Below are positions 1-64,000 of a stretch of 64,000 bases of DNA, piece after piece (position 1 is the first letter of the stretch; each line of letters starts with the position of its first letter). Where the stretch lies: the NCBI GenBank assembly GCA_046754225.1, contig JBHHVI010000004.1:147-64146 (forward strand). Reading direction: 5' to 3'. Made by a program: the position numbers and the translations under genes. The notes under the pieces are model-generated. The model ran no database searches and was not told where the DNA came from. It saw only the letters and a list, made by a program, of their open reading frames with translations. The DNA comes from Thermodesulfobacteriota bacterium (GTDB lineage Bacteria > Desulfobacterota > GWC2-55-46 > JADFVP01).

Positions 1-306
1 CATGCCTATGTAGTAGTCCATATCGACGATCTTTCTCCTGAGGGACTCCGAGAGAAAGCCCGAGGTGAAAAGAGAGATGTCGCCGAGCTCCTTTAAAAGA
101 TACAGCCCCCTTTCGCCTTCAAGGCTGACGGCCTCTAAATACCTTGTGGCGAGCGGCTCTCCCGTGAGCCTTTCGGAGTTTATAAAACTCTCAAGGAGGC
201 TTGAGAGATAGAATTCAGTCATCTCGGCGGCGGACACCTTCTGATGCTCTATGGCCGCCTCGACCATCTCCTTGAAGTATTCCATTGGTCTTATCTCTGT
301 AATCAT
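1..306 (-). CDS. hypothetical protein, 3' part only (the gene runs off the window's left edge; its start codon lies at 306 on the minus strand)
   Basis: Reverse-complement ORF starting ATG at 306 (MITEIRPMEYFKEMVEAAIEHQK...) with no stop before position 1. No family recognised. Confidence 0.4.
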   Translation of the reverse strand, partial: MITEIRPMEYFKEMVEAAIEHQKVSAAEMTEFYLSSLLESFINSERLTGEPLATRYLEAVSLEGERGLYLLKELGDISLFTSGFLSESLRRKIVDMDYYIGM

Positions 307-503
307 AATGGCCACCCCGCTTTAAGATGATTATGGAATATCCTTACGTCAAAAGGCCGTGACTCCGGTTACAATAGTTATATTAATTATACTTTATCGC
401 GGGAAAAGATGCAAAATTTTTTTTAGGCCCCTACCTTTTTCCGTCACGATACCGGCCTCTTTGTAACGCCGTTTTGCGCAAAAAATGCAGTGATTGTTGG
501 GTG

Positions 504-530
504 TTAGCACTCAGAGGAGTGGAGTGCTAA
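504..530 (+). promoter_or_regulatory. CIRCE operator (HrcA binding site) upstream of groES
   Basis: TTAGCACTC-agaggagtg-GAGTGCTAA, an exact match to the CIRCE consensus TTAGCACTC-N9-GAGTGCTAA. Confidence 0.9.
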
Positions 531-537
531 TTTTTTC

Positions 538-566
538 TTGACAAACCATGATTGGGGTCATATATT
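538..566 (+). promoter_or_regulatory. sigma70-type promoter for groES-groEL
   Basis: TTGACA (538-543), 17 nt spacer, TATATT (561-566), about 75 nt upstream of the groES ATG. Confidence 0.5.
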
Positions 567-643
567 TACTGACACAAAATCTTTACCGATAATTTTTGTT
601 GTATTCTGTAAAAAAAACCCAAATAAAGGAGGAAGAGAAAGAG

Positions 644-931
644 ATGAAAATCAAACCGCTTCGTGACCGGGTACTCGTCAAGAGGCTTGAAGAGGAAGAG
701 AAGACAAAGGGCGGGATAATCATCCCCGAGAGCGCCAAGGAGGCCCCGGCGGAGGGCAAGGTAGTGGCCGTGGGTCCGGGCAAAAAGGATGACAGCGGCA
801 AGTTGATACCCACAGAGGTAAAGACCGGCGACAGGGTGCTTTTCAGCAAGTACGCCGGAACCGAGGTAAAGATCGAGGGCGTGGAGCATCTTATCATGAA
901 CGAGGACGATATACTCGGGATCGTTGGATAA
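644..931 (+). CDS. groES: co-chaperonin GroES
   Basis: [14 protein letters not shown]...; 96 aa; RBS AAGGAGG at 626-632; the track ORF 596..931 is trimmed to the RBS-supported ATG at 644. Confidence 0.95.
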
Positions 932-993
932 GGGATAACCTTAATTAACGGACGACCTTAATTAACCGGAGAAAAAATATTCAGGAGGATTAA

Positions 994-2655
<1,662 letters not shown>

Positions 2656-2698
2656 TACCGGGTAGACCCTTTAAAGTCTGTCCCGTTAACGCTCAGGA

Positions 2699-2728
2699 GG
2701 GCGGCCCGTTTCTTGGGCCGCCCTTTTT
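2699..2728 (+). terminator. rho-independent terminator after groEL
   Basis: GGGCGGCCC-gtttctt-GGGCCGCCC hairpin followed by TTTTT. Confidence 0.8.
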
Positions 2729-2743
2729 CGTAACCTTAACTCC

Positions 2744-3415
2744 ATGAAAACAGCGATGAAAAGCGCGGACATCCCCGTGGTCATGAGGATACTCAAAAGG
2801 GAGTGTAAAAAGCTCAAGACCCCCTATGTGACGATTGTGGCCGGAGGGGAAAGGAAAGACCCCTTCAGGATCCTCGTCTCCTGCGTCTTGAGCCTGAGGA
2901 CCAAGGACTCTACGACACGCGAGGCCTCGGTGAGGTTATTCAGGCTCGCCGCGAGCCCGGTGGAGCTTGCCGCCCTCAAGACCTCTCAAATCGAGAGGGC
3001 CATCTACCCCGTGGGTTTTTACAGGACCAAGGCCCGCCAATTAAAGGAGATGGGCGCTACGCTCGTTAACCGGTACGGCTCGAATGTCCCCTGTACCATT
3101 GAGGAGCTACTTGAATTGAAGGGTGTGGGGCGTAAGACCGCGAACCTCGTAGTCACCATGGGCTACGCAAAGCCGGGCATATGCGTCGACACCCATGTCC
3201 ACAGGATAACCAACCGCTGGGGTTTCGTAAATACAAAGACACCTGAAAAGACAGAGTCCGCACTCAGAAAAAAACTCGACAAAAGATACTGGATAGCCAT
3301 TAACGACCTCCTCGTGACCTACGGGCAGAATATCTGCAGGCCCCTGTCTCCGCTTTGCAGCCGCTGCGGTATATACAAATACTGCGCCAGGAAAGGCGTA
3401 AAAAAGTGGAGATAA
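2744..3415 (+). CDS. nth: endonuclease III (DNA glycosylase/AP lyase, HhH-GPD with 4Fe-4S cluster)
   Basis: HhH motif LLELKGVGRKTANLV and a C-terminal C-x6-C-x2-C-x5-C cluster (CRPLSPLCSRCGIYKYC). The start could also be the second ATG at 2756. Confidence 0.85.
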   Translation: MKTAMKSADIPVVMRILKRECKKLKTPYVTIVAGGERKDPFRILVSCVLSLRTKDSTTREASVRLFRLAASPVELAALKTSQIERAIYPVGFYRTKARQLKEMGATLVNRYGSNVPCTIEELLELKGVGRKTANLVVTMGYAKPGICVDTHVHRITNRWGFVNTKTPEKTESALRKKLDKRYWIAINDLLVTYGQNICRPLSPLCSRCGIYKYCARKGVKKWR

Positions 3416-3418
3416 CAC

Positions 3419-3447
3419 TTGAGTTTGTGCTTTTCAGAGGGTATTAT
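3419..3447 (+). promoter_or_regulatory. candidate sigma70 promoter for the selenoprotein gene
   Basis: TTGAGT (3419-3424), 17 nt spacer, TATTAT (3442-3447). Confidence 0.35.
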
Positions 3448-3516
3448 TAAGATGAAAATCTTTAAAGGCGCAAAATCTCAAATGCCCTCGGAACTTTTTC
3501 GGGGCGGGAGGCTTTT

Positions 3517-3732
3517 ATGGAAAAAAAGGTTCTCATCTTCGGCAAGGATACCTGACCCTACACGAGCGCGGCCCGTGAGGATTACGCGAAAAAGGGTTAC
3601 GACGTCGAGTACGTGAATGTCAAAAGCTCCGCCGCGAATATGGACAGGATGCTTGATCTCTCCGGCGGAGGACGCGACGTCCCTCTTATCGTCACAGAGG
3701 GGAAGACTACCGTGGGGTTCGGAGGCACGTGA
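3517..3732 (+). CDS. glutaredoxin-like (NrdH/YruB-type) selenoprotein; the in-frame UGA at 3553-3555 is read as selenocysteine
   Basis: RBS GGGAGG at 3505-3510 then ATG at 3517. Translation is MEKKVLIFGKDT-U-PYTSAAREDYAKKGYDVEYVNV...RDVPLIVTEGKTTVGFGG. The TGA sits exactly where the first Cys of the glutaredoxin C-P-Y-C motif would be, and the protein continues in frame with glutaredoxin-like conservation (VP.IV..G...VGF) for 58 more codons to TGA at 3730. Confidence 0.7.
3557..3581 (+). other. SECIS-like hairpin immediately 3' of the in-frame UGA
   Basis: CACG(3561-3564)...CGTG(3574-3577), extended by c3558-g3580 and t3559-g3579, with an apical loop agcgcggcc. It begins 6 nt after the UGA. 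Confidence 0.4.
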
Positions 3733-3851
3733 GGGGTTTAGCCCCGGGCCGGGAGGCTCCCGGCCGTAAATTCCTTGAATATAAAATCAGCGCCTTTAAG
3801 AGGCGGGGCCGGGTTTAAAGACCCTGTCCCGTGACTTATGTGATAGGGCTA

Positions 3852-3880
3852 CGCACCCTGAAAAGGTGCGGCGCTTTTTT
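3852..3880 (+). terminator. rho-independent terminator
   Basis: CGCACC-ctgaaaa-GGTGCG then gcgc TTTTTT. Confidence 0.7.
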
Positions 3881-4019
3881 CGTCTAAATGGCGATTTTTT
3901 GTTTATGGAATACCCGGTTTAAGTGGCGGTCCATCAAAAAACCCCAAAGGACAGCGGCCCGGCTTGCGGCCGGGGAATTAAACTATAAGAGATTAAAAAA
4001 ACCAGGAGGAAGGTATAAG

Positions 4020-4439
4020 GTGGAGAAGACTCTTTCCATAGTCAAACCGGACGGCGTGAAAAAAAATATTATAGGAGAGGTTATTTCGAGGTTCGAGAAG
4101 AAGGGTCTGAAGGTCTCGGCCTTGAAGATGATAAGCCTTACGAAGAAAGAGGCCGAGGGTTTTTACGCCGTGCATAAAGAGAGGCCCTTTTTCTCGTCCC
4201 TTACGGACTTCATGTGTTCGGGCCCTGTGGCGGTGATGGTCCTTTCCGGGGATAACGCCGTCAAGACGGTAAGGAGCGTCATGGGGGCGACAAACCCCGA
4301 GGACGCCGACCCCGGCACCATCAGAAAGGACTTCGCAGACTCCATAGAGTCGAATATCGTCCACGGCTCCGACGGCCCCGACACGGCGGCCTTTGAGATA
4401 GGTTACTTCTTCAACGCCCTTGAGATATTCGAAGGATAA
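4020..4439 (+). CDS. ndk: nucleoside diphosphate kinase
   Basis: [13 protein letters not shown]..., active-site NIVHGSD; GTG start with RBS AGGAGGA 9 nt upstream. The track ORF 3888..4439 is trimmed to this start. Confidence 0.9.
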
Positions 4440-4448
4440 AAGGATAAG

Positions 4449-5333
4449 ATGAACTCCATAGAAAAGATAAAGTCCCATTACAACTTCACCAACGGCGACG
4501 TGGAAAACCTCTTACGCCTCAAGCCCTTTATGGAGAAGCACCGCGGCGACTTCGTGGTGCAGTTCTATAACTATGTAAAGAACTTCGAGGAGGCCCACAG
4601 GTTCTTAAAGGACGAGGCCACCATAAAGAGGCACCAGGATGCCCTGAAGATCTGGTTCACGCAACTCTTTTCGGGAGAGTACGGCCCAAGGTATTTGGAG
4701 GGGCTCGAAAGGGTGGGCATGACCCATGTGAAGATAAACCTGCCCGCCCATTACGTCAACGCTGCCTTCCATTTCGTAAAGGATTACGTATACGAAAAGA
4801 TACAGGGCGAGATCAAAGACCCCTCGGAGCGCTCCTTTGTGCTCCGTTCCGTTTACAAGATAATCGAAATAAACCTCGACGTCTTCACGAGTTCCTACAT
4901 CGCCGAGGAAAAAAAGTTCTTCCTCTCGCAGAGGGTGGAGTCCTACCTCGTACAGGCGGCCAACCGTTTTGTCTACGGCATGAACCTCGTCCTCGTCCTC
5001 GGCCTCGTCGTTATCGGGGTCATGGTCGTGGTGCTCTTTGTCAACGACATGACCCACGTATTTGACGGCGATGTGGAAAAGGGGCTCCTCTCCACCCTTG
5101 GTACGCTCCTTATGCTATGGGTGGTAATCGAGCTTATGGACACGGAGATACGGCACCTGAAGGGCGGCAAATTCGCCATAAAGGTGTTTGTAAGCGTCGC
5201 CCTCGTGGCCATAATAAGAGAGATATTGATTACTTCGCTGAAGGGCGCCGAGGCGATGAACACCCAGCTTACGCTTATCGCGGCCGTGGCCGTGCTCGGA
5301 GGCGTTTACTGGCTCATCTCAAAGGTGGAGTGA
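4449..5333 (+). CDS. globin-coupled sensor (protoglobin-type) N-terminal domain fused to a PsiE-like multi-pass membrane domain
   Basis: The N-terminal ~170 aa match the globin-coupled-sensor globin fold pattern (FYNYV..., RYLEGLERVGMTHVKINLPAHYVNAAFHFV with a proximal His candidate). The C-terminal ~125 aa are hydrophobic and align with E. coli PsiE. Confidence 0.6.
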   Translation: MNSIEKIKSHYNFTNGDVENLLRLKPFMEKHRGDFVVQFYNYVKNFEEAHRFLKDEATIKRHQDALKIWFTQLFSGEYGPRYLEGLERVGMTHVKINLPAHYVNAAFHFVKDYVYEKIQGEIKDPSERSFVLRSVYKIIEINLDVFTSSYIAEEKKFFLSQRVESYLVQAANRFVYGMNLVLVLGLVVIGVMVVVLFVNDMTHVFDGDVEKGLLSTLGTLLMLWVVIELMDTEIRHLKGGKFAIKVFVSVALVAIIREILITSLKGAEAMNTQLTLIAAVAVLGGVYWLISKVE

Positions 5334-5417
5334 ATTTTTTAACTCAAGCGCCCGTCCGCCCCTGTCCGGGGGGCTTGTAATATACTCCGGCCCACGTTTG
5401 AACCGCGTTAAACAGAT

Positions 5418-6431
5418 ATGAAAAATATGAGGGATTTTACATACGAGGACCTTCTGGAAAATGTCTCCTCTCTCGGCGAAAGGCCTTACAGAGCCGCCCA
5501 GCTCTACCGCTGGATATACGGCAAGAGCGCTCCCTCCATAGACGCCATGACGGATATCTCCAGGGCACTGAGGGAAAGGCTGAGGAGAGATTTTTATATC
5601 GGCGGCATTACCGCGGCCGGGGCCCTGGAGGCCGCCGACGGGACCGTTAAGATGGTATTCCGCCTTGACGGAGGCCTTAAGATAGAGTCCGTCATCATCG
5701 CGGAGCCCGACAGGACAACTCTGTGCGTATCAAGCCAGGCGGGATGCGCCCTGGGGTGCGCTTTCTGCATGACCGGCAGAGGGGGGTATAAAAGGGACCT
5801 TAAGCTCTCGGAGCTTACGGGACAGGTCTTTGCGGCGAGGCGGTTTTTGAAGGGCGGCGCCCCGCTTACCAACATAGTGCTTATGGGTATGGGCGAGCCG
5901 CTCATTAATTATGATAATGTAGTCAGGTTCGTTAATATCCTCACCGACGAGCGGGGGTTCGGTTATTCCCACAACAGGGTAACGGTCTCCACGGCCGGGA
6001 TTACGCCCGCAATAAAAAGATTAGGTGAGGATACGTCGGTGAACCTCGCCGTATCCCTTAACGCCCCAACGGATAAGCTGAGGTCGCTCCTTATGCCCGT
6101 GAACAAAAAATACCCGCTTAAGGACCTTATTAAGGCCCTGAAGGAGTACCCCTTGAGGGGCAAAAGGCGTATTACCATAGAGTATGTCCTTTTAAGCGGG
6201 GTGAACGACTCCGACGCCCACGCCCGCTCCCTTAAAAAGGTCTTAAAGGGCGTAAGGTGCAAGATAAACATCATCCCCTTCAACCGCTTTCCCGGCGCCG
6301 CTTTCACGCGCCCCGAAGAGGGCAGGGTGCGGGCCTTCGGGGATATATTGATGCGAGGCGGTTATACCGTCGTTACTCGAAAGAGCAGGGGGGCGGATAT
6401 CGGGGCCGCCTGCGGGCAGCTGAAGGGTTGA
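5418..6431 (+). CDS. rlmN: 23S rRNA (adenine2503-C2)/tRNA methyltransferase RlmN (radical SAM)
   Basis: CVSSQAGCALGCAFC radical SAM motif plus RlmN-specific N-terminal region (RAAQLYRWIY). Confidence 0.9.
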   Translation: MKNMRDFTYEDLLENVSSLGERPYRAAQLYRWIYGKSAPSIDAMTDISRALRERLRRDFYIGGITAAGALEAADGTVKMVFRLDGGLKIESVIIAEPDRTTLCVSSQAGCALGCAFCMTGRGGYKRDLKLSELTGQVFAARRFLKGGAPLTNIVLMGMGEPLINYDNVVRFVNILTDERGFGYSHNRVTVSTAGITPAIKRLGEDTSVNLAVSLNAPTDKLRSLLMPVNKKYPLKDLIKALKEYPLRGKRRITIEYVLLSGVNDSDAHARSLKKVLKGVRCKINIIPFNRFPGAAFTRPEEGRVRAFGDILMRGGYTVVTRKSRGADIGAACGQLKG

Positions 6432-6576
6432 ATGCCCGGCCACGGCGGTGTGGTTTTCCGGCCGGGCAAAAAAAATGTTGAAGGGAAGGGGCGGTAATGT
6501 TAAAAATTATCGCCCGCGGTGATTACCCCCGCGGGCGTTGAAACGGACGTGCCGCAAAAAAAGACTGAAAGGGAAG

Positions 6577-7443
6577 ATGAATATGGAAGAGAGGGTGGTG
6601 GGCGTTATAGGCGGGAGCGGTCTCTATGAGATAGAGGGCCTTACCGACGTAAAGCCGGTTAAGGTTTCAACGCCCTTCGGGGACCCGTCCGACGAGTATA
6701 TCACCGGACGTCTCGGCGGGGTAAAGATGGTCTTTCTTCCCAGGCACGGCCGCGGCCACAGGCTCCTCCCCTCGGAGCTCAATTACAGGGCCAACATATA
6801 CGGCATGAAAAAGCTCGGCGTGGAGTGGATAATATCCGTCTCCGCCGTGGGGAGCATGAGAGAGAAGATTAAACCGGGCCACATTGTATTGGTGGACCAG
6901 TTCTTCGACAGGACTAAAGCAAGGCCCTCCACCTTTTTCGGCTCCGGCGTCGTGGGCCACATAGAGTTCGCCGACCCCGTATGCGGCCATTTAAGCGGTC
7001 TCCTCTACAGCGCCGCGGTGGAGGCGGGCGCAGACGTGCACATGGGCGGCACATACATATGTATAGAAGGGCCGCAGTTCTCAACGAGGGCCGAATCGAA
7101 TATTTACAGGTCCTGGGGTGTGGACGTAATAGGCATGACGAACATCCCCGAGGCGAAACTCGCTCGTGAGGCCGAGATCTGTTATGCCACCGTAGCGCTC
7201 TCTACGGACTATGACTGCTGGCACACGGAAGAGGAGTCCGTTACCGTGGAGATGATACTTGAGACCATAAGAAAAAACGTGGCCATGGCCAGAGAGATAA
7301 TAAAGAAGGCGGCCCCGATGGTCAAGGGCCCGAGGGCGTGCGGTTGCGCCACGGCGATGAAATACGCTACGATAACAGATAAATCGGCGATATCAGAGGA
7401 GACGAAAAAAGACCTTGACCTCCTAATCGGAAAGTATCTCTAA
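6577..7443 (+). CDS. mtnP: S-methyl-5'-thioadenosine phosphorylase
   Basis: MTAP/PNP family (VIGGSGLYEI..., GMTNIPEAKLAREAEICYAT). Start trimmed to the ATG at 6577, which has RBS GGGAAG. Confidence 0.85.
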   Translation: MNMEERVVGVIGGSGLYEIEGLTDVKPVKVSTPFGDPSDEYITGRLGGVKMVFLPRHGRGHRLLPSELNYRANIYGMKKLGVEWIISVSAVGSMREKIKPGHIVLVDQFFDRTKARPSTFFGSGVVGHIEFADPVCGHLSGLLYSAAVEAGADVHMGGTYICIEGPQFSTRAESNIYRSWGVDVIGMTNIPEAKLAREAEICYATVALSTDYDCWHTEEESVTVEMILETIRKNVAMAREIIKKAAPMVKGPRACGCATAMKYATITDKSAISEETKKDLDLLIGKYL

Positions 7444-7488
7444 GGGGAGAGGGCATGAATTTTTTAACAGAATAAGGAGCGCGCTGAG

Positions 7489-8397
7489 ATGAGTATTCTT
7501 GTAGTAGGTTCCGTGGCCTTTGACAGTGTAAAGACGCCTTTCGGCGAGGCGGAAGAGGTGTTAGGGGGGTCGGCGACGTATTTTTCCACTTCGGCCAGTT
7601 ATTTCTCCGGCGTTAAACTTGTCGCCGTCGTGGGCTCGGACTTTCCCGACGAGCATCTCGGTAATCTTAAGAAGCGCGGCATAGATATCTCGGGGATAAA
7701 GAAGGTCCCGGGCAAGACATTCAGATGGAAGGGTTACTATGATTACGACCTGAACCAGGCCCATACCCTCGACACACAGTTGAACGTCTTCAGCGATTTC
7801 GACCCCAGCATACCCGACGCCATGGCGGAATCAAAATACCTTTTTCTGGCAAACATAGACCCCGAGCTCCAGTTGAAGGTCCTGGAGCAGGTAAAAAACC
7901 CCAGGCTCATAGCCTGTGACACCATGAACTTCTGGATAGAGGGTAAGCCCGAAGTGCTAAAAAAACTCCTTAAACGCGTGGAGCTCTTCGTTATAAACGA
8001 GGGTGAGGCGAGGGAGTTTTCGGGAGAGGCGAGCCTCGTCAGGGCGGCGAAAAAGATACTGGCCCTCGGCCCGAAGACCCTCATAGTAAAGAGGGGAGAG
8101 TACGGGGCCCTCATGTTCAACGGCTCTTCCGTCTTTTCGGCCCCGGCCTATCCCCTTGAGGAGATATTCGACCCCACCGGCGCCGGGGACAGCTTTGCCG
8201 GCGGGCTTATGGGGTATCTCGCCAATACCGGCGACTTAAGCGATGATAATATGAGAAGGGCCATAATATTCGGCAGCGTCATGGCTTCGTTTAACGTCGA
8301 GGCCTTCAGCATGGGAAGGCTCGGCGACCTCACCAACGAAGAGATACGCGCCCGATATAACGAATTTAAGCGGTTGACCCACTTCGAGGAACTGTGA
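7489..8397 (+). CDS. PfkB-family carbohydrate/nucleoside kinase
   Basis: Ribokinase-like fold with a GAGD motif near the C-terminus (DPTGAGDSFAGG); RBS AAGGAG. Confidence 0.75.
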   Translation: MSILVVGSVAFDSVKTPFGEAEEVLGGSATYFSTSASYFSGVKLVAVVGSDFPDEHLGNLKKRGIDISGIKKVPGKTFRWKGYYDYDLNQAHTLDTQLNVFSDFDPSIPDAMAESKYLFLANIDPELQLKVLEQVKNPRLIACDTMNFWIEGKPEVLKKLLKRVELFVINEGEAREFSGEASLVRAAKKILALGPKTLIVKRGEYGALMFNGSSVFSAPAYPLEEIFDPTGAGDSFAGGLMGYLANTGDLSDDNMRRAIIFGSVMASFNVEAFSMGRLGDLTNEEIRARYNEFKRLTHFEEL

Positions 8398-8483
8398 TAA
8401 TTTGTTCATGATATCAAGGCTAAAGCCCGGCGCATTAAGGCGTAGAGGACAAATTTTTCAGAAGCTCTTGAACGAACCTTGCC

Positions 8484-9278
8484 ATGACCCTGTCTCTCAA
8501 TAAAAGTTTTCCCGCCGCTTTGCGGACGCTGTCCTTTAAGGGGGTCTTATGCCTCGCCGTGGCCGTATTTTTCTTTACAGCCTGCGCGCACCGCCAGGAA
8601 AAGAGAAAAAAGGGCGCGCACACCCATTACAGGCTCGGCGTTGTGTACTATAAGGACGGCAGGATAGCCGAGGCCCTTAAAGAACTCAATATCGCCGTTG
8701 ATATGCACCCTAAAGAGCCTTCCTATCATGTGGCGCTGGGGCTGGCGTACCTCGCGCGCGGCTTTAACAACGAAGCGAAAAAGCATCTCGGGGACGCAAT
8801 AAAACTCAAGCCTGAATTTTCCGAGGCCCGTGTAAACCTCGCCGCCGTATACCTGAAGGAAGGGGACTGGGACGGCGCCATCGCCGAGTGCATGAAGGCG
8901 TTAAAGAACCTCTATTACAAGACCCCGGAGGCGGCATACCTCAACATTGGTTGGGCCTACCATAACAAAGGTATGTACAGTGCCGCCCTTGAAAATCTCA
9001 AGAAGTCCGTGGAGCTTAACCCGCGGGTTCCGTTGGCGTATTATAATACCGGCCTTACGTTAGAGAAGATGAACAAGGCCAAAAAGGCCGTCAAGGCCTA
9101 CGACGATGCGATAAAGCTCAAGCCCCGCTATATGGAGGCGTATTACAGAAAGGGCGTCGCCCTCGTCAAGGTCAAGGACAGGCCCGGCGCGCTTCGTGCC
9201 TTTAAAAAGGTAATAGAGATCGCCCCCGGGAGCGAAAAGGCGGCGTCTGCGAGAGATTATATCGAACTTATAAAATAA
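8484..9278 (+). CDS. TPR-repeat lipoprotein (PilF/PilW- or BamD-like)
   Basis: Signal peptide with a lipobox-like FFFTAC and multiple TPR repeats (AYLNIGWAYHNKGMYSAALENLKKSVELNP...). Confidence 0.7.
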   Translation: MTLSLNKSFPAALRTLSFKGVLCLAVAVFFFTACAHRQEKRKKGAHTHYRLGVVYYKDGRIAEALKELNIAVDMHPKEPSYHVALGLAYLARGFNNEAKKHLGDAIKLKPEFSEARVNLAAVYLKEGDWDGAIAECMKALKNLYYKTPEAAYLNIGWAYHNKGMYSAALENLKKSVELNPRVPLAYYNTGLTLEKMNKAKKAVKAYDDAIKLKPRYMEAYYRKGVALVKVKDRPGALRAFKKVIEIAPGSEKAASARDYIELIK

Positions 9279-9471
9279 TCCGGTTTTCGAATTGGGGCAT
9301 CTTCCTTTTATTGCTGAAACCTTTCACGCCTGCCAGTTAGATGGACGCCTGCTTATCGGCGGTCTTTCCCCGCGGAGAGGCCCTGAGCCCCCTTATTTGA
9401 AGACGACTACTTTACCGGGGGATTCACCTTCTTATTTTTACGGCGAAATAAGACCCCCTTGGTTGTGAGAT

Positions 9472-10284
9472 ATGGAAAGTCCAGGGTCCTACATCAGGAG
9501 GGAGAGGGAACACAGGGGTATCTCTCTCACGGCTGTGCATGAGGCCACACGTGTGCCTTTAAACAATCTCAAGGCCCTCGAGGAAGACAGGTTCGGCGAT
9601 TTGCCGCACCGGGCGTTTATAAAGGGTTATTTAAAGGCCGTTTGCAAGTACCTCGGACTTGATGAGACGGATACGCTTCTGCGTTACGAGATGTTTTTGA
9701 GGGAGACTTCTCTACGGGTGGTGCCGGCCGGCGAGGATGAACTGCCCGGCAAACCGTCCCCGGTCTCGATAAATTCAAAAAACATTGTCTCAGCCCTGGT
9801 CGTCTTCGGTGTGGTGATAATAATAGCGTTTTATTTTGTATTTTCCATGAAAACCACCGTCGAGACCGTCCCGGGCGACAGCGCCGCCCCGGCACCGGAG
9901 GCGCCAAGCCTGGAAAGGTTGGAAAAGGTAGAAGAGGCGCCTTCCGGGGATGCGGACCTCATCCCCGCCGGCGCGGAAAAAACAAATGAGGTCAAAGGCG
10001 AGACCGGCGGCGGCGAACACGTCCTGAGCATAACCGCCAGCGAGGATGTGTGGATACAGACGGCCCTTGACGGAGGAGAACCCTTTGAGGTACTGCTTAA
10101 AGAGGGCGAGAGTGTGGAGTGGAAGGCGAAGGATAATTTTTCGCTCGTCATAGGAAATGCCGCCGGAGTAAGCCTCACCATGGACGGATGGGAGTTTCCC
10201 CGGCTCGGTGAGCGCGGCAAGGTCGTCAGGCTGAGCCTGCCGCCGGCCGGCGCCGTCGATAAAGACGCCGGCCCCGTTGAGTGA
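9472..10284 (+). CDS. rodZ: cytoskeleton protein RodZ (HTH, TM segment, DUF4115)
   Basis: N-terminal XRE-type HTH, one TM helix (ALVVFGVVIIIAFYFVF), Pro/Ala-rich linker and a C-terminal DUF4115-like domain (VWIQTALDGGEPFEVLLKEGES...LSLPP). Confidence 0.8.
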   Translation: MESPGSYIRREREHRGISLTAVHEATRVPLNNLKALEEDRFGDLPHRAFIKGYLKAVCKYLGLDETDTLLRYEMFLRETSLRVVPAGEDELPGKPSPVSINSKNIVSALVVFGVVIIIAFYFVFSMKTTVETVPGDSAAPAPEAPSLERLEKVEEAPSGDADLIPAGAEKTNEVKGETGGGEHVLSITASEDVWIQTALDGGEPFEVLLKEGESVEWKAKDNFSLVIGNAAGVSLTMDGWEFPRLGERGKVVRLSLPPAGAVDKDAGPVE

Positions 10285-10378
10285 GGGGTTTATACTAAAA
10301 TTGTTATAAAGAGGATTAAAAATCAGGCCGGCTTTTTGAGAAGGTCTTTAGGGCGTGAAATGACCCAAGGGAGATTGT

Positions 10379-11092
10379 ATGGAGTCCATAATCAGATGTA
10401 GAAAATGCGGAAAGAAGATGCGCTCGGTGCGCGTTGACGACTTCAAGATAAAGTCATATTGTTCATGCGGCTATCTCGAATACCAGACGGCCACCGCGGC
10501 GAGTAAGACCATAAACCCGCACCTTTCGAAACAGAACCTCATGCCCCTTATATTCGACGAGGACGGAAGGTTCCTTTTTCAGGCGGATATCGCGGACAGG
10601 GAACGTAAGGAGATAATCACCCTTGAGGAGGTAAGTATGCTCGCCTCCTCGGATTATGACCTCGATGACGTTTTGAAGACCGTCGCCGAAAAGACAGCCA
10701 ACAGGCTCGGCGTGGATATCTGCTCCATATACCTCTGGGACGGCACGCACCTTGTCTTGAGGGGTACTTACGGTCTCGCGCAGGATGCCGTGGGCAAGGC
10801 GAAGCTGAAAAAAGGCGAAGGTATTACAGGCTCCGCTCTTGAGGCCCGTACGCCGCTTTTGATAGAGGACGTCTCCGGGGACGAGCGCTACCACTTTTTC
10901 CCGGAAACACGGGAGGAGCAGTACAGGATCAAGACCATGTACTCCTATCCCATCTATTCCGGCGACGTACCCTTCGGGGCCCTCAATGTACAGACGGTGG
11001 TGACAAAGGAATTCACTGAAGACGAACTCCGCTTCGTGGGCGTCGTGGCCAATCTCATCCTCGGCGCCGTAAAGATGAGGAAGAGGGGCTGA
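10379..11092 (+). CDS. GAF-domain protein with N-terminal zinc ribbon
   Basis: CRKCGKK...CSCGY zinc-ribbon motif followed by a GAF-like domain (DLDDVLKTVAEKTANRLGVDICSIYLWDG...GEGITG). Confidence 0.65.
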   Translation: MESIIRCRKCGKKMRSVRVDDFKIKSYCSCGYLEYQTATAASKTINPHLSKQNLMPLIFDEDGRFLFQADIADRERKEIITLEEVSMLASSDYDLDDVLKTVAEKTANRLGVDICSIYLWDGTHLVLRGTYGLAQDAVGKAKLKKGEGITGSALEARTPLLIEDVSGDERYHFFPETREEQYRIKTMYSYPIYSGDVPFGALNVQTVVTKEFTEDELRFVGVVANLILGAVKMRKRG

Positions 11093-11937
11093 TGCGCTTT
11101 AATGGAAGGGTCCTTGAAAAGAGGTCCAACCGGAGAGACCCTTTCACAGTAACCTCCCCATCTGGAGGTTTGGCAGAACCCATTGTAAGGTTTTTTCTTA
11201 TATTCCCGGTAATCTCTTTCTTCATGCACATGGCGGCCACGGAGGCCTTTTCCGGGCCCATGTACATGAAGGAGGGCGCCCATTTTCTCATCAGGTTTGA
11301 GGGAAGAGAGAACAGGGGGGCGGGCCATATTGTGGCCCTTGTCCTTGAAGAGGCCTATTTCAAGGTCGGGGCGGACCTCGCCTACTGGCCTGAAAAGAGG
11401 ATTGAGGCAGTCCTGTATGCAGGCAAAAAGTTTTACGATATAACGAGAAGCCAGTCATGGATCGGCGCCATCTTCGACGGGAAGATAAAGATGCCCGTAG
11501 GCGGGGTGGAGGTCAAGACCGTGGAGCTTGAAAGGGTAATAATACACGAATATACCCATGCCATGGTGCACAGCCTCTCCGGAGGCCGCGCCCCGGTATG
11601 GCTCCATGAAGGGCTGGCTCAGTACGAGGAGGGTAAAGACGCCGGCAGGTACAGAGATTATTTGAAGGGTCTGGCGGGCGGTGAGGGCGGTGAGGACCTT
11701 TCGCTAAGGCGCCTTGAGGGCTCTTTTACCGGCCTCGGAAGGGAAGAGGCGTCCCGCGCCTATCTCTTGAGCCTGTCGGCGGTCCAGTATATCGTCAACG
11801 AGTTCGGCCTTAACTCGGTAAAAAGGATTTTGACCGGTTTAAGGGACGGACTCGGCATTGACGGGGCGCTCCGCGCGGCCATTTATCTCTCTTACGAAGA
11901 CCTTGAAAAGAGCTGGCTTGACAATATGGCTTCCTGA
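11092..11937 (+). CDS. putative zinc metallopeptidase (HExxH, peptidase MA-like)
   Basis: IIHEYTHAMVH ... WLHEGLAQYEEG (HExxH plus a downstream Glu); hydrophobic N-terminal segment. The start overlaps the GAF gene stop (ATGA); the true start may lie further downstream. Confidence 0.55.
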   Translation: MRFNGRVLEKRSNRRDPFTVTSPSGGLAEPIVRFFLIFPVISFFMHMAATEAFSGPMYMKEGAHFLIRFEGRENRGAGHIVALVLEEAYFKVGADLAYWPEKRIEAVLYAGKKFYDITRSQSWIGAIFDGKIKMPVGGVEVKTVELERVIIHEYTHAMVHSLSGGRAPVWLHEGLAQYEEGKDAGRYRDYLKGLAGGEGGEDLSLRRLEGSFTGLGREEASRAYLLSLSAVQYIVNEFGLNSVKRILTGLRDGLGIDGALRAAIYLSYEDLEKSWLDNMAS

Positions 11938-12067
11938 ATTATGATGAGCCCTTTTCCCTCAAGAGGGGGGAGGGGCTGGAAAAATTAAAGCCCGAAAAGT
12001 TTTTTCTTTTAAAAGGGGTTTTGCCTGTGATATATTTTTATAAAATAAACTGGAGGTATAATGACCA

Positions 12068-12649
12068 ATGGATGATAAAAGGCCGTACGGAATAAACGGC
12101 GCGGCGCGGTTTTTTCTCATATTCATGAGCGTCCTCTTTCTGGGCTTTGCCGGATGCGGCGGCGAGTCCAAGAAAGAGAAGGCCGCCGGGAAGAAGGCGC
12201 CCGCCGCAATGAGCGAGCAAGAGGCGTTGCCCTCTGGCCACCCCGGTATGGATAAAACCGCCACTGAGATAGCCAAGGCCTCTCATGCCGCCATAAAGAC
12301 TCAGAAGGATGTCAAGATATCCGAAGAGGTAAGGAAAAAATGGAAAGAGGTGAATCTCAAGATTACGGACGCCGCTTCAAAAGAGACCAAGTCGGTAAAG
12401 CTTAATATCGGCTCCACCGTGCAGTTGACCGATGACGGGTACCACCTCAAGGTAGAGGTATTTGTGCCCGATTACGCCATAGTGGAAGACCATATCGAGT
12501 CGAGGTCCAACGAGCCCAATAACCCCGCGGTACTTGTCGATATTCTCCAGGGGGGCAAGGTCGTTACCCGCGGCTGGATATTCAAGGATTATCCCGAGTT
12601 CAATTCCTACAACAGCCAGAGGTTTCAACTCGTACTCGTGGAGCCTTAA
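12068..12649 (+). CDS. hypothetical lipoprotein
   Basis: Signal peptide with lipobox LGFAGC, then an uncharacterised ~170 aa domain; RBS GGAGG. Confidence 0.55.
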   Translation: MDDKRPYGINGAARFFLIFMSVLFLGFAGCGGESKKEKAAGKKAPAAMSEQEALPSGHPGMDKTATEIAKASHAAIKTQKDVKISEEVRKKWKEVNLKITDAASKETKSVKLNIGSTVQLTDDGYHLKVEVFVPDYAIVEDHIESRSNEPNNPAVLVDILQGGKVVTRGWIFKDYPEFNSYNSQRFQLVLVEP

Positions 12650-12726
12650 GGCGCGGCATTCCCCTTCCTGATTACAACCGGCCGCGGCCGGTAAGGGCCG
12701 TCAGGTTTGAGTATACGGGGGTTCGC

Positions 12727-12817
12727 GGAGAGATGCCCGAGAGGCTGAAGGGGGCTGACTCGAAATCAGTTGTTCCGCTTTGCGGAACCGGGGGTTCAAA
12801 TCCCTCTCTCTCCGCCA
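12727..12817 (+). tRNA. tRNA-Ser (anticodon CGA)
   Basis: Cloverleaf with acceptor GGAGAGA/TCTCTCC, anticodon loop ctCGAaa, long variable arm (class II), T-loop TTCAAAT, 3' CCA encoded. Confidence 0.9.
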
Positions 12818-12879
12818 GATTTTTTCCGGCGCCCGAGGTGTCTCCGGAGTAAATGGACTTTAAGAAAGGTTTTTTGACT

Positions 12880-12970
12880 GGAGAGATGCCCGAGCGGCCG
12901 AAGGGGCACGACTGGAAATCGTGTGTACATTTATCGTGTACCGAGGGTTCGAATCCCTCTCTCTCCGCCA
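12880..12970 (+). tRNA. tRNA-Ser (anticodon GGA)
   Basis: Same acceptor and T arm as the upstream tRNA, anticodon loop ctGGAaa, long variable arm, CCA encoded. Confidence 0.9.
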
Positions 12971-12988
12971 GTTTGAGTTTAACTCGCG

Positions 12989-13122
12989 TTTACGGACGCC
13001 GCTGATAGCCGGGTCTTGCGCAATGGGAAAGTCTCAAACCCCGCCAGGTCCGGAAGGAAGCAACGGTAGCGGCTTAAACCCATGTGCCGCAAGGGTGCCT
13101 GGCTATCAGCGGCGTCCGTAAA
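12989..13122 (+). ncRNA. ffs: SRP RNA (4.5S RNA)
   Basis: Conserved domain IV motif CCAGGUCCGGAAGGAAGCAAC. The 22-nt 5' arm tttacggacgccgctgatagcc is perfectly complementary to the 3' arm ggctatcagcggcgtccgtaaa. Classic position upstream of dnaX. Ends are approximate. Confidence 0.9.
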
Positions 13123-13194
13123 GAATGCCATCCGGGCACGGACCTGTTTATCCGCCCGCTCTGCCGCATGCCTGAACCTGTACCGGAAAAAACG

Positions 13195-14823
13195 ATGAGC
13201 TCATACCTTGTAATCGCAAGAAAATGGAGACCCGCACTCTTTGATGAGATAATAGGCCAGGAGCATGTAACGAGGACGCTCAAGAACGCCCTCTCTACCG
13301 CCAGGATCGCACAGGCCTATCTCTTTTCCGGCCCCAGGGGCGTCGGCAAGACCACGGCCGCGAGGATTCTCGCAAAGGGTCTCAACTGCGCCGAGGGTCC
13401 CACCGCCGTGCCGTGTAACAGCTGCTCCTCCTGCACCGCAGTAACAGGCGGCTCTTCCGTGGACGTCCTCGAGATAGACGGCGCCTCGAATACGGGGGTG
13501 GACAATGTCAGGGAACTGAGGGAGAGCGTGATGTACATGCCCGCAGGGGGCAGGTACAAGGTCTATATAATAGACGAGGTGCACATGCTCTCGGGCGCCG
13601 CCTTTAACGCGCTCCTGAAGACCCTCGAAGAACCGCCCCCTCATGTGGTCTTTATCTTCGCCACCACCGAAGTCCATAAGATACCCCTGACCATACTTTC
13701 GCGGTGCCAGAGGTTTGACTTCAGGCGCATCCCCTTCGGCGCCATCGAGACCCATCTTGAGAGGATACTCACCGAGGACGCCATACAGTTCGATAAAGAC
13801 GCGCTCTGTACAATAGCCCGCGAGGCCGACGGGAGCCTGCGCGACGCCCAGAGTCTTCTGGACCAGGTGCTGGCCTTCGGAGAGGGCGCCGTAAGGAGCG
13901 CCGACGTTATAACGGCCCTGGGGCTTATGGACAGGAGCGTGCTTGTGGAGCTTCTTAAGGCGTTGGCCGCCAAGGACGGCGTCAGGTGCTTAAATGTTGT
14001 TGAAAAGATACATAATTTTGGTTATGATTTAAAAAGGGCCTCAGCGGAGATTCTTGCTGAGGTGCGAGACCTTGCTATAATAAAGACTACAGGCACCGGA
14101 GAGCTTATCGAAGCCCCGGACCATGAGTTGGGTGAACTCATGGATATCGCCGACGCCCTGAGTATGGAACGCCTGCACATGCTTTTCAGCGTCCTGACCA
14201 GGGGGTACGCCGAGGTCTCAAGGAGCGCCTACCCGAGGTATTCTTTTGAAATGGCGCTTCTCAGGGCGGCGTACTTCGATGAGGTGAAGCCCGTGGATGA
14301 ACTTATCGCGAGGCTCGAAAACCTCGGCCGTGGCCCGGCCCCGGCCGTCCCGTCCCGTCCAACTTTTCGGCCTTCCCTTAAAGAGAAAGCCGTGAAAGGG
14401 AGCGGGGAGTCCGGCGGCGTAGAGCCGGGAGAAGGCGGCGCCAGGGCGGAGTGCGGCAAGGCCGGAGAAGAGACGGCGGGTTACCAGGCGCCCGATAACG
14501 CCACTTCCCCCGGCGGCCTCATAGGCCATGTGAGAAAGAAGAACAGGGCGCTGGCCGCCCCTCTTGAGTCGGCCGCCATAGAAGTCAAAGGCGGCGGCGC
14601 CGAGATTACCGTAGACACCAAGACCGCTAATTTTTTAAGGTTAAAAAAGGACAGTCTCGAAGCGATATTCAAGGACTACTATAAAAGACCCGTCAAGGTT
14701 AATATAATAGCCGCCGATAATACAAAGGATGATAAAAAAAAACCTGACGGACTTGTAAAAGAGGTTATCCGCGTTTTCGGCGGGAAGGTCATAGAAGATT
14801 CATACAGGGGGACAAATGTCTAA
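13195..14823 (+). CDS. dnaX: DNA polymerase III subunit gamma/tau
   Basis: AAA+ clamp-loader motifs (GPRGVGKTT, zinc module CNSCSSC, SRC). The track ORF is trimmed to ATG 13195 (MSSYLVIARKWRP), because upstream of it lies the SRP RNA. Confidence 0.92.
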   Translation: MSSYLVIARKWRPALFDEIIGQEHVTRTLKNALSTARIAQAYLFSGPRGVGKTTAARILAKGLNCAEGPTAVPCNSCSSCTAVTGGSSVDVLEIDGASNTGVDNVRELRESVMYMPAGGRYKVYIIDEVHMLSGAAFNALLKTLEEPPPHVVFIFATTEVHKIPLTILSRCQRFDFRRIPFGAIETHLERILTEDAIQFDKDALCTIAREADGSLRDAQSLLDQVLAFGEGAVRSADVITALGLMDRSVLVELLKALAAKDGVRCLNVVEKIHNFGYDLKRASAEILAEVRDLAIIKTTGTGELIEAPDHELGELMDIADALSMERLHMLFSVLTRGYAEVSRSAYPRYSFEMALLRAAYFDEVKPVDELIARLENLGRGPAPAVPSRPTFRPSLKEKAVKGSGESGGVEPGEGGARAECGKAGEETAGYQAPDNATSPGGLIGHVRKKNRALAAPLESAAIEVKGGGAEITVDTKTANFLRLKKDSLEAIFKDYYKRPVKVNIIAADNTKDDKKKPDGLVKEVIRVFGGKVIEDSYRGTNV

Positions 14824-15139
14824 AAATCTCGGAAATATGATGAAGCAGGCACAGAAGATGCAGGAAAAACTCGCCGAGGTGCAGAAGGAGATGGGCTCAA
14901 AGACCTGCGAGGCGTCGGCGGGCGGCGGCATGGTCACCGCGGTAATAAACGGAAACCAGGAACTGATATCCTTGAAGATAGACCCTTCCGTTATCGACCC
15001 TGAAGATGTGGAGATGCTCCAGGACCTTATTGTCGCCGCGGTGAACGAAGGGTTCAGGAGAAGCAAGGACATGGTCTCTGACGAGATGAGCAAGGTTACC
15101 TCAGGGCTCGGGATGAACATACCCGGCCTTTTCAAATAA
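14816..15139 (+). CDS. ybaB: nucleoid-associated protein YbaB/EbfC
   Basis: MSKNLGNMMKQAQKMQEKL...; start overlaps the dnaX stop; conserved dnaX-ybaB-recR synteny. Confidence 0.9.
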   Translation: MSKNLGNMMKQAQKMQEKLAEVQKEMGSKTCEASAGGGMVTAVINGNQELISLKIDPSVIDPEDVEMLQDLIVAAVNEGFRRSKDMVSDEMSKVTSGLGMNIPGLFK

Positions 15140-15233
15140 TGCCGCGTTGGTTAGTAGCGGCCGTAACCGGGGTTAGGCGCCGGGTCTCAAAGAGGTTTTC
15201 CGGCCCGTCGGCGAGTAGAGAAACTTTATTAAT

Positions 15234-15833
15234 ATGCGGTACGCAGGACCTATAGACAGGCTTATAAAGGCCTTTTCAGGGCTGCCGGGAATAGGCGAGA
15301 AGACAGCCGCAAGGCTTGCCATGTATATCCTGAACAGCAGGAGGGAATACGCCGATGAGCTCGCGGCAAGCCTTGTTGATGTCAAGGAAAACGTCTCGCT
15401 ATGCTCCGAGTGCATGGCCTTTTCAGACAGAGACCCCTGCGTAATATGCGACGACGACCGCAGAGACCGGTCCGCCCTCTGCGTCGTCTCCGATTTTAAG
15501 GATATGATGGCCCTTGAGGACGCCGGGGGTTTCACGGGGCGCTACCATATACTGCACGGCAACCTCGCGCCTTTAAAGGGTGTGGGCCCCGATGAGATTA
15601 GGATTAAGGAGCTCGTCACGAGGGTTGAGCGCGACGGTGTGAACGAGGTGGTGCTGGCCACGGGTTTTGACACCGAAGGCGAGGCCACCTCCGTCTATCT
15701 CGCCAGGCTTTTAAAACCTTACGGGATAAAGATAACGAGGATCGCCTCAGGCGTGCCCGTGGGAAGTTACATAGAATACATGGACGGGGCCACCCTCGCA
15801 ACGGCCATGGAGGGGCGGAAGGCCTTCGGTTGA
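15234..15833 (+). CDS. recR: recombination protein RecR
   Basis: HhH motif (GLPGIGEKTAARLA), C4 zinc finger (CSECMAFSDRDPCVIC), Toprim domain. Confidence 0.93.
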   Translation: MRYAGPIDRLIKAFSGLPGIGEKTAARLAMYILNSRREYADELAASLVDVKENVSLCSECMAFSDRDPCVICDDDRRDRSALCVVSDFKDMMALEDAGGFTGRYHILHGNLAPLKGVGPDEIRIKELVTRVERDGVNEVVLATGFDTEGEATSVYLARLLKPYGIKITRIASGVPVGSYIEYMDGATLATAMEGRKAFG

Positions 15834-16007
15834 GCGCGCCGGGGGCGCCCTGTTTGATGTCTGACGGTCGGATGTGGAATTCCGGCCTTTAATAAGCCGC
15901 TGCAAAAGACCCCCGGTTACGAAGACACGGGGCCTAAAGTGAAGACGCGGGCTTAAAGGGTTTTTTAGTAAGTGTAACCATACTCAAACAGACATTGGAG
16001 TAAAACT

Positions 16008-16598
16008 ATGGAAAGTTTTTTAGAGGTAAGATGGCACGGCAGGGCCCAGCAGGGCGTTGTGACCGCCGCGAAGCTCCTCGGCGAGTCATGTTTGATGGCC
16101 GGCAATTTCGTGCAGGCCTTTCCCGAGTTCGGTCCCGAGAGGATGGGCGCGCCTGTAAGGGCCTATAACAGGGTCTCCGCCTCCCCGATAAAACTGCACT
16201 GTCAGGTGACAAACCCCGGGTTCATCCTTATAGCTGACCCCACTCTTATAGGTGGGTCGGCCGGGGTTACCACGGGCGCCCTCAAGGGTGCCTTATTCAT
16301 AATCAACACCCCGAAGCCGCCCGAAGAGATGCGCAAAGAGTTGAACCTTGCCGATAAGACCGCGAAGGTCTATACCGTGGACGCCGCGACCATATCGCTG
16401 GAGGCCATCGGCAGGTTCATGCCGAATACCCCGCTCCTCGGAGCGCTGGCGAGGGTTTCCGATATCGTCGATATCGAAGCCGTCATTAATAACTTCAAGA
16501 CCAATTATGCGAAAAAATACGGCCCCAAGATTATAGCAGGGAACGTAGAGGCCATGAAGAGGGGCTATGACGAGGTAAAGGGCATGGAGGTCAGCTGA
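16008..16598 (+). CDS. porG: 2-oxoacid:ferredoxin oxidoreductase gamma subunit (pyruvate/2-ketoisovalerate type)
   Basis: GRAQQGVVTAAKLL... FPEFGPERMGAPV signature of POR/VOR gamma. Confidence 0.85.
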   Translation: MESFLEVRWHGRAQQGVVTAAKLLGESCLMAGNFVQAFPEFGPERMGAPVRAYNRVSASPIKLHCQVTNPGFILIADPTLIGGSAGVTTGALKGALFIINTPKPPEEMRKELNLADKTAKVYTVDAATISLEAIGRFMPNTPLLGALARVSDIVDIEAVINNFKTNYAKKYGPKIIAGNVEAMKRGYDEVKGMEVS

Positions 16599-16681
16599 CT
16601 GAATTTGCCGCCCAGACCACACGGCAAAAAATAAAACCGTTGTTTACGAAGTCTTTTATCTACCGGGATAAGGAGTAATAT

Positions 16682-16963
16682 ATGAAAGAGAGAAAAGATT
16701 CCCCCATAGGGGGCGTTATAGATAAAGGCGGCACGGCCCATGAGTACTCCACGGGCGACTGGAGAAAATTAAGGCCCGTGCTCGACAAGGAGAAGTGCAT
16801 AAACTGCCTTATCTGCTGGGTAGTCTGTCCCGATTCCGCCGTTATTGCGGAAGAGGGCAAGATGGTGGGTTTTGACCTTGAGCACTGCAAGGGGTGCGGC
16901 ATATGCGCGACTGAATGCCCCGATAAGGTTACTGCCATAACAATGGAAAAGGAGGCAGACTGA
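16682..16963 (+). CDS. porD: 2-oxoacid:ferredoxin oxidoreductase delta subunit (2x[4Fe-4S] ferredoxin)
   Basis: Two CxxCxxCxxxCP motifs (CINCLICWVVCP, CKGCGICATECP). Confidence 0.85.
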   Translation: MKERKDSPIGGVIDKGGTAHEYSTGDWRKLRPVLDKEKCINCLICWVVCPDSAVIAEEGKMVGFDLEHCKGCGICATECPDKVTAITMEKEAD

Positions 16964-18192
16964 TGGCTGTAAATACCGCCGCAAAGACTCAGGTGGGGCT
17001 TACGGGAAATTCCGCTATAGCCCTCGCCATGAAGCAGATTAATCCCGATGTATGCGCCGCTTACCCCATAACCCCCTCAACGACGGTGATCGAGGAGTTT
17101 TCGAGTTACGTCGCAGACGGCGCCGTTGATACCGAGCTAATAAACGTGGAGAGCGAGCACTCGGCAATGAGCGCCTGTGTGGGGGCGAGCGCCGCGGGGG
17201 CGCGCGTCATGACGGCCACAAGCGCGCAGGGGCTCGCGCTCATGTGGGAGATGCTCTATATAGCCTCCGGCATGAGGCTCCCCATCATCCTTACAGACGT
17301 TAACAGGGCGCTGGCGGCACCCATAAACATCCACTGCGACCATTCCGACTCCATGGGCGCGCGCGACTCGGGCTGGGTACAGCTCTATTCCGAGACGGTC
17401 CAGGAGGCCTATGACAACCTCATACAGGCGGTAAGGATAGCGGAGAATAAAAAGGTCCTCCTTCCCGTCATGGTCTGCCTTGACGGTTTTATAACGAGCC
17501 ACGCCATAGAGAACACCACGCTCCTCGAGGATTCCGAGGTGCAGGGCTTCATCGGCGAGTACAGCCCCGAGCACATGCTCCTCGATACCGACAACCCCAG
17601 TACATACGGCGCCATGACCCTGCAGGACTACTACATTACCTTCAAACATCAGCAGTCAGAGGCTATCGCAAGGGCAAAGGACGTGGTTATGGGCGTCGGC
17701 AGCGAGTTCGGCGAGAAGTTCGGCCGGAGTTACGGCCTCTTTGAGGAGTACATGCTCGACGACGCCGAGGTGGCCATCGTCATACTCAACTCCGCCGCCG
17801 GCACCACAAAGGCCGCCATAGACGAATTGAGAAAAGATGGTAAGAAGGTAGGGCTCTTGAAGCCCCGGCTCTTCAGGCCCTTCCCATACAGGGAGATAGC
17901 GGAGGCGCTACAGGGCGTAAAGGCCGTGGCGTGCCTTGACAGGGCCGATTCCTTCAGCGGCTTCGGCGGTCCTCTCTTTACCGAAGTACGTTCCGCCCTC
18001 TATGAGTTAAAAGACCGCCCCAGGGTCATAAGCCGCATCTTCGGCCTCGGCGGAAGGGACTACAAGGTAAAGGACGCGGCGGGTGTCTTTGACGAACTCT
18101 TCAATATCTTGAAGACCGGCAAGGTGGATACATTAACAAAGTATATAACACTCTCCCCTCCGGAAGAATCCGCTCAGGGCGGGGGTTGTTAA
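16963..18192 (+). CDS. porA: 2-oxoacid:ferredoxin oxidoreductase alpha subunit
   Basis: POR/VOR alpha domain, 409 aa; start overlaps the porD stop. Confidence 0.85.
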   Translation: MAVNTAAKTQVGLTGNSAIALAMKQINPDVCAAYPITPSTTVIEEFSSYVADGAVDTELINVESEHSAMSACVGASAAGARVMTATSAQGLALMWEMLYIASGMRLPIILTDVNRALAAPINIHCDHSDSMGARDSGWVQLYSETVQEAYDNLIQAVRIAENKKVLLPVMVCLDGFITSHAIENTTLLEDSEVQGFIGEYSPEHMLLDTDNPSTYGAMTLQDYYITFKHQQSEAIARAKDVVMGVGSEFGEKFGRSYGLFEEYMLDDAEVAIVILNSAAGTTKAAIDELRKDGKKVGLLKPRLFRPFPYREIAEALQGVKAVACLDRADSFSGFGGPLFTEVRSALYELKDRPRVISRIFGLGGRDYKVKDAAGVFDELFNILKTGKVDTLTKYITLSPPEESAQGGGC

Positions 18193-18209
18193 GATAAAGG
18201 GGTAAGATA

Positions 18210-19145
18210 ATGGCGACTTTAAAAGAACTCTCAAAAAAAGAAGAACTCTTCAGCGGCGGTCACAGGCTCTGCTCCGGTTGCGGCATACCGCCCATAATAA
18301 GGCTCGTGCTGAGGACTTACGACACCCCGGTAATCGCCGCCAACGCGACGGGTTGCCTTGAGGTGGCCACGACCGTGTACCCTTACACGTCATGGAGGAT
18401 ACCGTGGATACATTCGGCCTTTGAGAACGCCGCCGCCACCATAAGCGGCGTTGAGACCGCTTACAGGGCCTTTAAGAAAAGGGGGAAGATACCCGCCGGC
18501 AAGAATATAAAGTTCGTGGCCTTCGGAGGCGACGGCGGTACATACGACATAGGGCTTCAGAGCCTGTCGGGGGCCCTTGAGAGGGGACATAATTTCCTCT
18601 ACCTCTGTTATGACAACGGCGCCTATATGAATACAGGCGTCCAGCGCTCAAGCGCCACGCCCTTTGGCGCCAATACCACCACAAGCCCGGCGGGTTCGGT
18701 AATACCGGGCAAGCAGGAGAGGAGAAAAGACCTTACGAGGATAGTCGTGGCTCATAATGTGGATTACGCGGCCCAGGCCTCTCCGCACAACTGGTCCGAC
18801 CTCGCGAAAAAGACGGAGAAGGCGATAAAGACCGAGGGTCCTACTTTTCTTAACATAATCTCGGCCTGCCCGCTGGGATGGTACACAAAGCCTGAGGACA
18901 GCATAAAACTTTCCAAACTCGCAGTCGACACATGCTACTGGCCCCTCTATGAGGTGGACCACGGCGTCCTGAAGGTCTCGTACAAACCCAGGGACAAGAG
19001 GCCCATAGCCGAATGGCTTAAACCACAGGGCAGGTTCAAGCATCTCTTCAAACCGGGCGCCGAAGGCATGCTTGAGGAGATACAGGCCCAGATAGATGCT
19101 GACTGGGAAAGACTCCTTGAATTCGACGGAAAAAAGGTCTACTGA
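18210..19145 (+). CDS. porB: 2-oxoacid:ferredoxin oxidoreductase beta subunit (TPP-binding)
   Basis: TPP motif GDGGTYDIG...CYDNGAYMNTG and an N-terminal Cys cluster for the proximal [4Fe-4S]. Confidence 0.85.
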   Translation: MATLKELSKKEELFSGGHRLCSGCGIPPIIRLVLRTYDTPVIAANATGCLEVATTVYPYTSWRIPWIHSAFENAAATISGVETAYRAFKKRGKIPAGKNIKFVAFGGDGGTYDIGLQSLSGALERGHNFLYLCYDNGAYMNTGVQRSSATPFGANTTTSPAGSVIPGKQERRKDLTRIVVAHNVDYAAQASPHNWSDLAKKTEKAIKTEGPTFLNIISACPLGWYTKPEDSIKLSKLAVDTCYWPLYEVDHGVLKVSYKPRDKRPIAEWLKPQGRFKHLFKPGAEGMLEEIQAQIDADWERLLEFDGKKVY

Positions 19146-19197
19146 GGGTACAGGCCCGGTTGAGGAGATTAAAGGACCTGGCCGGCCCATTGGTTTA

Positions 19198-19236
19198 GCC
19201 CGGAAGCTTCACGCAAAGGCGACCGGGCTTTTTTAC
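19198..19236 (+). terminator. rho-independent terminator after porB
   Basis: GCCCGG ... CCGGGC stem followed by TTTTTT. A second short hairpin (ATCACC gccg GGTGAT) follows. Confidence 0.6.
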
Positions 19237-19317
19237 GTCACAAGATATCACCGCCGGTGATTGAAGGGTTTTTTCTCCATAAAATAACAGGGCTCAGAAA
19301 AGATATGGGAGGTTTTG

Positions 19318-19764
19318 ATGGGTTTTAAAGAGGATCTGACAGGCAAGATTACCGCGGCGCTGAAGGCCGGGGACAAGGTCAGGACCTCAACGCTCCGGCT
19401 TCTCCTTAACGCCATTAAAAATAAGGAAATAGAGCTTCGCCGGCCCATCGAGGCGGCCGAGGCCACACAAATCGTAGCCACCCTTATCCGCCAGAGAAGA
19501 GATTCCATAGAGCAGTATAAAAAGGGTGGGCGCGCCGACCTCGCCGACAGGGAAGAAGAGGAGATAAAGATCCTCAGTGAATTCCTCCCCCCCCAGCTTA
19601 CCGAAGCGGAGATCAGAGAGGCCGTGAAAGGGGCGGCCCTTGAAATCGGCGCAGAGTCCATGAAGGATATGGGGAGGCTCATGAAGGAGGCCATGCAAAG
19701 ACTAAAGGGCCGGGCCGACGGAAGGCGGGTTCAGGAGGCTGTAAAAAAGACGCTGGGCGGATGA
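19318..19764 (+). CDS. GatB/YqeY domain-containing protein
   Basis: MGFKEDLTGKITAALKAGDKVRTSTLRLLLNAIKNKEIE... is typical YqeY; RBS GGAGG 7 nt upstream of the ATG at 19318. Confidence 0.8.
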   Translation: MGFKEDLTGKITAALKAGDKVRTSTLRLLLNAIKNKEIELRRPIEAAEATQIVATLIRQRRDSIEQYKKGGRADLADREEEEIKILSEFLPPQLTEAEIREAVKGAALEIGAESMKDMGRLMKEAMQRLKGRADGRRVQEAVKKTLGG

Positions 19765-19887
19765 TTTTTACGCGCAGGATAGTCACACATATTGACAATA
19801 ACCTTTGATTTTTACGCCGGGGGATGGCTACCCGTCCTGACAAGAATCTCAACCTGATAATAACCTTAAAAAGACAAAGGGTACGCT

Positions 19888-20841
19888 GTGAAGATAAAGG
19901 AGATTTACGAGAAGGCTTACAGTAGGGGCATGGATGTCGACCCCCGCGGGACCGGCGAGGTCAAGGCGGAGCTCGAAAGGGCGAAGAAGGACTTCGACGG
20001 ACTAAAGGATAACGAGAAGGAACGGTTCGACAAAGAGCGCCTCCAAAACCCTTACGCCGACACCCGTATCCTTTACGGAGATCCCGGTAAAGAGGTAAAG
20101 AGGGTGATGGTGGGCATAGACATAGAGGTGGGCGAGGTGCTCCTCGCCGACAGAATCGGTGAACGCTCAAAGCCCGTGGACCTTATAATAGCGCACCACC
20201 CCGAGGGGCGGGCCATGGCCAACCTTTACGCGGTCATGGACATGCAGGCGGGCATACTCATGAAGTACGGGGTGCCCATAAACGTAGCGGAAGATATAAT
20301 GGAAGAGAGGATAAGGGAGGTGGAGAGGAGGATTATGCCCGTAAACCACATGAGGGCCGTAGACGCCGCGAGGCTCCTTGACATCCCTCTCATTTGCGTA
20401 CACACGCCGGCGGACAACTCCGTTGCGGGGTTCCTCCAGAAACTCTTTGACGATAAAAAACCCTCTTACGTCTCCGATATAATGGATATCCTCGACGGGG
20501 TTCCTGAATATAAAGACGCGTCGAGGGAGGTCCTTTCACCCAAGGTGGTATCCGGTTCGGCCCGCCGGAGGGCGGGCCGCGTATTCGTCGATATGACGGG
20601 GGGCACGGGCGGGAGTAAAAAGGCCTTCAGTAGCCTCTCCAACGCCGGTGTGGGCACCGTCGTGGGCATGCACATAAGCGAGGACCACAGGAAAGAGGCC
20701 GAAAAGCATCACGTCAACGTCGTCATCGCCGGCCATGTGTCGAGCGATTCCATCGGGATGAATCTCATTCTCGATAATGTTCTGTCGCCCGAAGTGGAGG
20801 TCGTGGAGGCGTCGGGGTTCAGAAGGGTAGTAAGGACGTAG
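19888..20841 (+). CDS. Nif3-family dinuclear-metal-centre protein (with an atypical ~45 aa N-terminal extension)
   Basis: GDPGKEVKRVMVGIDI...DLIIAHHP and CVHTPADN motifs of the Nif3/YqfO family; GTG start. Confidence 0.6.
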   Translation: MKIKEIYEKAYSRGMDVDPRGTGEVKAELERAKKDFDGLKDNEKERFDKERLQNPYADTRILYGDPGKEVKRVMVGIDIEVGEVLLADRIGERSKPVDLIIAHHPEGRAMANLYAVMDMQAGILMKYGVPINVAEDIMEERIREVERRIMPVNHMRAVDAARLLDIPLICVHTPADNSVAGFLQKLFDDKKPSYVSDIMDILDGVPEYKDASREVLSPKVVSGSARRRAGRVFVDMTGGTGGSKKAFSSLSNAGVGTVVGMHISEDHRKEAEKHHVNVVIAGHVSSDSIGMNLILDNVLSPEVEVVEASGFRRVVRT

Positions 20842-20938
20842 TTTTTTCGAGACCGCACAATAACACCCTCCCGGAGACCCGGCCTCCCGGACCGTTTGGT
20901 TCGTCAACCTTAATTAAGACCTGACCTTACAGAAAGAA

Positions 20939-23260
20939 GTGGATACAGCCACCTTAGAAGCGCTTGAGTTCCCCGAAGTCTTAAGGGCGCTCGCCGAAAA
21001 CGCCGCCACGGCGCCGGGTAAAGACCAGTTACTGGCGCTCCGTCCCTCAGACGACCCTGACCGTGTCGAGGAGGAGTTCAGGTATTACTCCGAGGCCTTT
21101 TCCTTTATCGAAGAGTCGGCCACGTTTCCGCTGGCCGGCACAAATGACTTGAGACCCGTCCTGAAAAGGTCCTTTCCCTCAGGCAGTTTTCTCCTTCCCG
21201 ATGAGTTTTTACTTATCAGGGATAACCTCCGCGTTACAGTTGAACTTAAAAAACTCCTGAAGCCGTCATTTAATAAAAGGTTCCCGCTGCTTACGCCGCG
21301 CCTGGAGGCCCTTTCCGAGGCGGTGCCACTTTTAAGAGAGCTGGAGAGGGCATTCGATGACAAGGGTTTTATAGTCGACGGGGCGTCGGCCCGGCTCTTT
21401 GATATCAGAAAGCGGATGCTCAAGGTCAAGGAGCGCGCGAGGGGGCTCCTTGACGGGTTCTTAAAGGAAAAAGATACAAAAGAGCTCCTGCAGGAGGATA
21501 TCATAACTATAAGGGACGACCGCTATGTCCTCTCCGTGGTGGCCGGCAGGCAGACCGAGGTCCCGGGCGTCATTCACGGCAGGTCCGGAAGCGGGGCGAC
21601 CTTTTTCATAGAGCCTTTGCCTCTTGTGGAGATCAATAACAGCCTTTCCGTATTGAAGAAGGAAGAGAAGTCCGAAGAGATTGAGATATTAAAAGGGCTC
21701 ACAGCAGGCGTAGTCAGGGAGAAAGAAGCGCTCCTCGTTGACCTCGAAGTTATAGCGGGGGTGGATTTCCTTCAGGCGAAGGTCTTTTTCGCGAAAGAGT
21801 TGAGGGCCACGGTGCCGGCCGTAAAAAAGGGCGGCCCCGTAAGCTTTAAGGAGGCGCGTCACCCCTTGCTCGTCATGAAGGAGAGGGCGGGCGGAGGGGC
21901 CGTGGTGGCGGTGGACGTTACGATACCCGAGGATACAAAGGTGGTGGTAATCTCCGGGGCGAATACAGGCGGCAAGACGGTGGCGCTCAAGACCCTGGGG
22001 CTCCTGACCCTTATGGCCTCGTCGGCGATACCCGTGCCAACGGGTGAGGGTTGTTCAGCCGTCATCTTCAGCGAGATCTTCGCCGACGTGGGAGACAGTC
22101 AGGATATCGAGGCGTCTCTGTCCACCTTCAGCGCCCATGTAAAGCGCCTCTCAGGGTTTTTGTCCGGGGCGGGGCCCAATTCACTCGTCCTTATAGATGA
22201 GATAGGGGCCGGCACCGACCCCGCCGAGGGCGGGGCCTTGGCGCTCGCCGCCATTGAGACCTTGAGGAAACAGGGGGCGCTTGTTGTTGTCACCACTCAC
22301 TTGAATATTTTAAAGGCGGAGGCCACGGTAAACCCCGTCTACCGGAACGTATCCGTGGAATTCGATGAAAAGACGCTGAGGCCCATGTACAGGCTCCTCT
22401 ACGGTATGCCGGGGGCGAGCTTCGGCCTGAATATTGCTTCGTCCCTGGGGCTTCCGCGCGAGTTGACGGACCTGGCGGGCACTTACATCCAGGAAAAAGA
22501 GGGCGTCTTCGTGGAGTCCGTAAAGAGGATAGAGGAAGAAAAAGAGGCTCTAACGGCCCTGAATGAAAGGCTCACGGCGCTCGCCGAAAAGAGGGAGGCG
22601 GCGCTTAAAAGGCTCCGCGACGACAGGGAGGTCCTTTTAAAGAAGGCCGGAGCGAGGATAGAGGCCGTGGTGGAGGCGGCGGAGACGGAGATCCGGGCCG
22701 TAATAAAAAGGGTTGAAAGAGAAGGCGGCGGGGGCGTAGGGGCCCGTAAAGAGGTTCATGAAGCGTCCTTGAGGGTGCTGGAAAAGCTCTCACCCGCGAA
22801 GAGGGAAAGGTTTATCCCTTCCGAGGGAGAGAGGGTGAGGATCTCAGGCTCAGGAGCAAAGGGCGTGGTCCTGAGGGTTGACGAAGGCGCGGCGAGGGCG
22901 GAGCTCATGGTGGGAAACCTCAAGGTGTGGGTCGATTGTAAAAGGCTTGAGGGTGTCAACGGGCCGGCCCCCGTAACTATTGCCGCGCAAAACGCCGGCG
23001 TTGACGCCGATATGGAGGCCCCGCTGACCGTTAACCTCCTCGGAATGAGGGGCGAAGAGGCGATGAGGGTGGTTATTAAATTCCTCGACAACGCCCACGC
23101 CGAAGGGCTCGAAAGGGTCGAGATAATCCACGGCCTTGGTACGGGCGCGCTCAAGAAAATGGTCTCGGGATTTTTGCGGGAAAGTAAACTGGTAAAGGGT
23201 TTTTACCCGGCGGCCCCCTCCGGGGGAGGGGCCGGGGTCACGGTAGTCGAGCTCAAATGA
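20939..23260 (+). CDS. mutS2: endonuclease MutS2 (MutS domains plus C-terminal Smr)
   Basis: Walker A GANTGGKTV, MutS domain III/IV, C-terminal Smr (LLGMRGEEA...IIHGLGTGALKK); GTG start. Confidence 0.9.
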   Translation: MDTATLEALEFPEVLRALAENAATAPGKDQLLALRPSDDPDRVEEEFRYYSEAFSFIEESATFPLAGTNDLRPVLKRSFPSGSFLLPDEFLLIRDNLRVTVELKKLLKPSFNKRFPLLTPRLEALSEAVPLLRELERAFDDKGFIVDGASARLFDIRKRMLKVKERARGLLDGFLKEKDTKELLQEDIITIRDDRYVLSVVAGRQTEVPGVIHGRSGSGATFFIEPLPLVEINNSLSVLKKEEKSEEIEILKGLTAGVVREKEALLVDLEVIAGVDFLQAKVFFAKELRATVPAVKKGGPVSFKEARHPLLVMKERAGGGAVVAVDVTIPEDTKVVVISGANTGGKTVALKTLGLLTLMASSAIPVPTGEGCSAVIFSEIFADVGDSQDIEASLSTFSAHVKRLSGFLSGAGPNSLVLIDEIGAGTDPAEGGALALAAIETLRKQGALVVVTTHLNILKAEATVNPVYRNVSVEFDEKTLRPMYRLLYGMPGASFGLNIASSLGLPRELTDLAGTYIQEKEGVFVESVKRIEEEKEALTALNERLTALAEKREAALKRLRDDREVLLKKAGARIEAVVEAAETEIRAVIKRVEREGGGGVGARKEVHEASLRVLEKLSPAKRERFIPSEGERVRISGSGAKGVVLRVDEGAARAELMVGNLKVWVDCKRLEGVNGPAPVTIAAQNAGVDADMEAPLTVNLLGMRGEEAMRVVIKFLDNAHAEGLERVEIIHGLGTGALKKMVSGFLRESKLVKGFYPAAPSGGGAGVTVVELK

Positions 23261-23357
23261 TTTTTTTGTGTTAGAATCAAAATAGTTTTAAGGCCGCGGC
23301 GTATAAGCGGCGGTTTAAAGGATTTCCGAACGTGCTCTACGGGGACCATTTAAAGAG

Positions 23358-25103
23358 ATGATACCGAAAGAAAAGATAGATGAACTGAGAGAACGGGTAA
23401 GTATCGTACAGGTGGTCTCCGATTACCTGCCCCTTAAAAAAAAGGGCGCCAACTGGTTCGGCCTTTGCCCCTTCCATTCGGAAAAGACCCCGTCCTTCTC
23501 GGTCAACGAAGGCAAGAAGATATTTTACTGTTTCGGTTGCCATGAAACGGGAAGCGCCATTACCTTTGTGATGAAAAAGGAAGGGGTGGAGTTTCCAGAG
23601 GCCGTAAGGACGCTGGCGTCGAGATTCGGTGTTGTTATAAAGGAAGAAAGGCCGGGGGCCGCTGGATACAAGGATTCCCTTTACAAATTGAACGGCGTTG
23701 CCAGGGATTTTTTCGCAAGGGAGCTTAAATCCACTGAAGCGGCCCCCGCAAGGGCCTATCTCAAAAAGAGGGGCTTTGACGACTGGCCGCTGTTAAAAAG
23801 TTTTTCCATGGGGTTCGCGCCTTCCGGATGGGAGGGGCTTGTCCGTTACCTTCGAAAGAAAGGCATTTCCCTTGAACTCGCCGGGAAGGCCGGCCTTGTG
23901 GCGAGAAAGTCGAAGGGATATTACGACAGGTTCAGGAGCCGGATTATCTTTCCCATAACGGACGTAAGGGGCAGGGTTGTGGGGTTCGGCGGGAGGTCGT
24001 TCGGCGACGCGGGGCCAAAGTATCTTAACACCCCGGAGACGGCGCTCTTTAAAAAGGGTGAGACGCTCTTCGGGTTCCATCAGGCCAGAGAGAGCCTTAA
24101 GGAGACGGGCTACGCGATAATCGTGGAAGGTTACTTCGACCTTATGGCGATGCATTACCACGGTTTTACAAACACCGTGGCTACGCTGGGCACGGCCATG
24201 AGCGCCGCTCATCTACGCGCGCTCAAGGGTTATACGGACAGCGTCTACGCCCTCTTTGACGCGGACGCCGCCGGAAGGAAGGCGAGCCTCAGGTCGCTGG
24301 AGTTCTTTCTCAATGAGGATATGAGGTGCGGGATTATAAGCCTCGGCAATTCCAAGGACCCCGATGAGTTTTTATCGGCTAACGGCCCGGAGGCCATGCG
24401 AGAGGCCGTAAAAGGCGTTAAGCCCCTTTTGAAATTTTATCTTGACGAGATTGGAAAGGGTTTTGATTTAAAGAGGCCCGAAGGCAAGGCCCGTTACCTT
24501 GAAGAGGCCATCGCCTGCTTGGCGAGGATCAAGAACGTGGCCGAAAGAGACCATTACGCCGGTTACGTGGCGGCCGCGGCTTCCATCCCCGCTTCTTCCG
24601 TTTACGAGGCCCTTGGGAAAAAATCCGTCAGGCACAGGAGGGCGGGTGGCGGCCTTAGCGGCGCGGGCGTGTTAATGGGGCTTGCGGCCCTGAAGGGTTC
24701 GGCCCTTGCGGAGATTACCATACTCAAGGTAATCGTCAACCACCCGGGACTCTACAGCCCGGACGTCCCGGAGGCCGTCGAGGCCTTTAAGGACGGGGGC
24801 CTTAAAGAGGCGGGAAGGAAGATATGCGAACGCCTGAAGAGCGGCAATGGCCTGGACATATCGGTGCTTGCCGAGGACCTTTCAGACGAAAAAACTTCAG
24901 GCGTGGCCGTGGCCGGGTTATTCAGAGACGATGACGGTTTTATAGAGGAGCCTGAAAAGATGCTCAAAGAAAGTTTGAAAAAGGTCATGAACAGGGGTAA
25001 ACTTAAATCATCCACCGAAGAGATGATTAAAAGGCTTGAGGAGTCCGGCAGGGCTGAGATAGCGAGCGAGATCAGGGCGAGGGTTGATAAGGATATGCTT
25101 TAA
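23358..25103 (+). CDS. dnaG: DNA primase
   Basis: Zinc-binding [13 protein letters not shown]...YCFGC, Toprim domain (EGYFDLMA), C-terminal DnaB-interaction region. Confidence 0.93.
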
Positions 25104-25150
25104 TCCTATCCGGGATTTTATTTGTCAGGGCCTGTTGCTCGAAACCCTTT

Positions 25151-26683
25151 ATGGGAGACAAAGAGGAGATGCCGGAAATTAAAAATGCCGGCCCGGAGCC
25201 AGGGGACGGCGAAGGTGATGTCAAAGGCGAGACGCTCCCCGAAGCCGCCGCCCCGGAGACGGTGGTGCAGCCCCCGAGCGCGGTACGCGACCCTGTAAGG
25301 GCGTACCTCCGGGAGATGGGTTCCGTCGTTCTTCTTACCAGGGAAGAAGAGGTGGAACTGGCTAAAAGGGTGGAGGAGGGGAGGGCCGCCATCACGAGGG
25401 AGTTTCTGCGGTCGCTGCTTGTAGTGGAAGAACTGAACGCACTTAAAAAGAGGCTTTCCGAGAGGAAAGGGCTCGAGGAGGAGGTTCTCGAATTTGATGA
25501 TTATGAAGGGCTTTTAAGCGAGAACGAAGATGACCTTGAGGAGGTCTTTAATGAGATAGAGGAAATAAACAGATTATATAAGAAGGTCAGCTCAAAAAAG
25601 GGGGCGACGAAGTCTCAGAGGGCCAGGCTCCTGACGATCCTTCTTGATGTTGAGAAAAAGAGTAATATATTCGACAGGGTGATTGACAGGCTGCAGGAAA
25701 GCGAGGAGGAACTTATAAGCCTCAAGGGCAAGAGGGCCTCTATGGAGAAGGCCCTTAAAGGCGGCAGGTATAAGGCCGGGGCCGCGGCCGGGAAGATGAA
25801 AGGCGGTGAGGGCAAGGCCGCCGGGGCGAGGGCCGGGTTATTAAAGGAGTTGAGGCTCAATAAAAAGAGGGAGAAGGAGATTATAGAGGAGACGGGGCTG
25901 AGTTTCGAGGAGCTCACCGAGGTGCTCAACGCCCTTGCCGCATGGGAAGATTATATTGAGCAGGCGAAAGAGAGGCTTATAAAGGCTAACCTCAGGCTTG
26001 TGGTGAGCATAGCGCGCAGATACATAAACAGGGGGCTTCAGTTCCTCGACCTCATTCAGGAAGGCAATATCGGCCTTATGCGGGCCGTTGAGAAGTTCGA
26101 GTACCAGAGGGGCTATAAATTTTCCACATACGCCACGTGGTGGATACGCCAGGCCATCTCCCGGGCCATAGCCGACCAGGCGCGCACCATACGCATACCC
26201 GTGCACATGATAGAGACCATCAATAAACTGATGCGCTCCTCCCATTATTTCGTGCAGGAGAACGGCAGGGAACCTCACCCCGAAGAGCTGGCGGAGAAGA
26301 TGTTGATGCCCTTTGACAAAGTGAGAAAGATATTGAAGATCGCCAAGGAGCCCATCAGTCTGGAGACCCCCGTGGGCGACGAGGGGGACAGCCTGCTCGG
26401 CGACTTCATCGAGGACAAGGAGGCCGTAATCCCCCATGACGAGATTATAAGTAACGACCTTACAGGCCACATGAACGAGGTGCTCTCCACGCTTTCACCC
26501 CGCGAGGAGAAGGTCCTGAGGATGAGGTTCGGCATCGGGGAGTCCAAGGACCATACCCTCGAAGAGGTTGGGGGGTATTTTAACGTCACCCGAGAGAGGA
26601 TCCGCCAGATTGAGGCGAAGGCCCTGAGGAAATTAAGGCATCCCAAGAGGTGCAGAAAATTAAAGTCCTTTTCGGAAAATTAA
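25151..26683 (+). CDS. rpoD: RNA polymerase sigma factor RpoD (sigma70)
   Basis: Regions 1.2-4.2 ([49 protein letters not shown]); dnaG-rpoD synteny. Confidence 0.95.
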
Positions 26684-26830
26684 GAAGGTTTAAGATTAAA
26701 TATCGCATTTTTTAATGGACTGTCTCTCTTGCCGGTTCTATATTTTCTATTTTTTAGGTTTTTTAACTATTTGAATTTATTGTATTTTACAAGAGAAGTT
26801 ACATTTTTTATAAAAAATATCAATTTCCTA

Positions 26831-26858
26831 TTGACATCACTTCTTTTTTCTGTATAAT
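26831..26858 (+). promoter_or_regulatory. near-consensus sigma70 promoter with upstream A/T-rich UP-like tracts
   Basis: TTGACA (26831-36), 16 nt spacer ending in TG, TATAAT (26853-58), preceded by ttttttataaaaaatatcaatttccta. Lies in a ~340 bp AT-rich spacer unlike the flanking GC-rich DNA. Confidence 0.65.
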
Positions 26859-26915
26859 AGGCATTAAGATTTAAAGCCTGGCGCTCAGGATGGGCCCGGG
26901 CTTTCAGGTGAAGAC

Positions 26916-26957
26916 GCCATTATATAACCATCCCGGTTATATACATGGCTTTTTTTT
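26916..26957 (+). terminator. intrinsic-terminator-like hairpin within the 5' leader of the cytochrome gene (candidate attenuator)
   Basis: gccat-tatataacc-atccc-ggttatata-c-atggc (14 bp stem with one bulged C) followed by TTTTTTTTgcTTTTTT. An upstream alternative pairing tggcg(26880-26884)/cgcca(26914-26918) overlaps the terminator's 5' arm. Confidence 0.5.
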
Positions 26958-27022
26958 GCTTTTTTAAATAAACCTCATTAATTCAAGCTATATCTATTAA
27001 TCAAACTGAAGAAGGGGGCCGC

Positions 27023-28048
27023 GTGAAGAGAAGATTGTTAACAGGCTTATTAGTCTTAACGGCAGCGCTCTTCATTAAAGCGGATATCTCCTCTTCAGCA
27101 ACGGGCACGCAGGGCGTCGCCGGGACCGTTGCCGCGTACACGAATGGTCTCGCCGCCAACGGCATCGTAGGCACAAGGCATAACATGGGCGCCTTCGGCG
27201 GCCCGATACGTACCAATGCCACAACTCAGGTATGCGTCTTCTGCCATACACCTCACCACACGAATCAATCTGCCGCCCCGCTCTGGAACAGGTCCACGGC
27301 CAACTCGACGAGTTATCAGGCTTACGGGTCTACCATAGGCGGCAGTAATATAACGACGGTAGACGGAGGCGCCTCCATCGCGTGCCTCAGTTGCCATGAC
27401 GGCGTCACCACCTTTGACAGCATTGTCAACGCCCCTGGAAACGGCGGGATTACCGCAGGCGGTTCCGACCAGCAATGGTCGTTTATAATGGCTGACGTAG
27501 GGTTGGACCTGGGTGCTTGGGACCATTTCGGCACTCCAGGTAATGAGAACGTCTGGTGTACTGCCTGTCACGGCACCGGAGGTTTTGCTCAAGGCCCGAA
27601 CACATGGCAGCGTCTCTCTATTGGCACGGACCTCACAAACGACCACCCCGTCTCGGTTACCTATTCCGGCAACACAAAGGCGAGCCTCAGGGCAAAGACT
27701 ACCGTACTGGGCACCATAGACCTTACGACCGGGCTCAGCAACACAAACTCATTAAGCGCATATTACCAGGCCATGACCCAGAACCGCTGGGCCGTAAACG
27801 GTTCCATCTCTGACACCGCCAATATCAGCGCTCTCTTGAGGAACGATAAGGTGGAGTGCAGTTCGTGCCACGACCCGCACTTCAAGAACCTCTCCTGGGA
27901 CGAGGCGGATGCCTCCTATGACGCCAATTATACAATCGGCGGCGCGAGCAAATGGTGCAGCGGGGACGCTTGTATCGACGGCCTCTTCTTAAGAAGGGTG
28001 GGCGGCAACACGGGCTCAGGCGTTTGCAGGACCTGCCACGATAAATAA
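27023..28048 (+). CDS. secreted pentaheme c-type cytochrome, Thr/Ser/Asn/Gly-rich, OmcS-like by motif pattern
   Basis: Sec signal peptide (MKRRLLTGLLVLTAALFIKA). Five CxxCH motifs: CVFCH, CLSCH, CTACH, CSSCH(DPH) and a C-terminal CRTCHDK*. Low-complexity T/S/N/G-rich composition and many N-x-S/T sequons. GTG start with RBS AGGGGG. Confidence 0.75.
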   Translation: MKRRLLTGLLVLTAALFIKADISSSATGTQGVAGTVAAYTNGLAANGIVGTRHNMGAFGGPIRTNATTQVCVFCHTPHHTNQSAAPLWNRSTANSTSYQAYGSTIGGSNITTVDGGASIACLSCHDGVTTFDSIVNAPGNGGITAGGSDQQWSFIMADVGLDLGAWDHFGTPGNENVWCTACHGTGGFAQGPNTWQRLSIGTDLTNDHPVSVTYSGNTKASLRAKTTVLGTIDLTTGLSNTNSLSAYYQAMTQNRWAVNGSISDTANISALLRNDKVECSSCHDPHFKNLSWDEADASYDANYTIGGASKWCSGDACIDGLFLRRVGGNTGSGVCRTCHDK

Positions 28049-28134
28049 TCAACCGCCGCTGGGCCTTGATACGGGGATAGACGCGGGGGCTTGATAAAGG
28101 CGGCGCCCTTAACAAGAAGATAAAAAAGTTTTGA

Positions 28135-28164
28135 AGGCCTCTCTTTCAAAAGAGAGGCCTTTTA
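28135..28164 (+). terminator. rho-independent terminator after the cytochrome gene
   Basis: AGGCCTCTCTT-tcaa-AAGAGAGGCCT followed by TTTT. Confidence 0.8.
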
Positions 28165-28280
28165 ATATTGTCTCCGCAGGGCTAACCCCTCTTGCCGGGC
28201 TTCATGGGCAAAATTCCGTGACGCTGTCCCCGTGGGGGGGGAATAAAAGACCACGGCCCGGAAAAGAGGGCTCAAAATGT

Positions 28281-28308
28281 TTGACTTGGCCCGTCTTTCT
28301 GTTATAAT
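28281..28308 (+). promoter_or_regulatory. sigma70 promoter with extended -10 for rpsU
   Basis: TTGACT (28281-86), 16 nt spacer, TGtTATAAT (28300-08); about 145 nt structured leader before rpsU. Confidence 0.55.
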
Positions 28309-28453
28309 CTTCAGGCCTAAAAGCCATACCGTGAGTAGTAAAGGCCCCTCCGGCCTGTTACCCTTTTACGGGCGCGAGGAGCCTTTTAACACCTGCATGG
28401 TGTAATATTCTCAGCAGGGAAAAAATTTTTTATCAGGAGGAGGTGTATTATTT

Positions 28454-28657
28454 TTGTCAGAGGTCAAGGTTTATGACGACCAGCTTGAAAAGGCGCTAAA
28501 GATACTTAAGCGTAAACTCGCTCAAGACGGGACCTTCAAGGAGATAAAGAAGAGAAGGTTTTACGAAAAGCCGAGTGTTAAGAAAAAGAGAAAGCGCCAG
28601 GAAGCGGCCAAACGCCGCGCCAAGGCGTTAAAAAAGACGAGAAGGCGTTATGATTGA
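28454..28657 (+). CDS. rpsU: 30S ribosomal protein S21
   Basis: (M)SEVKVYDDQLEKALKILKRKLAQDG... with a basic C-terminus; TTG start 7 nt after RBS AGGAGGAGG. Confidence 0.9.
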   Translation: MSEVKVYDDQLEKALKILKRKLAQDGTFKEIKKRRFYEKPSVKKKRKRQEAAKRRAKALKKTRRRYD

Positions 28658-28664
28658 GCTAAAG

Positions 28665-30656
28665 CTACTGAACCCTTCCTTTAACAAGGGTTTCGACGAT
28701 GCCGGGGTCAGCCAGCGTGGAAGTGTCTCCAAGGTCCCCGGTATGCCCGTTAGCGAGCTTTCTTAATATCCTTCGCATTATCTTGCCGCTGCGTGTTTTG
28801 GGAAGCCCTGTCGTGAACTGGACCCTGTCCGGTTTCGCGATGGGGCTTACCTCTTTTTTTACGTGCTCTTCAAGCCCGGCCTTCAATTCCCCCGATGAGC
28901 CGACCCCTTCTTTCAGCACCACAAACGCGTATATGCCCTCACCTTTGACTTCATGGGGGTACCCCACGACCGCCGCCTCGGCAACAGCATCGTTGGAGAC
29001 AAGGGCGCTCTCTATCTCCGCCGTCCCGAGCCTGTGCCCCGATACGTTCAGCACGTCGTCTATCCTTCCCATGAGCCACCAGTCTCCGTCCTCGTCTTTC
29101 CTCGCCCCGTCGCCGCTCAGGTAATTGCCGGGAAACCTTGAGAAGTATACCTCCTTGAAACGTTTTTTTTCATCATCACCGTACATGCCGCGGAGCATCC
29201 CCGGCCAGGGCCTGTCGATGACGAGGTAGCCGCCCTCGTTCACCCGGGCCTCGCTGCCGTCCTCCTTCACGACCTTCGGCGTCACGCCGAAAAAGGGCCT
29301 TCCCGCGCTCCCCGGCTTGAGGGCCATAGCCCCGGGGAGCGCCGAGATGAGTATGCCGCCCGTTTCGGTCTGCCACCATGTATCCACTATGGGAACATTG
29401 CCCCTGCCGACGAGGCTGTGATACCAGACCCAGGCCTCGGGGTTTATGGGCTCTCCCACTGTTCCAAGGAGCTTAAGGCTCGACAGGTCATGCTTTGTCA
29501 CCCACTCGTCGCCGCACCTCATAAGGGCGCGTATGGCCGTGGGGGCCGTGTAGAATATATTTACCTTGAACTTGTCCACTATCTCCCAGAAGCGGTCGGG
29601 GCGCGGGTAAGTGGGAACGCCTTCGAACATAAGCGTCGTCGCCCCGCATGCGAGCGGGCCGTAAACTATGTAGCTGTGCCCCGTTACCCAGCCGATATCG
29701 GCGGTGCAGAAGAATATATCCTCATCCCTGTAATCAAATATCCATTTAAAGGTGAGTGCCGTGTAGACGAGGTACCCTCCCGTCGTGTGTATAACGCCTT
29801 TGGGTTTCCCCGTAGAGCCGCTTGTATAGAGTATAAAAAGGGTATCCTCGGAGTCCATCTCCACTGGGTCGCAAAGGGCGGAAATTTCCGGGGCCGAGAC
29901 CTCTTCGTGCCACCACGTGTCCCTGCCCTCTTTCATGGGGACCTCAGCCCCGGTCCTCTTTACGACGATGACGTTTCTCACTCCGGGACAATCCTTCAGG
30001 GCCTCGTCACAGTTTTTTTTCATGGGGACGGCTCTGCCGCCTCTGACCCCCTCGTCAGAGGTGATGACGATATGCGACTGGGAATCGAGGACCCGCTCCT
30101 TTAAAGAGGCCGCGCTGAACCCCCCGAATACCACGCTGTGTATAACGCCGAGCCTCGCGCATGCGAGCATGGAGACGGGCAGCTCCGGTATCATTGGCAT
30201 ATAGATGGTCGCGCGGTCGCCCTTTTTGAGCCCCTTACACTTTAGGACGTTGGCGAAGCGGCTGACCTCGTAGTGGAGTTCCTCATAGGTGTACGTCCTG
30301 TACGTCCCGTCGTCGCCCTCCCAGATGATGGCCGCCTTGTTCCTGCGTCGCGACTTCAGGTGCCTGTCTAAACAGTTGTAACTGGCGTTGAGTTTACCGT
30401 TTATGAACCATTTTATATCCGGCGCTGAGAAGTCACAGTCCATGACCCTGTCCCATTTCCCGGACCAGTCGAGGATCCGGGCCTGCCTTGCCCAGAACCC
30501 CTCGGGGTCCTCGACGGACTCCCTGTACAGCTTTTCGTACTCTTCGGGGCTCTTGATATAGGATTCTTTTGAAAATTCCTCCGGCGGGGGGAATAATCTT
30601 TTTTCCTTAGAGAGCACCTCTATAGTCTCTTCCAGGCCTTTTTTGTCCTTTTCCAT
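28665..30656 (-). CDS. acs: acetyl-CoA synthetase (acetate--CoA ligase)
   Basis: 663 aa AMP-forming acyl-CoA synthetase with Acs-specific N-terminus ([25 protein letters not shown]) and AMP-binding motif [11 protein letters not shown]. Confidence 0.93.
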
Positions 30657-30834
30657 CTTGCGGGTCTCCGAGTACAGGGTTTTTGTTTACCTGAAAAAAT
30701 TACTCTAAACAACCTTTTAAGTCAATGATAAAGCGTTTTAAGAGGGGCGTACTCCACTGGCGTTCTTGCATAAATGGCGGGGATATGTTAAAAATTTTCT
30801 TTGATAATCGGCATAATAAAGGATTGATTCTTTT

Positions 30835-32079
30835 ATGATTAAGGCAGTAAGGGGTTTTAACGACATACTTCCCGCCGAGGGCGAACTCTGGAGGTTTATC
30901 GAGGAGAAGGCCTTAAGCGTCTTTTCCGGATACGGTTTTTCCGAGATAAGGCTTCCCGTTCTTGAGAGGACGGAGCTCTTCTCAAGGTCCATAGGAGAGA
31001 CGACTGACATTGTGGAAAAGGAGATGTACACCTTTAAGGACAGGCGCGGCGAGTCCCTTACGCTGCGGCCCGAGGGTACGGCGCCGGCCGTGAGGGCCTA
31101 TATCGAGCACAGGCTTTACTCCTTACCTGTACAGAAGATTTTTTACAGGGGCCCCATGTTCCGCTACGAGAGGCCCCAGAAGGGGCGCTACCGCCAGTTC
31201 TATCAGATAGGGGCCGAGGTCCTCGGCGACGCGAGCCCGAGGGCCGACGCGGAAGTGATAGAGATGCTCATGCTGTATTTCGAAAGGCTCGGTGTGGCCG
31301 GGGTGGAATTGCAGATTAATTCTCTCGGCTGCAACTCTTGCAGGCCCGGCTACAGGAAAAAATTATACGCCTTCCTCTTAAGTATTAAAGATTCTCTTTG
31401 CGAAAACTGCAGAAGAAGGATAGGGGACAACCCCCTGAGGGCCCTTGATTGCAAGAACCCGGGATGCGCCCGGGCGACGGGCGGCGCGCCGGCTATTATT
31501 GATTCTCTCTGTAATGACTGCGGGGTCCATTTCAGCGCTGTAATCGAATCCCTTAATATCCTTTCCATTGAGGCGCGGATAAACCCGAGGATGGTAAGGG
31601 GGCTCGACTATTACACCAAGACGACCTTTGAGGTTACGGCCGGGGCCCTGGGGGCGCAGAACGCCGTAGCCGCCGGGGGCAGATACGACAACCTCGTAAG
31701 TGATCTCGGCGGCCCCGGGACCCCGTGCCTCGGCTTCGCCATAGGAGTGGAGAGGCTTGCCCTTGTACTTAAGGCGGGGGGTGTGAAAATCTCGAGGCCT
31801 CTTGTTGTATTCATGGCGCTCGGCCAGGAGGCCGAGCGCAGGGGCGTTGAAGTCGTGAGGGAGTTAAGGGCACGGGGGCTCAAGGTGGCCGAGGATTTTT
31901 CCTCCGGGCCTCTTAAGAAGAGAATGAAGAGGGCCGATAAACTCGGGGCCGGGTTCGTCGTAATACTCGGTGAAGACGAAATCAGGGATAAAGTCGTGAC
32001 CGTCAAGGATATGTCGGGCGCGCGTCAGGAAAGGCTCTCCCGGGAGGTTCTTTATGACTGGATTACTGCAGGGGGTTGA
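30835..32079 (+). CDS. hisS: histidine--tRNA ligase
   Basis: Class II aaRS motifs (FRYERPQKGRYRQFYQIG, GGRYDNL) and a C-terminal anticodon-binding domain; contains a Cys-rich insertion (C-x2-C repeated four times). Confidence 0.9.
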   Translation: MIKAVRGFNDILPAEGELWRFIEEKALSVFSGYGFSEIRLPVLERTELFSRSIGETTDIVEKEMYTFKDRRGESLTLRPEGTAPAVRAYIEHRLYSLPVQKIFYRGPMFRYERPQKGRYRQFYQIGAEVLGDASPRADAEVIEMLMLYFERLGVAGVELQINSLGCNSCRPGYRKKLYAFLLSIKDSLCENCRRRIGDNPLRALDCKNPGCARATGGAPAIIDSLCNDCGVHFSAVIESLNILSIEARINPRMVRGLDYYTKTTFEVTAGALGAQNAVAAGGRYDNLVSDLGGPGTPCLGFAIGVERLALVLKAGGVKISRPLVVFMALGQEAERRGVEVVRELRARGLKVAEDFSSGPLKKRMKRADKLGAGFVVILGEDEIRDKVVTVKDMSGARQERLSREVLYDWITAGG

Positions 32080-32377
32080 ATCTGTAATAGGGTCCCTGGG
32101 CCCTGTTCAGGGTTTTTTCTCAGGGGGTCAGTATTACGGCGCTCACGGGGACAGTATGCCGGTCTTCTTCGCCGTTGTTTTCTTTTTTATCCTCGTCCTC
32201 GCCGCGGCGCTCCTTATTCTGTGGATAGCAATGCCTTTTTCCGTCTTCGCTCTAAAGGGCCTTTTAAAGCAGTGCATAAGGGAGCAGGAAAAGACGAACG
32301 CGCTCCTTCGAGTATTGATTGAGAAAAAAGAAGAGCCGCGAAAGACCGGTGAAGATGACGGCAGGTCGGACTTTTAA
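32054..32377 (+). CDS. hypothetical small membrane protein (may start at a later Met, around 32156)
   Basis: ORF overlapping the hisS 3' end; one strongly hydrophobic helix (VFFAVVFFFILVLAAALLILWIAMPF) then a charged tail. No family recognised. Confidence 0.3.
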   Translation: MTGLLQGVESVIGSLGPVQGFFSGGQYYGAHGDSMPVFFAVVFFFILVLAAALLILWIAMPFSVFALKGLLKQCIREQEKTNALLRVLIEKKEEPRKTGEDDGRSDF

Positions 32378-32440
32378 CTTAACGCGCAAAAAAACTGCCT
32401 CGGTCAACTCCCCAATAAAACCGCAAAACTTTTTAACCCC

Positions 32441-33022
32441 ATGAAAATAAAGTCCGTCGAATTCACGGTTAGCGCTGTAAGTAAAAAAGATTACCCCCGC
32501 GAGGGGCTTCCCGAGGTGGTCCTCATCGGAAGGAGCAACGTTGGAAAATCCTCTCTTATTAACACCCTTGTGAACAGGAAGAAACTGGCGAAGACAAGCT
32601 CAAGCCCCGGTAAGACGAGGACGATAAATTTTTACAGGGTCAATGAAAGTTTTTTCCTCGTGGACCTGCCCGGAATCGGTTACGCGAAGGTCTCCAGGAG
32701 CGTGAAACGCTCATGGGAAAAGATGATAGAGGAGTACATGGAGGGCCGGCCCGCGCTAAGAGGGGCCGTAGTCATTCTCGACGCGAGGAGGAAGCCGGGC
32801 GAAGTCGAGGCCCGTCTTTACAGGTGGCTCGAGGCGTCGGGCCTGCCCGTTATAACGGTCATAACAAAGGCCGATAAGCTCTCGTCCAACAAGCTCTCGG
32901 TAAGTGTAGGCGGCATAAAAAAGGCCCTCGCAGTCGCCGACCCCGTCGCCTTTTCCGCGGTGAAGGGGCTTGGCAGGCTGAAGCTCCTTGGGCGTATTGC
33001 TGAGTTACTCGGAGACGGTTAA
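32441..33022 (+). CDS. engB: ribosome biogenesis GTP-binding protein YsxC/EngB
   Basis: G1 GRSNVGKSSLIN, G3 DLPGIGYA, G4 TKADK. Confidence 0.9.
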   Translation: MKIKSVEFTVSAVSKKDYPREGLPEVVLIGRSNVGKSSLINTLVNRKKLAKTSSSPGKTRTINFYRVNESFFLVDLPGIGYAKVSRSVKRSWEKMIEEYMEGRPALRGAVVILDARRKPGEVEARLYRWLEASGLPVITVITKADKLSSNKLSVSVGGIKKALAVADPVAFSAVKGLGRLKLLGRIAELLGDG

Positions 33023-33050
33023 CAGGGGCTTTTCAGCCGCCGCCGGGTCT

Positions 33051-34376
33051 ATGCCGGTAAAATCTTTTCGGCCTATGAATACAAGGGTTAATATAACGGG
33101 GCTCGCATACGGCGGCAAGGGTGTGGGAAGGGTCGGAGGCCGCGTGGTCTTTGTCCCTTTTACCGCCCCCGGCGACGAGGTCGATGTTGAAATAGTCCGG
33201 GAAAAGAAGAGGTTCTCCGAGGGCCGTGTAACCACTATTATTAAACCTTCCGAAGATAGAGTTCCCCCGCTCTGTCCCGTCTTTACGCTCTGCGGCGGCT
33301 GCAGCCTCCAGCACGTCCGTTACTCGCAACAGGTCTTATGGAAAGAAAAGATTTTTTTCGAGACCTTGAAGAGGATCGGCGGGTTTGAGGAGTTTGAACT
33401 CGAAGATACTCTGCCAGCTCCCGAGCCTTTTTTTTACCGTTCAAAGGCACGGTTTCAGGTCCTGGGAGAGAGGTGGGGGTTTTTTGAGGCAGGTTCAAAA
33501 CGCGTTGTTGATATAGAGTCCTGCCCCATATCCGAGCCCCTGATAAACAGCGCCTTTAAGTCCATAAGGCGGCTTTTTGAAGAGAGGTTCAGAAGGTCAC
33601 ATACCGCGAAGACCATCTTTTCCCTTGAGATAGGCGTCGGCGCCGACGCTCTGGCCGCGGCCTCTTTTCATCTGCGCGGCGGTGAAAAGGGATTCCCATG
33701 GGGCGCAGTCCTTGAGGAGGTCGAGGAGTTAAAGGGGCTCGAAGTCCTGCTCCATGCCAGAGGTGGCCCCCGGGCAAGGAGGGTATTTACCGGAGGCGAC
33801 TTGAATTTATGTTACGAGTCTCAGGGGATAAAGTACCTCGCTCCCTTGAGCGTATTCTCGCAGGTGAATAGAGCACAGAACGGGGCCCTTATAAAGGACC
33901 TCATCCGTTACAGCCGGTTAAAGGGAGGCGAAAGGGTTTTGGAACTCTTCAGCGGCGCGGGGAATTTTTCCCTGCAGCTTGCAAAGGGCGGCGCTCGGGT
34001 TTTGGGTGTTGAGGTGGGCGGAGAGGCGGTGAGGGCGGCCCGTAAGAACGCGGCCCTTAACGCCATAGAGCCGGTTGAGTTCCTCAAGGCCCCCGCCTCT
34101 AAGTGGCTTCGGGATAACCTCAAAGACCTTGAAACCGATTCTCCGGATATGGTAGTATTAGACCCTCCACGGGCGGGCGATATATCCGCTATGAGGGGCC
34201 TGGCGGAAATCAGGCCGAAAAAGATTATCTACCTCTCCTGCAGCCCTCCTACGATGGCCAGAGACTTGAAGGTCTTTGCCGCAGGCGGATACAGGATTAC
34301 AAGGGCCCGTGTATTTGACCTTTTCCCCCAGACCTACCATATAGAAGGCATGGTAGTGATGGAGTTGGGGGATTAG
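33051..34376 (+). CDS. rumA: 23S rRNA (uracil-5-)-methyltransferase RumA/RlmD family (TRAM, 4Fe-4S, SAM-dependent MTase)
   Basis: TRAM domain (GLAYGGKGVGRVGGRVVFVPFTAPGDEV), a Cys cluster (CPVFTLCGGCSLQH...C), a SAM motif (LELFSGAGNFSL) and a catalytic region (DPPRAG...YLSC). The start may be at 33051 or 33075; the track ORF begins inside engB. Confidence 0.8.
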   Translation: MPVKSFRPMNTRVNITGLAYGGKGVGRVGGRVVFVPFTAPGDEVDVEIVREKKRFSEGRVTTIIKPSEDRVPPLCPVFTLCGGCSLQHVRYSQQVLWKEKIFFETLKRIGGFEEFELEDTLPAPEPFFYRSKARFQVLGERWGFFEAGSKRVVDIESCPISEPLINSAFKSIRRLFEERFRRSHTAKTIFSLEIGVGADALAAASFHLRGGEKGFPWGAVLEEVEELKGLEVLLHARGGPRARRVFTGGDLNLCYESQGIKYLAPLSVFSQVNRAQNGALIKDLIRYSRLKGGERVLELFSGAGNFSLQLAKGGARVLGVEVGGEAVRAARKNAALNAIEPVEFLKAPASKWLRDNLKDLETDSPDMVVLDPPRAGDISAMRGLAEIRPKKIIYLSCSPPTMARDLKVFAAGGYRITRARVFDLFPQTYHIEGMVVMELGD

Positions 34377-34394
34377 GAACCTAAAATTTTTGGA

Positions 34395-34901
34395 GTGGTA
34401 AGGGTTTTGAAAGAGCTTCCAATAATAAAGGAATTGAAGGAAGAACTTCAGAGGGTGGAGAGGGAACTGAGGCTTGAGGTGCCCAAGGAGCTTCAGAAGG
34501 CCGCCGCCCATGGAGACTTCAGGGAAAATTCGGAATATGACGCGGCGAAGCATAGGCAATCTTATCTGCAGGCCCGCTCGGCCCACCTGGCCGAACGGAT
34601 AAATTCCCTTACCTCCCTTAAACTCGACAATATCGCGAAAGACGCCGTGGGTTTCGGCTCAAGGGTGCACCTCGAAGACATTAATTCCGGCGAAGCCGTC
34701 GTCTACGAGCTTGTAACCCCCGAGGAGGTGGACCCCAGGAACGGAAAGATATCCATAGGCTCTCCTGTTGGAAAGGCGATTATGGGCAAGAGCTCCGGCG
34801 ATGAGGTGGTAATAAACCTGCCTTCAGGTGTCAGGGAATATGAGGTAACGGATTTCCAGACGCTTCATGACATTTTTTTCAGTAAAGGCGGAGACGAATA
34901 A
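34395..34901 (+). CDS. greA: transcription elongation factor GreA
   Basis: N-terminal coiled-coil with DFRENSEYDAAK and a C-terminal FKBP-like domain; GTG start (exact start uncertain). Confidence 0.88.
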   Translation: MVRVLKELPIIKELKEELQRVERELRLEVPKELQKAAAHGDFRENSEYDAAKHRQSYLQARSAHLAERINSLTSLKLDNIAKDAVGFGSRVHLEDINSGEAVVYELVTPEEVDPRNGKISIGSPVGKAIMGKSSGDEVVINLPSGVREYEVTDFQTLHDIFFSKGGDE

Positions 34902-34961
34902 AAGGAAAGGCTTTGTTTTTTAACCCTTAACAGATTAAAAAAACGACAGAAAAGGAGACTC

Positions 34962-35753
34962 ATGATGGAGAGCAAGATGAAGAAAGGTTTTGTAAACCGG
35001 TCCCCCTTGGTACTTGCCGTTTTAATTTTCTCGCTCATTATCAGCTCGAATACCTTCGCGGGCTCGAAGCATCACAAAGGACACTGGAGCTATGAAGGTG
35101 AGACCGGCCCCGAGCACTGGGGGGAACTCTCAGAGAAGTTCGAGGCATGTTCAAAGGGCAAGAGCCAGTCGCCCATCGATATCACGGCCGCGGCCGTGGG
35201 GGGCCGCGGTAAGGTAGAGTTCAACTACAGCCCCAGCCGGATAAAAATACTAAACAACGGCCACGCCATTCAGGTCAATTATGACAAGGGCAGCTATATC
35301 AAGGTGGGAGGCAAGAGATACGACCTGCTCCAGTTCCACTTCCACGCCCCCAGCGAGCACACCGTGGCCGGCAAACATTCCGATATAGAGATGCACCTCG
35401 TGCATAAAAGCAAGAAGGGTGAACTCGCCGTAGTGGGCGTCCTTATAGATAAGGGTGAGATGAACGGGGCTTACAAGGATGTATGGGCCGGTCTCCCCGA
35501 GAAAGAGGGCAAGGAAATGGCCCTAAAGGCGACGGTGAACGCTTTTGAACTTCTTCCGGCTAAAAAAATCTATTACAGCTATTCCGGTTCCCTGACCACA
35601 CCGCCATGTTCTGAGAACGTCTCCTGGTTCGTCATGAAGACTCCCGTTAAGCTCTCGGGGGACCAGATAAAGGCCTTCACGGAAATCATGCATGGCGACA
35701 ACAGGCCGACCCAGCCCCTTCACGGACGTAAGGTCACGCAGAGTAAAGATTAA
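34962..35753 (+). CDS. alpha-class carbonic anhydrase, secreted/periplasmic
   Basis: Signal peptide; QSPIDI, QFHFHAPSEH (zinc His) and SLTTPPCSE signature motifs. Confidence 0.9.
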   Translation: MMESKMKKGFVNRSPLVLAVLIFSLIISSNTFAGSKHHKGHWSYEGETGPEHWGELSEKFEACSKGKSQSPIDITAAAVGGRGKVEFNYSPSRIKILNNGHAIQVNYDKGSYIKVGGKRYDLLQFHFHAPSEHTVAGKHSDIEMHLVHKSKKGELAVVGVLIDKGEMNGAYKDVWAGLPEKEGKEMALKATVNAFELLPAKKIYYSYSGSLTTPPCSENVSWFVMKTPVKLSGDQIKAFTEIMHGDNRPTQPLHGRKVTQSKD

Positions 35754-35779
35754 ATACGAACAGATCGTTTAATATACAG

Positions 35780-35811
35780 GGCCCCGCAGAAACCCTGCGG
35801 GGCCTTTTTTT
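35780..35811. terminator. bidirectional rho-independent terminator between convergent genes
   Basis: GGCCCCGCAG-aaacc-CTGCGGGGCC followed by TTTTTTT, between the carbonic anhydrase (+) and the S2P gene (-). Confidence 0.8.
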
Positions 35812-35817
35812 AACTCA

Positions 35818-36972
35818 TCACCTGCGGGACCGTTTTCCGGCCGTACTTGAGAATCCCTTTAAAGTGGTGTTGATTTCTATGATCCTTAAGAGGTCCCCCC
35901 TTGACACCATGCCCACAAGCTTCCCTTCGAACAGAACGGGAAGCCTCCCGATGCCGCTTTGAGATATCTTCGCGAAGGCGTCCATGGCGCTTTCAGCTGG
36001 TTTTAAAAAATCCTTTTCGTCGAGGGCAACCATAACCCCTCTTACAAGGGTCTCAGCCCAGCGCGCCCTTTCAACGGATTTTACGCCTTTAAAGGTAATT
36101 ATCCCAACCGCTTTTGCCCCTGAAGTTACGGGGAAGGAGGCAAAGTGGTGAGTGAGAAAATAATCGTCAACGGCCTCCTGTATAGTCATATCCCCGTCAA
36201 TGGATACGACCTCCTTTGACATGACGTCGCCGACCCTCACGCCCCCGAGCATCTTCTTTATTATGAGCTGCTGATACCCGCCGAGAGCGGCCTGTTGGAG
36301 AAATACACCGATTAAGACCATCCAGAGCCCCCCGATAAAATTTCCCACCAGTATCTGGAAAAACCCCAGGATTATGAGAAAGAAGGCGAAGGTCCTCCCT
36401 GCCTGGCTCGCCGCCCTTGTGGCGGCGTAGACGTCGCCCGTCTTTGCCCACCAGAGCGCCCTCAAGACCCTGCCTCCGTCAAGGGGGAATCCGGGGATAA
36501 GGTTGAAGGCCATGAGGATCAGGTTTACGAGCGAAAGGTAGGAGAGTACGGGGTGCAGAAGAGGGAAGCCGGAGGCCGGCACGGCCTTTGAGGCGAGATA
36601 GAAAAGACCGCCCAGTAGCCCGCTCGCAATGGGCCCGGCCACGGCTATCTTGAGCTCGACGGCGGCGTCGTCAGGCTCCCTCGTCATCTCCGCGACGCCG
36701 CCGAAGATAAAGAGCGTAATCCCCCTGATGTCAAGTCCGAGTTTGTTGGCTGTAACAGAGTGGGACAACTCGTGTATGAGGACACAGACGAAGAGGAGGA
36801 GGGCCGAGACGGTGCCCATTATTATATAGGACTCTTTTTCAAGACCCTTGTAATAGTACGGGTAATAACCGTATGAGAGGCTCCATGCGAAGAGCACAAA
36901 GACTATAAACCACGAATAGTCTATGGATATGGTGATACCGAGTACCCTGAAAAGTCTTATACCCTTGGGCAT
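35818..36972 (-). CDS. site-2 protease family (M50) membrane metalloprotease with CBS-domain pair
   Basis: HELSH zinc motif, LIPGFPLDGG, multiple TM helices, C-terminal tandem CBS domains. Confidence 0.85.
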   Translation of the reverse strand: MPKGIRLFRVLGITISIDYSWFIVFVLFAWSLSYGYYPYYYKGLEKESYIIMGTVSALLLFVCVLIHELSHSVTANKLGLDIRGITLFIFGGVAEMTREPDDAAVELKIAVAGPIASGLLGGLFYLASKAVPASGFPLLHPVLSYLSLVNLILMAFNLIPGFPLDGGRVLRALWWAKTGDVYAATRAASQAGRTFAFFLIILGFFQILVGNFIGGLWMVLIGVFLQQAALGGYQQLIIKKMLGGVRVGDVMSKEVVSIDGDMTIQEAVDDYFLTHHFASFPVTSGAKAVGIITFKGVKSVERARWAETLVRGVMVALDEKDFLKPAESAMDAFAKISQSGIGRLPVLFEGKLVGMVSRGDLLRIIEINTTLKGFSSTAGKRSRR

Positions 36973-37071
36973 GGTCTATCCCTATTGGGTTTTTGATTCA
37001 GCTTGCAAGAAGGCCGTCGCACCGGAGGCAGGGGCGCGGCGCGGGAAAGGCGCGGCCGGCAAGCCTGTCAA

Positions 37072-37380
37072 TCAGGTCTTTAACTTCTTACCCAATCTCC
37101 TCTCAACGGAACCTAGTTTTTCCGTGAGCCTGTCGTTGGGCTTTGACGGTCTTATGTCTATGGAGATGGTCGACACGACCCTTGGGGCCTTTTCCATAAC
37201 CGTATCGTGACACCTTTTTATAAGGGGCATCACCGCGTCCCACTCTCCCTCGACGATGGTGCCCATTGCGCCCGCCCTGTAAGGGAGCCCGCTTTCATCC
37301 ACTACCTTGAGCACGCTCGCTATGGAGTCACCAAGGCTTTCTCCGGCGCCCACAGGCACTATTGCGAATTCCGCAAGCAT
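37072..37380 (-). CDS. MTH1187/YkoF-family protein (small ligand-binding ACT-like fold)
   Basis: MLAEFAIVPVGAGESLGDSIASVLKVV... 102 aa with the characteristic N-terminus of the MTH1187/YkoF (UPF0045) family. Confidence 0.7.
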   Translation of the reverse strand: MLAEFAIVPVGAGESLGDSIASVLKVVDESGLPYRAGAMGTIVEGEWDAVMPLIKRCHDTVMEKAPRVVSTISIDIRPSKPNDRLTEKLGSVERRLGKKLKT

Positions 37381-37446
37381 ATTGACCTCCTTTCGGCCCC
37401 CGGCAAGAATTTAAACCGGGGCCTTTGAAAAAGATGTGCAAAAAAA

Positions 37447-38496
37447 TCATAAACCCACTCCGTCTATAATAACGCCGCAGTACGGGCACATTGAACCCTT
37501 TATGACATTCTCTTTTACGTAAAAACCCCTCCTCTCTATGAGGAGCTTATTGCAATTATAACAGAAGGTGGACTCTCCCTTAAGGCCGGGGATGTTGCCG
37601 GTATAGACGTACCTGAGCCCCTCTGCAATGCCAATTTCGCGGGCCCTCACGACCGTCTCTGAGGTTGTAGGGGGGGCGTCCGTTAGTTTGTACGTCGGAT
37701 AAAAGGCGCTTATGTGCCAGGGCATAGTCTTGTCCGTCTTTGAGATCCACTCTGCGATGCTCTTTAACTCATCCTCGGAGTCGTTGTATCCGGGGATAAT
37801 GAGCGTGGTTACCTCAACCCATATGCCGGCCTCTCTCATGTACTCGATGCTTTCAAGGACCGGGGCGAGTCTCGCGCCGCAGACCTTTTTATAAAAATCA
37901 TCGGAAAAGGATTTTATATCCACGTTGGCGGCGTCAAGAAACTCGCGCGATTCGTCGAGGCACTCCCGTGTCATATAGCCATTCGTTACAAAGACGTTTT
38001 TTATCCCCCGCCTTCTCGCCAAGAGGCCGGTTGCACGGGCGAATTCAAAGAATATCGTGGGCTCTGTATAGGTATAGGCTATGCTCGCTGAGCCCGATGA
38101 AGCGGCCTTCATGACGACCTCTTCGGGGGAGGCCTCATGGCCGGCTATCCTTTTTGCGTCCCTGGGCATCTGTGATATATCGAAGTTCTGGCAATGGAGG
38201 CATCTGAAATTGCACCCCACCGTCGCCATGGAATAGGAAGAGGAGGATGGGAGGAAATGAAAAAGCGGTTTTTTCTCTATGGGGTCTATGTTTTCCGCTA
38301 TAAGGAGCCCGTAGACGAGTGTGTATAGCACGCCCTTTCTGTTTTCCCTCACGCCGCAGACGCCGCGCCGGCCTTCCTTTATGCGGCAACGGAAGGAGCA
38401 CAGGAGACAGTTTACCTCATCTCCGCTCCTTTTTTCATAGAGGCGCGCCTCCAAAACGCCGGGCGCAGTCTTTGTTGTTTTCTCAGGATTCGCCAT
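37447..38496 (-). CDS. radical SAM enzyme, AmmeMemoRadiSam/PflA-like family with C-terminal zinc ribbon
   Basis: CNFRCLHCQN (CxxxCxxC) and a C-terminal CYNCN...CPYCG. No AMMECR1 or MEMO1 partner in the window. Confidence 0.75.
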   Translation of the reverse strand: MANPEKTTKTAPGVLEARLYEKRSGDEVNCLLCSFRCRIKEGRRGVCGVRENRKGVLYTLVYGLLIAENIDPIEKKPLFHFLPSSSSYSMATVGCNFRCLHCQNFDISQMPRDAKRIAGHEASPEEVVMKAASSGSASIAYTYTEPTIFFEFARATGLLARRRGIKNVFVTNGYMTRECLDESREFLDAANVDIKSFSDDFYKKVCGARLAPVLESIEYMREAGIWVEVTTLIIPGYNDSEDELKSIAEWISKTDKTMPWHISAFYPTYKLTDAPPTTSETVVRAREIGIAEGLRYVYTGNIPGLKGESTFCYNCNKLLIERRGFYVKENVIKGSMCPYCGVIIDGVGL

Positions 38497-38998
38497 CCCT
38501 TGTCCACAGGACCCTTGCGAGCTTGACGTCGGAACTCCACTTGTATTCGAGCTCTCCGCTAAAGGTCTTTTTTATCATCTGCCCTATCCTCTGGGCGAGC
38601 TTATCTGTTGTGGTGGTTATCTCTATTGCGCCGCGCCCCTCCTTTATTTCCATGATACGGTCAAGGGGGTTATTGTGCATCGCCCTTTTTTCCTTGTTGC
38701 GTACGAGTTTCAATATCTCTTCGCCGTGGTCTTTTATAAAACCGCCCTTCAAGGTGACGACTCCGCCCGGGAATTTATCGCGGATCTTCTGGCATGCCGG
38801 GCAGAGTACCTCGATGGGTTTCTTGCCCGGGGCCTTCTTAAGCGCCTCAGTAGCGAGGGTCCAACGCTTATTGTGGTAGACGGCGCCGCATTTTTTACAG
38901 ATAGCCATATCTTCGGGGCTTATCTTCAAGAGATAAGAGTCTTTCGCGGTATCTATCGCCTTTTTCCTGATAATCCTCGGTCCCTTCATACGAGCCAC
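38483..38998 (-). CDS. hypothetical zinc-ribbon protein (2x CxxC)
   Basis: CKKCG ... CPAC about 20 aa apart, otherwise a basic 171 aa protein. Start overlaps the radical SAM gene end by 14 nt, suggesting translational coupling. Family not recognised (weak resemblance to the NMD3 N-terminal ribbon). Confidence 0.5.
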   Translation of the reverse strand: MARMKGPRIIRKKAIDTAKDSYLLKISPEDMAICKKCGAVYHNKRWTLATEALKKAPGKKPIEVLCPACQKIRDKFPGGVVTLKGGFIKDHGEEILKLVRNKEKRAMHNNPLDRIMEIKEGRGAIEITTTTDKLAQRIGQMIKKTFSGELEYKWSSDVKLARVLWTRDGES

Positions 38999-39139
38999 CT
39001 CCTTAAGGAAGATTTCAACGCCAACTTCAGTATGTCCCCTTCAGGCGCATGGGAGATTCGATCAACCCTTCCCCTGAATTAATTATATCATCATTGGGAG
39101 TGGGATGGGGAGGAAGATGGAGAGGGGGATGGAAAAAAA

Positions 39140-40180
39140 CTAAAGGATTTTCGTTATTTCGTCCCTTTCAGGGAGTTCCAGTGCCCTCTTGCCCGATCTT
39201 CCCCTGATTATTACGCCGTCTTTTTTTCCGGTAACGGCGCCTATCCGCGTCGCGGCGATTCCGGCCTTTTTAAGTCCCATGAGCATCTTTTTTGTGTCGC
39301 GTGGGTCTACCGCGGCGAGTAGTGAGCCTGACGCTATAAGGCCCATGGGGTCGAGGCCGAAGTGGGCGCAGACCCGCTCTGTTTCGGGTAACACGGGGAT
39401 GAACTCTTCATCTACCTCTACGCCGCGCCCGGCGGCTATGGCCAACTCATGGAGGCCTGTGGCGAGTCCGCCCTCCGTCGGGTCATGCATGGCGTGAACG
39501 CGGCCCCATTTGAGGGCCGTCTGTGCGTCTTTAAGGACGCTGATGCCCGGGGCCTTTAAAAAATTTCTGCATCTGGCGATAAACCTCTTTGAGAAGAGGC
39601 CTTTTTTTATAAGGCCCTCTCCCTTCGACCTTGCGATAATGCTCGTGCCCTCGATGGCCAATCCCTTTGTGAGTATGATTGCGTCATTGGAGCTTGCGCC
39701 CGCCGTTGTAATCAGGCGCCCTTTTTTTACGGTGCCGAGCATTTGTCCAACGACTATGGGTCTATTTACCCCGGGGGTGACTTCCGTGTGTCCTCCGCAG
39801 AGCGATACGCCGGCGGCCCTTGATGCCCGGCCGAGCTGAGAGAATATCCTTTGTGCCGATTTTTGCGTCGCCGCCCCTTCGGGAAGGAGCACGGCCGCCA
39901 GAAACCACCTCGGAACGCCGCCCATGACTGCTATGTCATTGGCGTTTATGTGGAGCGCGTAGACCCCTATATCTTCCGCCACAAAAGTAACGGGGTCGGT
40001 CTTGGCGACAAGGTATCCCCCGTGAAAATCAATTATTGCCGAGTCTATGCCCACGCCGGGACCGACTATGACGTCCTTTGAGAGAGTTATATGTTTTTTT
40101 AAAAATCTTTCAAGGAGGTTCAAAGGCAGCTTGCCGGCGGGTAGTTTTGTTTGAGCCGATGTCAATGCGTGACCTTTCAA
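39140..40180 (-). CDS. AIR synthase-related (PurM-like superfamily) ATP-dependent enzyme
   Basis: PurM-like N- and C-domains (DSAIIDF...VAKTDPVTF, GGHTEV, GISVLKDAQTALK..HDPTEGGLA). Lacks the N-terminal Cys/Sec motif of SelD and the C-terminal Cys of HypE. Confidence 0.65.
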   Translation of the reverse strand: MKGHALTSAQTKLPAGKLPLNLLERFLKKHITLSKDVIVGPGVGIDSAIIDFHGGYLVAKTDPVTFVAEDIGVYALHINANDIAVMGGVPRWFLAAVLLPEGAATQKSAQRIFSQLGRASRAAGVSLCGGHTEVTPGVNRPIVVGQMLGTVKKGRLITTAGASSNDAIILTKGLAIEGTSIIARSKGEGLIKKGLFSKRFIARCRNFLKAPGISVLKDAQTALKWGRVHAMHDPTEGGLATGLHELAIAAGRGVEVDEEFIPVLPETERVCAHFGLDPMGLIASGSLLAAVDPRDTKKMLMGLKKAGIAATRIGAVTGKKDGVIIRGRSGKRALELPERDEITKIL

Positions 40181-40235
40181 GGGGTTGAGAGGGGACAGTT
40201 ATCTCGGGCCGTAATAAAAAACCAAAGCCGGAGAG

Positions 40236-41333
40236 TTATTTGGCGAACCTTTCCATTATCCGGCCGAGCAGGGCCGGAGCTATATCATCGACGGTCTCTT
40301 TCTCAGGGAGCAGATGGGGCTGGAAGGGGCCGTGTCTTCTCATATATTCGGCTAATTGACAGGCCGTACGCCTTGTCTCGTCAAAGCTCGGGTCGTCGAA
40401 CATGTCATGGGGGCCTATAAGGTGCCCGGAAGAGATCTGGAATCCGGCGCTTATAATCCTCATGGGGCCGTCAAAGCGCGCGAGGTTCGCCTCATAGAAG
40501 GGCACGGGTATAAGCGGGCCAAGGTGGCGGTGCCTGAGCCATCCCTTCGTGAGATAAGGGATGGTAAAAGGCTCAAGGGCCTCGCCTGTGGACGGAAAAC
40601 CCTCCTGACACCTTGAAATGATGACCGGGTTAAAGGCGCTCAGGGCCCTTTCGCCCTTACGGTTCAGCATGGCCGTTGAAATTTTGGCGGCCACTTCCCT
40701 GTCGTGGTTTCTGTAGACTTCGGTTATTACATATCTCGATGTAATGCCGGCGAGGGCAAGAAGCGTATAGATATCCCCCGGGTTCGAGAGCGTTATGTGG
40801 GTATTCTCCTTAATGTCCAGCAACCTGAAGGAAAACCCCTCGAACATGACCGGGTCGATGACAAGACCCGCGGTATTAAAGGGGTCGGCGAAGATCTTAT
40901 ATACCGGGAGGTTCCATGTGCCCGCCGCCGCCCTGTTGGCGATGAAGATGATAACGGGTTCGCTCTTTCTTTCCAGGAACTCCATCTCGATGATGTCAGG
41001 GCCGCTTTCAGGCAAAAGGCCTCCAGGAGAGGCCGGCCGCTTTTCAGGCCGGGAGAGTTTTAAATCCACGGCCTCTTCCACGCAGGCGTTGAATGTGTTC
41101 TGGGTGAGTTGAAGAATATCATCGCTGTCTTCGCCGCGGCGGTGGGTTATTACTATGTTTATCCTCGCGCCGCACCTGAGGACATGGTAGTCGACTATAA
41201 GGGCTTTCTCCTTTGCGTTAAAGAGCCTCTCCTTGGCGCAGTCGATTATGCCGGGATGGATGCTCGTTTGGCCCATGTATCCGCCGGGGTCAGCCGTTAT
41301 TACCGTGAGTGTGAGTTTTGACCGCTCTCCCAT
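40236..41333 (-). CDS. fbp: bifunctional fructose-1,6-bisphosphate aldolase/phosphatase (archaeal-type class V FBPase)
   Basis: LTLTVITADPGGYMGQTSIHPG, EMEFLERKSEPVIIFIANRAAAGTWNLPVYKIFADPFNTAGLVIDP, RYVITEVYRN, LFDDPSFDETRR, YMRRHGPFQPH: near-collinear with characterised archaeal FBP aldolase/phosphatases (from memory). Confidence 0.8.
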   Translation of the reverse strand: MGERSKLTLTVITADPGGYMGQTSIHPGIIDCAKERLFNAKEKALIVDYHVLRCGARINIVITHRRGEDSDDILQLTQNTFNACVEEAVDLKLSRPEKRPASPGGLLPESGPDIIEMEFLERKSEPVIIFIANRAAAGTWNLPVYKIFADPFNTAGLVIDPVMFEGFSFRLLDIKENTHITLSNPGDIYTLLALAGITSRYVITEVYRNHDREVAAKISTAMLNRKGERALSAFNPVIISRCQEGFPSTGEALEPFTIPYLTKGWLRHRHLGPLIPVPFYEANLARFDGPMRIISAGFQISSGHLIGPHDMFDDPSFDETRRTACQLAEYMRRHGPFQPHLLPEKETVDDIAPALLGRIMERFAK

Positions 41334-41545
41334 CGAGGTATTTCCTTAAAAGACGCAACGGCGTTGTTGAAATTTTTTTATTAGAGAAGTTATTGCCCAC
41401 AGGAAAAACAGCAACCTCTCTGACTGAAAATATTTTTCCATCTCGAAAACGGTTTCATAAAGGAAGATTCCATGAAAGTTGGCGTGGAGGTTGTAAGGCA
41501 GCTCCACCCCCGCCCCCCTGTTTTTCCTTGAGGCGGGAAGCTCTC

Positions 41546-41869
41546 TTACACGGACTCTTCCTTGAGAAGTTTTTCCTTGTTTTTGGTGTAAGCGCCTTTG
41601 CCGGCCTTATAGGCTGATTTTATGCCGCCCCTCTTCTCCTTTACGATGCTCTTAATCTTATCGGTACCGTTCTCAAGGGCGTCTCTCGCGTCGTCGTATT
41701 TATCCATCGCCCAGTCTCCGGCGTCTTCCAGGCCTTCCTTGAGCCTTCTGCGGGTATCAACGCCCGGTTCCGGCGCATAGAGTAGAGCCAGGGCCGCGCC
41801 GACCACGCCGCCAAGAAGGAAAGCCAAAAGCGTGTTACTCTTTTCCGTCGACATCTTTTTCACCTCCAT
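41546..41869 (-). CDS. YtxH domain-containing protein
   Basis: N-terminal TM segment with the YtxH motif (LLAFLLGGVVGAALALLYAPEPGVDTRRRL) then a charged helical region. The start may be the internal Met (41854). Confidence 0.7.
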   Translation of the reverse strand: MEVKKMSTEKSNTLLAFLLGGVVGAALALLYAPEPGVDTRRRLKEGLEDAGDWAMDKYDDARDALENGTDKIKSIVKEKRGGIKSAYKAGKGAYTKNKEKLLKEESV

Positions 41870-42242
41870 CCTTCTCGTCTTCTTCTTTTTCTTCTTTCCT
41901 TAAAAAATGTTTAAGGCCGAATTGAACGCCGAGGACGAGGCTCAAGATCGTCACGAGCGGGCTTTTAATGTTTTCAACGAAGAACTCCGCGGTGTTGATT
42001 ATCTTAAGCCCGAGGTGCTTGACCCTTTCGAATATCTCCTCTACCTCGCCGGTATGCTCCCCCGTCTTTGCCAGAAGATTATTCAACATCCCCAGCGACT
42101 TTTTGCTTTCTGTAGACAATTCCTCGAAGGATTTTACCGTCCTTTTTAACTGCAAAAGAGTGGGTATGGCGAATATTATCAGTATGAGAAATGCGAGAGC
42201 GATTACAAGAGCTACTATCTGGTAGATATTTGCCGTTATCAT
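41835..42242 (-). CDS. DUF948 domain-containing membrane protein
   Basis: N-terminal TM helix followed by a helical region (PTLLQLKRTVKSFEE...) typical of DUF948 (YtxG-like); paired with the YtxH gene. Confidence 0.7.
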   Translation of the reverse strand: MITANIYQIVALVIALAFLILIIFAIPTLLQLKRTVKSFEELSTESKKSLGMLNNLLAKTGEHTGEVEEIFERVKHLGLKIINTAEFFVENIKSPLVTILSLVLGVQFGLKHFLRKEEKEEDEKDGGEKDVDGKE

Positions 42243-42426
42243 TAAGCCTCCAAATTGAGTATATCCTGTAAAAGGCGGGTGTCAAGGCGGCCGGCCCCGC
42301 TCTACAGAAAAGTGTAAGGCTCCGGATTACCGGTTTTTTTATGAGTGCGGGGCGGGTTTTTTTGAGAAAAAAAGTCAGAGGTTTTCAGGCCCGGGGCCCC
42401 AAAGGGGGAGAAAATTCAAGAAGAGT

Positions 42427-43593
42427 TTATACCTTCTCAAAGGGGTCAAAGAGTTTTTTATACTCGTTAAGAGCGAACCTGTCAGTCATGCCTGCTATGT
42501 AGTCGCAGATTACCCGCTCTTTTCCTCTCCCCTCCTCTTCCATAAGCCGGTGGGTGGCCGGCGGGAGGAGCCTCGGTTCCCTCAGGTAGGCGTTAAAGAG
42601 TTTTTTTATGATACGCTCGGCCTTGTCGGCCATCCTTATTACACGGTGGTGGCTGTAAAGGTTTTGCCTTAAAAACCTTTTGAGCCCCCTGTTAAGTTCT
42701 TCCATGGCCGGGCTGAACCTCGCGACGGGCTTTGCCCGCTCCCTTACCTGGGCTATGGAAATAATGCCGTCCTCTTCCACCGTTTTTTTAACGGTCTCCA
42801 CGAGGTCGGTGACCTGCGCGTTTATTATGCGGATTATTGTCCGGGGTTTAACGACCTTCTTCTCCCGGCCCTTGAGGCCTTTTTTCGCTTCCTCGAGATT
42901 TATTCTCCATATCTCCACGGCCTCGAGGGCCTCGGAGGAGAGCATCCTTGATGAGAGTCCGTCGTCTATATCGTGGTTGTTATAGGCTATTTCGTCGGCG
43001 ATGTCGACTATCTGAGCCTCTAAAGACGGAAACTTCAATTTTTTGAACTCCGCGTTCTCAGATGGGCAGTCATGCTCGGAAGAGTGTTTCGCTATCCCCT
43101 CTCTTACCTCCCAGGTCAGGTTCAGCCCGTCAAACTCCGGGTACCTCTTCTCAAGTTTTTCCACAAGCCGGAGGCTCTGGGCGTTGTGTTCGAACCCGCC
43201 GTGCACCTTCATCAGTCCGTTAAGGACCTTCTCGCCGGAGTGGCCGAAGGGGGGGTGCCCGAGGTCATGGGCGAGGGCGATGGCCTCGGAGAGGTCTTCG
43301 TTCAGTCCCAACGCCCGTGCTATGGTCCTTGATATCTGAGCCACCTCTATGGAGTGGGTGAGGCGCGTCCTGTAGTGGTCGCCCTCATGGTAGACAAAGA
43401 CCTGTGTTTTGTACTCAAGCCTTCTGAATGCGTGTGAGTGTATGACGCGGTCGCGGTCCCTCTGGAAAGGCGTCCTGAAAGGGTGCTCCTCCTCTTTGAA
43501 TTCCCGCCCCCTTGTCTCGGCGCTCCTTGCCGCGTAAGGGGCGAGGTTTCTTGCCTCGCTCTCTATATATTTTTCTCCTTTAAGCATTGACAA
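42427..43593 (-). CDS. dgt: deoxyguanosinetriphosphate triphosphohydrolase-like protein (HD domain)
   Basis: HD-domain motifs (THSIEVAQISRTIA, AHDLGHPPFGH, DIADEIAYNNHDIDD). Confidence 0.88.
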   Translation of the reverse strand: MSMLKGEKYIESEARNLAPYAARSAETRGREFKEEEHPFRTPFQRDRDRVIHSHAFRRLEYKTQVFVYHEGDHYRTRLTHSIEVAQISRTIARALGLNEDLSEAIALAHDLGHPPFGHSGEKVLNGLMKVHGGFEHNAQSLRLVEKLEKRYPEFDGLNLTWEVREGIAKHSSEHDCPSENAEFKKLKFPSLEAQIVDIADEIAYNNHDIDDGLSSRMLSSEALEAVEIWRINLEEAKKGLKGREKKVVKPRTIIRIINAQVTDLVETVKKTVEEDGIISIAQVRERAKPVARFSPAMEELNRGLKRFLRQNLYSHHRVIRMADKAERIIKKLFNAYLREPRLLPPATHRLMEEEGRGKERVICDYIAGMTDRFALNEYKKLFDPFEKV

Positions 43594-43619
43594 ATACCGT
43601 ATGGGTAATAAAATTAAGT

Positions 43620-44186
43620 ATGAAGAAGATTATGTTAATAGCGCTCATCGTTCTCTTAAGCGGCTGCGCCTCTGTAATCTCAAAAGATATCCTGAAGGAG
43701 GTCGACCGTGATATCACCCTTGATCTCGTCCAGGCGGATCCGGCCTCTTTTACGGGCCGGAAAGTCCTCTGGGGAGGTTCTATCATCTCCACGGAGAACC
43801 TTGAGACCGTAACGGTTATAGAGGTCCTGGAAACGCGGCTCGCCTTTGAAGACGTCCCCGCAGATTCAGGCTCGCGCGGGAGGTTTCTTGTAGAGGCCGC
43901 GAGGTACCTTGACCCGGCTGTTTATAAAAAGGGCATGAAGGTTACCGTCGCAGGCGTGGTAAAGGGCGTCAGGGTAAAGAAGATCGGCCGTATGGATTAC
44001 ACCTATCCCGTGCTGGCCCCCCTTGAGGTGAAGCTTATCGAGCCTCTGCCTGAGCTGTTTTATAGAGATTACCCCCAGCCTTACTGGTGGTACAACAGGC
44101 CCTATTATTTCACTTACCCATGGCCTTACTGGCCCCGGTACCCTTATTATCCTTACACCTATCCTTACCGCTATCCGCCCTATTAA
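43620..44186 (+). CDS. slp: Slp-family outer membrane lipoprotein with aromatic/Pro-rich C-terminal tail
   Basis: Lipobox LLSGC, Slp core (GRKVLWGGSIIS...TVIEVLETRL...GRFLVEAARYLDPAVYKKGMKVTVAGVV) and the tail YPQPYWWYNRPYYFTYPWPYWPRYPYYPYTYPYRYPPY. Start set at the Met preceding the signal peptide. Confidence 0.75.
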   Translation: MKKIMLIALIVLLSGCASVISKDILKEVDRDITLDLVQADPASFTGRKVLWGGSIISTENLETVTVIEVLETRLAFEDVPADSGSRGRFLVEAARYLDPAVYKKGMKVTVAGVVKGVRVKKIGRMDYTYPVLAPLEVKLIEPLPELFYRDYPQPYWWYNRPYYFTYPWPYWPRYPYYPYTYPYRYPPY

Positions 44187-44231
44187 CGGCGAAGGGGTTT
44201 ATTAACCGCTTTCATGAAAGGCCGTCCCGGG

Positions 44232-44372
44232 TTATTCATCGGGGCCGCATCCGTCTTTTACGCCCTTTAAGAACTCCGTGTATTCTTCGTAGTACTCGTC
44301 CATCAGGTCGCCTAAGTCTTTCCCTTCGGTCTCTATCTCTTTTTTGATCTTGAGAAATTGTAAAAATGTCAT
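44232..44372 (-). CDS. candidate small acidic protein (47 aa), unannotated sORF downstream of queC
   Basis: ATG preceded by GGAGCGAGG (RBS-like) 5-10 nt upstream. Translation MTFLQFLKIKKEIETEGKDLGDLMDEYYEEYTEFLKGVKDGCGPDE. Below the 60 aa ORF-track cutoff. Confidence 0.3.
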   Translation of the reverse strand: MTFLQFLKIKKEIETEGKDLGDLMDEYYEEYTEFLKGVKDGCGPDE

Positions 44373-44410
44373 AGCCTCGCTCCATGCTAATTTTATTATG
44401 GAGAATTTTA

Positions 44411-45088
44411 TTATGCCGGCTCGCTCTTCAGGTAGCTGATGGGGTCCCTGACGCCAGCCTCCTTAAAACCCCTTATCCTCAGAAGGCACGAATCGCAGCC
44501 GCCGCAGGCCACTGAGCCGTCCCTGTAACATGACCATGTGAGATGAAAGGGGGCTCCAAGGGCGGCGCCTCTTTTTACTATCTCCGCCCTTCTCATGTGG
44601 ATAAGCGGGGTTTGTATCCTTATCCTTGTGCCGGGCCTCGTCCCGGCGTTCGCCGCCGCTTCAAAGGCGCGGAAAAATTCCTCACGACAGTCCGGGTATC
44701 CGGAGCTGTCTTCCTCTACGGCGCCTATATAAACCTCTCCCGCCCCCAGGACCTCGGCCCACGAGACGGCTATGGTCAGGAGGTGGGCGTTCCTGAAGGG
44801 CACATACGTTAGGGGGATACCCCCCCGGGCCAGGTCGCCCTCGGGAACCTCTATCCCTTCGTCTGTAAGGGCCGAGCCGCCTATCGCCTTTAAGTGGCTT
44901 ATGTCGGAGACAAGCCTTTTTTCCGCCCTGTAAAAATCCGCGATCTCTTTGAAGGCCCTTAGTTCGCGCTCCTCGGTCCTCTGACCGTAGTTTACGTGAA
45001 GGAAGGCGGCCTCGCCCTTTTCCAGGGCCATGGCGGCGGTAACGGTACTGTCGAGCCCCCCGCTTAAAAGAACAACCGATGATTGCAT
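44411..45088 (-). CDS. queC: 7-cyano-7-deazaguanine synthase QueC
   Basis: PP-loop SGGLDS and C-terminal zinc motif CGGCDSCLLR; start trimmed to MQSSVVLLSGGLDS. Confidence 0.9.
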   Translation of the reverse strand: MQSSVVLLSGGLDSTVTAAMALEKGEAAFLHVNYGQRTEERELRAFKEIADFYRAEKRLVSDISHLKAIGGSALTDEGIEVPEGDLARGGIPLTYVPFRNAHLLTIAVSWAEVLGAGEVYIGAVEEDSSGYPDCREEFFRAFEAAANAGTRPGTRIRIQTPLIHMRRAEIVKRGAALGAPFHLTWSCYRDGSVACGGCDSCLLRIRGFKEAGVRDPISYLKSEPA

Positions 45089-45175
45089 AATTAAATTAAA
45101 GCATAAGCGCCCCCACTCCTCAACCATATTTTTTATCCCCACAAGTTCAGTTTGAAGATAAAAAATATGGGGCCC

Positions 45176-46765
45176 TCAACTACAGTCGCCCCGGCAGAAG
45201 ACCTCCTTTATGACTTTAAGGAGGTTTTCGTCAAAGGGCCTCGCGCCGTCAAGTATAAGGCGCGCCGTCTTTTTTTTCTCATAAGAGGCCTTCTGCCCTT
45301 TAAATATATCCCCTCTCATGTCGGAAGCGGCGCCGCCCGGAGGAGCAGCGGCTTCTTCGAGCCTCTTTAAAAGGCGGCCCCTGATGAGTTCCTCCGGCGC
45401 GGTGCACTCTATTATATGGATGAGGGGCCGGGGCGTGCCGGCCCTGCGACCCTCCAAAAGGGCAAGGTCCAAAAACCGGGCCTTTGAGAAGGTGGCGTCG
45501 AGTATGCAGGTACGCCCCGCCTTCAGGAGTTCCACGCCCCGTCTTATGAGTTCCCCGTATGTCTTTTCCGTGAATTCTCTTGAATATATGCCTGCCCCGA
45601 ACTCCTCGAACCGGTGCTCGTCGGGGTTTATTCCGGCAAGCTCCTTCCTTACGGCGTCGGAGCTCAAGTGCACCGCACCGGTGCTCCCTCTAACGGCCCG
45701 GGCGATTGCTGACTTGCCCGTTCCCGAAAGGCCGCATGTTATTATAAGTTGCGGCTTAAACCCGCCGGCCGCGTATTGACCGGCGAGGTGGAAGTGGTGG
45801 AGCGCCCCGATGAAGGCCTCTTTTTTCTCCGCCCCTTCCACCTCGGGCTCAAGGTATTTGAAACCCTCCACCTTGGCGCGGATAAAAGCGCGGTAGCATT
45901 TGTAGAAGTTGAGGAGCTTTTTCCCGTCCTCGTCGCCTGAACTGGAGAAGTAGGCCCGGTCAAAGGCCTTTGAAAGGTCGGCCCTGTTGAGGTAGTCCAG
46001 GTCCATGGAGAGGAACGCCATATCCGAGACCGTATCGGAGAAGCGGAACCGCTCGTTGAACTCGATACAGTCTATGATGTTTATGGCCCCCTCGATTGAG
46101 ATATGCTCGGCGTGTATGTCCCCGTGGCAGTCCCTTATAAAACCGTCGGCCATCCTTTTAAGAAAAACCCCCTTGTGGCGCTCAAGGAAATCCTCGCTGT
46201 AGGTCTTTATCCGCCTGTAAAGGTCTTCCGTTAAGAGCCTGCCTGTAAAATCCCGGGTCTGTGAAAAATTTTCCTCAATATTCTTTTTTATAACATCGTA
46301 AGACCCGAAGCCTGAGATGCGCGCGTCTGTAGAGGCCTTTTTATGGAATAGGGATATCTTCTCCGCCACCCTTTTGATGACGGCTTCCGTAATCCGTTCC
46401 TCTCTAATCATCTCGTCGAGCATCGCCTCGCTCTTGAGCCGCCGCATCTTCACGGCGTATTCAATGGCTATGCCTTTGCCCCCCATACGCACACGGCCGT
46501 CCTCTTCGTTTATGCTCGCCACCCCCAGATAGACATCCGGGGCGAGCCTCCTGTTGAGCCTCACCTCTTCGTGGCAGAACTTTTTCCTCCTTTCAAGGGT
46601 GGTAAAGTCGAGGAAACCGAAGTCCACGGGCTTTTTGACCTTGTATACGAACTCAGGTGTGAAGAAGAGGTAGGATATGTGGGTCTGGTGGAGGACTACC
46701 TTTTCCGCCCCCTCGGGGTAAGCCCCGGTGTTCAGTAAGGCCTTTATATGACGCGGCAGTCCCAT
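45176..46765 (-). CDS. bifunctional aminoglycoside phosphotransferase-like kinase / P-loop ATP-binding protein
   Basis: N-terminal APH/choline-kinase-like fold (HGDIHAEHI, IDCIEFNERF...D) plus a C-terminal P-loop domain (GLSGTGKSAIA). Confidence 0.75.
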   Translation of the reverse strand: MGLPRHIKALLNTGAYPEGAEKVVLHQTHISYLFFTPEFVYKVKKPVDFGFLDFTTLERRKKFCHEEVRLNRRLAPDVYLGVASINEEDGRVRMGGKGIAIEYAVKMRRLKSEAMLDEMIREERITEAVIKRVAEKISLFHKKASTDARISGFGSYDVIKKNIEENFSQTRDFTGRLLTEDLYRRIKTYSEDFLERHKGVFLKRMADGFIRDCHGDIHAEHISIEGAINIIDCIEFNERFRFSDTVSDMAFLSMDLDYLNRADLSKAFDRAYFSSSGDEDGKKLLNFYKCYRAFIRAKVEGFKYLEPEVEGAEKKEAFIGALHHFHLAGQYAAGGFKPQLIITCGLSGTGKSAIARAVRGSTGAVHLSSDAVRKELAGINPDEHRFEEFGAGIYSREFTEKTYGELIRRGVELLKAGRTCILDATFSKARFLDLALLEGRRAGTPRPLIHIIECTAPEELIRGRLLKRLEEAAAPPGGAASDMRGDIFKGQKASYEKKKTARLILDGARPFDENLLKVIKEVFCRGDCS

Positions 46766-46804
46766 GTATATCCGGCTTCCCTTTTTGTGAAGGGTGTGAA
46801 GTTG

Positions 46805-47326
46805 TCAATCTTTCAGGAGATAAAGCCCCGGTAGTTCCCTGTACCTCTCCATAAAGTCCATGCCGTAGCCCACAACAAAACCCTCGCCCAGGGTCCTGCC
46901 CACGTAGTCGACGACGGGCCGCCCCTTTGCGGCCCCTTCCCTTAGAAGGAGTGTGCAGACCTTTATGGAGGACGGGCCGAGGCTTTGAAGGCGCTCGATG
47001 ACCGCCTTTATTGTAACGCCTCTATCCACGATGCCCTCGACTATAATAATGTCTCTGCCTTTTATCTCATGGGGAGGCAGGCCTCTGAGGGCCGCCTTTT
47101 CCGAAGGGGCCCCCTTCTTGCCGTAGGAGGAACTCTGGATAAAAACCGCCTCAACGGGGATGCCCACCTCTCTCATCAGGTCTGACATGAAGATAAAGGC
47201 CCCCTTCAATACGCAGATGAGTACGGGGTTTTTTCCTCTATAGTCCTCGCCTATCCTTACCGCGAGCCCCTTTACGATAGATTTTATTTCCCCAGGGGAT
47301 ATGAAGGGTTTTATTGTTTTCGGCAT
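46805..47326 (-). CDS. hpt: hypoxanthine phosphoribosyltransferase
   Basis: PRPP-binding motif IIIVEGIVDRGVT and the characteristic Hpt N-terminus. Confidence 0.9.
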   Translation of the reverse strand: MPKTIKPFISPGEIKSIVKGLAVRIGEDYRGKNPVLICVLKGAFIFMSDLMREVGIPVEAVFIQSSSYGKKGAPSEKAALRGLPPHEIKGRDIIIVEGIVDRGVTIKAVIERLQSLGPSSIKVCTLLLREGAAKGRPVVDYVGRTLGEGFVVGYGMDFMERYRELPGLYLLKD

Positions 47327-47669
47327 AGAGTTTTTTTAAAAAAATCCTTAGGGGCCTTCTGTAAAATATAAGGGTTTTTGTGCTAAAAGGGCGGCATCTC
47401 CCGGCCTGAGCCGTATTTGGAAAGATGTTTCTTCTTGATTTAAGGATATAATCGCCCCGCCGGCCTGTCAAGCGGCGATTTTCATCGTCGCATCAGGGAC
47501 AGCCGCGGTATCGAGCACCCCCGGCCCCGGCTTTAACGGCGCGTAAAAATTCTTTTTTTGACAAATGATAACAGTATATCTTAGAATATCTTATTACGCT
47601 TTTTTAGAGGCAAAAAAGATAAAGGGCGCCTCAGAGTTATTCGACGTCCCGGAGTTCAGGATTTAAAAT

Positions 47670-49469
47670 ATGATAGACAGAGAGAGGATACGCAATTTTT
47701 CCATTATCGCCCATATAGACCACGGCAAATCCACGCTCTCCGATCGCCTCCTTGAGTACACCGGGACCGTCACAAAGCGGGAGATGGTCAAACAGTTTAT
47801 GGACAAGATGGACCTTGAAAGGGAGAGGGGCATAACCATAAAGGCCCAGACGGCGCGGCTCATTTACAGGGCCCTCGACGGCAAGGACTATATCCTGAAC
47901 CTCATAGACACGCCCGGGCACGTGGACTTCAGTTACGAGGTGAGTAGATCTCTTTCGGCCTGCGAGGGGGCCATACTCATCGTGGACGCCTCACAGGGCG
48001 TGGAGGCCCAGACCCTCGCGCACCTGTACACGGCCGTTGACGTGGGCCTTGATATCATACCGGTCCTTAATAAGATAGACCTGCCGCAGGCCGAGCCTGA
48101 GAGGGTGAAGAGCGAGATAGAGGACGTGCTCGGCCTTGACGCCTCCGGGGCCGTACTTGCGAGCGCCAAGGAAGGGATAGGGATACGCGAGACCCTTGAG
48201 GCGATAGTCCAGAGGATACCTCCGCCGTCGGGCGACGCTGAAAAGCCCTTGAAGGCCCTCGTATTCGACTCATGGTACGATATCTACCAGGGGGTGATAA
48301 TACAGATACGGGTATTCGACGGCGTTATAAGGAAGGGGACGAAAATAAAATTTTTCGCCACGGGAAAGACCTTTGATGTGGAGAGTACGGGGGTCTTCAC
48401 GCCCCATCCGCAAAGGATTGATGAACTCGGCCCCGGAGAGGTGGGCTTCGTTATAGCGGGCATAAAAGAGGTAAGGGACACGAGCGTGGGCGATACGCTT
48501 ACCGACGCTTCGAGACCCGCCGGCGAGGCCCTTCCGGGCTACAAGGCGGTAAAGGCCATGGTCTTCAGCGGCCTCTACCCCGTCGATTCCTCACAGTACG
48601 AAAACCTAAAGGAGGCGGTTATAAAACTCCGGCTCAACGACTCCTCTTTCTCCTTTGAGCCGGAGAGCTCCCTTGCCCTCGGTTTCGGCTTCAGGTGCGG
48701 TTTTCTCGGCCTCTTCCATATGGAGATTATAAGGGAGAGGCTCGAGAGGGAATACGGCCTTGAGCTCATCACCACGGCCCCCACCGTCTCCTACAGGGTT
48801 ACGAAGACGGACGGAGAGGTTATATACGTGGAAAACCCCACGGACCTGCCCACTCCCCAGTACATAGAAGGGATAGAGGAGCCCTATATACTTGCCACCC
48901 TCCACCTGCCTTCCACGTACCTCGGGGCGGTCTTAAAGCTCTGCGAGGCGCGACGGGGCATACAGAAGGAGATAAAGTACATAACCACCGAGAGGGTGCT
49001 CGTAGAGTACGAACTGCCCCTTAACGAAGTGGTTATGGATTTTTACGACAGATTGAAGACCATTACAAAGGGGTACGCCTCCCTCGATTACGAATACCTT
49101 GACTTTAGAAAATCGGACCTCATAAAACTCGATATCCTCATCAACGGCGAACCGGTAGACGCCCTGTCGCTGATAGTCCCCAGAGACAGGGCCTACGTGA
49201 GGGGAAAAGAACTTGTGGAGAAGATGAGGGAGATTATACCGAGGCAGATGTTCGAGGTCGTCCTTCAGGCGGCCATTGGAAGCCGCATTATAGCCCGAGA
49301 GTCCATAAAGGCCATGAGAAAGAACGTCACGGCAAAGTGCTACGGCGGCGATATAACGAGAAAGAGAAAACTTATCCAGAAGCAGAAAGAGGGTAAGAAG
49401 AGGATGAAGCAGGTGGGAAGGGTGGAAATACCTCAGGAGGCCTTCCTCGCCGTCCTCAAGGTGAGCTGA
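47670..49469 (+). CDS. lepA: elongation factor 4 (LepA)
   Basis: G domain ([23 protein letters not shown]) and LepA-specific C-terminal domain; 599 aa. Confidence 0.95.
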
Positions 49470-49533
49470 AGACTCAACCCTTTCTGGGTAGGCGCGTTGG
49501 AAATAATGCGGGAGGTTTTCATAAGGTAGCGAT

Positions 49534-50253
49534 ATGGGTAACAAAATAGAAAAAGAGGGTGAAATAGAAGGTCTTGAGAGGCCCCCGGGCTCCGCGCCCC
49601 CGAAGGGCAAAAAGAAGAGGCAGTTAAAAGAGACCATCGAGGCCGTTATCATAGCCCTCGTCCTCGCCCTCTTTATAAGGACCTTCGTGATACAGGCCTT
49701 CAAGATACCTTCGAGCTCCATGGAGGATACGCTCCTTATAGGCGACCACATAATAGTGAGTAAATTCTCCTACGGCATACAGATACCGAGGCCCGCGATT
49801 ATAAGGTTTCTCGGCCTTCCCGTGCCTTTCTTCTCGACAAGGCTTTTTAACGTATGGGGCAATATTAACAGGGGGGACATTATAGTATTCCGTTTCCCCG
49901 GCGACAGGACGAAGGACTACATCAAAAGGGCGGTCGGCCTTCCCGGCGACTCCATAGAGATAAGGGACAGGGTTATATATATAAACGGAAAGAAGGTCGA
50001 CGACCCCTGGGCGGTGCACAAGGGCTGGCCTTACGGCGTCGATTCCGAGAAGGGCGACTACTTCGGGCCATATACCGTGCCCGAGGGGCACGTATTCGCC
50101 ATGGGCGACAACAGGGAGAGGAGCTTCGATTCCCGCTTCTGGGGCCCCGTGCCCATAAACGACATAAAGGGCAAGGCCTTCCTCATCTACTGGTCATGGA
50201 ACAAGAACAGCCACTGGATAAGGGGCTCCAGGATTTTAAAGCGCCTCCATTAG
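49534..50253 (+). CDS. lepB: signal peptidase I
   Basis: Catalytic Ser box (PSSSMEDTL), Lys box (YIKRAVGLPGD) and GDNRERSFDSR; lepA-lepB synteny. Confidence 0.9.
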   Translation: MGNKIEKEGEIEGLERPPGSAPPKGKKKRQLKETIEAVIIALVLALFIRTFVIQAFKIPSSSMEDTLLIGDHIIVSKFSYGIQIPRPAIIRFLGLPVPFFSTRLFNVWGNINRGDIIVFRFPGDRTKDYIKRAVGLPGDSIEIRDRVIYINGKKVDDPWAVHKGWPYGVDSEKGDYFGPYTVPEGHVFAMGDNRERSFDSRFWGPVPINDIKGKAFLIYWSWNKNSHWIRGSRILKRLH

Positions 50254-50392
50254 GCGTTTAGTCCGGCAGAGGGCGGGCCTTGAGGTTAGAAATCCGTTGA
50301 AGGTTTTTTTTATTGATGTTATAAGGCCTTTATGTGATTTTTTAATCATTCCGGTCAGTTCGGGCGTTTAAGAGGCTTTATGGAGCCGGGAG

Positions 50393-51340
50393 TTGAAGGT
50401 GTCTGCCCTTATTGATGAATTTCTTACGTACCTTGCGGTGGAGAGGAATTATTCTCTCCACACGAGGCTCGCTTATTCAAGGGATTTAAGGCAGTTTTTT
50501 GATTTCTTAAAAGGCCTGCCTCGCGGGGCCGGCTGCGAACCCTTTGACATATTAAAGGTGGATGAGGAGGCCGTAAGGGCCTTTGTCCAGGCCCTTTATT
50601 ATAGATGCTCGAAGGCGTCCATAGCGAGGAAACTCTCTTCCATAAGGAGTTTCTTCAGGTTTCTCTCGAAGAAGGGTTTTTTGAGGAAAAACCCGGCCGA
50701 ACTTGTGCCGACGCCGAAGGTTGAAAAATATCTCCCCTCGGTACTCACCGCGGAGGAGGCCTTCAGCCTGCTCTCGGCCGCTAAGGCCAGGCCGGCAACA
50801 TTAGAGAACCTGAGGGACCGCGCCATAGTCGAAGTCCTTTACTCCTCGGGCATAAGGGTAAGTGAGCTTACGGGGCTGAAACTTAAAGACCTCGACCTTG
50901 AGGGCGCTACTATCAGGGTCCTGGGAAAGGGCGGAAAGTCCAGGATTGCCTTTCTCGGCGTGGAGGCCGTCACTTCGGTCCGGGCCTATTTAAAAGGGCA
51001 CAGGGGCAGGGTAAAAGAATTTTCCGCCGGCGAAGGGGCCACGCTCTTTACGGGCAGGGGCGGCGGGCCCCTATCCGAAAGGACGGTACAGAGGATAATA
51101 AAGAAATACGCGGCCCTTGGCGGGATAAACAAGAGCCCTACGCCCCACAGCCTGAGGCACAGTTTCGCCACCCACCTGCTGGACGCCGGCCTTGATTTGA
51201 GGTCGATCCAGGAGATGCTCGGCCACAGTAAACTCTCCACCACCCAGAGATATACGAAGGTGGGGGTGGAGCGCATAATGGATGCCTACGACAGGGCCCA
51301 TCCGAGGGCGAAAAAGAAAGTGAATGGTGAACCCTTTTAA
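50393..51340 (+). CDS. xerC: tyrosine recombinase XerC/XerD
   Basis: N-terminal SAM-like domain; catalytic R...HxxR...Y ([18 protein letters not shown]); xerC-hslV-hslU synteny. TTG or GTG start (50393 or 50399). Confidence 0.88.
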
Positions 51341-51414
51341 TACCCGCCTGTGAGGCTACAGGGTGGGTTGAAAAGGGGTGGGGACAATTTTTACGAGTCA
51401 CTGATTACGGCAAC

Positions 51415-51969
51415 TTGAGGGAGGTCCTTTTGACAACGACTTTTCACGGCACTACTATTATAGCGGTCAGGCGCGCCGGTAAGGTGGCTATAGCCGGAGA
51501 CGGCCAGGTGACCCTCGGGACAACGATTATGAAAAGGGGCGCGGTGAAGATAAGGCGGATGAAGGGCGCGGAAGTGCTCGCCGGTTTCGCCGGCTCCACC
51601 GCCGACGCCCTGACCCTCTTCGACAAGTTCGAGGCGAAACTCGAGGAGTTCAGGGGCAATATAACGAGGGCCGCCGTGGAGCTCGCCAAGGACTGGAGGA
51701 CGGACAGGATCCTGAGGAGGCTCGAAGCGCTCCTCATAGTCGCCGACAGAGAGCATACCTTCATCATCTCTGGAAGCGGCGACGTCCTTGAGCCTGAAGA
51801 CTCGATAGCGGCCATAGGCTCTGGCGGGCCCTATGCCGCGGCCGCCGCCCGGATGCTCATGAAGCACACGGACCTCGACGCCAGGGCCGTCGCCGAGGAG
51901 GCGCTCACCACGGCGGCGGGGATCTGCATATACACCAACGACAATATTTCAATAGAGGAACTCTCCTGA
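51415..51969 (+). CDS. hslV: ATP-dependent protease subunit HslV (with a short N-terminal propeptide)
   Basis: [23 protein letters not shown]... is canonical HslV with catalytic Thr preceded by ~11 extra residues ([12 protein letters not shown]). An alternative TTG start at 51430 would shorten this. Confidence 0.88.
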
Positions 51970-52004
51970 AGGGGTCCGGTAAAGGCAGAAGAAGGGGTTT
52001 TTTT

Positions 52005-52061
52005 GAGAAGAGAAATTTTACGCCCGGAGAGATAGTCTCGGAGCTTGAACAATACATGTAA
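52005..52061 (+). repeat. degenerate tandem duplicate of the hslU 5' end in the hslV-hslU spacer
   Basis: gagaagAGAAATTTTACGCCCgGAGAGATAGTcTCgGAgCTTGAacAatAcATgTAA aligns with the true hslU start atgAGAAATTTTACGCCCaGAGAGATAGTtTCtGAaCTTGAtaAgtAtATaATA (52085..). Encodes ..KRNFTPGEIVSELEQYM* with no start codon. Confidence 0.7.
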
Positions 52062-52084
52062 AGGCATAAGAGGTGATAGTTTAG

Positions 52085-53440
52085 ATGAGAAATTTTACGC
52101 CCAGAGAGATAGTTTCTGAACTTGATAAGTATATAATAGGGCAGGCTCAGGCCAAAAGGGCCGTGGCCATCGCGCTCAGGAACAGGTGGCGCCGCAGGCA
52201 GGTCAGCCCGGATCTCCGTGACGAGATAGCCCCCAAGAACATCATAATGATAGGGCCCACGGGCGTGGGCAAGACAGAGATATCAAGGAGGCTCGCGAAA
52301 CTGGCCCAGGCCCCTTTCATAAAGGTTGAGGCGAGTAAATTCACCGAAGTCGGTTATGTGGGCCGTGACGTGGAGTCCATAATAAGGGACTTGACGGAAC
52401 TCTCCGTTAAGATGGTAAAGGACGAGGAGAAGGTAAAGGTGGAGGTCAGGGCGAGGGAGGCCGCCGAAGAGAGGCTCCTCGATTACCTCCTCCCCCCTGT
52501 TACGGAGCCGCCATATAAGGAGATGGATGAGGAGAAGGTGGCCGGGGAGAGGGACCTTCAGAAGACTACGAGGGGGAAATTAAAAAAACTCCTGCGCGAA
52601 GGCAAGCTCGACGACAGGTCTGTGGAGATAGAGACGGCCGAGCAGAAAACGCCTGTTGTGGAGATACTCTCGGCCTCGGGCGCCGAAGAGATGGATATGA
52701 ACCTGAAGGACATGTTCTCAAACCTCTTCCCCAAAAAAACGAAGAAGAGGAAGGTCAAGGTCCCGGAGGCGCTGACGGTGCTCGCGGCCGAGGAGGCCCA
52801 GAGGCTAATCGACATGGACAGGGTTACGAAGAGCGCCGTTGAGAGGGTTGAGCAGTCCGGTATCGTCTTCGTTGACGAGATAGACAAGATCGCCGGCCGC
52901 CAGTCCGGTCAGGGCCCGGACATCTCACGCGAAGGCGTACAGAGAGACCTCCTGCCCATAGTGGAGGGCTCCACGATAAACACCAAGTACGGCATGGTAA
53001 AGACGGACCATATACTGTTTATAGCCTCAGGCGCATTTCATGTCTCCAAACCGTCAGACCTTATCCCTGAGTTTCAGGGGAGGTTCCCCATAAGGGTGGA
53101 GCTTGAGACCCTCGGCGAGGCTGAGTTCATCCGCATCTTGACCGAGCCCGAGAACGCCCTCTTGAAACAGTACAAGGAACTTCTCGAGACCGAGGATATT
53201 GAAATAGAATATACCGACGACGCCGTTAAGGAGATAGCCTCGATAGCGGCGGTGGTAAACGACAGGATGGAAAATATAGGGGCCAGAAGGCTCCATACGG
53301 TGATGGAAAGGGTCTTTGACGAGATATCGTTCTCGGCGCCCGATATGGGCAGGGAGAAGGTCGTGATAGACAGGGGGTACGTTCAGAAGAGGCTCTCCGA
53401 CATCGTGAAGGACGAGGACCTTTCGAGATACATCCTGTAA
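52085..53440 (+). CDS. hslU: ATP-dependent protease ATPase subunit HslU
   Basis: [20 protein letters not shown], Walker [17 protein letters not shown]-domain, sensor motifs; 451 aa. Confidence 0.95.
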
Positions 53441-53469
53441 TAATAAAAAGATAATCAAGAGAAGGCGAA

Positions 53470-54345
53470 GTGAAAAAACGTATCGAGACTATAAAGACGC
53501 TCTTTGAGGCCCTGCCCTACATCAGGAAATTTTATAACAAGACCGTTGTTATAAAGTACGGCGGGTCCGCCATGGTGGAGGAGTCGCTTAAAAAGAGTTT
53601 CGCCCGCGACGTGGTCCTTATGAAGTACGTGGGTTTGAACCCCGTTATAGTCCACGGCGGGGGGCCCCAGATAGGAGGGCTCCTTGAAAGGCTCGGTAAG
53701 GAGACAAAGTTCGTAAAGGGGATACGCGTCACCGACGACGAGACGATGGACGTCGTCGAGATGGTCCTCGTGGGCAAGGTTAATAAGGAGATAGTGGGCC
53801 TTATAAATTTTTACGGCGGGAGGGCCGTGGGTCTCGGCGGCAAGGACGGCGCCCTGATAAAGGCGAAGAGGCTGAAGATCAGGGGCGCGGAGATGGGCCT
53901 TGTGGGGGATGTGGAGAGTATAAACCCGGCGGTCATAGAGTCGCTTGAGGAGAGCAGTTTTATCCCCGTTATAGCGCCCGTTGGAGGCGGCGCGGACGGC
54001 AGGAGCTACAATATAAACGCCGACACTGTGGCTGGAAAAGTCGCCTCGGCCCTTAAGGCCGAAAAGCTCATGCTGCTGACCGACGTGCAGGGGGTACTGG
54101 ACAAGAAAAAAAATCTTATATCCACCCTGAGCCTTGCCGAATCGAGAAAACTTATAACGGGCAAGGTCGCCTCCGGCGGCATGATACCGAAGTTAAAATG
54201 CTGCATCGAGGCCGTGGCCTCGGGTGTTGAAAGGGCGCACATCATAGACGGCAGAGTGGAGCACGCCGTGCTCCTCGAGGTCTTTACAGACGCCGGCATA
54301 GGCACCGTTATAGCGCGTAGAAGCAATCTAACTAACCTCCGGTAG
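53470..54345 (+). CDS. argB: acetylglutamate kinase
   Basis: Amino-acid kinase fold ([18 protein letters not shown]); GTG start. Confidence 0.9.
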
Positions 54346-54441
54346 GGAGGTAAGGGGCCCGGCCCGCCGCCTGAATTTTGCCGCCTGACACTTCGCGCGC
54401 CGCCGGCCCTTTTTGTCTTTACCGTTTCTTAAGGAGTTTTT

Positions 54442-55629
54442 TTGACGAACAAAGAGATAATAGCATTGACGGACCGCCACGTGGCCGGGACCTATAAGCG
54501 TTTTCCCATTGCCGTAGTGAGGGGTAAGGGGCTCAGGGTCTGGGACGGAGATGGAAAGGAGTACCTCGACTTCACCGCGGGGCTTGCCGTCTGTAATCTC
54601 GGCCACTGCCACCCGGCTGTGGTGGAGGCCGTAAAGAGGCAGGCGGAAAAACTTATCCATATCTCCAACCTCTATTACATCGGCCCTCAGGCCGAACTCG
54701 CGGGCCTCCTTACGGAGAACTCCTTCGCCGACCGCGTATTTTTCTGTAACTCCGGGGCCGAGGCCAACGAGGCGGCCATAAAGCTCGCCAGAAAATATTT
54801 TTCCGACAGGCGCGAGCCCCGCTTCAAGATAGTCTCAATGGAGAAATCCTTTCACGGCAGGACCTTCGCGGCGTTGGCGGCTACGGGTCAGGAGAAGGTC
54901 CGTAAGGGTTACGAGCCTGTGCTTGAAAAATTCACCTATATCCCCTTTAACGACCTCGGCGCCGTAAAAGAGGCCGTTGACGAGGCCACGGCCGCCGTCA
55001 TGGTGGAGCCCATTCAGGGCGAGGGAGGGGTGAACGTGCCTGAAGAGGGTTATCTCAAAAGGCTCAAGGAGGTTTGCGAGGAGAGAGGGGCGCTTCTCAT
55101 ATTCGACGAGGTGCAGGTGGGGGTCGGAAGGACTGGAAAGCTCTTCGCCTATGAAAATTACGGCGTTACGCCCGACATAATGACGCTCGCCAAGGGGCTC
55201 GCCGGAGGGGTGGCCATGGGGGCCATGCTCGCCACCGAGGACGTCGCCTCGGCCTTCGGCCCCGGAAGCCACGCCTCGACCTTCGGCGGAAACCCGCTCT
55301 CCGCGGCCGCGGGAGTTGCCGCCGTCAGGGCGATAGCCGGGGAAGGGGTCCTTGACAACACCGTAAGGGTGGGGGAGTACCTTTTGAATGTGTTAAATGG
55401 GCTTAAGGAAAAATACGGGTTCATAACGGAGGTAAGGGGCAGGGGGCTTATACTCGGCATGGAGCTCGAGGCCCCGGCCGGCGTTATAGTAAAAGAATGC
55501 CTTGAAAGAGGCCTCCTTTTAAACGCCATAGGAGACAATGTGCTGCGCTTTATCCCGCCGTTAATCATTACGGAAAAAGAGGTGGATGAGATGGCGGGGA
55601 TACTCGGCGGGGTGCTCGATGGGGTTTAA
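54442..55629 (+). CDS. argD: acetylornithine aminotransferase
   Basis: Class III PLP aminotransferase (FCNSGAEANEAAIKLARK, DEVQVGVGRTGK, TLAKGLAGG); TTG start. Confidence 0.88.
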   Translation: MTNKEIIALTDRHVAGTYKRFPIAVVRGKGLRVWDGDGKEYLDFTAGLAVCNLGHCHPAVVEAVKRQAEKLIHISNLYYIGPQAELAGLLTENSFADRVFFCNSGAEANEAAIKLARKYFSDRREPRFKIVSMEKSFHGRTFAALAATGQEKVRKGYEPVLEKFTYIPFNDLGAVKEAVDEATAAVMVEPIQGEGGVNVPEEGYLKRLKEVCEERGALLIFDEVQVGVGRTGKLFAYENYGVTPDIMTLAKGLAGGVAMGAMLATEDVASAFGPGSHASTFGGNPLSAAAGVAAVRAIAGEGVLDNTVRVGEYLLNVLNGLKEKYGFITEVRGRGLILGMELEAPAGVIVKECLERGLLLNAIGDNVLRFIPPLIITEKEVDEMAGILGGVLDGV

Positions 55630-55682
55630 ACTTCATCTTTGATTCCTTGTTTGTCTTTGTCAAAAAGTATTAAGGATGGCTT

Positions 55683-56618
55683 ATGCATCTGCTAAGAATC
55701 TTCGATCTAAAAAAGACCGATATAGATAACCTCCTCATAAGGGCGGCTTCTTTAAAGGAGCGGCACCGTAAGGGGATACCCCACCACCCCTTGAGGGGAA
55801 GGGTATTAGGGCTTATATTCGAGAAGTCCTCGACAAGGACGCGCGTATCCTTTGAGACGGCCATGTACCATCTCGGCGGCTCCGCCATCTTCATAAGCCC
55901 GCGGGATTCGCAGATAGGCCGGGGCGAGCCCATAAAGGACACCTCGCGCGTCATGTCCGGATACGTGGACGGCGTCGTCATAAGGACCTTCGGCCATGAG
56001 AAGATTGAGGAGTACGCCCGGTACTCAACGGTGCCGGTCATAAACGGCCTTACCGACGCCCACCACCCCTGCCAGGTCCTTTCCGATATATTGACCGTCG
56101 TGGAGAAGAAGGGGTCTTACAAGGGGATAAAGGCCGCGTGGGTCGGCGACGGCAACAACATGGCCAACTCATGGATAGAGGCGGCGGCGCTCCTCGGCTT
56201 TGACCTGACCCTCGCCTGCCCCGAGGGGTACAGGCCCGCGGCGGAGTTTATAAAGGAGGCGAAGAAAAAAGCGTCATCGAAGATTCAAGTGGCGGCCTCC
56301 CCCGAGGAGGCTGTAAAGGGGGCCGACGTCATAAGCACCGATGTCTGGGCCTCAATGGGACAGGAGGAAGAGGAACGGGAGAGGGAAAAGGTCTTTAAGG
56401 GTTTCCAGCTCAATTCAGAAATATTGGCCCTCGCGAAGAAGGACGCCGTGGTCATGCACTGCCTTCCCGCACACAGGGGCGAGGAGATAACAGAAGAGGT
56501 CCTCGAAGGTAAAAGCTCCGTTGTCTGGGTCCAGGCGGAAAACAGGCTCCATATGCAGAAGGCCGTGCTCGAATGGCTTCTTGTTGAAGGCGGGGAAGGC
56601 GGCGAAGCCGTACGTTAA
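55683..56618 (+). CDS. argF: ornithine carbamoyltransferase
   Basis: STRTR carbamoyl-phosphate motif, HPCQ, HCLPAHRGEE. Confidence 0.92.
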   Translation: MHLLRIFDLKKTDIDNLLIRAASLKERHRKGIPHHPLRGRVLGLIFEKSSTRTRVSFETAMYHLGGSAIFISPRDSQIGRGEPIKDTSRVMSGYVDGVVIRTFGHEKIEEYARYSTVPVINGLTDAHHPCQVLSDILTVVEKKGSYKGIKAAWVGDGNNMANSWIEAAALLGFDLTLACPEGYRPAAEFIKEAKKKASSKIQVAASPEEAVKGADVISTDVWASMGQEEEEREREKVFKGFQLNSEILALAKKDAVVMHCLPAHRGEEITEEVLEGKSSVVWVQAENRLHMQKAVLEWLLVEGGEGGEAVR

Positions 56619-56658
56619 AGGTTTTTTATTATATTATGGAAAGAGAGAAGGAGTTTAA

Positions 56659-57873
56659 ATGGGAGAGAGCGTAAAGCGCGTTGTCCTCGCTTATTCAGGG
56701 GGGCTTGATACATCGGTCATAATAACATGGCTCAAGGAGAACTATGGCTGCGAGGTGGTCGCCTTTGTGGCCGATGTGGGCCAGGGCGCCGAGACAAAGG
56801 GGCTCAGGAAAAAGGCCATGGCCACGGGCGCGGAAAAGTTTTTCATGGCGGACCTCAAGGAAGAGTTCGTAAGGGACTTCGTCTTCCCCATGCTCCGGGC
56901 GGGGGCCGTTTACGAAGGCGAGTATCTGCTGGGCACCTCCATAGCGAGGCCCATTATAGCGAAGGCGCAGATGGATGTGGCGAAGAAGGTAAGGGCCGAC
57001 GGCGTGGCCCACGGCGCTACGGGCAAGGGTAACGACCAGGTTAGGTTTGAACTCGCCTATTACGCCATAAACCCCCATATAAAGGTCATAGCCCCTTGGC
57101 GGGAGTGGAGCATGAAGGGCAGGGCCGACCTCATACGCTACGCTAAAAGCCGCGGCATTCACGTTCCCGTTACGAGAAAAAAACCTTACAGCTCCGACGG
57201 AAACCTCTTTCATCTGAGTTTCGAGGGGGGAGTGCTTGAAGACCCCTACAGGGAGCCCCCGGAAGATATGTTCCATCTCACACGCTCCCCGGAGAAGGCC
57301 CCCGACAGGCCCACCTATATTGAGATAGGTTTTTCAAGGGGCAACCCCGTATCCATTAATGGTAAAAAACACTCTCCCGCCAAACTCCTGGCGAGCCTGA
57401 ACGCCACGGGGGGCAGGAACGGCGTCGGCAGGGTCGATATGGTGGAGAGCCGTTACGTGGGGATGAAGTCAAGGGGGATCTACGAGACCCCCGGCGGCAC
57501 TATTTTACACCACGCGAGAAGGGCCGTGGAGTCCATTACCATGGACAGAGACGTAATTCACCTGAGAAACGGTATCATGCCCCGCTACGCCGAACTCCTT
57601 TACTACGGCTACTGGTTTTCGCCTGAAAGGAAGGCGTTGCAGAGCCTCGTCGACGAGGCGGCCTCCGTTGTGACGGGCACGGCGCGCCTTAAACTCTACA
57701 AGGGCAACTGCACCATCGTCGGTAGAAAGGCGCCGGGCTCTCTCTATGACCCTCAGTTGGCCACCTTTGAAGAGGATACGGTCTACGACCAGAAGGACGC
57801 CGAGGGGTTTATAAAGATAAACGCCCTGAGGCTCAAATTGGACGCCATGATGGGTAAAAAATACTCTCGCTGA
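56659..57873 (+). CDS. argG: argininosuccinate synthase
   Basis: PP-loop AYSGGLDTS and ArgG-specific motifs ([20 protein letters not shown]). Confidence 0.93.
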
Positions 57874-57910
57874 TTTCTGGTTTTAAAAAAAGACTCATAC
57901 GGGGCAGAGG

Positions 57911-58702
57911 GTGAAACTCGTAAGGTTTTTGCGGGAAGGAAAAAAGGGCTACGGCTTTATTGAAGAGGGCGTGGTTTACGGTCTGGACGACGGGGCCTTT
58001 TTCCGGGCGGCCGAAGATAAACCGGCAAAGGACGACTTGGGCTTCGGTATAGATGAGCTAAAATTACTCGCTCCGGTCATGCCTTCCAAGATAATAGCCC
58101 TGGGCCTTAATTACAGGGCGCACGCCGCCGAGTTCAACCTGGCCGTGCCAGATGAGCCCCTTATCTTCCTGAAACCTTCCACCTCTGTGGCGGGCCCCGG
58201 CGATGAAATCGTCTATCCCTCGCATATGTCCCGCAGGGTGGATTACGAGGGCGAGCTCGCCGTGGTTATAGCCAGGACCGCTAAAGACGTTACCGCGCCT
58301 GAGGCGCATAAATATATACTCGGCTATACCTGTTTTAACGATGTCACGGCGCGCGACCTTCAGGGAAGCGACGGTCAATGGACACGGGCGAAGAGTTTTG
58401 ATACCTTTTCTCCCCTCGGCCCGTGGATAGAGACAACCCTCAACGCGTCGGACGTAAAGATTGAGACCTTTTTGAACGGGGAGCTCCGCCAGAGTTCAAG
58501 GACAACGGACATGATATTCAACGTCTTTGAGATTATAAGTTTCGTCTCAAAGGTCATGACGCTTCTTCCCGGAGACGTAGTGGCCACGGGGACCCCGCCG
58601 GGCGTGGGCAGGATGAAGCCGGGGGATTCGGTAGCCGTGAGTATAGAAGGGATAGGGAGTCTTGAAAACACCGTCGCGGCGGCGGCGCCGTCCGGCGGTT
58701 GA
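57911..58702 (+). CDS. fumarylacetoacetate hydrolase (FAH) family protein
   Basis: FAH-fold motifs (KIIALGLNYRAHAAE, VDYEGELAVVI, SFDTFSPLGPW, GDVVATGTPPGVG); GTG start. Confidence 0.8.
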   Translation: MKLVRFLREGKKGYGFIEEGVVYGLDDGAFFRAAEDKPAKDDLGFGIDELKLLAPVMPSKIIALGLNYRAHAAEFNLAVPDEPLIFLKPSTSVAGPGDEIVYPSHMSRRVDYEGELAVVIARTAKDVTAPEAHKYILGYTCFNDVTARDLQGSDGQWTRAKSFDTFSPLGPWIETTLNASDVKIETFLNGELRQSSRTTDMIFNVFEIISFVSKVMTLLPGDVVATGTPPGVGRMKPGDSVAVSIEGIGSLENTVAAAAPSGG

Positions 58703-58751
58703 CGTTTTTTTCTAAAGCTGACGCAGGTATTTATCACTCAGGAGGCAGGAG

Positions 58752-59987
58752 ATGACAGAAGACTACATACAGGGGCTTTTCGCCGAAAGGATAGGCGGGC
58801 CGGCCTTCGGCATGTCGACAAAGATATATAAGTTCGAGAAGATAAAAAGGGCGAAGGCCGAGGCGAAGAGGATGGACCCTCAAACCGAACTCCTCGACTT
58901 CGGCGTGGGCGAGCCCGACGAGATGGCCTTCCCCGTGGTGGTCGAGGCCTTGAAGCATGAATGCGCCAAACCTGAGAACAGGGGATACGCCGATAACGGC
59001 ATCTCTGAGCTAAAGGAGGCGGCCTCAAGATACCTTGAAAGGGTTTTCGACGTAAGCGGGATAGACCCTGAAAAAGAGGTGCTCCATTCCATAGGCTCCA
59101 AGTGCGCGCTCGCCATGCTCCCCGACGCCTTTATCAATAAAGGCGACGCCACGCTCATGACCACGCCGGGCTACCCGGTTATGGCGACCCACACGGAGTG
59201 GCTCGGCGGCCGCGTCGTAACCCTTCCGCTCCTTGCTGAGAACGGGTTCCTGCCCGACCTGGACTCCCTTACACGCAAATCGCTCAAGGGCGCGAAACTC
59301 CTTTATCTCAATTATCCCAACAACCCCACAGGGGCCGGGGCCACAGAGGATTTTTTCAAGCGCGTCGTTGAATTCGCCGTGAAGAACAAACTGGTAGTCG
59401 TCCATGATGCGGCCTACGCCGCGCTCACGTACAGCGATAAACCGCTTAGTTTTTTGTCCATAGAAGGGGCGAAAGAAGTCGGCGTGGAGATGCATTCCTT
59501 TTCAAAGGCCTTTAATATGACGGGATGGAGGCTCGCCTTCCTCGCCGGTTCCAGTAAGGTGATAAGCGCCTTCGCCCACGTAAAGGATAACTACGACTCA
59601 GGCCAGTTCAAGGCCATCCAGAAGGCCGGCGTCTACGCCCTGGACCATCCCGGCATTACGGAAAAGATTACGGCCAAATACAGGAGAAGGCTGGAGCTCA
59701 TGGTTAAGGCGCTTAAGGAGTGCGGTTTTGACGCCGCGATGCCGGGCGGCACATTTTACCTCTATGTCAGGGCCCCGAAAAGCGCGGCCCGGAAGGCCGC
59801 GTTCAAAAACGCCGAAGAGGCCTCGGAGTATCTCATAAAAGAGGCGCACATATCTACGGTGCCATGGGACGACGCCGGACATTTTTTAAGGTTCTCGGCC
59901 ACCTTCGCCGCGAAAGACAAGGAAGAGGAGTTCAGAGTCACCGAGGAGATGAAGAAAAGGCTTAAAGTCCTTGAACTCGAGTTCTGA
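58752..59987 (+). CDS. dapL: class I/II aminotransferase, LL-diaminopimelate aminotransferase (DapL)-like
   Basis: PLP-Lys motif SFSKAFNMTGWR and fold-type I architecture; the N-terminus (IYKFEKIKRAK) resembles DapL. The specific assignment is tentative. Confidence 0.55.
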   Translation: MTEDYIQGLFAERIGGPAFGMSTKIYKFEKIKRAKAEAKRMDPQTELLDFGVGEPDEMAFPVVVEALKHECAKPENRGYADNGISELKEAASRYLERVFDVSGIDPEKEVLHSIGSKCALAMLPDAFINKGDATLMTTPGYPVMATHTEWLGGRVVTLPLLAENGFLPDLDSLTRKSLKGAKLLYLNYPNNPTGAGATEDFFKRVVEFAVKNKLVVVHDAAYAALTYSDKPLSFLSIEGAKEVGVEMHSFSKAFNMTGWRLAFLAGSSKVISAFAHVKDNYDSGQFKAIQKAGVYALDHPGITEKITAKYRRRLELMVKALKECGFDAAMPGGTFYLYVRAPKSAARKAAFKNAEEASEYLIKEAHISTVPWDDAGHFLRFSATFAAKDKEEEFRVTEEMKKRLKVLELEF

Positions 59988-59992
59988 CCCAT

Positions 59993-60496
59993 ATGGCCGA
60001 GCGGGTATTTATAGCCGTAGGCTCCAACCTTGGCGACAGGGCCAGAAACTGCCTGAAGGCCATAGGGCTTATCGAAGAGAATAGCGGGCGGGTCAGGCTC
60101 GTAAGAAAAAGCCCTTTTTACGAGACCGAGCCCTGGGGGCTTACGGAGCAGCCCCCTTTTGTAAACGCCGTTATAGAGGTGGCCACCGGGCTTGAACCCC
60201 GACCTCTCCTCGCCTTTTTAAAGGGTATAGAAGAGGAGATGGGAAGAGAGGGCGCGGCTCGGTGGGGGCCCAGAAGAATTGACCTCGACATCATCTTTTT
60301 CGGCCGGAGGGTTTTGAGGGAGCGGGGCCTCGTTATCCCCCACCCGCGTATGAACGAAAGGGCTTTTGTCCTCGTACCCCTTGCCGATATTGCCCCTGGT
60401 TTTATCCATCCCGTATTTAAAAAGACCGTAACGGCAATGAAGGGCGCCCTTAAAGATACCGGCTCCGTTAAAAGGCTTGCCGGACAAAACAATTGA
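59993..60496 (+). CDS. folK: 2-amino-4-hydroxy-6-hydroxymethyldihydropteridine pyrophosphokinase
   Basis: HPPK motifs (VFIAVGSNLGD, RWGPRRIDLDII, ERAFVLVPL). Confidence 0.9.
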   Translation: MAERVFIAVGSNLGDRARNCLKAIGLIEENSGRVRLVRKSPFYETEPWGLTEQPPFVNAVIEVATGLEPRPLLAFLKGIEEEMGREGAARWGPRRIDLDIIFFGRRVLRERGLVIPHPRMNERAFVLVPLADIAPGFIHPVFKKTVTAMKGALKDTGSVKRLAGQNN

Positions 60497-60768
60497 AGAC
60501 ACTATTTTTTATACTCATAGCCTATCTTCTCTACGTTATAATAAAGAGGCTTTTCGCGTCGAACATGCCGGCGCGGCCGGCGCGGCCGGCAGGGGACGAG
60601 ACCGTACACGAAACCCATGTGGCCGGGGGCGAAGAGATGGTTCAGGACCCGGTATGCGAGAGTTACGTGCCCTTTTCTGCTGCTCTTAAGGCACGGACCA
60701 AAAAGGGGGAGTTTTACTTCTGCAGCAGTGAATGCAGGGATAAATTCATCTCTGAGATGGATGAGTAG
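60493..60768 (+). CDS. small membrane protein with C-terminal YHS (TRASH-like metal-binding) domain
   Basis: N-terminal TM helix (LFFILIAYLLYVII) and a C-terminal DPVCESYV...GEFYFCSSECRDKF matching the YHS domain pattern; start overlaps the folK stop. Confidence 0.6.
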   Translation: MKTLFFILIAYLLYVIIKRLFASNMPARPARPAGDETVHETHVAGGEEMVQDPVCESYVPFSAALKARTKKGEFYFCSSECRDKFISEMDE

Positions 60769-61011
60769 ACTATCAGATATGAGGCGTTTTTTTGCCGGCC
60801 TCTGCGCCTTCGCCCAGTCGTGAAATCGGTTGACGAATTGGGCCTCCCTTGATATCCTAATCGGGAAAAACTCTGTTTTTATTACGTCTTATCGCTATTA
60901 GCGATTTCGTTGTTTCTCTTTTCCATGTGACAGGGGCCGCGTTTTAGCTGAATAAAAATACTTTTTAAGGGATTAAGGGTTTAATTGGAACATTAATCAA
61001 GGAGGAATCTT

Positions 61012-61806
61012 ATGGACTGGGGCATGAAAAACCGTTTATCGAGGATAATAAAACCCGACACGGGAAGGACCGTTATGCTCGCCGTGGACCACGGGTACTT
61101 TTTAGGGCCGACGACAGGCCTTGAAGAGCCCGGTAAGACCGTTGAGCCTCTCCTTCCTTACGCTGACACCCTCATGCTTACAAGGGGGGTCTTAAGGAGT
61201 TCAGTCGACCCCTCTACGGCCACGCCCATAGTCCTGAGGGTATCGGGGGGCACGAGCATACTCGGAAACCTCGCCGACGAAGGTACGACCGTCTCCTTCG
61301 AGGACGCCGTAAGGCTCAATGTCTCGGGTGTGGCGCTTTCAATATTCGTAGGCTCGGAACTTGAGAAACAGTCGCTCCTCGGTCTCGCCGACCTTGTGAG
61401 CGCGGCCGAGGGTTACGGCATACCCGTGCTCGCCGTCACGGCCGTGGGAAAGGATATGGCGAGGGATACGAGGTACCTGGGGCTCGCCTGCAGGATCGCC
61501 GCCGAGCTCGGCGCCCATATCGTGAAGACCTATTACTGCGATGATTTTGAGAAGGTGGTAAGGAACACGCCCGTGCCCATAGTAATCGCGGGAGGCAAGA
61601 AGATTCCGGAAGAGGACGCCCTCAAACTCGCCCATAACGCCATAGAGAGTGGCGCCGTTGGTGTGGATATGGGGCGTAACATCTTCCAGTCCGAGGCCCC
61701 CGTGGCCATGATAAAGGCCGTCAGGGAGGTGGTGCATAACAACATGGCCCCTGAAAAGGCCTACGACCTCTTTAAGACCCTTGCCGGCGAGAAGAAGACA
61801 GCCTGA
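61012..61806 (+). CDS. DhnA-type class I aldolase family (fructose-bisphosphate aldolase class I, or ADH synthase of the alternative shikimate route)
   Basis: TIM-barrel DhnA/FbaB-family features (VMLAVDHG, Schiff-base Lys candidate in HIVKTYY, PVPIVIAGG); RBS AAGGAGG. Confidence 0.65.
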   Translation: MDWGMKNRLSRIIKPDTGRTVMLAVDHGYFLGPTTGLEEPGKTVEPLLPYADTLMLTRGVLRSSVDPSTATPIVLRVSGGTSILGNLADEGTTVSFEDAVRLNVSGVALSIFVGSELEKQSLLGLADLVSAAEGYGIPVLAVTAVGKDMARDTRYLGLACRIAAELGAHIVKTYYCDDFEKVVRNTPVPIVIAGGKKIPEEDALKLAHNAIESGAVGVDMGRNIFQSEAPVAMIKAVREVVHNNMAPEKAYDLFKTLAGEKKTA

Positions 61807-61849
61807 GCGCGGGGAGCTTGCCAGGTGGCCTAAAAAAACTTGACTGAAA

Positions 61850-62884
61850 GTGAGGAGCGTTTTGAGGGCGGCTGTCTATTACAACAATAGCGATGTAAGA
61901 ATCGAAGAACTCGCCGTACCGGAAATAGGCGAAGAAGAAATACTCGTAAAGGTAGAGGCGAGCGGCATTTGCGGAAGCGATGTCATGGAGTGGTACAGGA
62001 TAAAGAAGGCGCCTCTCGTCCTCGGCCATGAGGTTGCCGGCACAGTGGAACTGGCCGGCTCCCGGGTAAAAAAATTTAAGACCGGGGACCGCGTAACAGT
62101 AGCCCACCATGTGCCGTGCAATACATGCAGGTATTGTCTGAAGGGCGAGCATTCCGTATGCGACACGCTCCGGACGACCAACTTCGACCCCGGCGGCTTC
62201 GCCCAGTTTATAAGGGTCCCTGAGATAAACGTGGACAGGGGCGTTTTTTTATTGCCCGAAGGGATGAGTTTTGAGGAGGCGACCTTCGCCGAGCCCCTTG
62301 GGTGCGTGTCGAGGGGACTGAAGAGGGCGCGTATGGAGGCCGGCAAAAGCGTCCTTGTCATCGGGTCCGGCATCTCCGGTCTCCTTCACGTAAAACTCGC
62401 GAAGGCCCTCGGGGCGTCAGCGATAGTGGCCACCGACATAAACCCCTTCAGGCTCGACGCGGCAGGGCGTTTCGGCGCCGACCATGTATTGAAGGCCGGC
62501 TCCGATGTCCCGGCGAGAGTACGTGCGCTTATGGGACGGCCCGCGGATATCGTGGTCCTATGTGTGGCTTCAGCCCCGGCCGTGACACAGGGCCTTAAGA
62601 GCGTTGACAGGGGCGGCACGGTCGTATTCTTCGCACCGGCCGAACCGGGCTCCGCATTTCCCATGCCGCTATTTGACCTCTGGCGTGATAACGTTACCAT
62701 TATCAACACTTACGCCGCCCCTCCCCTCGATACAATGACAGCGATAGACCTTATAGGCTCCGGGAGCGTCGGTGTCTCGGACATGATTACCCACAGGCTG
62801 CCCCTGGACAGGACCTCTGAAGGCTTCGACCTCGTAGCCGGGGCGAAAGAGTCGATAAAGGTTATAGTAGAGCCCAATGGATAG
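61850..62884 (+). CDS. zinc-dependent alcohol dehydrogenase family (threonine/sorbitol dehydrogenase-like)
   Basis: Catalytic zinc ligands (GICGSDV, GHEVAG), structural zinc (CNTCRYCLKGEHSVC), Rossmann motif VIGSGISG. Confidence 0.8.
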   Translation: MRSVLRAAVYYNNSDVRIEELAVPEIGEEEILVKVEASGICGSDVMEWYRIKKAPLVLGHEVAGTVELAGSRVKKFKTGDRVTVAHHVPCNTCRYCLKGEHSVCDTLRTTNFDPGGFAQFIRVPEINVDRGVFLLPEGMSFEEATFAEPLGCVSRGLKRARMEAGKSVLVIGSGISGLLHVKLAKALGASAIVATDINPFRLDAAGRFGADHVLKAGSDVPARVRALMGRPADIVVLCVASAPAVTQGLKSVDRGGTVVFFAPAEPGSAFPMPLFDLWRDNVTIINTYAAPPLDTMTAIDLIGSGSVGVSDMITHRLPLDRTSEGFDLVAGAKESIKVIVEPNG

Positions 62885-62943
62885 GGAATATCCCGGGCAG
62901 TGCGAAAGGTTTTACGGGGCCTGATACCCCCACTGGAGAAAAA

Positions 62944-63807
62944 GTGAAAAACATAGGGATGGTTGTAAAGGTAAGTAACCCTGACGCGATAAAATTCGGC
63001 TGTGAACTGGCCCGCTGGATAGATGAAAAGGGCGGCGCCGTCTTTGTCGACCCTGAACTCGCCCCGGGCATAACCCCGTCAAAGGCCGTAAGCCGGGAGG
63101 AGTTTCTCGTCTCCATAGACGTCCTCCTGGTCCTCGGCGGTGACGGCACAATCATCTCGACGGCGAGGCTTGTGGCCGATAAAAAGATACCCATCCTCGG
63201 CATAAACCTCGGAGGTCTCGGTTTTCTTACCGCCGTTACCGTGGACGAGGCGCACCGGTTGATAGAAAAGATTTTAAACGGCGATTTTACCGTCGAGGAG
63301 AGGATGATGCTCTATGTGGAGCATAAGCGGGACGGCAGGGTAATTGCAAGATACAGGGTCATGAATGACGCGGTGATTAAGGGTACGGCGGTGCGGCTTG
63401 TAAGGGTTGAGACCCGTATCAACAGCGAATACGTCACGACCTACAGGGCCGACGGCCTTATAGTGGCCACCCCGACGGGTTCCACCGCGTATTCCCTTTC
63501 CGCCGCCGGCCCCATACTCTATCCCACCATCCATTCCATTATCGTCGTCCCCATCTGTCCCTTTAACCTGACGAACCGCCCTGTCGTTATCCCCGACTGG
63601 ATGACGGTGGACGTCAGCGTCTGTCCTGAGCAGACGGGGATCAGTCTTGTGCTTGACGGACAGGTTGACGTCAGTCTCTCCTGCGGGGACGTTGTAACGA
63701 TGAAGAAGGCTGACACGTGCGTATACCTGGTCAAGTATGAGGGCAAAAGTTATTTTGATATACTGAGGGAGCGGCTTATGTGGGAAGTAAAGGTGGAAAA
63801 GAGGTGA
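62944..63807 (+). CDS. nadK: NAD(+) kinase
   Basis: GGDGT motif, NDAVIKG and a PTGSTAYSLSAAGP motif; GTG start. Confidence 0.9.
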   Translation: MKNIGMVVKVSNPDAIKFGCELARWIDEKGGAVFVDPELAPGITPSKAVSREEFLVSIDVLLVLGGDGTIISTARLVADKKIPILGINLGGLGFLTAVTVDEAHRLIEKILNGDFTVEERMMLYVEHKRDGRVIARYRVMNDAVIKGTAVRLVRVETRINSEYVTTYRADGLIVATPTGSTAYSLSAAGPILYPTIHSIIVVPICPFNLTNRPVVIPDWMTVDVSVCPEQTGISLVLDGQVDVSLSCGDVVTMKKADTCVYLVKYEGKSYFDILRERLMWEVKVEKR

Positions 63808-63839
63808 GACCCTCAAGCCTCTTTAACAGGGTTTAAAAA

Positions 63840-64000
63840 ATGCTTGTAGAGTTGAGCGTCAAAAATTTCGCCATAATAGACAGGCTGTCTATGGACTTCG
63901 GCCCCGGGCTCAATATCTTTACCGGTGAGACGGGGGCCGGCAAGAGCATAATAATAGACGCGATAGCCCTTATTCTCGGAGACCGCGCCTCGGCCGAGTT
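63840..64000 (+). CDS. recN: DNA repair protein RecN, N-terminal fragment (continues past the window's right edge)
   Basis: MLVELSVKNFAIIDRLSMDFGPGLNIFTGETGAGKSIIIDAIALILGDRAS with Walker A; nadK-recN synteny. Confidence 0.85.
   Translation, partial: MLVELSVKNFAIIDRLSMDFGPGLNIFTGETGAGKSIIIDAIALILGDRASAE

Follow-up and report, generated by a model that had tools for sequence, protein, structure and literature searches.

A five-haem cytochrome of the OmcE family, a candidate nanowire subunit, encoded downstream of a conserved structured leader in Thermodesulfobacteriota

Very few proteins are known at atomic resolution as cytochrome nanowires. Two questions concern the cytochrome gene considered here: does this gene encode a nanowire subunit, and how is its expression controlled? 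It turned out that the protein almost certainly belongs to the OmcE family. For the whole chain of claims, in which a member of the OmcE family builds a filament and is switched through its leader RNA, we estimate a probability of about 0.5.

The open reading frame is the sole one with more than one CxxCH motif in the window, that is, in the whole 64-kb stretch of DNA that was analysed. Its product is identical to the NCBI MAG protein ACE5EB_01345, named "hypothetical protein" and assigned to a Thermodesulfobacteriota bacterium. The initial annotation had described a signal peptide, five CxxCH sites and a composition rich in Thr, Ser, Asn and Gly. All of these were found: CVFCH starts at aa 71, CLSCH at 121, CTACH at 179, CSSCH (followed by DPH) at 279 and CRTCH (followed by DK and the stop) at 335, and Gly, Thr, Ser, Ala and Asn make up 51% of the mature protein, while Lys, Arg, Asp and Glu account for just 12%. 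The N-terminus reads as MKRR, a 14-residue hydrophobic stretch and an Ala-rich cleavage region, and a lipobox Cys is absent from this signal peptide. Residues 2–17 are helical in the AlphaFold2 (AF2) model. Across 65 homologues, four of the five CxxCH motifs show little or no variation, and the remaining one is present in about 60 of the 65. The five motifs are conserved features and not chance occurrences. The features of the gene and protein are as follows.

27011..27018, + strand: ribosome-binding site GAAGGGGG, 4 nt ahead of the GTG (sequence reading)
27023..28048, + strand: five-haem OmcE-family c-type cytochrome precursor, GTG start, TAA stop, 341 aa
27023..27100, + strand: Sec-type signal peptide, aa 1 to ~20–26 (sequence reading; the MKRxL start is kept in homologues)
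27179..27181, + strand: codon of His53, the N-terminal distal His, invariant in 65 close homologues and 121 superfamily sequences
27233..27256, + strand: haem-1 motif CVFCHTPH, aa 71–78, with distal His78; invariant, aligned with CVFCHTPH of OmcE
27383..27397, + strand: haem-2 motif CLSCH, aa 121–125; invariant, aligned with CMSCH and CLSCH of the OmcE proteins
27458..27613, + strand: insertion relative to OmcE, aa ~146–197 (~50 aa), carrying the extra haem; missing in 7TFS, 9YUQ and the four-haem (tier-2) relatives
27524–27526, + strand: codon of His168, distal His of the fifth haem, inside the insertion
27557–27571, + strand: CTACH of the fifth haem, aa 179–183, inside the insertion
27623..27652, + strand: GTDLTNDHPV motif, aa 201–210, with invariant distal His208; aligned with GTDLSNDHPV of OmcE
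27857..27880, + strand: CSSCHDPH, aa 279–286, with distal His286; the third OmcE haem motif
27956..27973, + strand: Cys312-x4-Cys317 pair in a ~30-aa insertion ahead of the C-terminal haem, five-haem clade only
28025..28048, + strand: C-terminal haem motif CRTCH-D-K and the stop, marked by conservation of the chain end
28134..28163, + strand: intrinsic terminator 3' of the ORF, a GGCCUCUCUUU/AAAGAGAGGCC hairpin and then UUUU (RNAfold)

We compared the protein with the solved structures. In a phmmer search with the single sequence, the only PDB matches with E < 0.9 were 7TFS, the OmcE nanowire (3e-15), and 9YUQ (1e-11). The latter is a "putative multiheme cytochrome c" of 16 chains, which we take to be the Desulfuromonas soudanensis OmcE (DSOUD_2954) bundle because of the 16 chains and the alignment to OmcE. 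With the family profile, the same two proteins reached 8e-22 and 7e-17; the four matching stretches are collinear and together include all haem-ligand motifs, and the MAFFT alignment to the OmcE proteins is collinear from end to end. An AF2 model built on an alignment of 121 sequences (pLDDT 77.9, pTM 0.79) was used in place of a shallower run on 65 close homologues, which was discarded (pLDDT 53.6, no Foldseek match). The sole solved relatives of the predicted fold are again the two OmcE nanowires. The share of charged residues, 12% here, is 14% and 11% in the OmcE filament proteins. The haem count departs from the family, in which there are exactly four haems. Around the five-haem clade, which comprises 49 clusters at 50% identity (E up to 1e-30), the OmcE superfamily has more than 1,000 clusters.

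The initial annotation had proposed an OmcS-like motif pattern, and this reading is wrong. The single-sequence search gave no match to OmcS (6EF8), and with the profile 6EF8 matched only a 16-residue CxxCH stretch (E = 2), which is not significant. The likeness to G. sulfurreducens OmcS is generic, namely CxxCH and a CxxCH-D-x-H-type motif, and OmcS has six haems and 407 aa. No relationship to OmcZ was detected by the profile. On the other hand, the broader idea that this is a shorter, undescribed relative of polymerising extracellular cytochromes gained support, since the OmcE nanowires are the only solved relatives by both sequence and predicted fold. Periplasmic cytochromes of the c554 or NrfB type had been named as the best homologues that would speak against it; their models scored far below the cut-offs. 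Pfam NrfB-like reached 13 bits against a cut-off of 27, the NCBIfam NrfB pentahaem model 10 bits against 184, and Cytochrom_C552 14 bits against 24.1; every score for the OmcS, OmcZ, NrfB, c554, MtrC and octahaem families was under threshold. The ExtKL/c552-type pentahaem family of cable bacteria (PMC11976967) is set apart by its named members (ExtKL, Gsu2801, c552), and our searches gave no link to it.

The core of OmcE is retained in order: four CxxCH motifs, their four distal histidines and a CxxCH-x-K C-terminus. Each of C71/C74/H75, C121/C124/H125, C279/C282/H283 and C335/C338/H339, and each of the distal H53, H78, H208 and H286, is conserved in at least 90% of 121 superfamily sequences or in all of them. 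His53 aligns with the His of TKHDL in both OmcE filament proteins (7TFS and 9YUQ alignments). Of 120 close homologues, 119 stop exactly two residues past the last CxxCH, nearly always with Lys, as do 122 of 148 superfamily representatives, and both OmcE filament proteins share this end (CHKK and CHSK). Thus, the protein resembles Geobacter sulfurreducens OmcE (GSU0618, 7TFS) in the order N-terminal His, CVFCHTPH, CxSCHDG, GTDLxNDHPV, CxSCHxxH and an FLR...CxxCHxK end, in its Sec signal peptide, in its low charge and in its abundance of Gly, Thr, Ser, Ala and Asn. It differs in having five haems instead of four, about 110 more residues (341 vs 232 aa), a structured RNA leader upstream and no adjoining porin, beta-propeller or cytochrome genes. 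OmcE is a demonstrated filament subunit, the present protein a candidate one. The presumed D. soudanensis OmcE (218 aa) shares the four collinear stretches and the CHSK end, and differs in the same respects. Its bundling loops lack conservation even within the set of OmcE homologues (Petersen et al. 2025, bioRxiv 10.1101/2025.10.22.684050).

Relative to OmcE, the protein has gained an N-terminal extension, a ~50-aa insertion with a fifth bis-His haem (His168 and CTACH179) and two further loops, of which one holds the Cys-x4-Cys pair. No other part of the protein varies as much as the haem-bearing insertion (top-residue frequency 0.31–0.54); in about 60 of 65 homologues one His stands 10–16 residues ahead of the CxxCH at this site. 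Short five-haem relatives from other phyla (an Aquificota-labelled MAG, Burkholderiales) have an extra CxxCH at the same insertion point. Cys312 and Cys317 are each at least 90% conserved in tier 1, the five-haem clade, and missing in tier 2 and OmcE; they may form a disulfide. Insertions lie near both presumed subunit interfaces (~25 aa before His53, ~30 aa before the last haem), an arrangement that speaks against a filament. Five-haem OmcE-like proteins have been put forward as a possible new nanowire family, with models in which the core chain is kept and the extra haem is solvent-accessible (Petersen et al. 2025). Our clade is like that group in its OmcE-like sequences, five CxxCH motifs and origin in uncultured bacteria. 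It is unlike it in length, ~325–350 aa compared with the OmcE-like length of the preprint description, and it is further marked by loops of its own, a conserved position among housekeeping genes and the RNA leader. The five-haem clade is distinct and carries no annotation in any source: every source name returned for it is "hypothetical protein".

How could such a protein build a wire? After Sec export, the haems would be attached in the periplasm. The subunits would then assemble head to tail in the manner of OmcE, with the four core haems lined up in an unbroken chain and an adjacent subunit supplying the His that completes one interface haem. His53 is the candidate for this ligand donated between subunits, judging from the alignments. 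The conserved His53 and the fixed C-terminus are compatible with inter-subunit haem ligation, rather than proof of it. The fifth haem would jut out from this chain at the periphery, more exposed to solvent, as a place where electrons enter or leave. A similar role is played in OmcZ, where a main haem chain is accompanied by one solvent-exposed side haem per subunit, and the haem chains of OmcS and OmcE superimpose (PMC9473688). The likeness to G. sulfurreducens OmcZ (8D9M) is conceptual only: no sequence or fold relationship was detected, and OmcZ has eight haems and no inter-subunit ligation. We put filament formation together with an extracellular location of the predicted subunit somewhat short of an even chance.

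The genomic setting was also assessed. The cytochrome gene stands alone between rpoD and rpsU, a position conserved across the lineage. The OmcE gene cluster encodes a large outer-membrane beta-barrel, beta-propeller lipoproteins and further multihaem cytochromes, and only homologues with such neighbours were taken as nanowire candidates by Petersen et al. 2025. No such partners were found in the 64-kb window, in which all neighbours are housekeeping genes. In eight syntenic loci the 10 kb flanking the gene on each side likewise contain none, and neither does the second conserved site. The lack of nearby partners is a point against a filament. The comparison of partners rests on one canonical OmcE-like cluster (L044), which has NHL beta-propellers, a SurA-like PPIase, a 777-aa protein without a family match and c7 cytochromes. 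A 669-aa protein adjoining a tier-2 gene showed no similarity to this 777-aa protein. Divergence of the cytochrome is similar to that of MutS2 and DnaG (47–54% vs 49–55% identity), and the gene belongs to the core set, is surrounded by housekeeping genes and has been inherited vertically. The five-haem gene occurs in up to five tandem copies, 62–86% identical; by analogy, these tandem paralogues resemble other filament-subunit gene families. The lineage genomes also have four-haem tier-2 paralogues.

The same facts can be read in another way. The protein may be a non-polymerising periplasmic monomer with the OmcE fold that shuttles electrons between redox partners of the inner and outer membranes. 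For this speak the presence of only a Sec signal peptide, the lack of secretion or anchoring partner genes at any conserved site, the vertical descent amid housekeeping genes at a rate like that of MutS2 and DnaG, and the 11 histidines for five haems, which leave one spare. OmcE-like tetrahaem cytochromes are moreover widespread and not all of them are necessarily nanowires (Petersen et al. 2025). However, both relatives with solved structures are filaments, and the very low charge and the coil-dominated composition rich in Thr, Ser, Asn and Gly are those of filament proteins. A higher charge is usual in periplasmic carriers, for example PpcA and cytochrome c3. A retained head-to-tail interface is the simplest account of the strict chain end and of the invariant N-terminal His, and the partners could be encoded at some other place in the genome: one MAG has both a tier-1 gene (L010) and a tier-2 gene with a PPIase cluster (L015). 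A monomeric carrier is possible in our opinion, with the odds against it.

The spare histidine also bears on a surface cytochrome that does not polymerise. His79, next to the distal His78, is largely conserved in the clade and could fill the open haem site inside its own subunit, an observation that in itself speaks against a filament. The protein would then be a monomeric terminal reductase or a cap ("stopper") on filaments of the four-haem paralogues, which are indeed present in the lineage genomes. A stopper role has been proposed for OmcE-like proteins in which the His count equals twice the haems plus one (Petersen et al. 2025), and 11 histidines for five haems fit this count. The count does not discriminate, because G. 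sulfurreducens OmcE has nine histidines and yet polymerises. His79 is not universal in the clade, and a consensus promoter and up to five tandem copies are ill-suited to a minor component. Such a monomeric or capping surface cytochrome is very improbable in our view, and the filament subunit remains the reading that we prefer.

Next to the protein, the upstream region deserves attention. The following elements precede the gene.

26831..26858, + strand: sigma-70 consensus promoter, TTGACA (26831–26836), 16-nt spacer, TATAAT (26853–26858), 12/12 match
26872..26957, + strand: conserved structured 5' leader RNA of ~86 nt (alignment, RNAalifold, covariance model R1)
about 26875–26904, + strand: P1 hairpin of the leader with the conserved apex GCUCAnGRnGGGC
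about 26905–26915, + strand: conserved linker AGGYGAWG
26916–26957, + strand: intrinsic terminator of the leader, stem GCCA...UGGC (26916–26949) and U8 run (26950–26957)

The promoter had been noted before as fitting a high-copy structural protein. The promoter is real, and 18 of 22 related loci have TTGAC[AT] with TAnAAT equally far ahead of the leader; the conclusion about high copy number needs qualifying, as a leader with a terminator intervenes. Since this conserved leader with its intrinsic terminator sits between promoter and ORF, expression is probably conditional. A conserved leader block was seen in the alignment of nine syntenic loci, and RNAalifold found compensatory changes in 14 of 23 leader pairs. 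A search of 1.29 Mb with covariance model R1 added 23 matches from 21 other loci and nothing else. All of them are on the + strand and immediately precede tier-1 or tier-2 cytochrome genes, the exception being a weak truncated match in L018. In the resulting alignment of 24 leaders, 89.5% of paired cells can pair, compared with 67.7% in shuffles, and 19 of 23 pairs vary on both sides (slid controls, <50%). No family of Rfam 15 matched the leader, either at the gathering threshold or at E up to 10. Among the metagenome matches listed for a degenerate leader pattern, all were chance matches, and 0 of 80 loci passed the covariance model. Thermodynamically, an antiterminator pairing between the P1 region and the 5' arm of the terminator gave no signal (mean −9.1 vs −9.5 kcal/mol in shuffles).

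The leader is very probably a real cis-regulatory RNA and may represent a new family. Transcription from the consensus promoter would have to pass the structured leader ending in the terminator, and expression is probably switched by an effector, either a ligand or a protein. The element could instead be an independent small RNA gene, in which case the cytochrome mRNA would arise solely by read-through or from a different start. A consensus promoter of its own and a strong terminator would suit such a gene, as would the negative search for an antiterminator alternative. But 23 of 24 matches lie directly upstream of clade cytochrome genes on the same strand, at several genomic sites, and no further promoter-like site was found between leader and ORF in the window. 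Moreover, locus L016 has two tandem copies of the leader, and tandem copies are known for riboswitches. We regard the small RNA gene as rather improbable and the cis-acting leader as the preferred interpretation.

Geobacter has extracellular cytochrome genes that are controlled by GEMM-I riboswitches for c-di-GMP and cGAMP. Those systems and the present one have in common a structured, terminator-bearing leader in front of a cytochrome gene with ties to extracellular electron transfer. Unlike GEMM-I, the leader found here is smaller (one hairpin, linker and terminator) and matches neither GEMM nor any other Rfam 15 family. The conserved leader offers an experimental handle on the regulation of such cytochromes. 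The clade retains all four core haems of OmcE and has one more. Should the protein polymerise, the product would be a naturally "branched" wire, between the insulated OmcE/OmcS type and the leaky OmcZ type. In that case nanowire genes need not adjoin secretion genes, and genome-based searches for extracellular electron transfer could be widened. In its boldest form, the proposal would make the clade a new branched OmcE nanowire with an insulated four-haem core and one exposed side haem, a core vertical gene of one uncultured lineage of Thermodesulfobacteriota without a nearby dedicated porin cluster, switched by a new riboswitch class whose ligand reports the redox or electron-acceptor state; that all of this holds together is unlikely.

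Two minor observations concern the gene itself. The terminator 3' of the ORF has a 13-bp stem according to RNAfold, and the region 28046–28175 has a z-score of −3.07. The protein has nine N-x-S/T sequons, compared with 4.7 ± 1.9 in shuffles, where 42 of 2000 reached nine or more; this is a weak enrichment.

The initial annotation had placed a pentahaem cytochrome ORF at 27023-28048 (+), and we recovered it exactly there. No other ORF of the 64-kb window has more than one CxxCH motif. The gene lies between a promoter and a terminator:

26831-26858, promoter TTGACA-16-TATAAT (perfect match), upstream of the cytochrome ORF
26872-26957, + strand, leader RNA of ~86 nt, a conserved block in the alignment of nine syntenic loci
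27023-28048, + strand, cytochrome ORF with GTG start, 341 codons and TAA stop
~28134-28163, terminator 3' of the cytochrome ORF, a strong hairpin with a U-run

The five motifs start at residues 71, 121, 179, 279 and 335, and the last is followed just by Asp-Lys and the stop codon, as had been described. The N-terminus (MKRR, LLTGLLVLTAALFI, KADISSSA) resembles a Sec signal peptide and contains no lipobox, in agreement with the signal peptide annotated earlier. The protein contains 11 histidines and 12 cysteines. In its mature form, Gly, Thr, Ser, Ala and Asn account for 51% of the composition and charged residues for just 12%. The identical NCBI entry, from a Thermodesulfobacteriota MAG, is named 'hypothetical protein ACE5EB_01345'. 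Residues 65-304 carry nine N-x-S/T sequons vs ~4.7 expected from composition; this enrichment is weak, as 42 of 2000 composition shuffles reach nine. Glycosylation has been reported for OmcE filaments, and the sequon excess may be relevant to it.

The Pfam and NCBIfam matches of the protein are generic multihaem models only (Paired_CXXCH_1, Cytochrome_C7). The NrfB, c552, MtrC, octahaem and decahaem models scored far under their cut-offs, and periplasmic cytochromes of the NrfB or c554 type, the kinship that would have counted against the first reading, are not the best relatives. A PDB sequence search with the protein returned two chains alone at E < 0.9, both OmcE-type: 7TFS, the OmcE nanowire of G. 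sulfurreducens, and 9YUQ. Its 16 chains and its alignment to OmcE suggest that 9YUQ is the OmcE bundle described for D. soudanensis by Petersen et al. 2025 (bioRxiv 10.1101/2025.10.22.684050). A profile of 65 homologues matched 7TFS with an E of 8e-22 and 9YUQ with 7e-17. The match consists of four collinear stretches, which are the N-terminal His with haems 1 and 2, GTDLxNDHPV, CxSCHxxH, and FLR...CxxCHxK at the chain end. The same profile reached OmcS (6EF8) with just E = 2 over 16 residues. The proposed kinship to nanowire cytochromes is thus borne out for OmcE, and the OmcS-like reading of the initial annotation is not. In the full alignment the protein is collinear end to end with both OmcE sequences. 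It is ~110 residues longer than OmcE, with four additions:

~25 residues before His53
~50 residues (aa ~146-197) separating haem 2 from the GTDL motif
an extended loop following DHPV
~30 residues, including a Cys-x4-Cys pair, ahead of the C-terminal haem

AF2 modelling was performed without templates, and 7TFS is later than the AF2 training data. Close homologues only gave a poor model (pLDDT 53.6); 121 superfamily-spanning sequences gave pLDDT 77.9 and pTM 0.79. We have shown that the protein, a homologue of OmcE in sequence and fold, has the OmcE fold and the OmcE ligand set.

In contrast to the OmcE nanowire family as currently defined, the protein has five haems, not four. The third motif (CTACH179) and His168 both lie inside the 50-residue insertion. 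A single histidine 10-16 residues upstream of a CxxCH within this insertion is found in ~60 of the 65 close homologues, and a few lack the module or carry a Cx3CH variant instead. The bis-His count for five haems fits, with five proximal histidines and the distal candidates H53, H78, H168, H208 and H286. This leaves His79 spare, which is conserved in most homologues. The protein carries a conserved extra bis-His haem module. Apart from the ligands, the insertion is the most variable region of the protein, which fits a peripheral position of the fifth haem. In short five-haem homologues, the extra CxxCH occupies the identical insertion point; these are a 224-aa protein of a MAG labelled Aquifex and proteins of Burkholderiales and Thiobacillus MAGs. 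The best 150 cluster representatives are mostly four-haem, with the fifth motif in just a handful. Five-haem OmcE-like proteins were already known from uncultured bacteria, and in the AlphaFold3 models of these the insulated core chain is retained and the extra haem is solvent-accessible (Petersen et al. 2025, bioRxiv 10.1101/2025.10.22.684050). Pentahaem sequences also occur among the OmcE homologues of Soares et al. (PMC11492766). In the number and position of its CxxCH motifs, the window protein fits this loosely described group of the 2025 preprint; it belongs to a separate clade. Five-haem OmcE-like proteins have thus been proposed before; the conserved housekeeping context of this gene is unusual, and a conserved RNA leader precedes it.

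A word-indexed search found 6,646 relatives, and the source name of every match listed is 'hypothetical protein'. A library of 50%-identity clusters contains 3,308 matching clusters at E <= 1e-3, 1,175 at E <= 1e-10 and 49 at E <= 1e-30. Three tiers are visible in species-representative genomes:

Tier 1, proteins with five haems and 325-350 aa
Tier 2, four-haem relatives, found in MAGs of the same type as tier 1
Tier 3, more distant four-haem OmcE-like proteins, ~30% identical, from Rhodocyclales, Gallionellaceae, Magnetococcales, Nitrospirae, Aquificota and others

The genes of the window are all housekeeping (groEL, ndk, rlmN, dnaX, recR, PFOR, mutS2, dnaG, rpoD, rpsU, acs, hisS, greA, lepA, arginine biosynthesis etc.). 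The order porAB-nif3-mutS2-dnaG-rpoD-cytochrome-rpsU-acs-hisS is kept in eight distinct loci. Identity to the window there is 47-54% for the cytochrome, 47-55% for MutS2 and DnaG, and 60-65% for RpoD. From the conserved gene order and the MutS2/DnaG-like identities we infer that the cytochrome gene is an old, vertically inherited resident of the rpoD-rpsU position. Two relatives, L001 (11897-12331, -) and L003 (11239-11676, -), carry on the opposite strand a 144-145-aa ORF without a family match between the cytochrome gene and rpsU; in the window, the corresponding 400 bp (28049-28453) do not fully enclose any ORF of >=60 aa. The interval between ligA and rplM-rpsI is another conserved location, holding one to five cytochrome genes in tandem, with one copy each in L010, L012 and L085. 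At this site L005 (9005-14118; GCA_016182655.1, contig JACPGB010000044.1) has five tandem five-haem paralogues, 62-86% identical among themselves, with a single leader RNA copy in front of the first gene.

In the rpoD-cytochrome intergenic alignment of the nine syntenic loci, the promoter hexamers and the ~86-nt leader block are conserved. The leader has three elements: a hairpin (conserved apex GCUCAnGRnGGGC, one U-G pair invariant), the conserved linker AGGYGAWG, and an intrinsic terminator made of a GCCA...UGGC stem and a run of seven or eight U. RNAalifold found compensatory changes in 14 of 23 pairs. A covariance model built from the nine sequences gave 15 further matches, bringing the total to 24 in 22 sources, all on the same strand. 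With one exception, they stand immediately in front of a cytochrome gene of tier 1 or tier 2, at several genomic sites including ligA-rplM. The exception, in L018, scores weakly (19 bits, E 0.06) and is truncated by the contig end, >3 kb downstream of the cytochrome gene of that locus. The model found no leader upstream of tier-3 genes or elsewhere in 1.29 Mb. In the 24-sequence alignment, which was fitted to the model so that pairing figures lean slightly towards structure, 89.5% of cells pair vs 67.7% in shuffles and <50% in all slid controls, and two-sided changes occur in 19 of 23 pairs. TTGAC[AT] and TAnAAT boxes precede the leader in 18 of 22 loci. It ends 0-273 nt before the script-picked start codon, or ~25-115 nt where an MK(R/K) start is clear. 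Neither gathering thresholds nor a limit of E <= 10 gave a match in Rfam 15, and the leader appears to be new, at least relative to that release. An antiterminator pairing was sought and not found. We read the leader as a cis-acting attenuator or candidate riboswitch of this cytochrome clade. The initial annotation had taken the promoter as a sign of a high-copy structural protein. The promoter is indeed near-perfect and conserved, but the leader terminator intervenes, and transcription probably stops there unless a signal permits read-through. In L016 a single four-haem paralogue is preceded by two complete tandem leader copies (9733-9815 and 9816-9903), a layout also known from riboswitches.

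We propose that the protein would be exported by Sec, receive its haems after export and polymerise head to tail in the OmcE manner, with the fifth haem as a side branch of the core chain and His53 as a candidate ligand donated between subunits. We tentatively set the probability of filament formation at about 0.45. A retained subunit interface is suggested by His53, invariant across the superfamily, and by the conserved CxxCH-x-Lys chain end. In 119 of 120 close homologues, in 122 of 148 representatives and in both solved filament proteins, Lys closes the chain two residues past the final CxxCH. The filament-like composition and the paralogue arrays, which resemble flagellin and pilin arrays, point the same way.

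It is also possible, if somewhat less probable, that the protein is a monomeric periplasmic carrier. OmcE nanowire partner genes were found at none of the rpoD-rpsU or ligA-rplM sites compared, and the window locus differs from the OmcE nanowire family in lacking the accessory gene cluster. The insertions adjoin both presumed interfaces, and the open haem site could be ligated from inside the subunit by the spare His79. OmcE-like cytochromes are widespread, and counting as nanowire candidates was restricted to those with cluster partners (Petersen et al., bioRxiv 10.1101/2025.10.22.684050). Such a cluster is present in the tier-3 locus L044. Alongside three OmcE-like genes it encodes three NHL beta-propeller proteins, a SurA-like PPIase, a 777-aa protein without a family match and c7-type cytochromes, in agreement with the OmcE clusters of the same preprint.

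Downstream of tier-2 genes, a SurA-like PPIase and a monohaem cytochrome are kept. In L015 (11334-16311), and in identical order in L025, the four-haem genes are followed by the PPIase, the monohaem cytochrome c, two FGE-sulfatase-domain proteins and a spermidine-synthase-like membrane protein. A SurA-like PPIase also lies 3' of the OmcE-like gene in L044 and may be a shared folding or assembly factor. One MAG holds both a tier-1 gene (L010) and the tier-2 PPIase cluster (L015). In L023 (4371-10903), a tier-2 four-haem homologue lies directly 3' of a putative flagellar filament cluster, whose ORFs (two flagellin-like, others resembling FliD and FliS) were named from N-terminal sequences only.

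Elsewhere in the window, one ORF (4449-5333, +) joins a protoglobin domain (residues 3-155) to a PsiE membrane domain (residues 179-292), a haem-sensor-like fusion. Two 88-nt tRNA genes and a small SRP RNA lie just upstream of dnaX (12727-13107, +). A eukaryotic-type (alpha) carbonic anhydrase gene (34962-35753, +) is kept at the same position in the relative L006, with 62% identity. Pyruvate:ferredoxin oxidoreductase subunits (16008-19145, +) and an FBPase_3-family fructose-1,6-bisphosphatase (40236-41333, -) point to anaerobic, possibly autotrophic metabolism.
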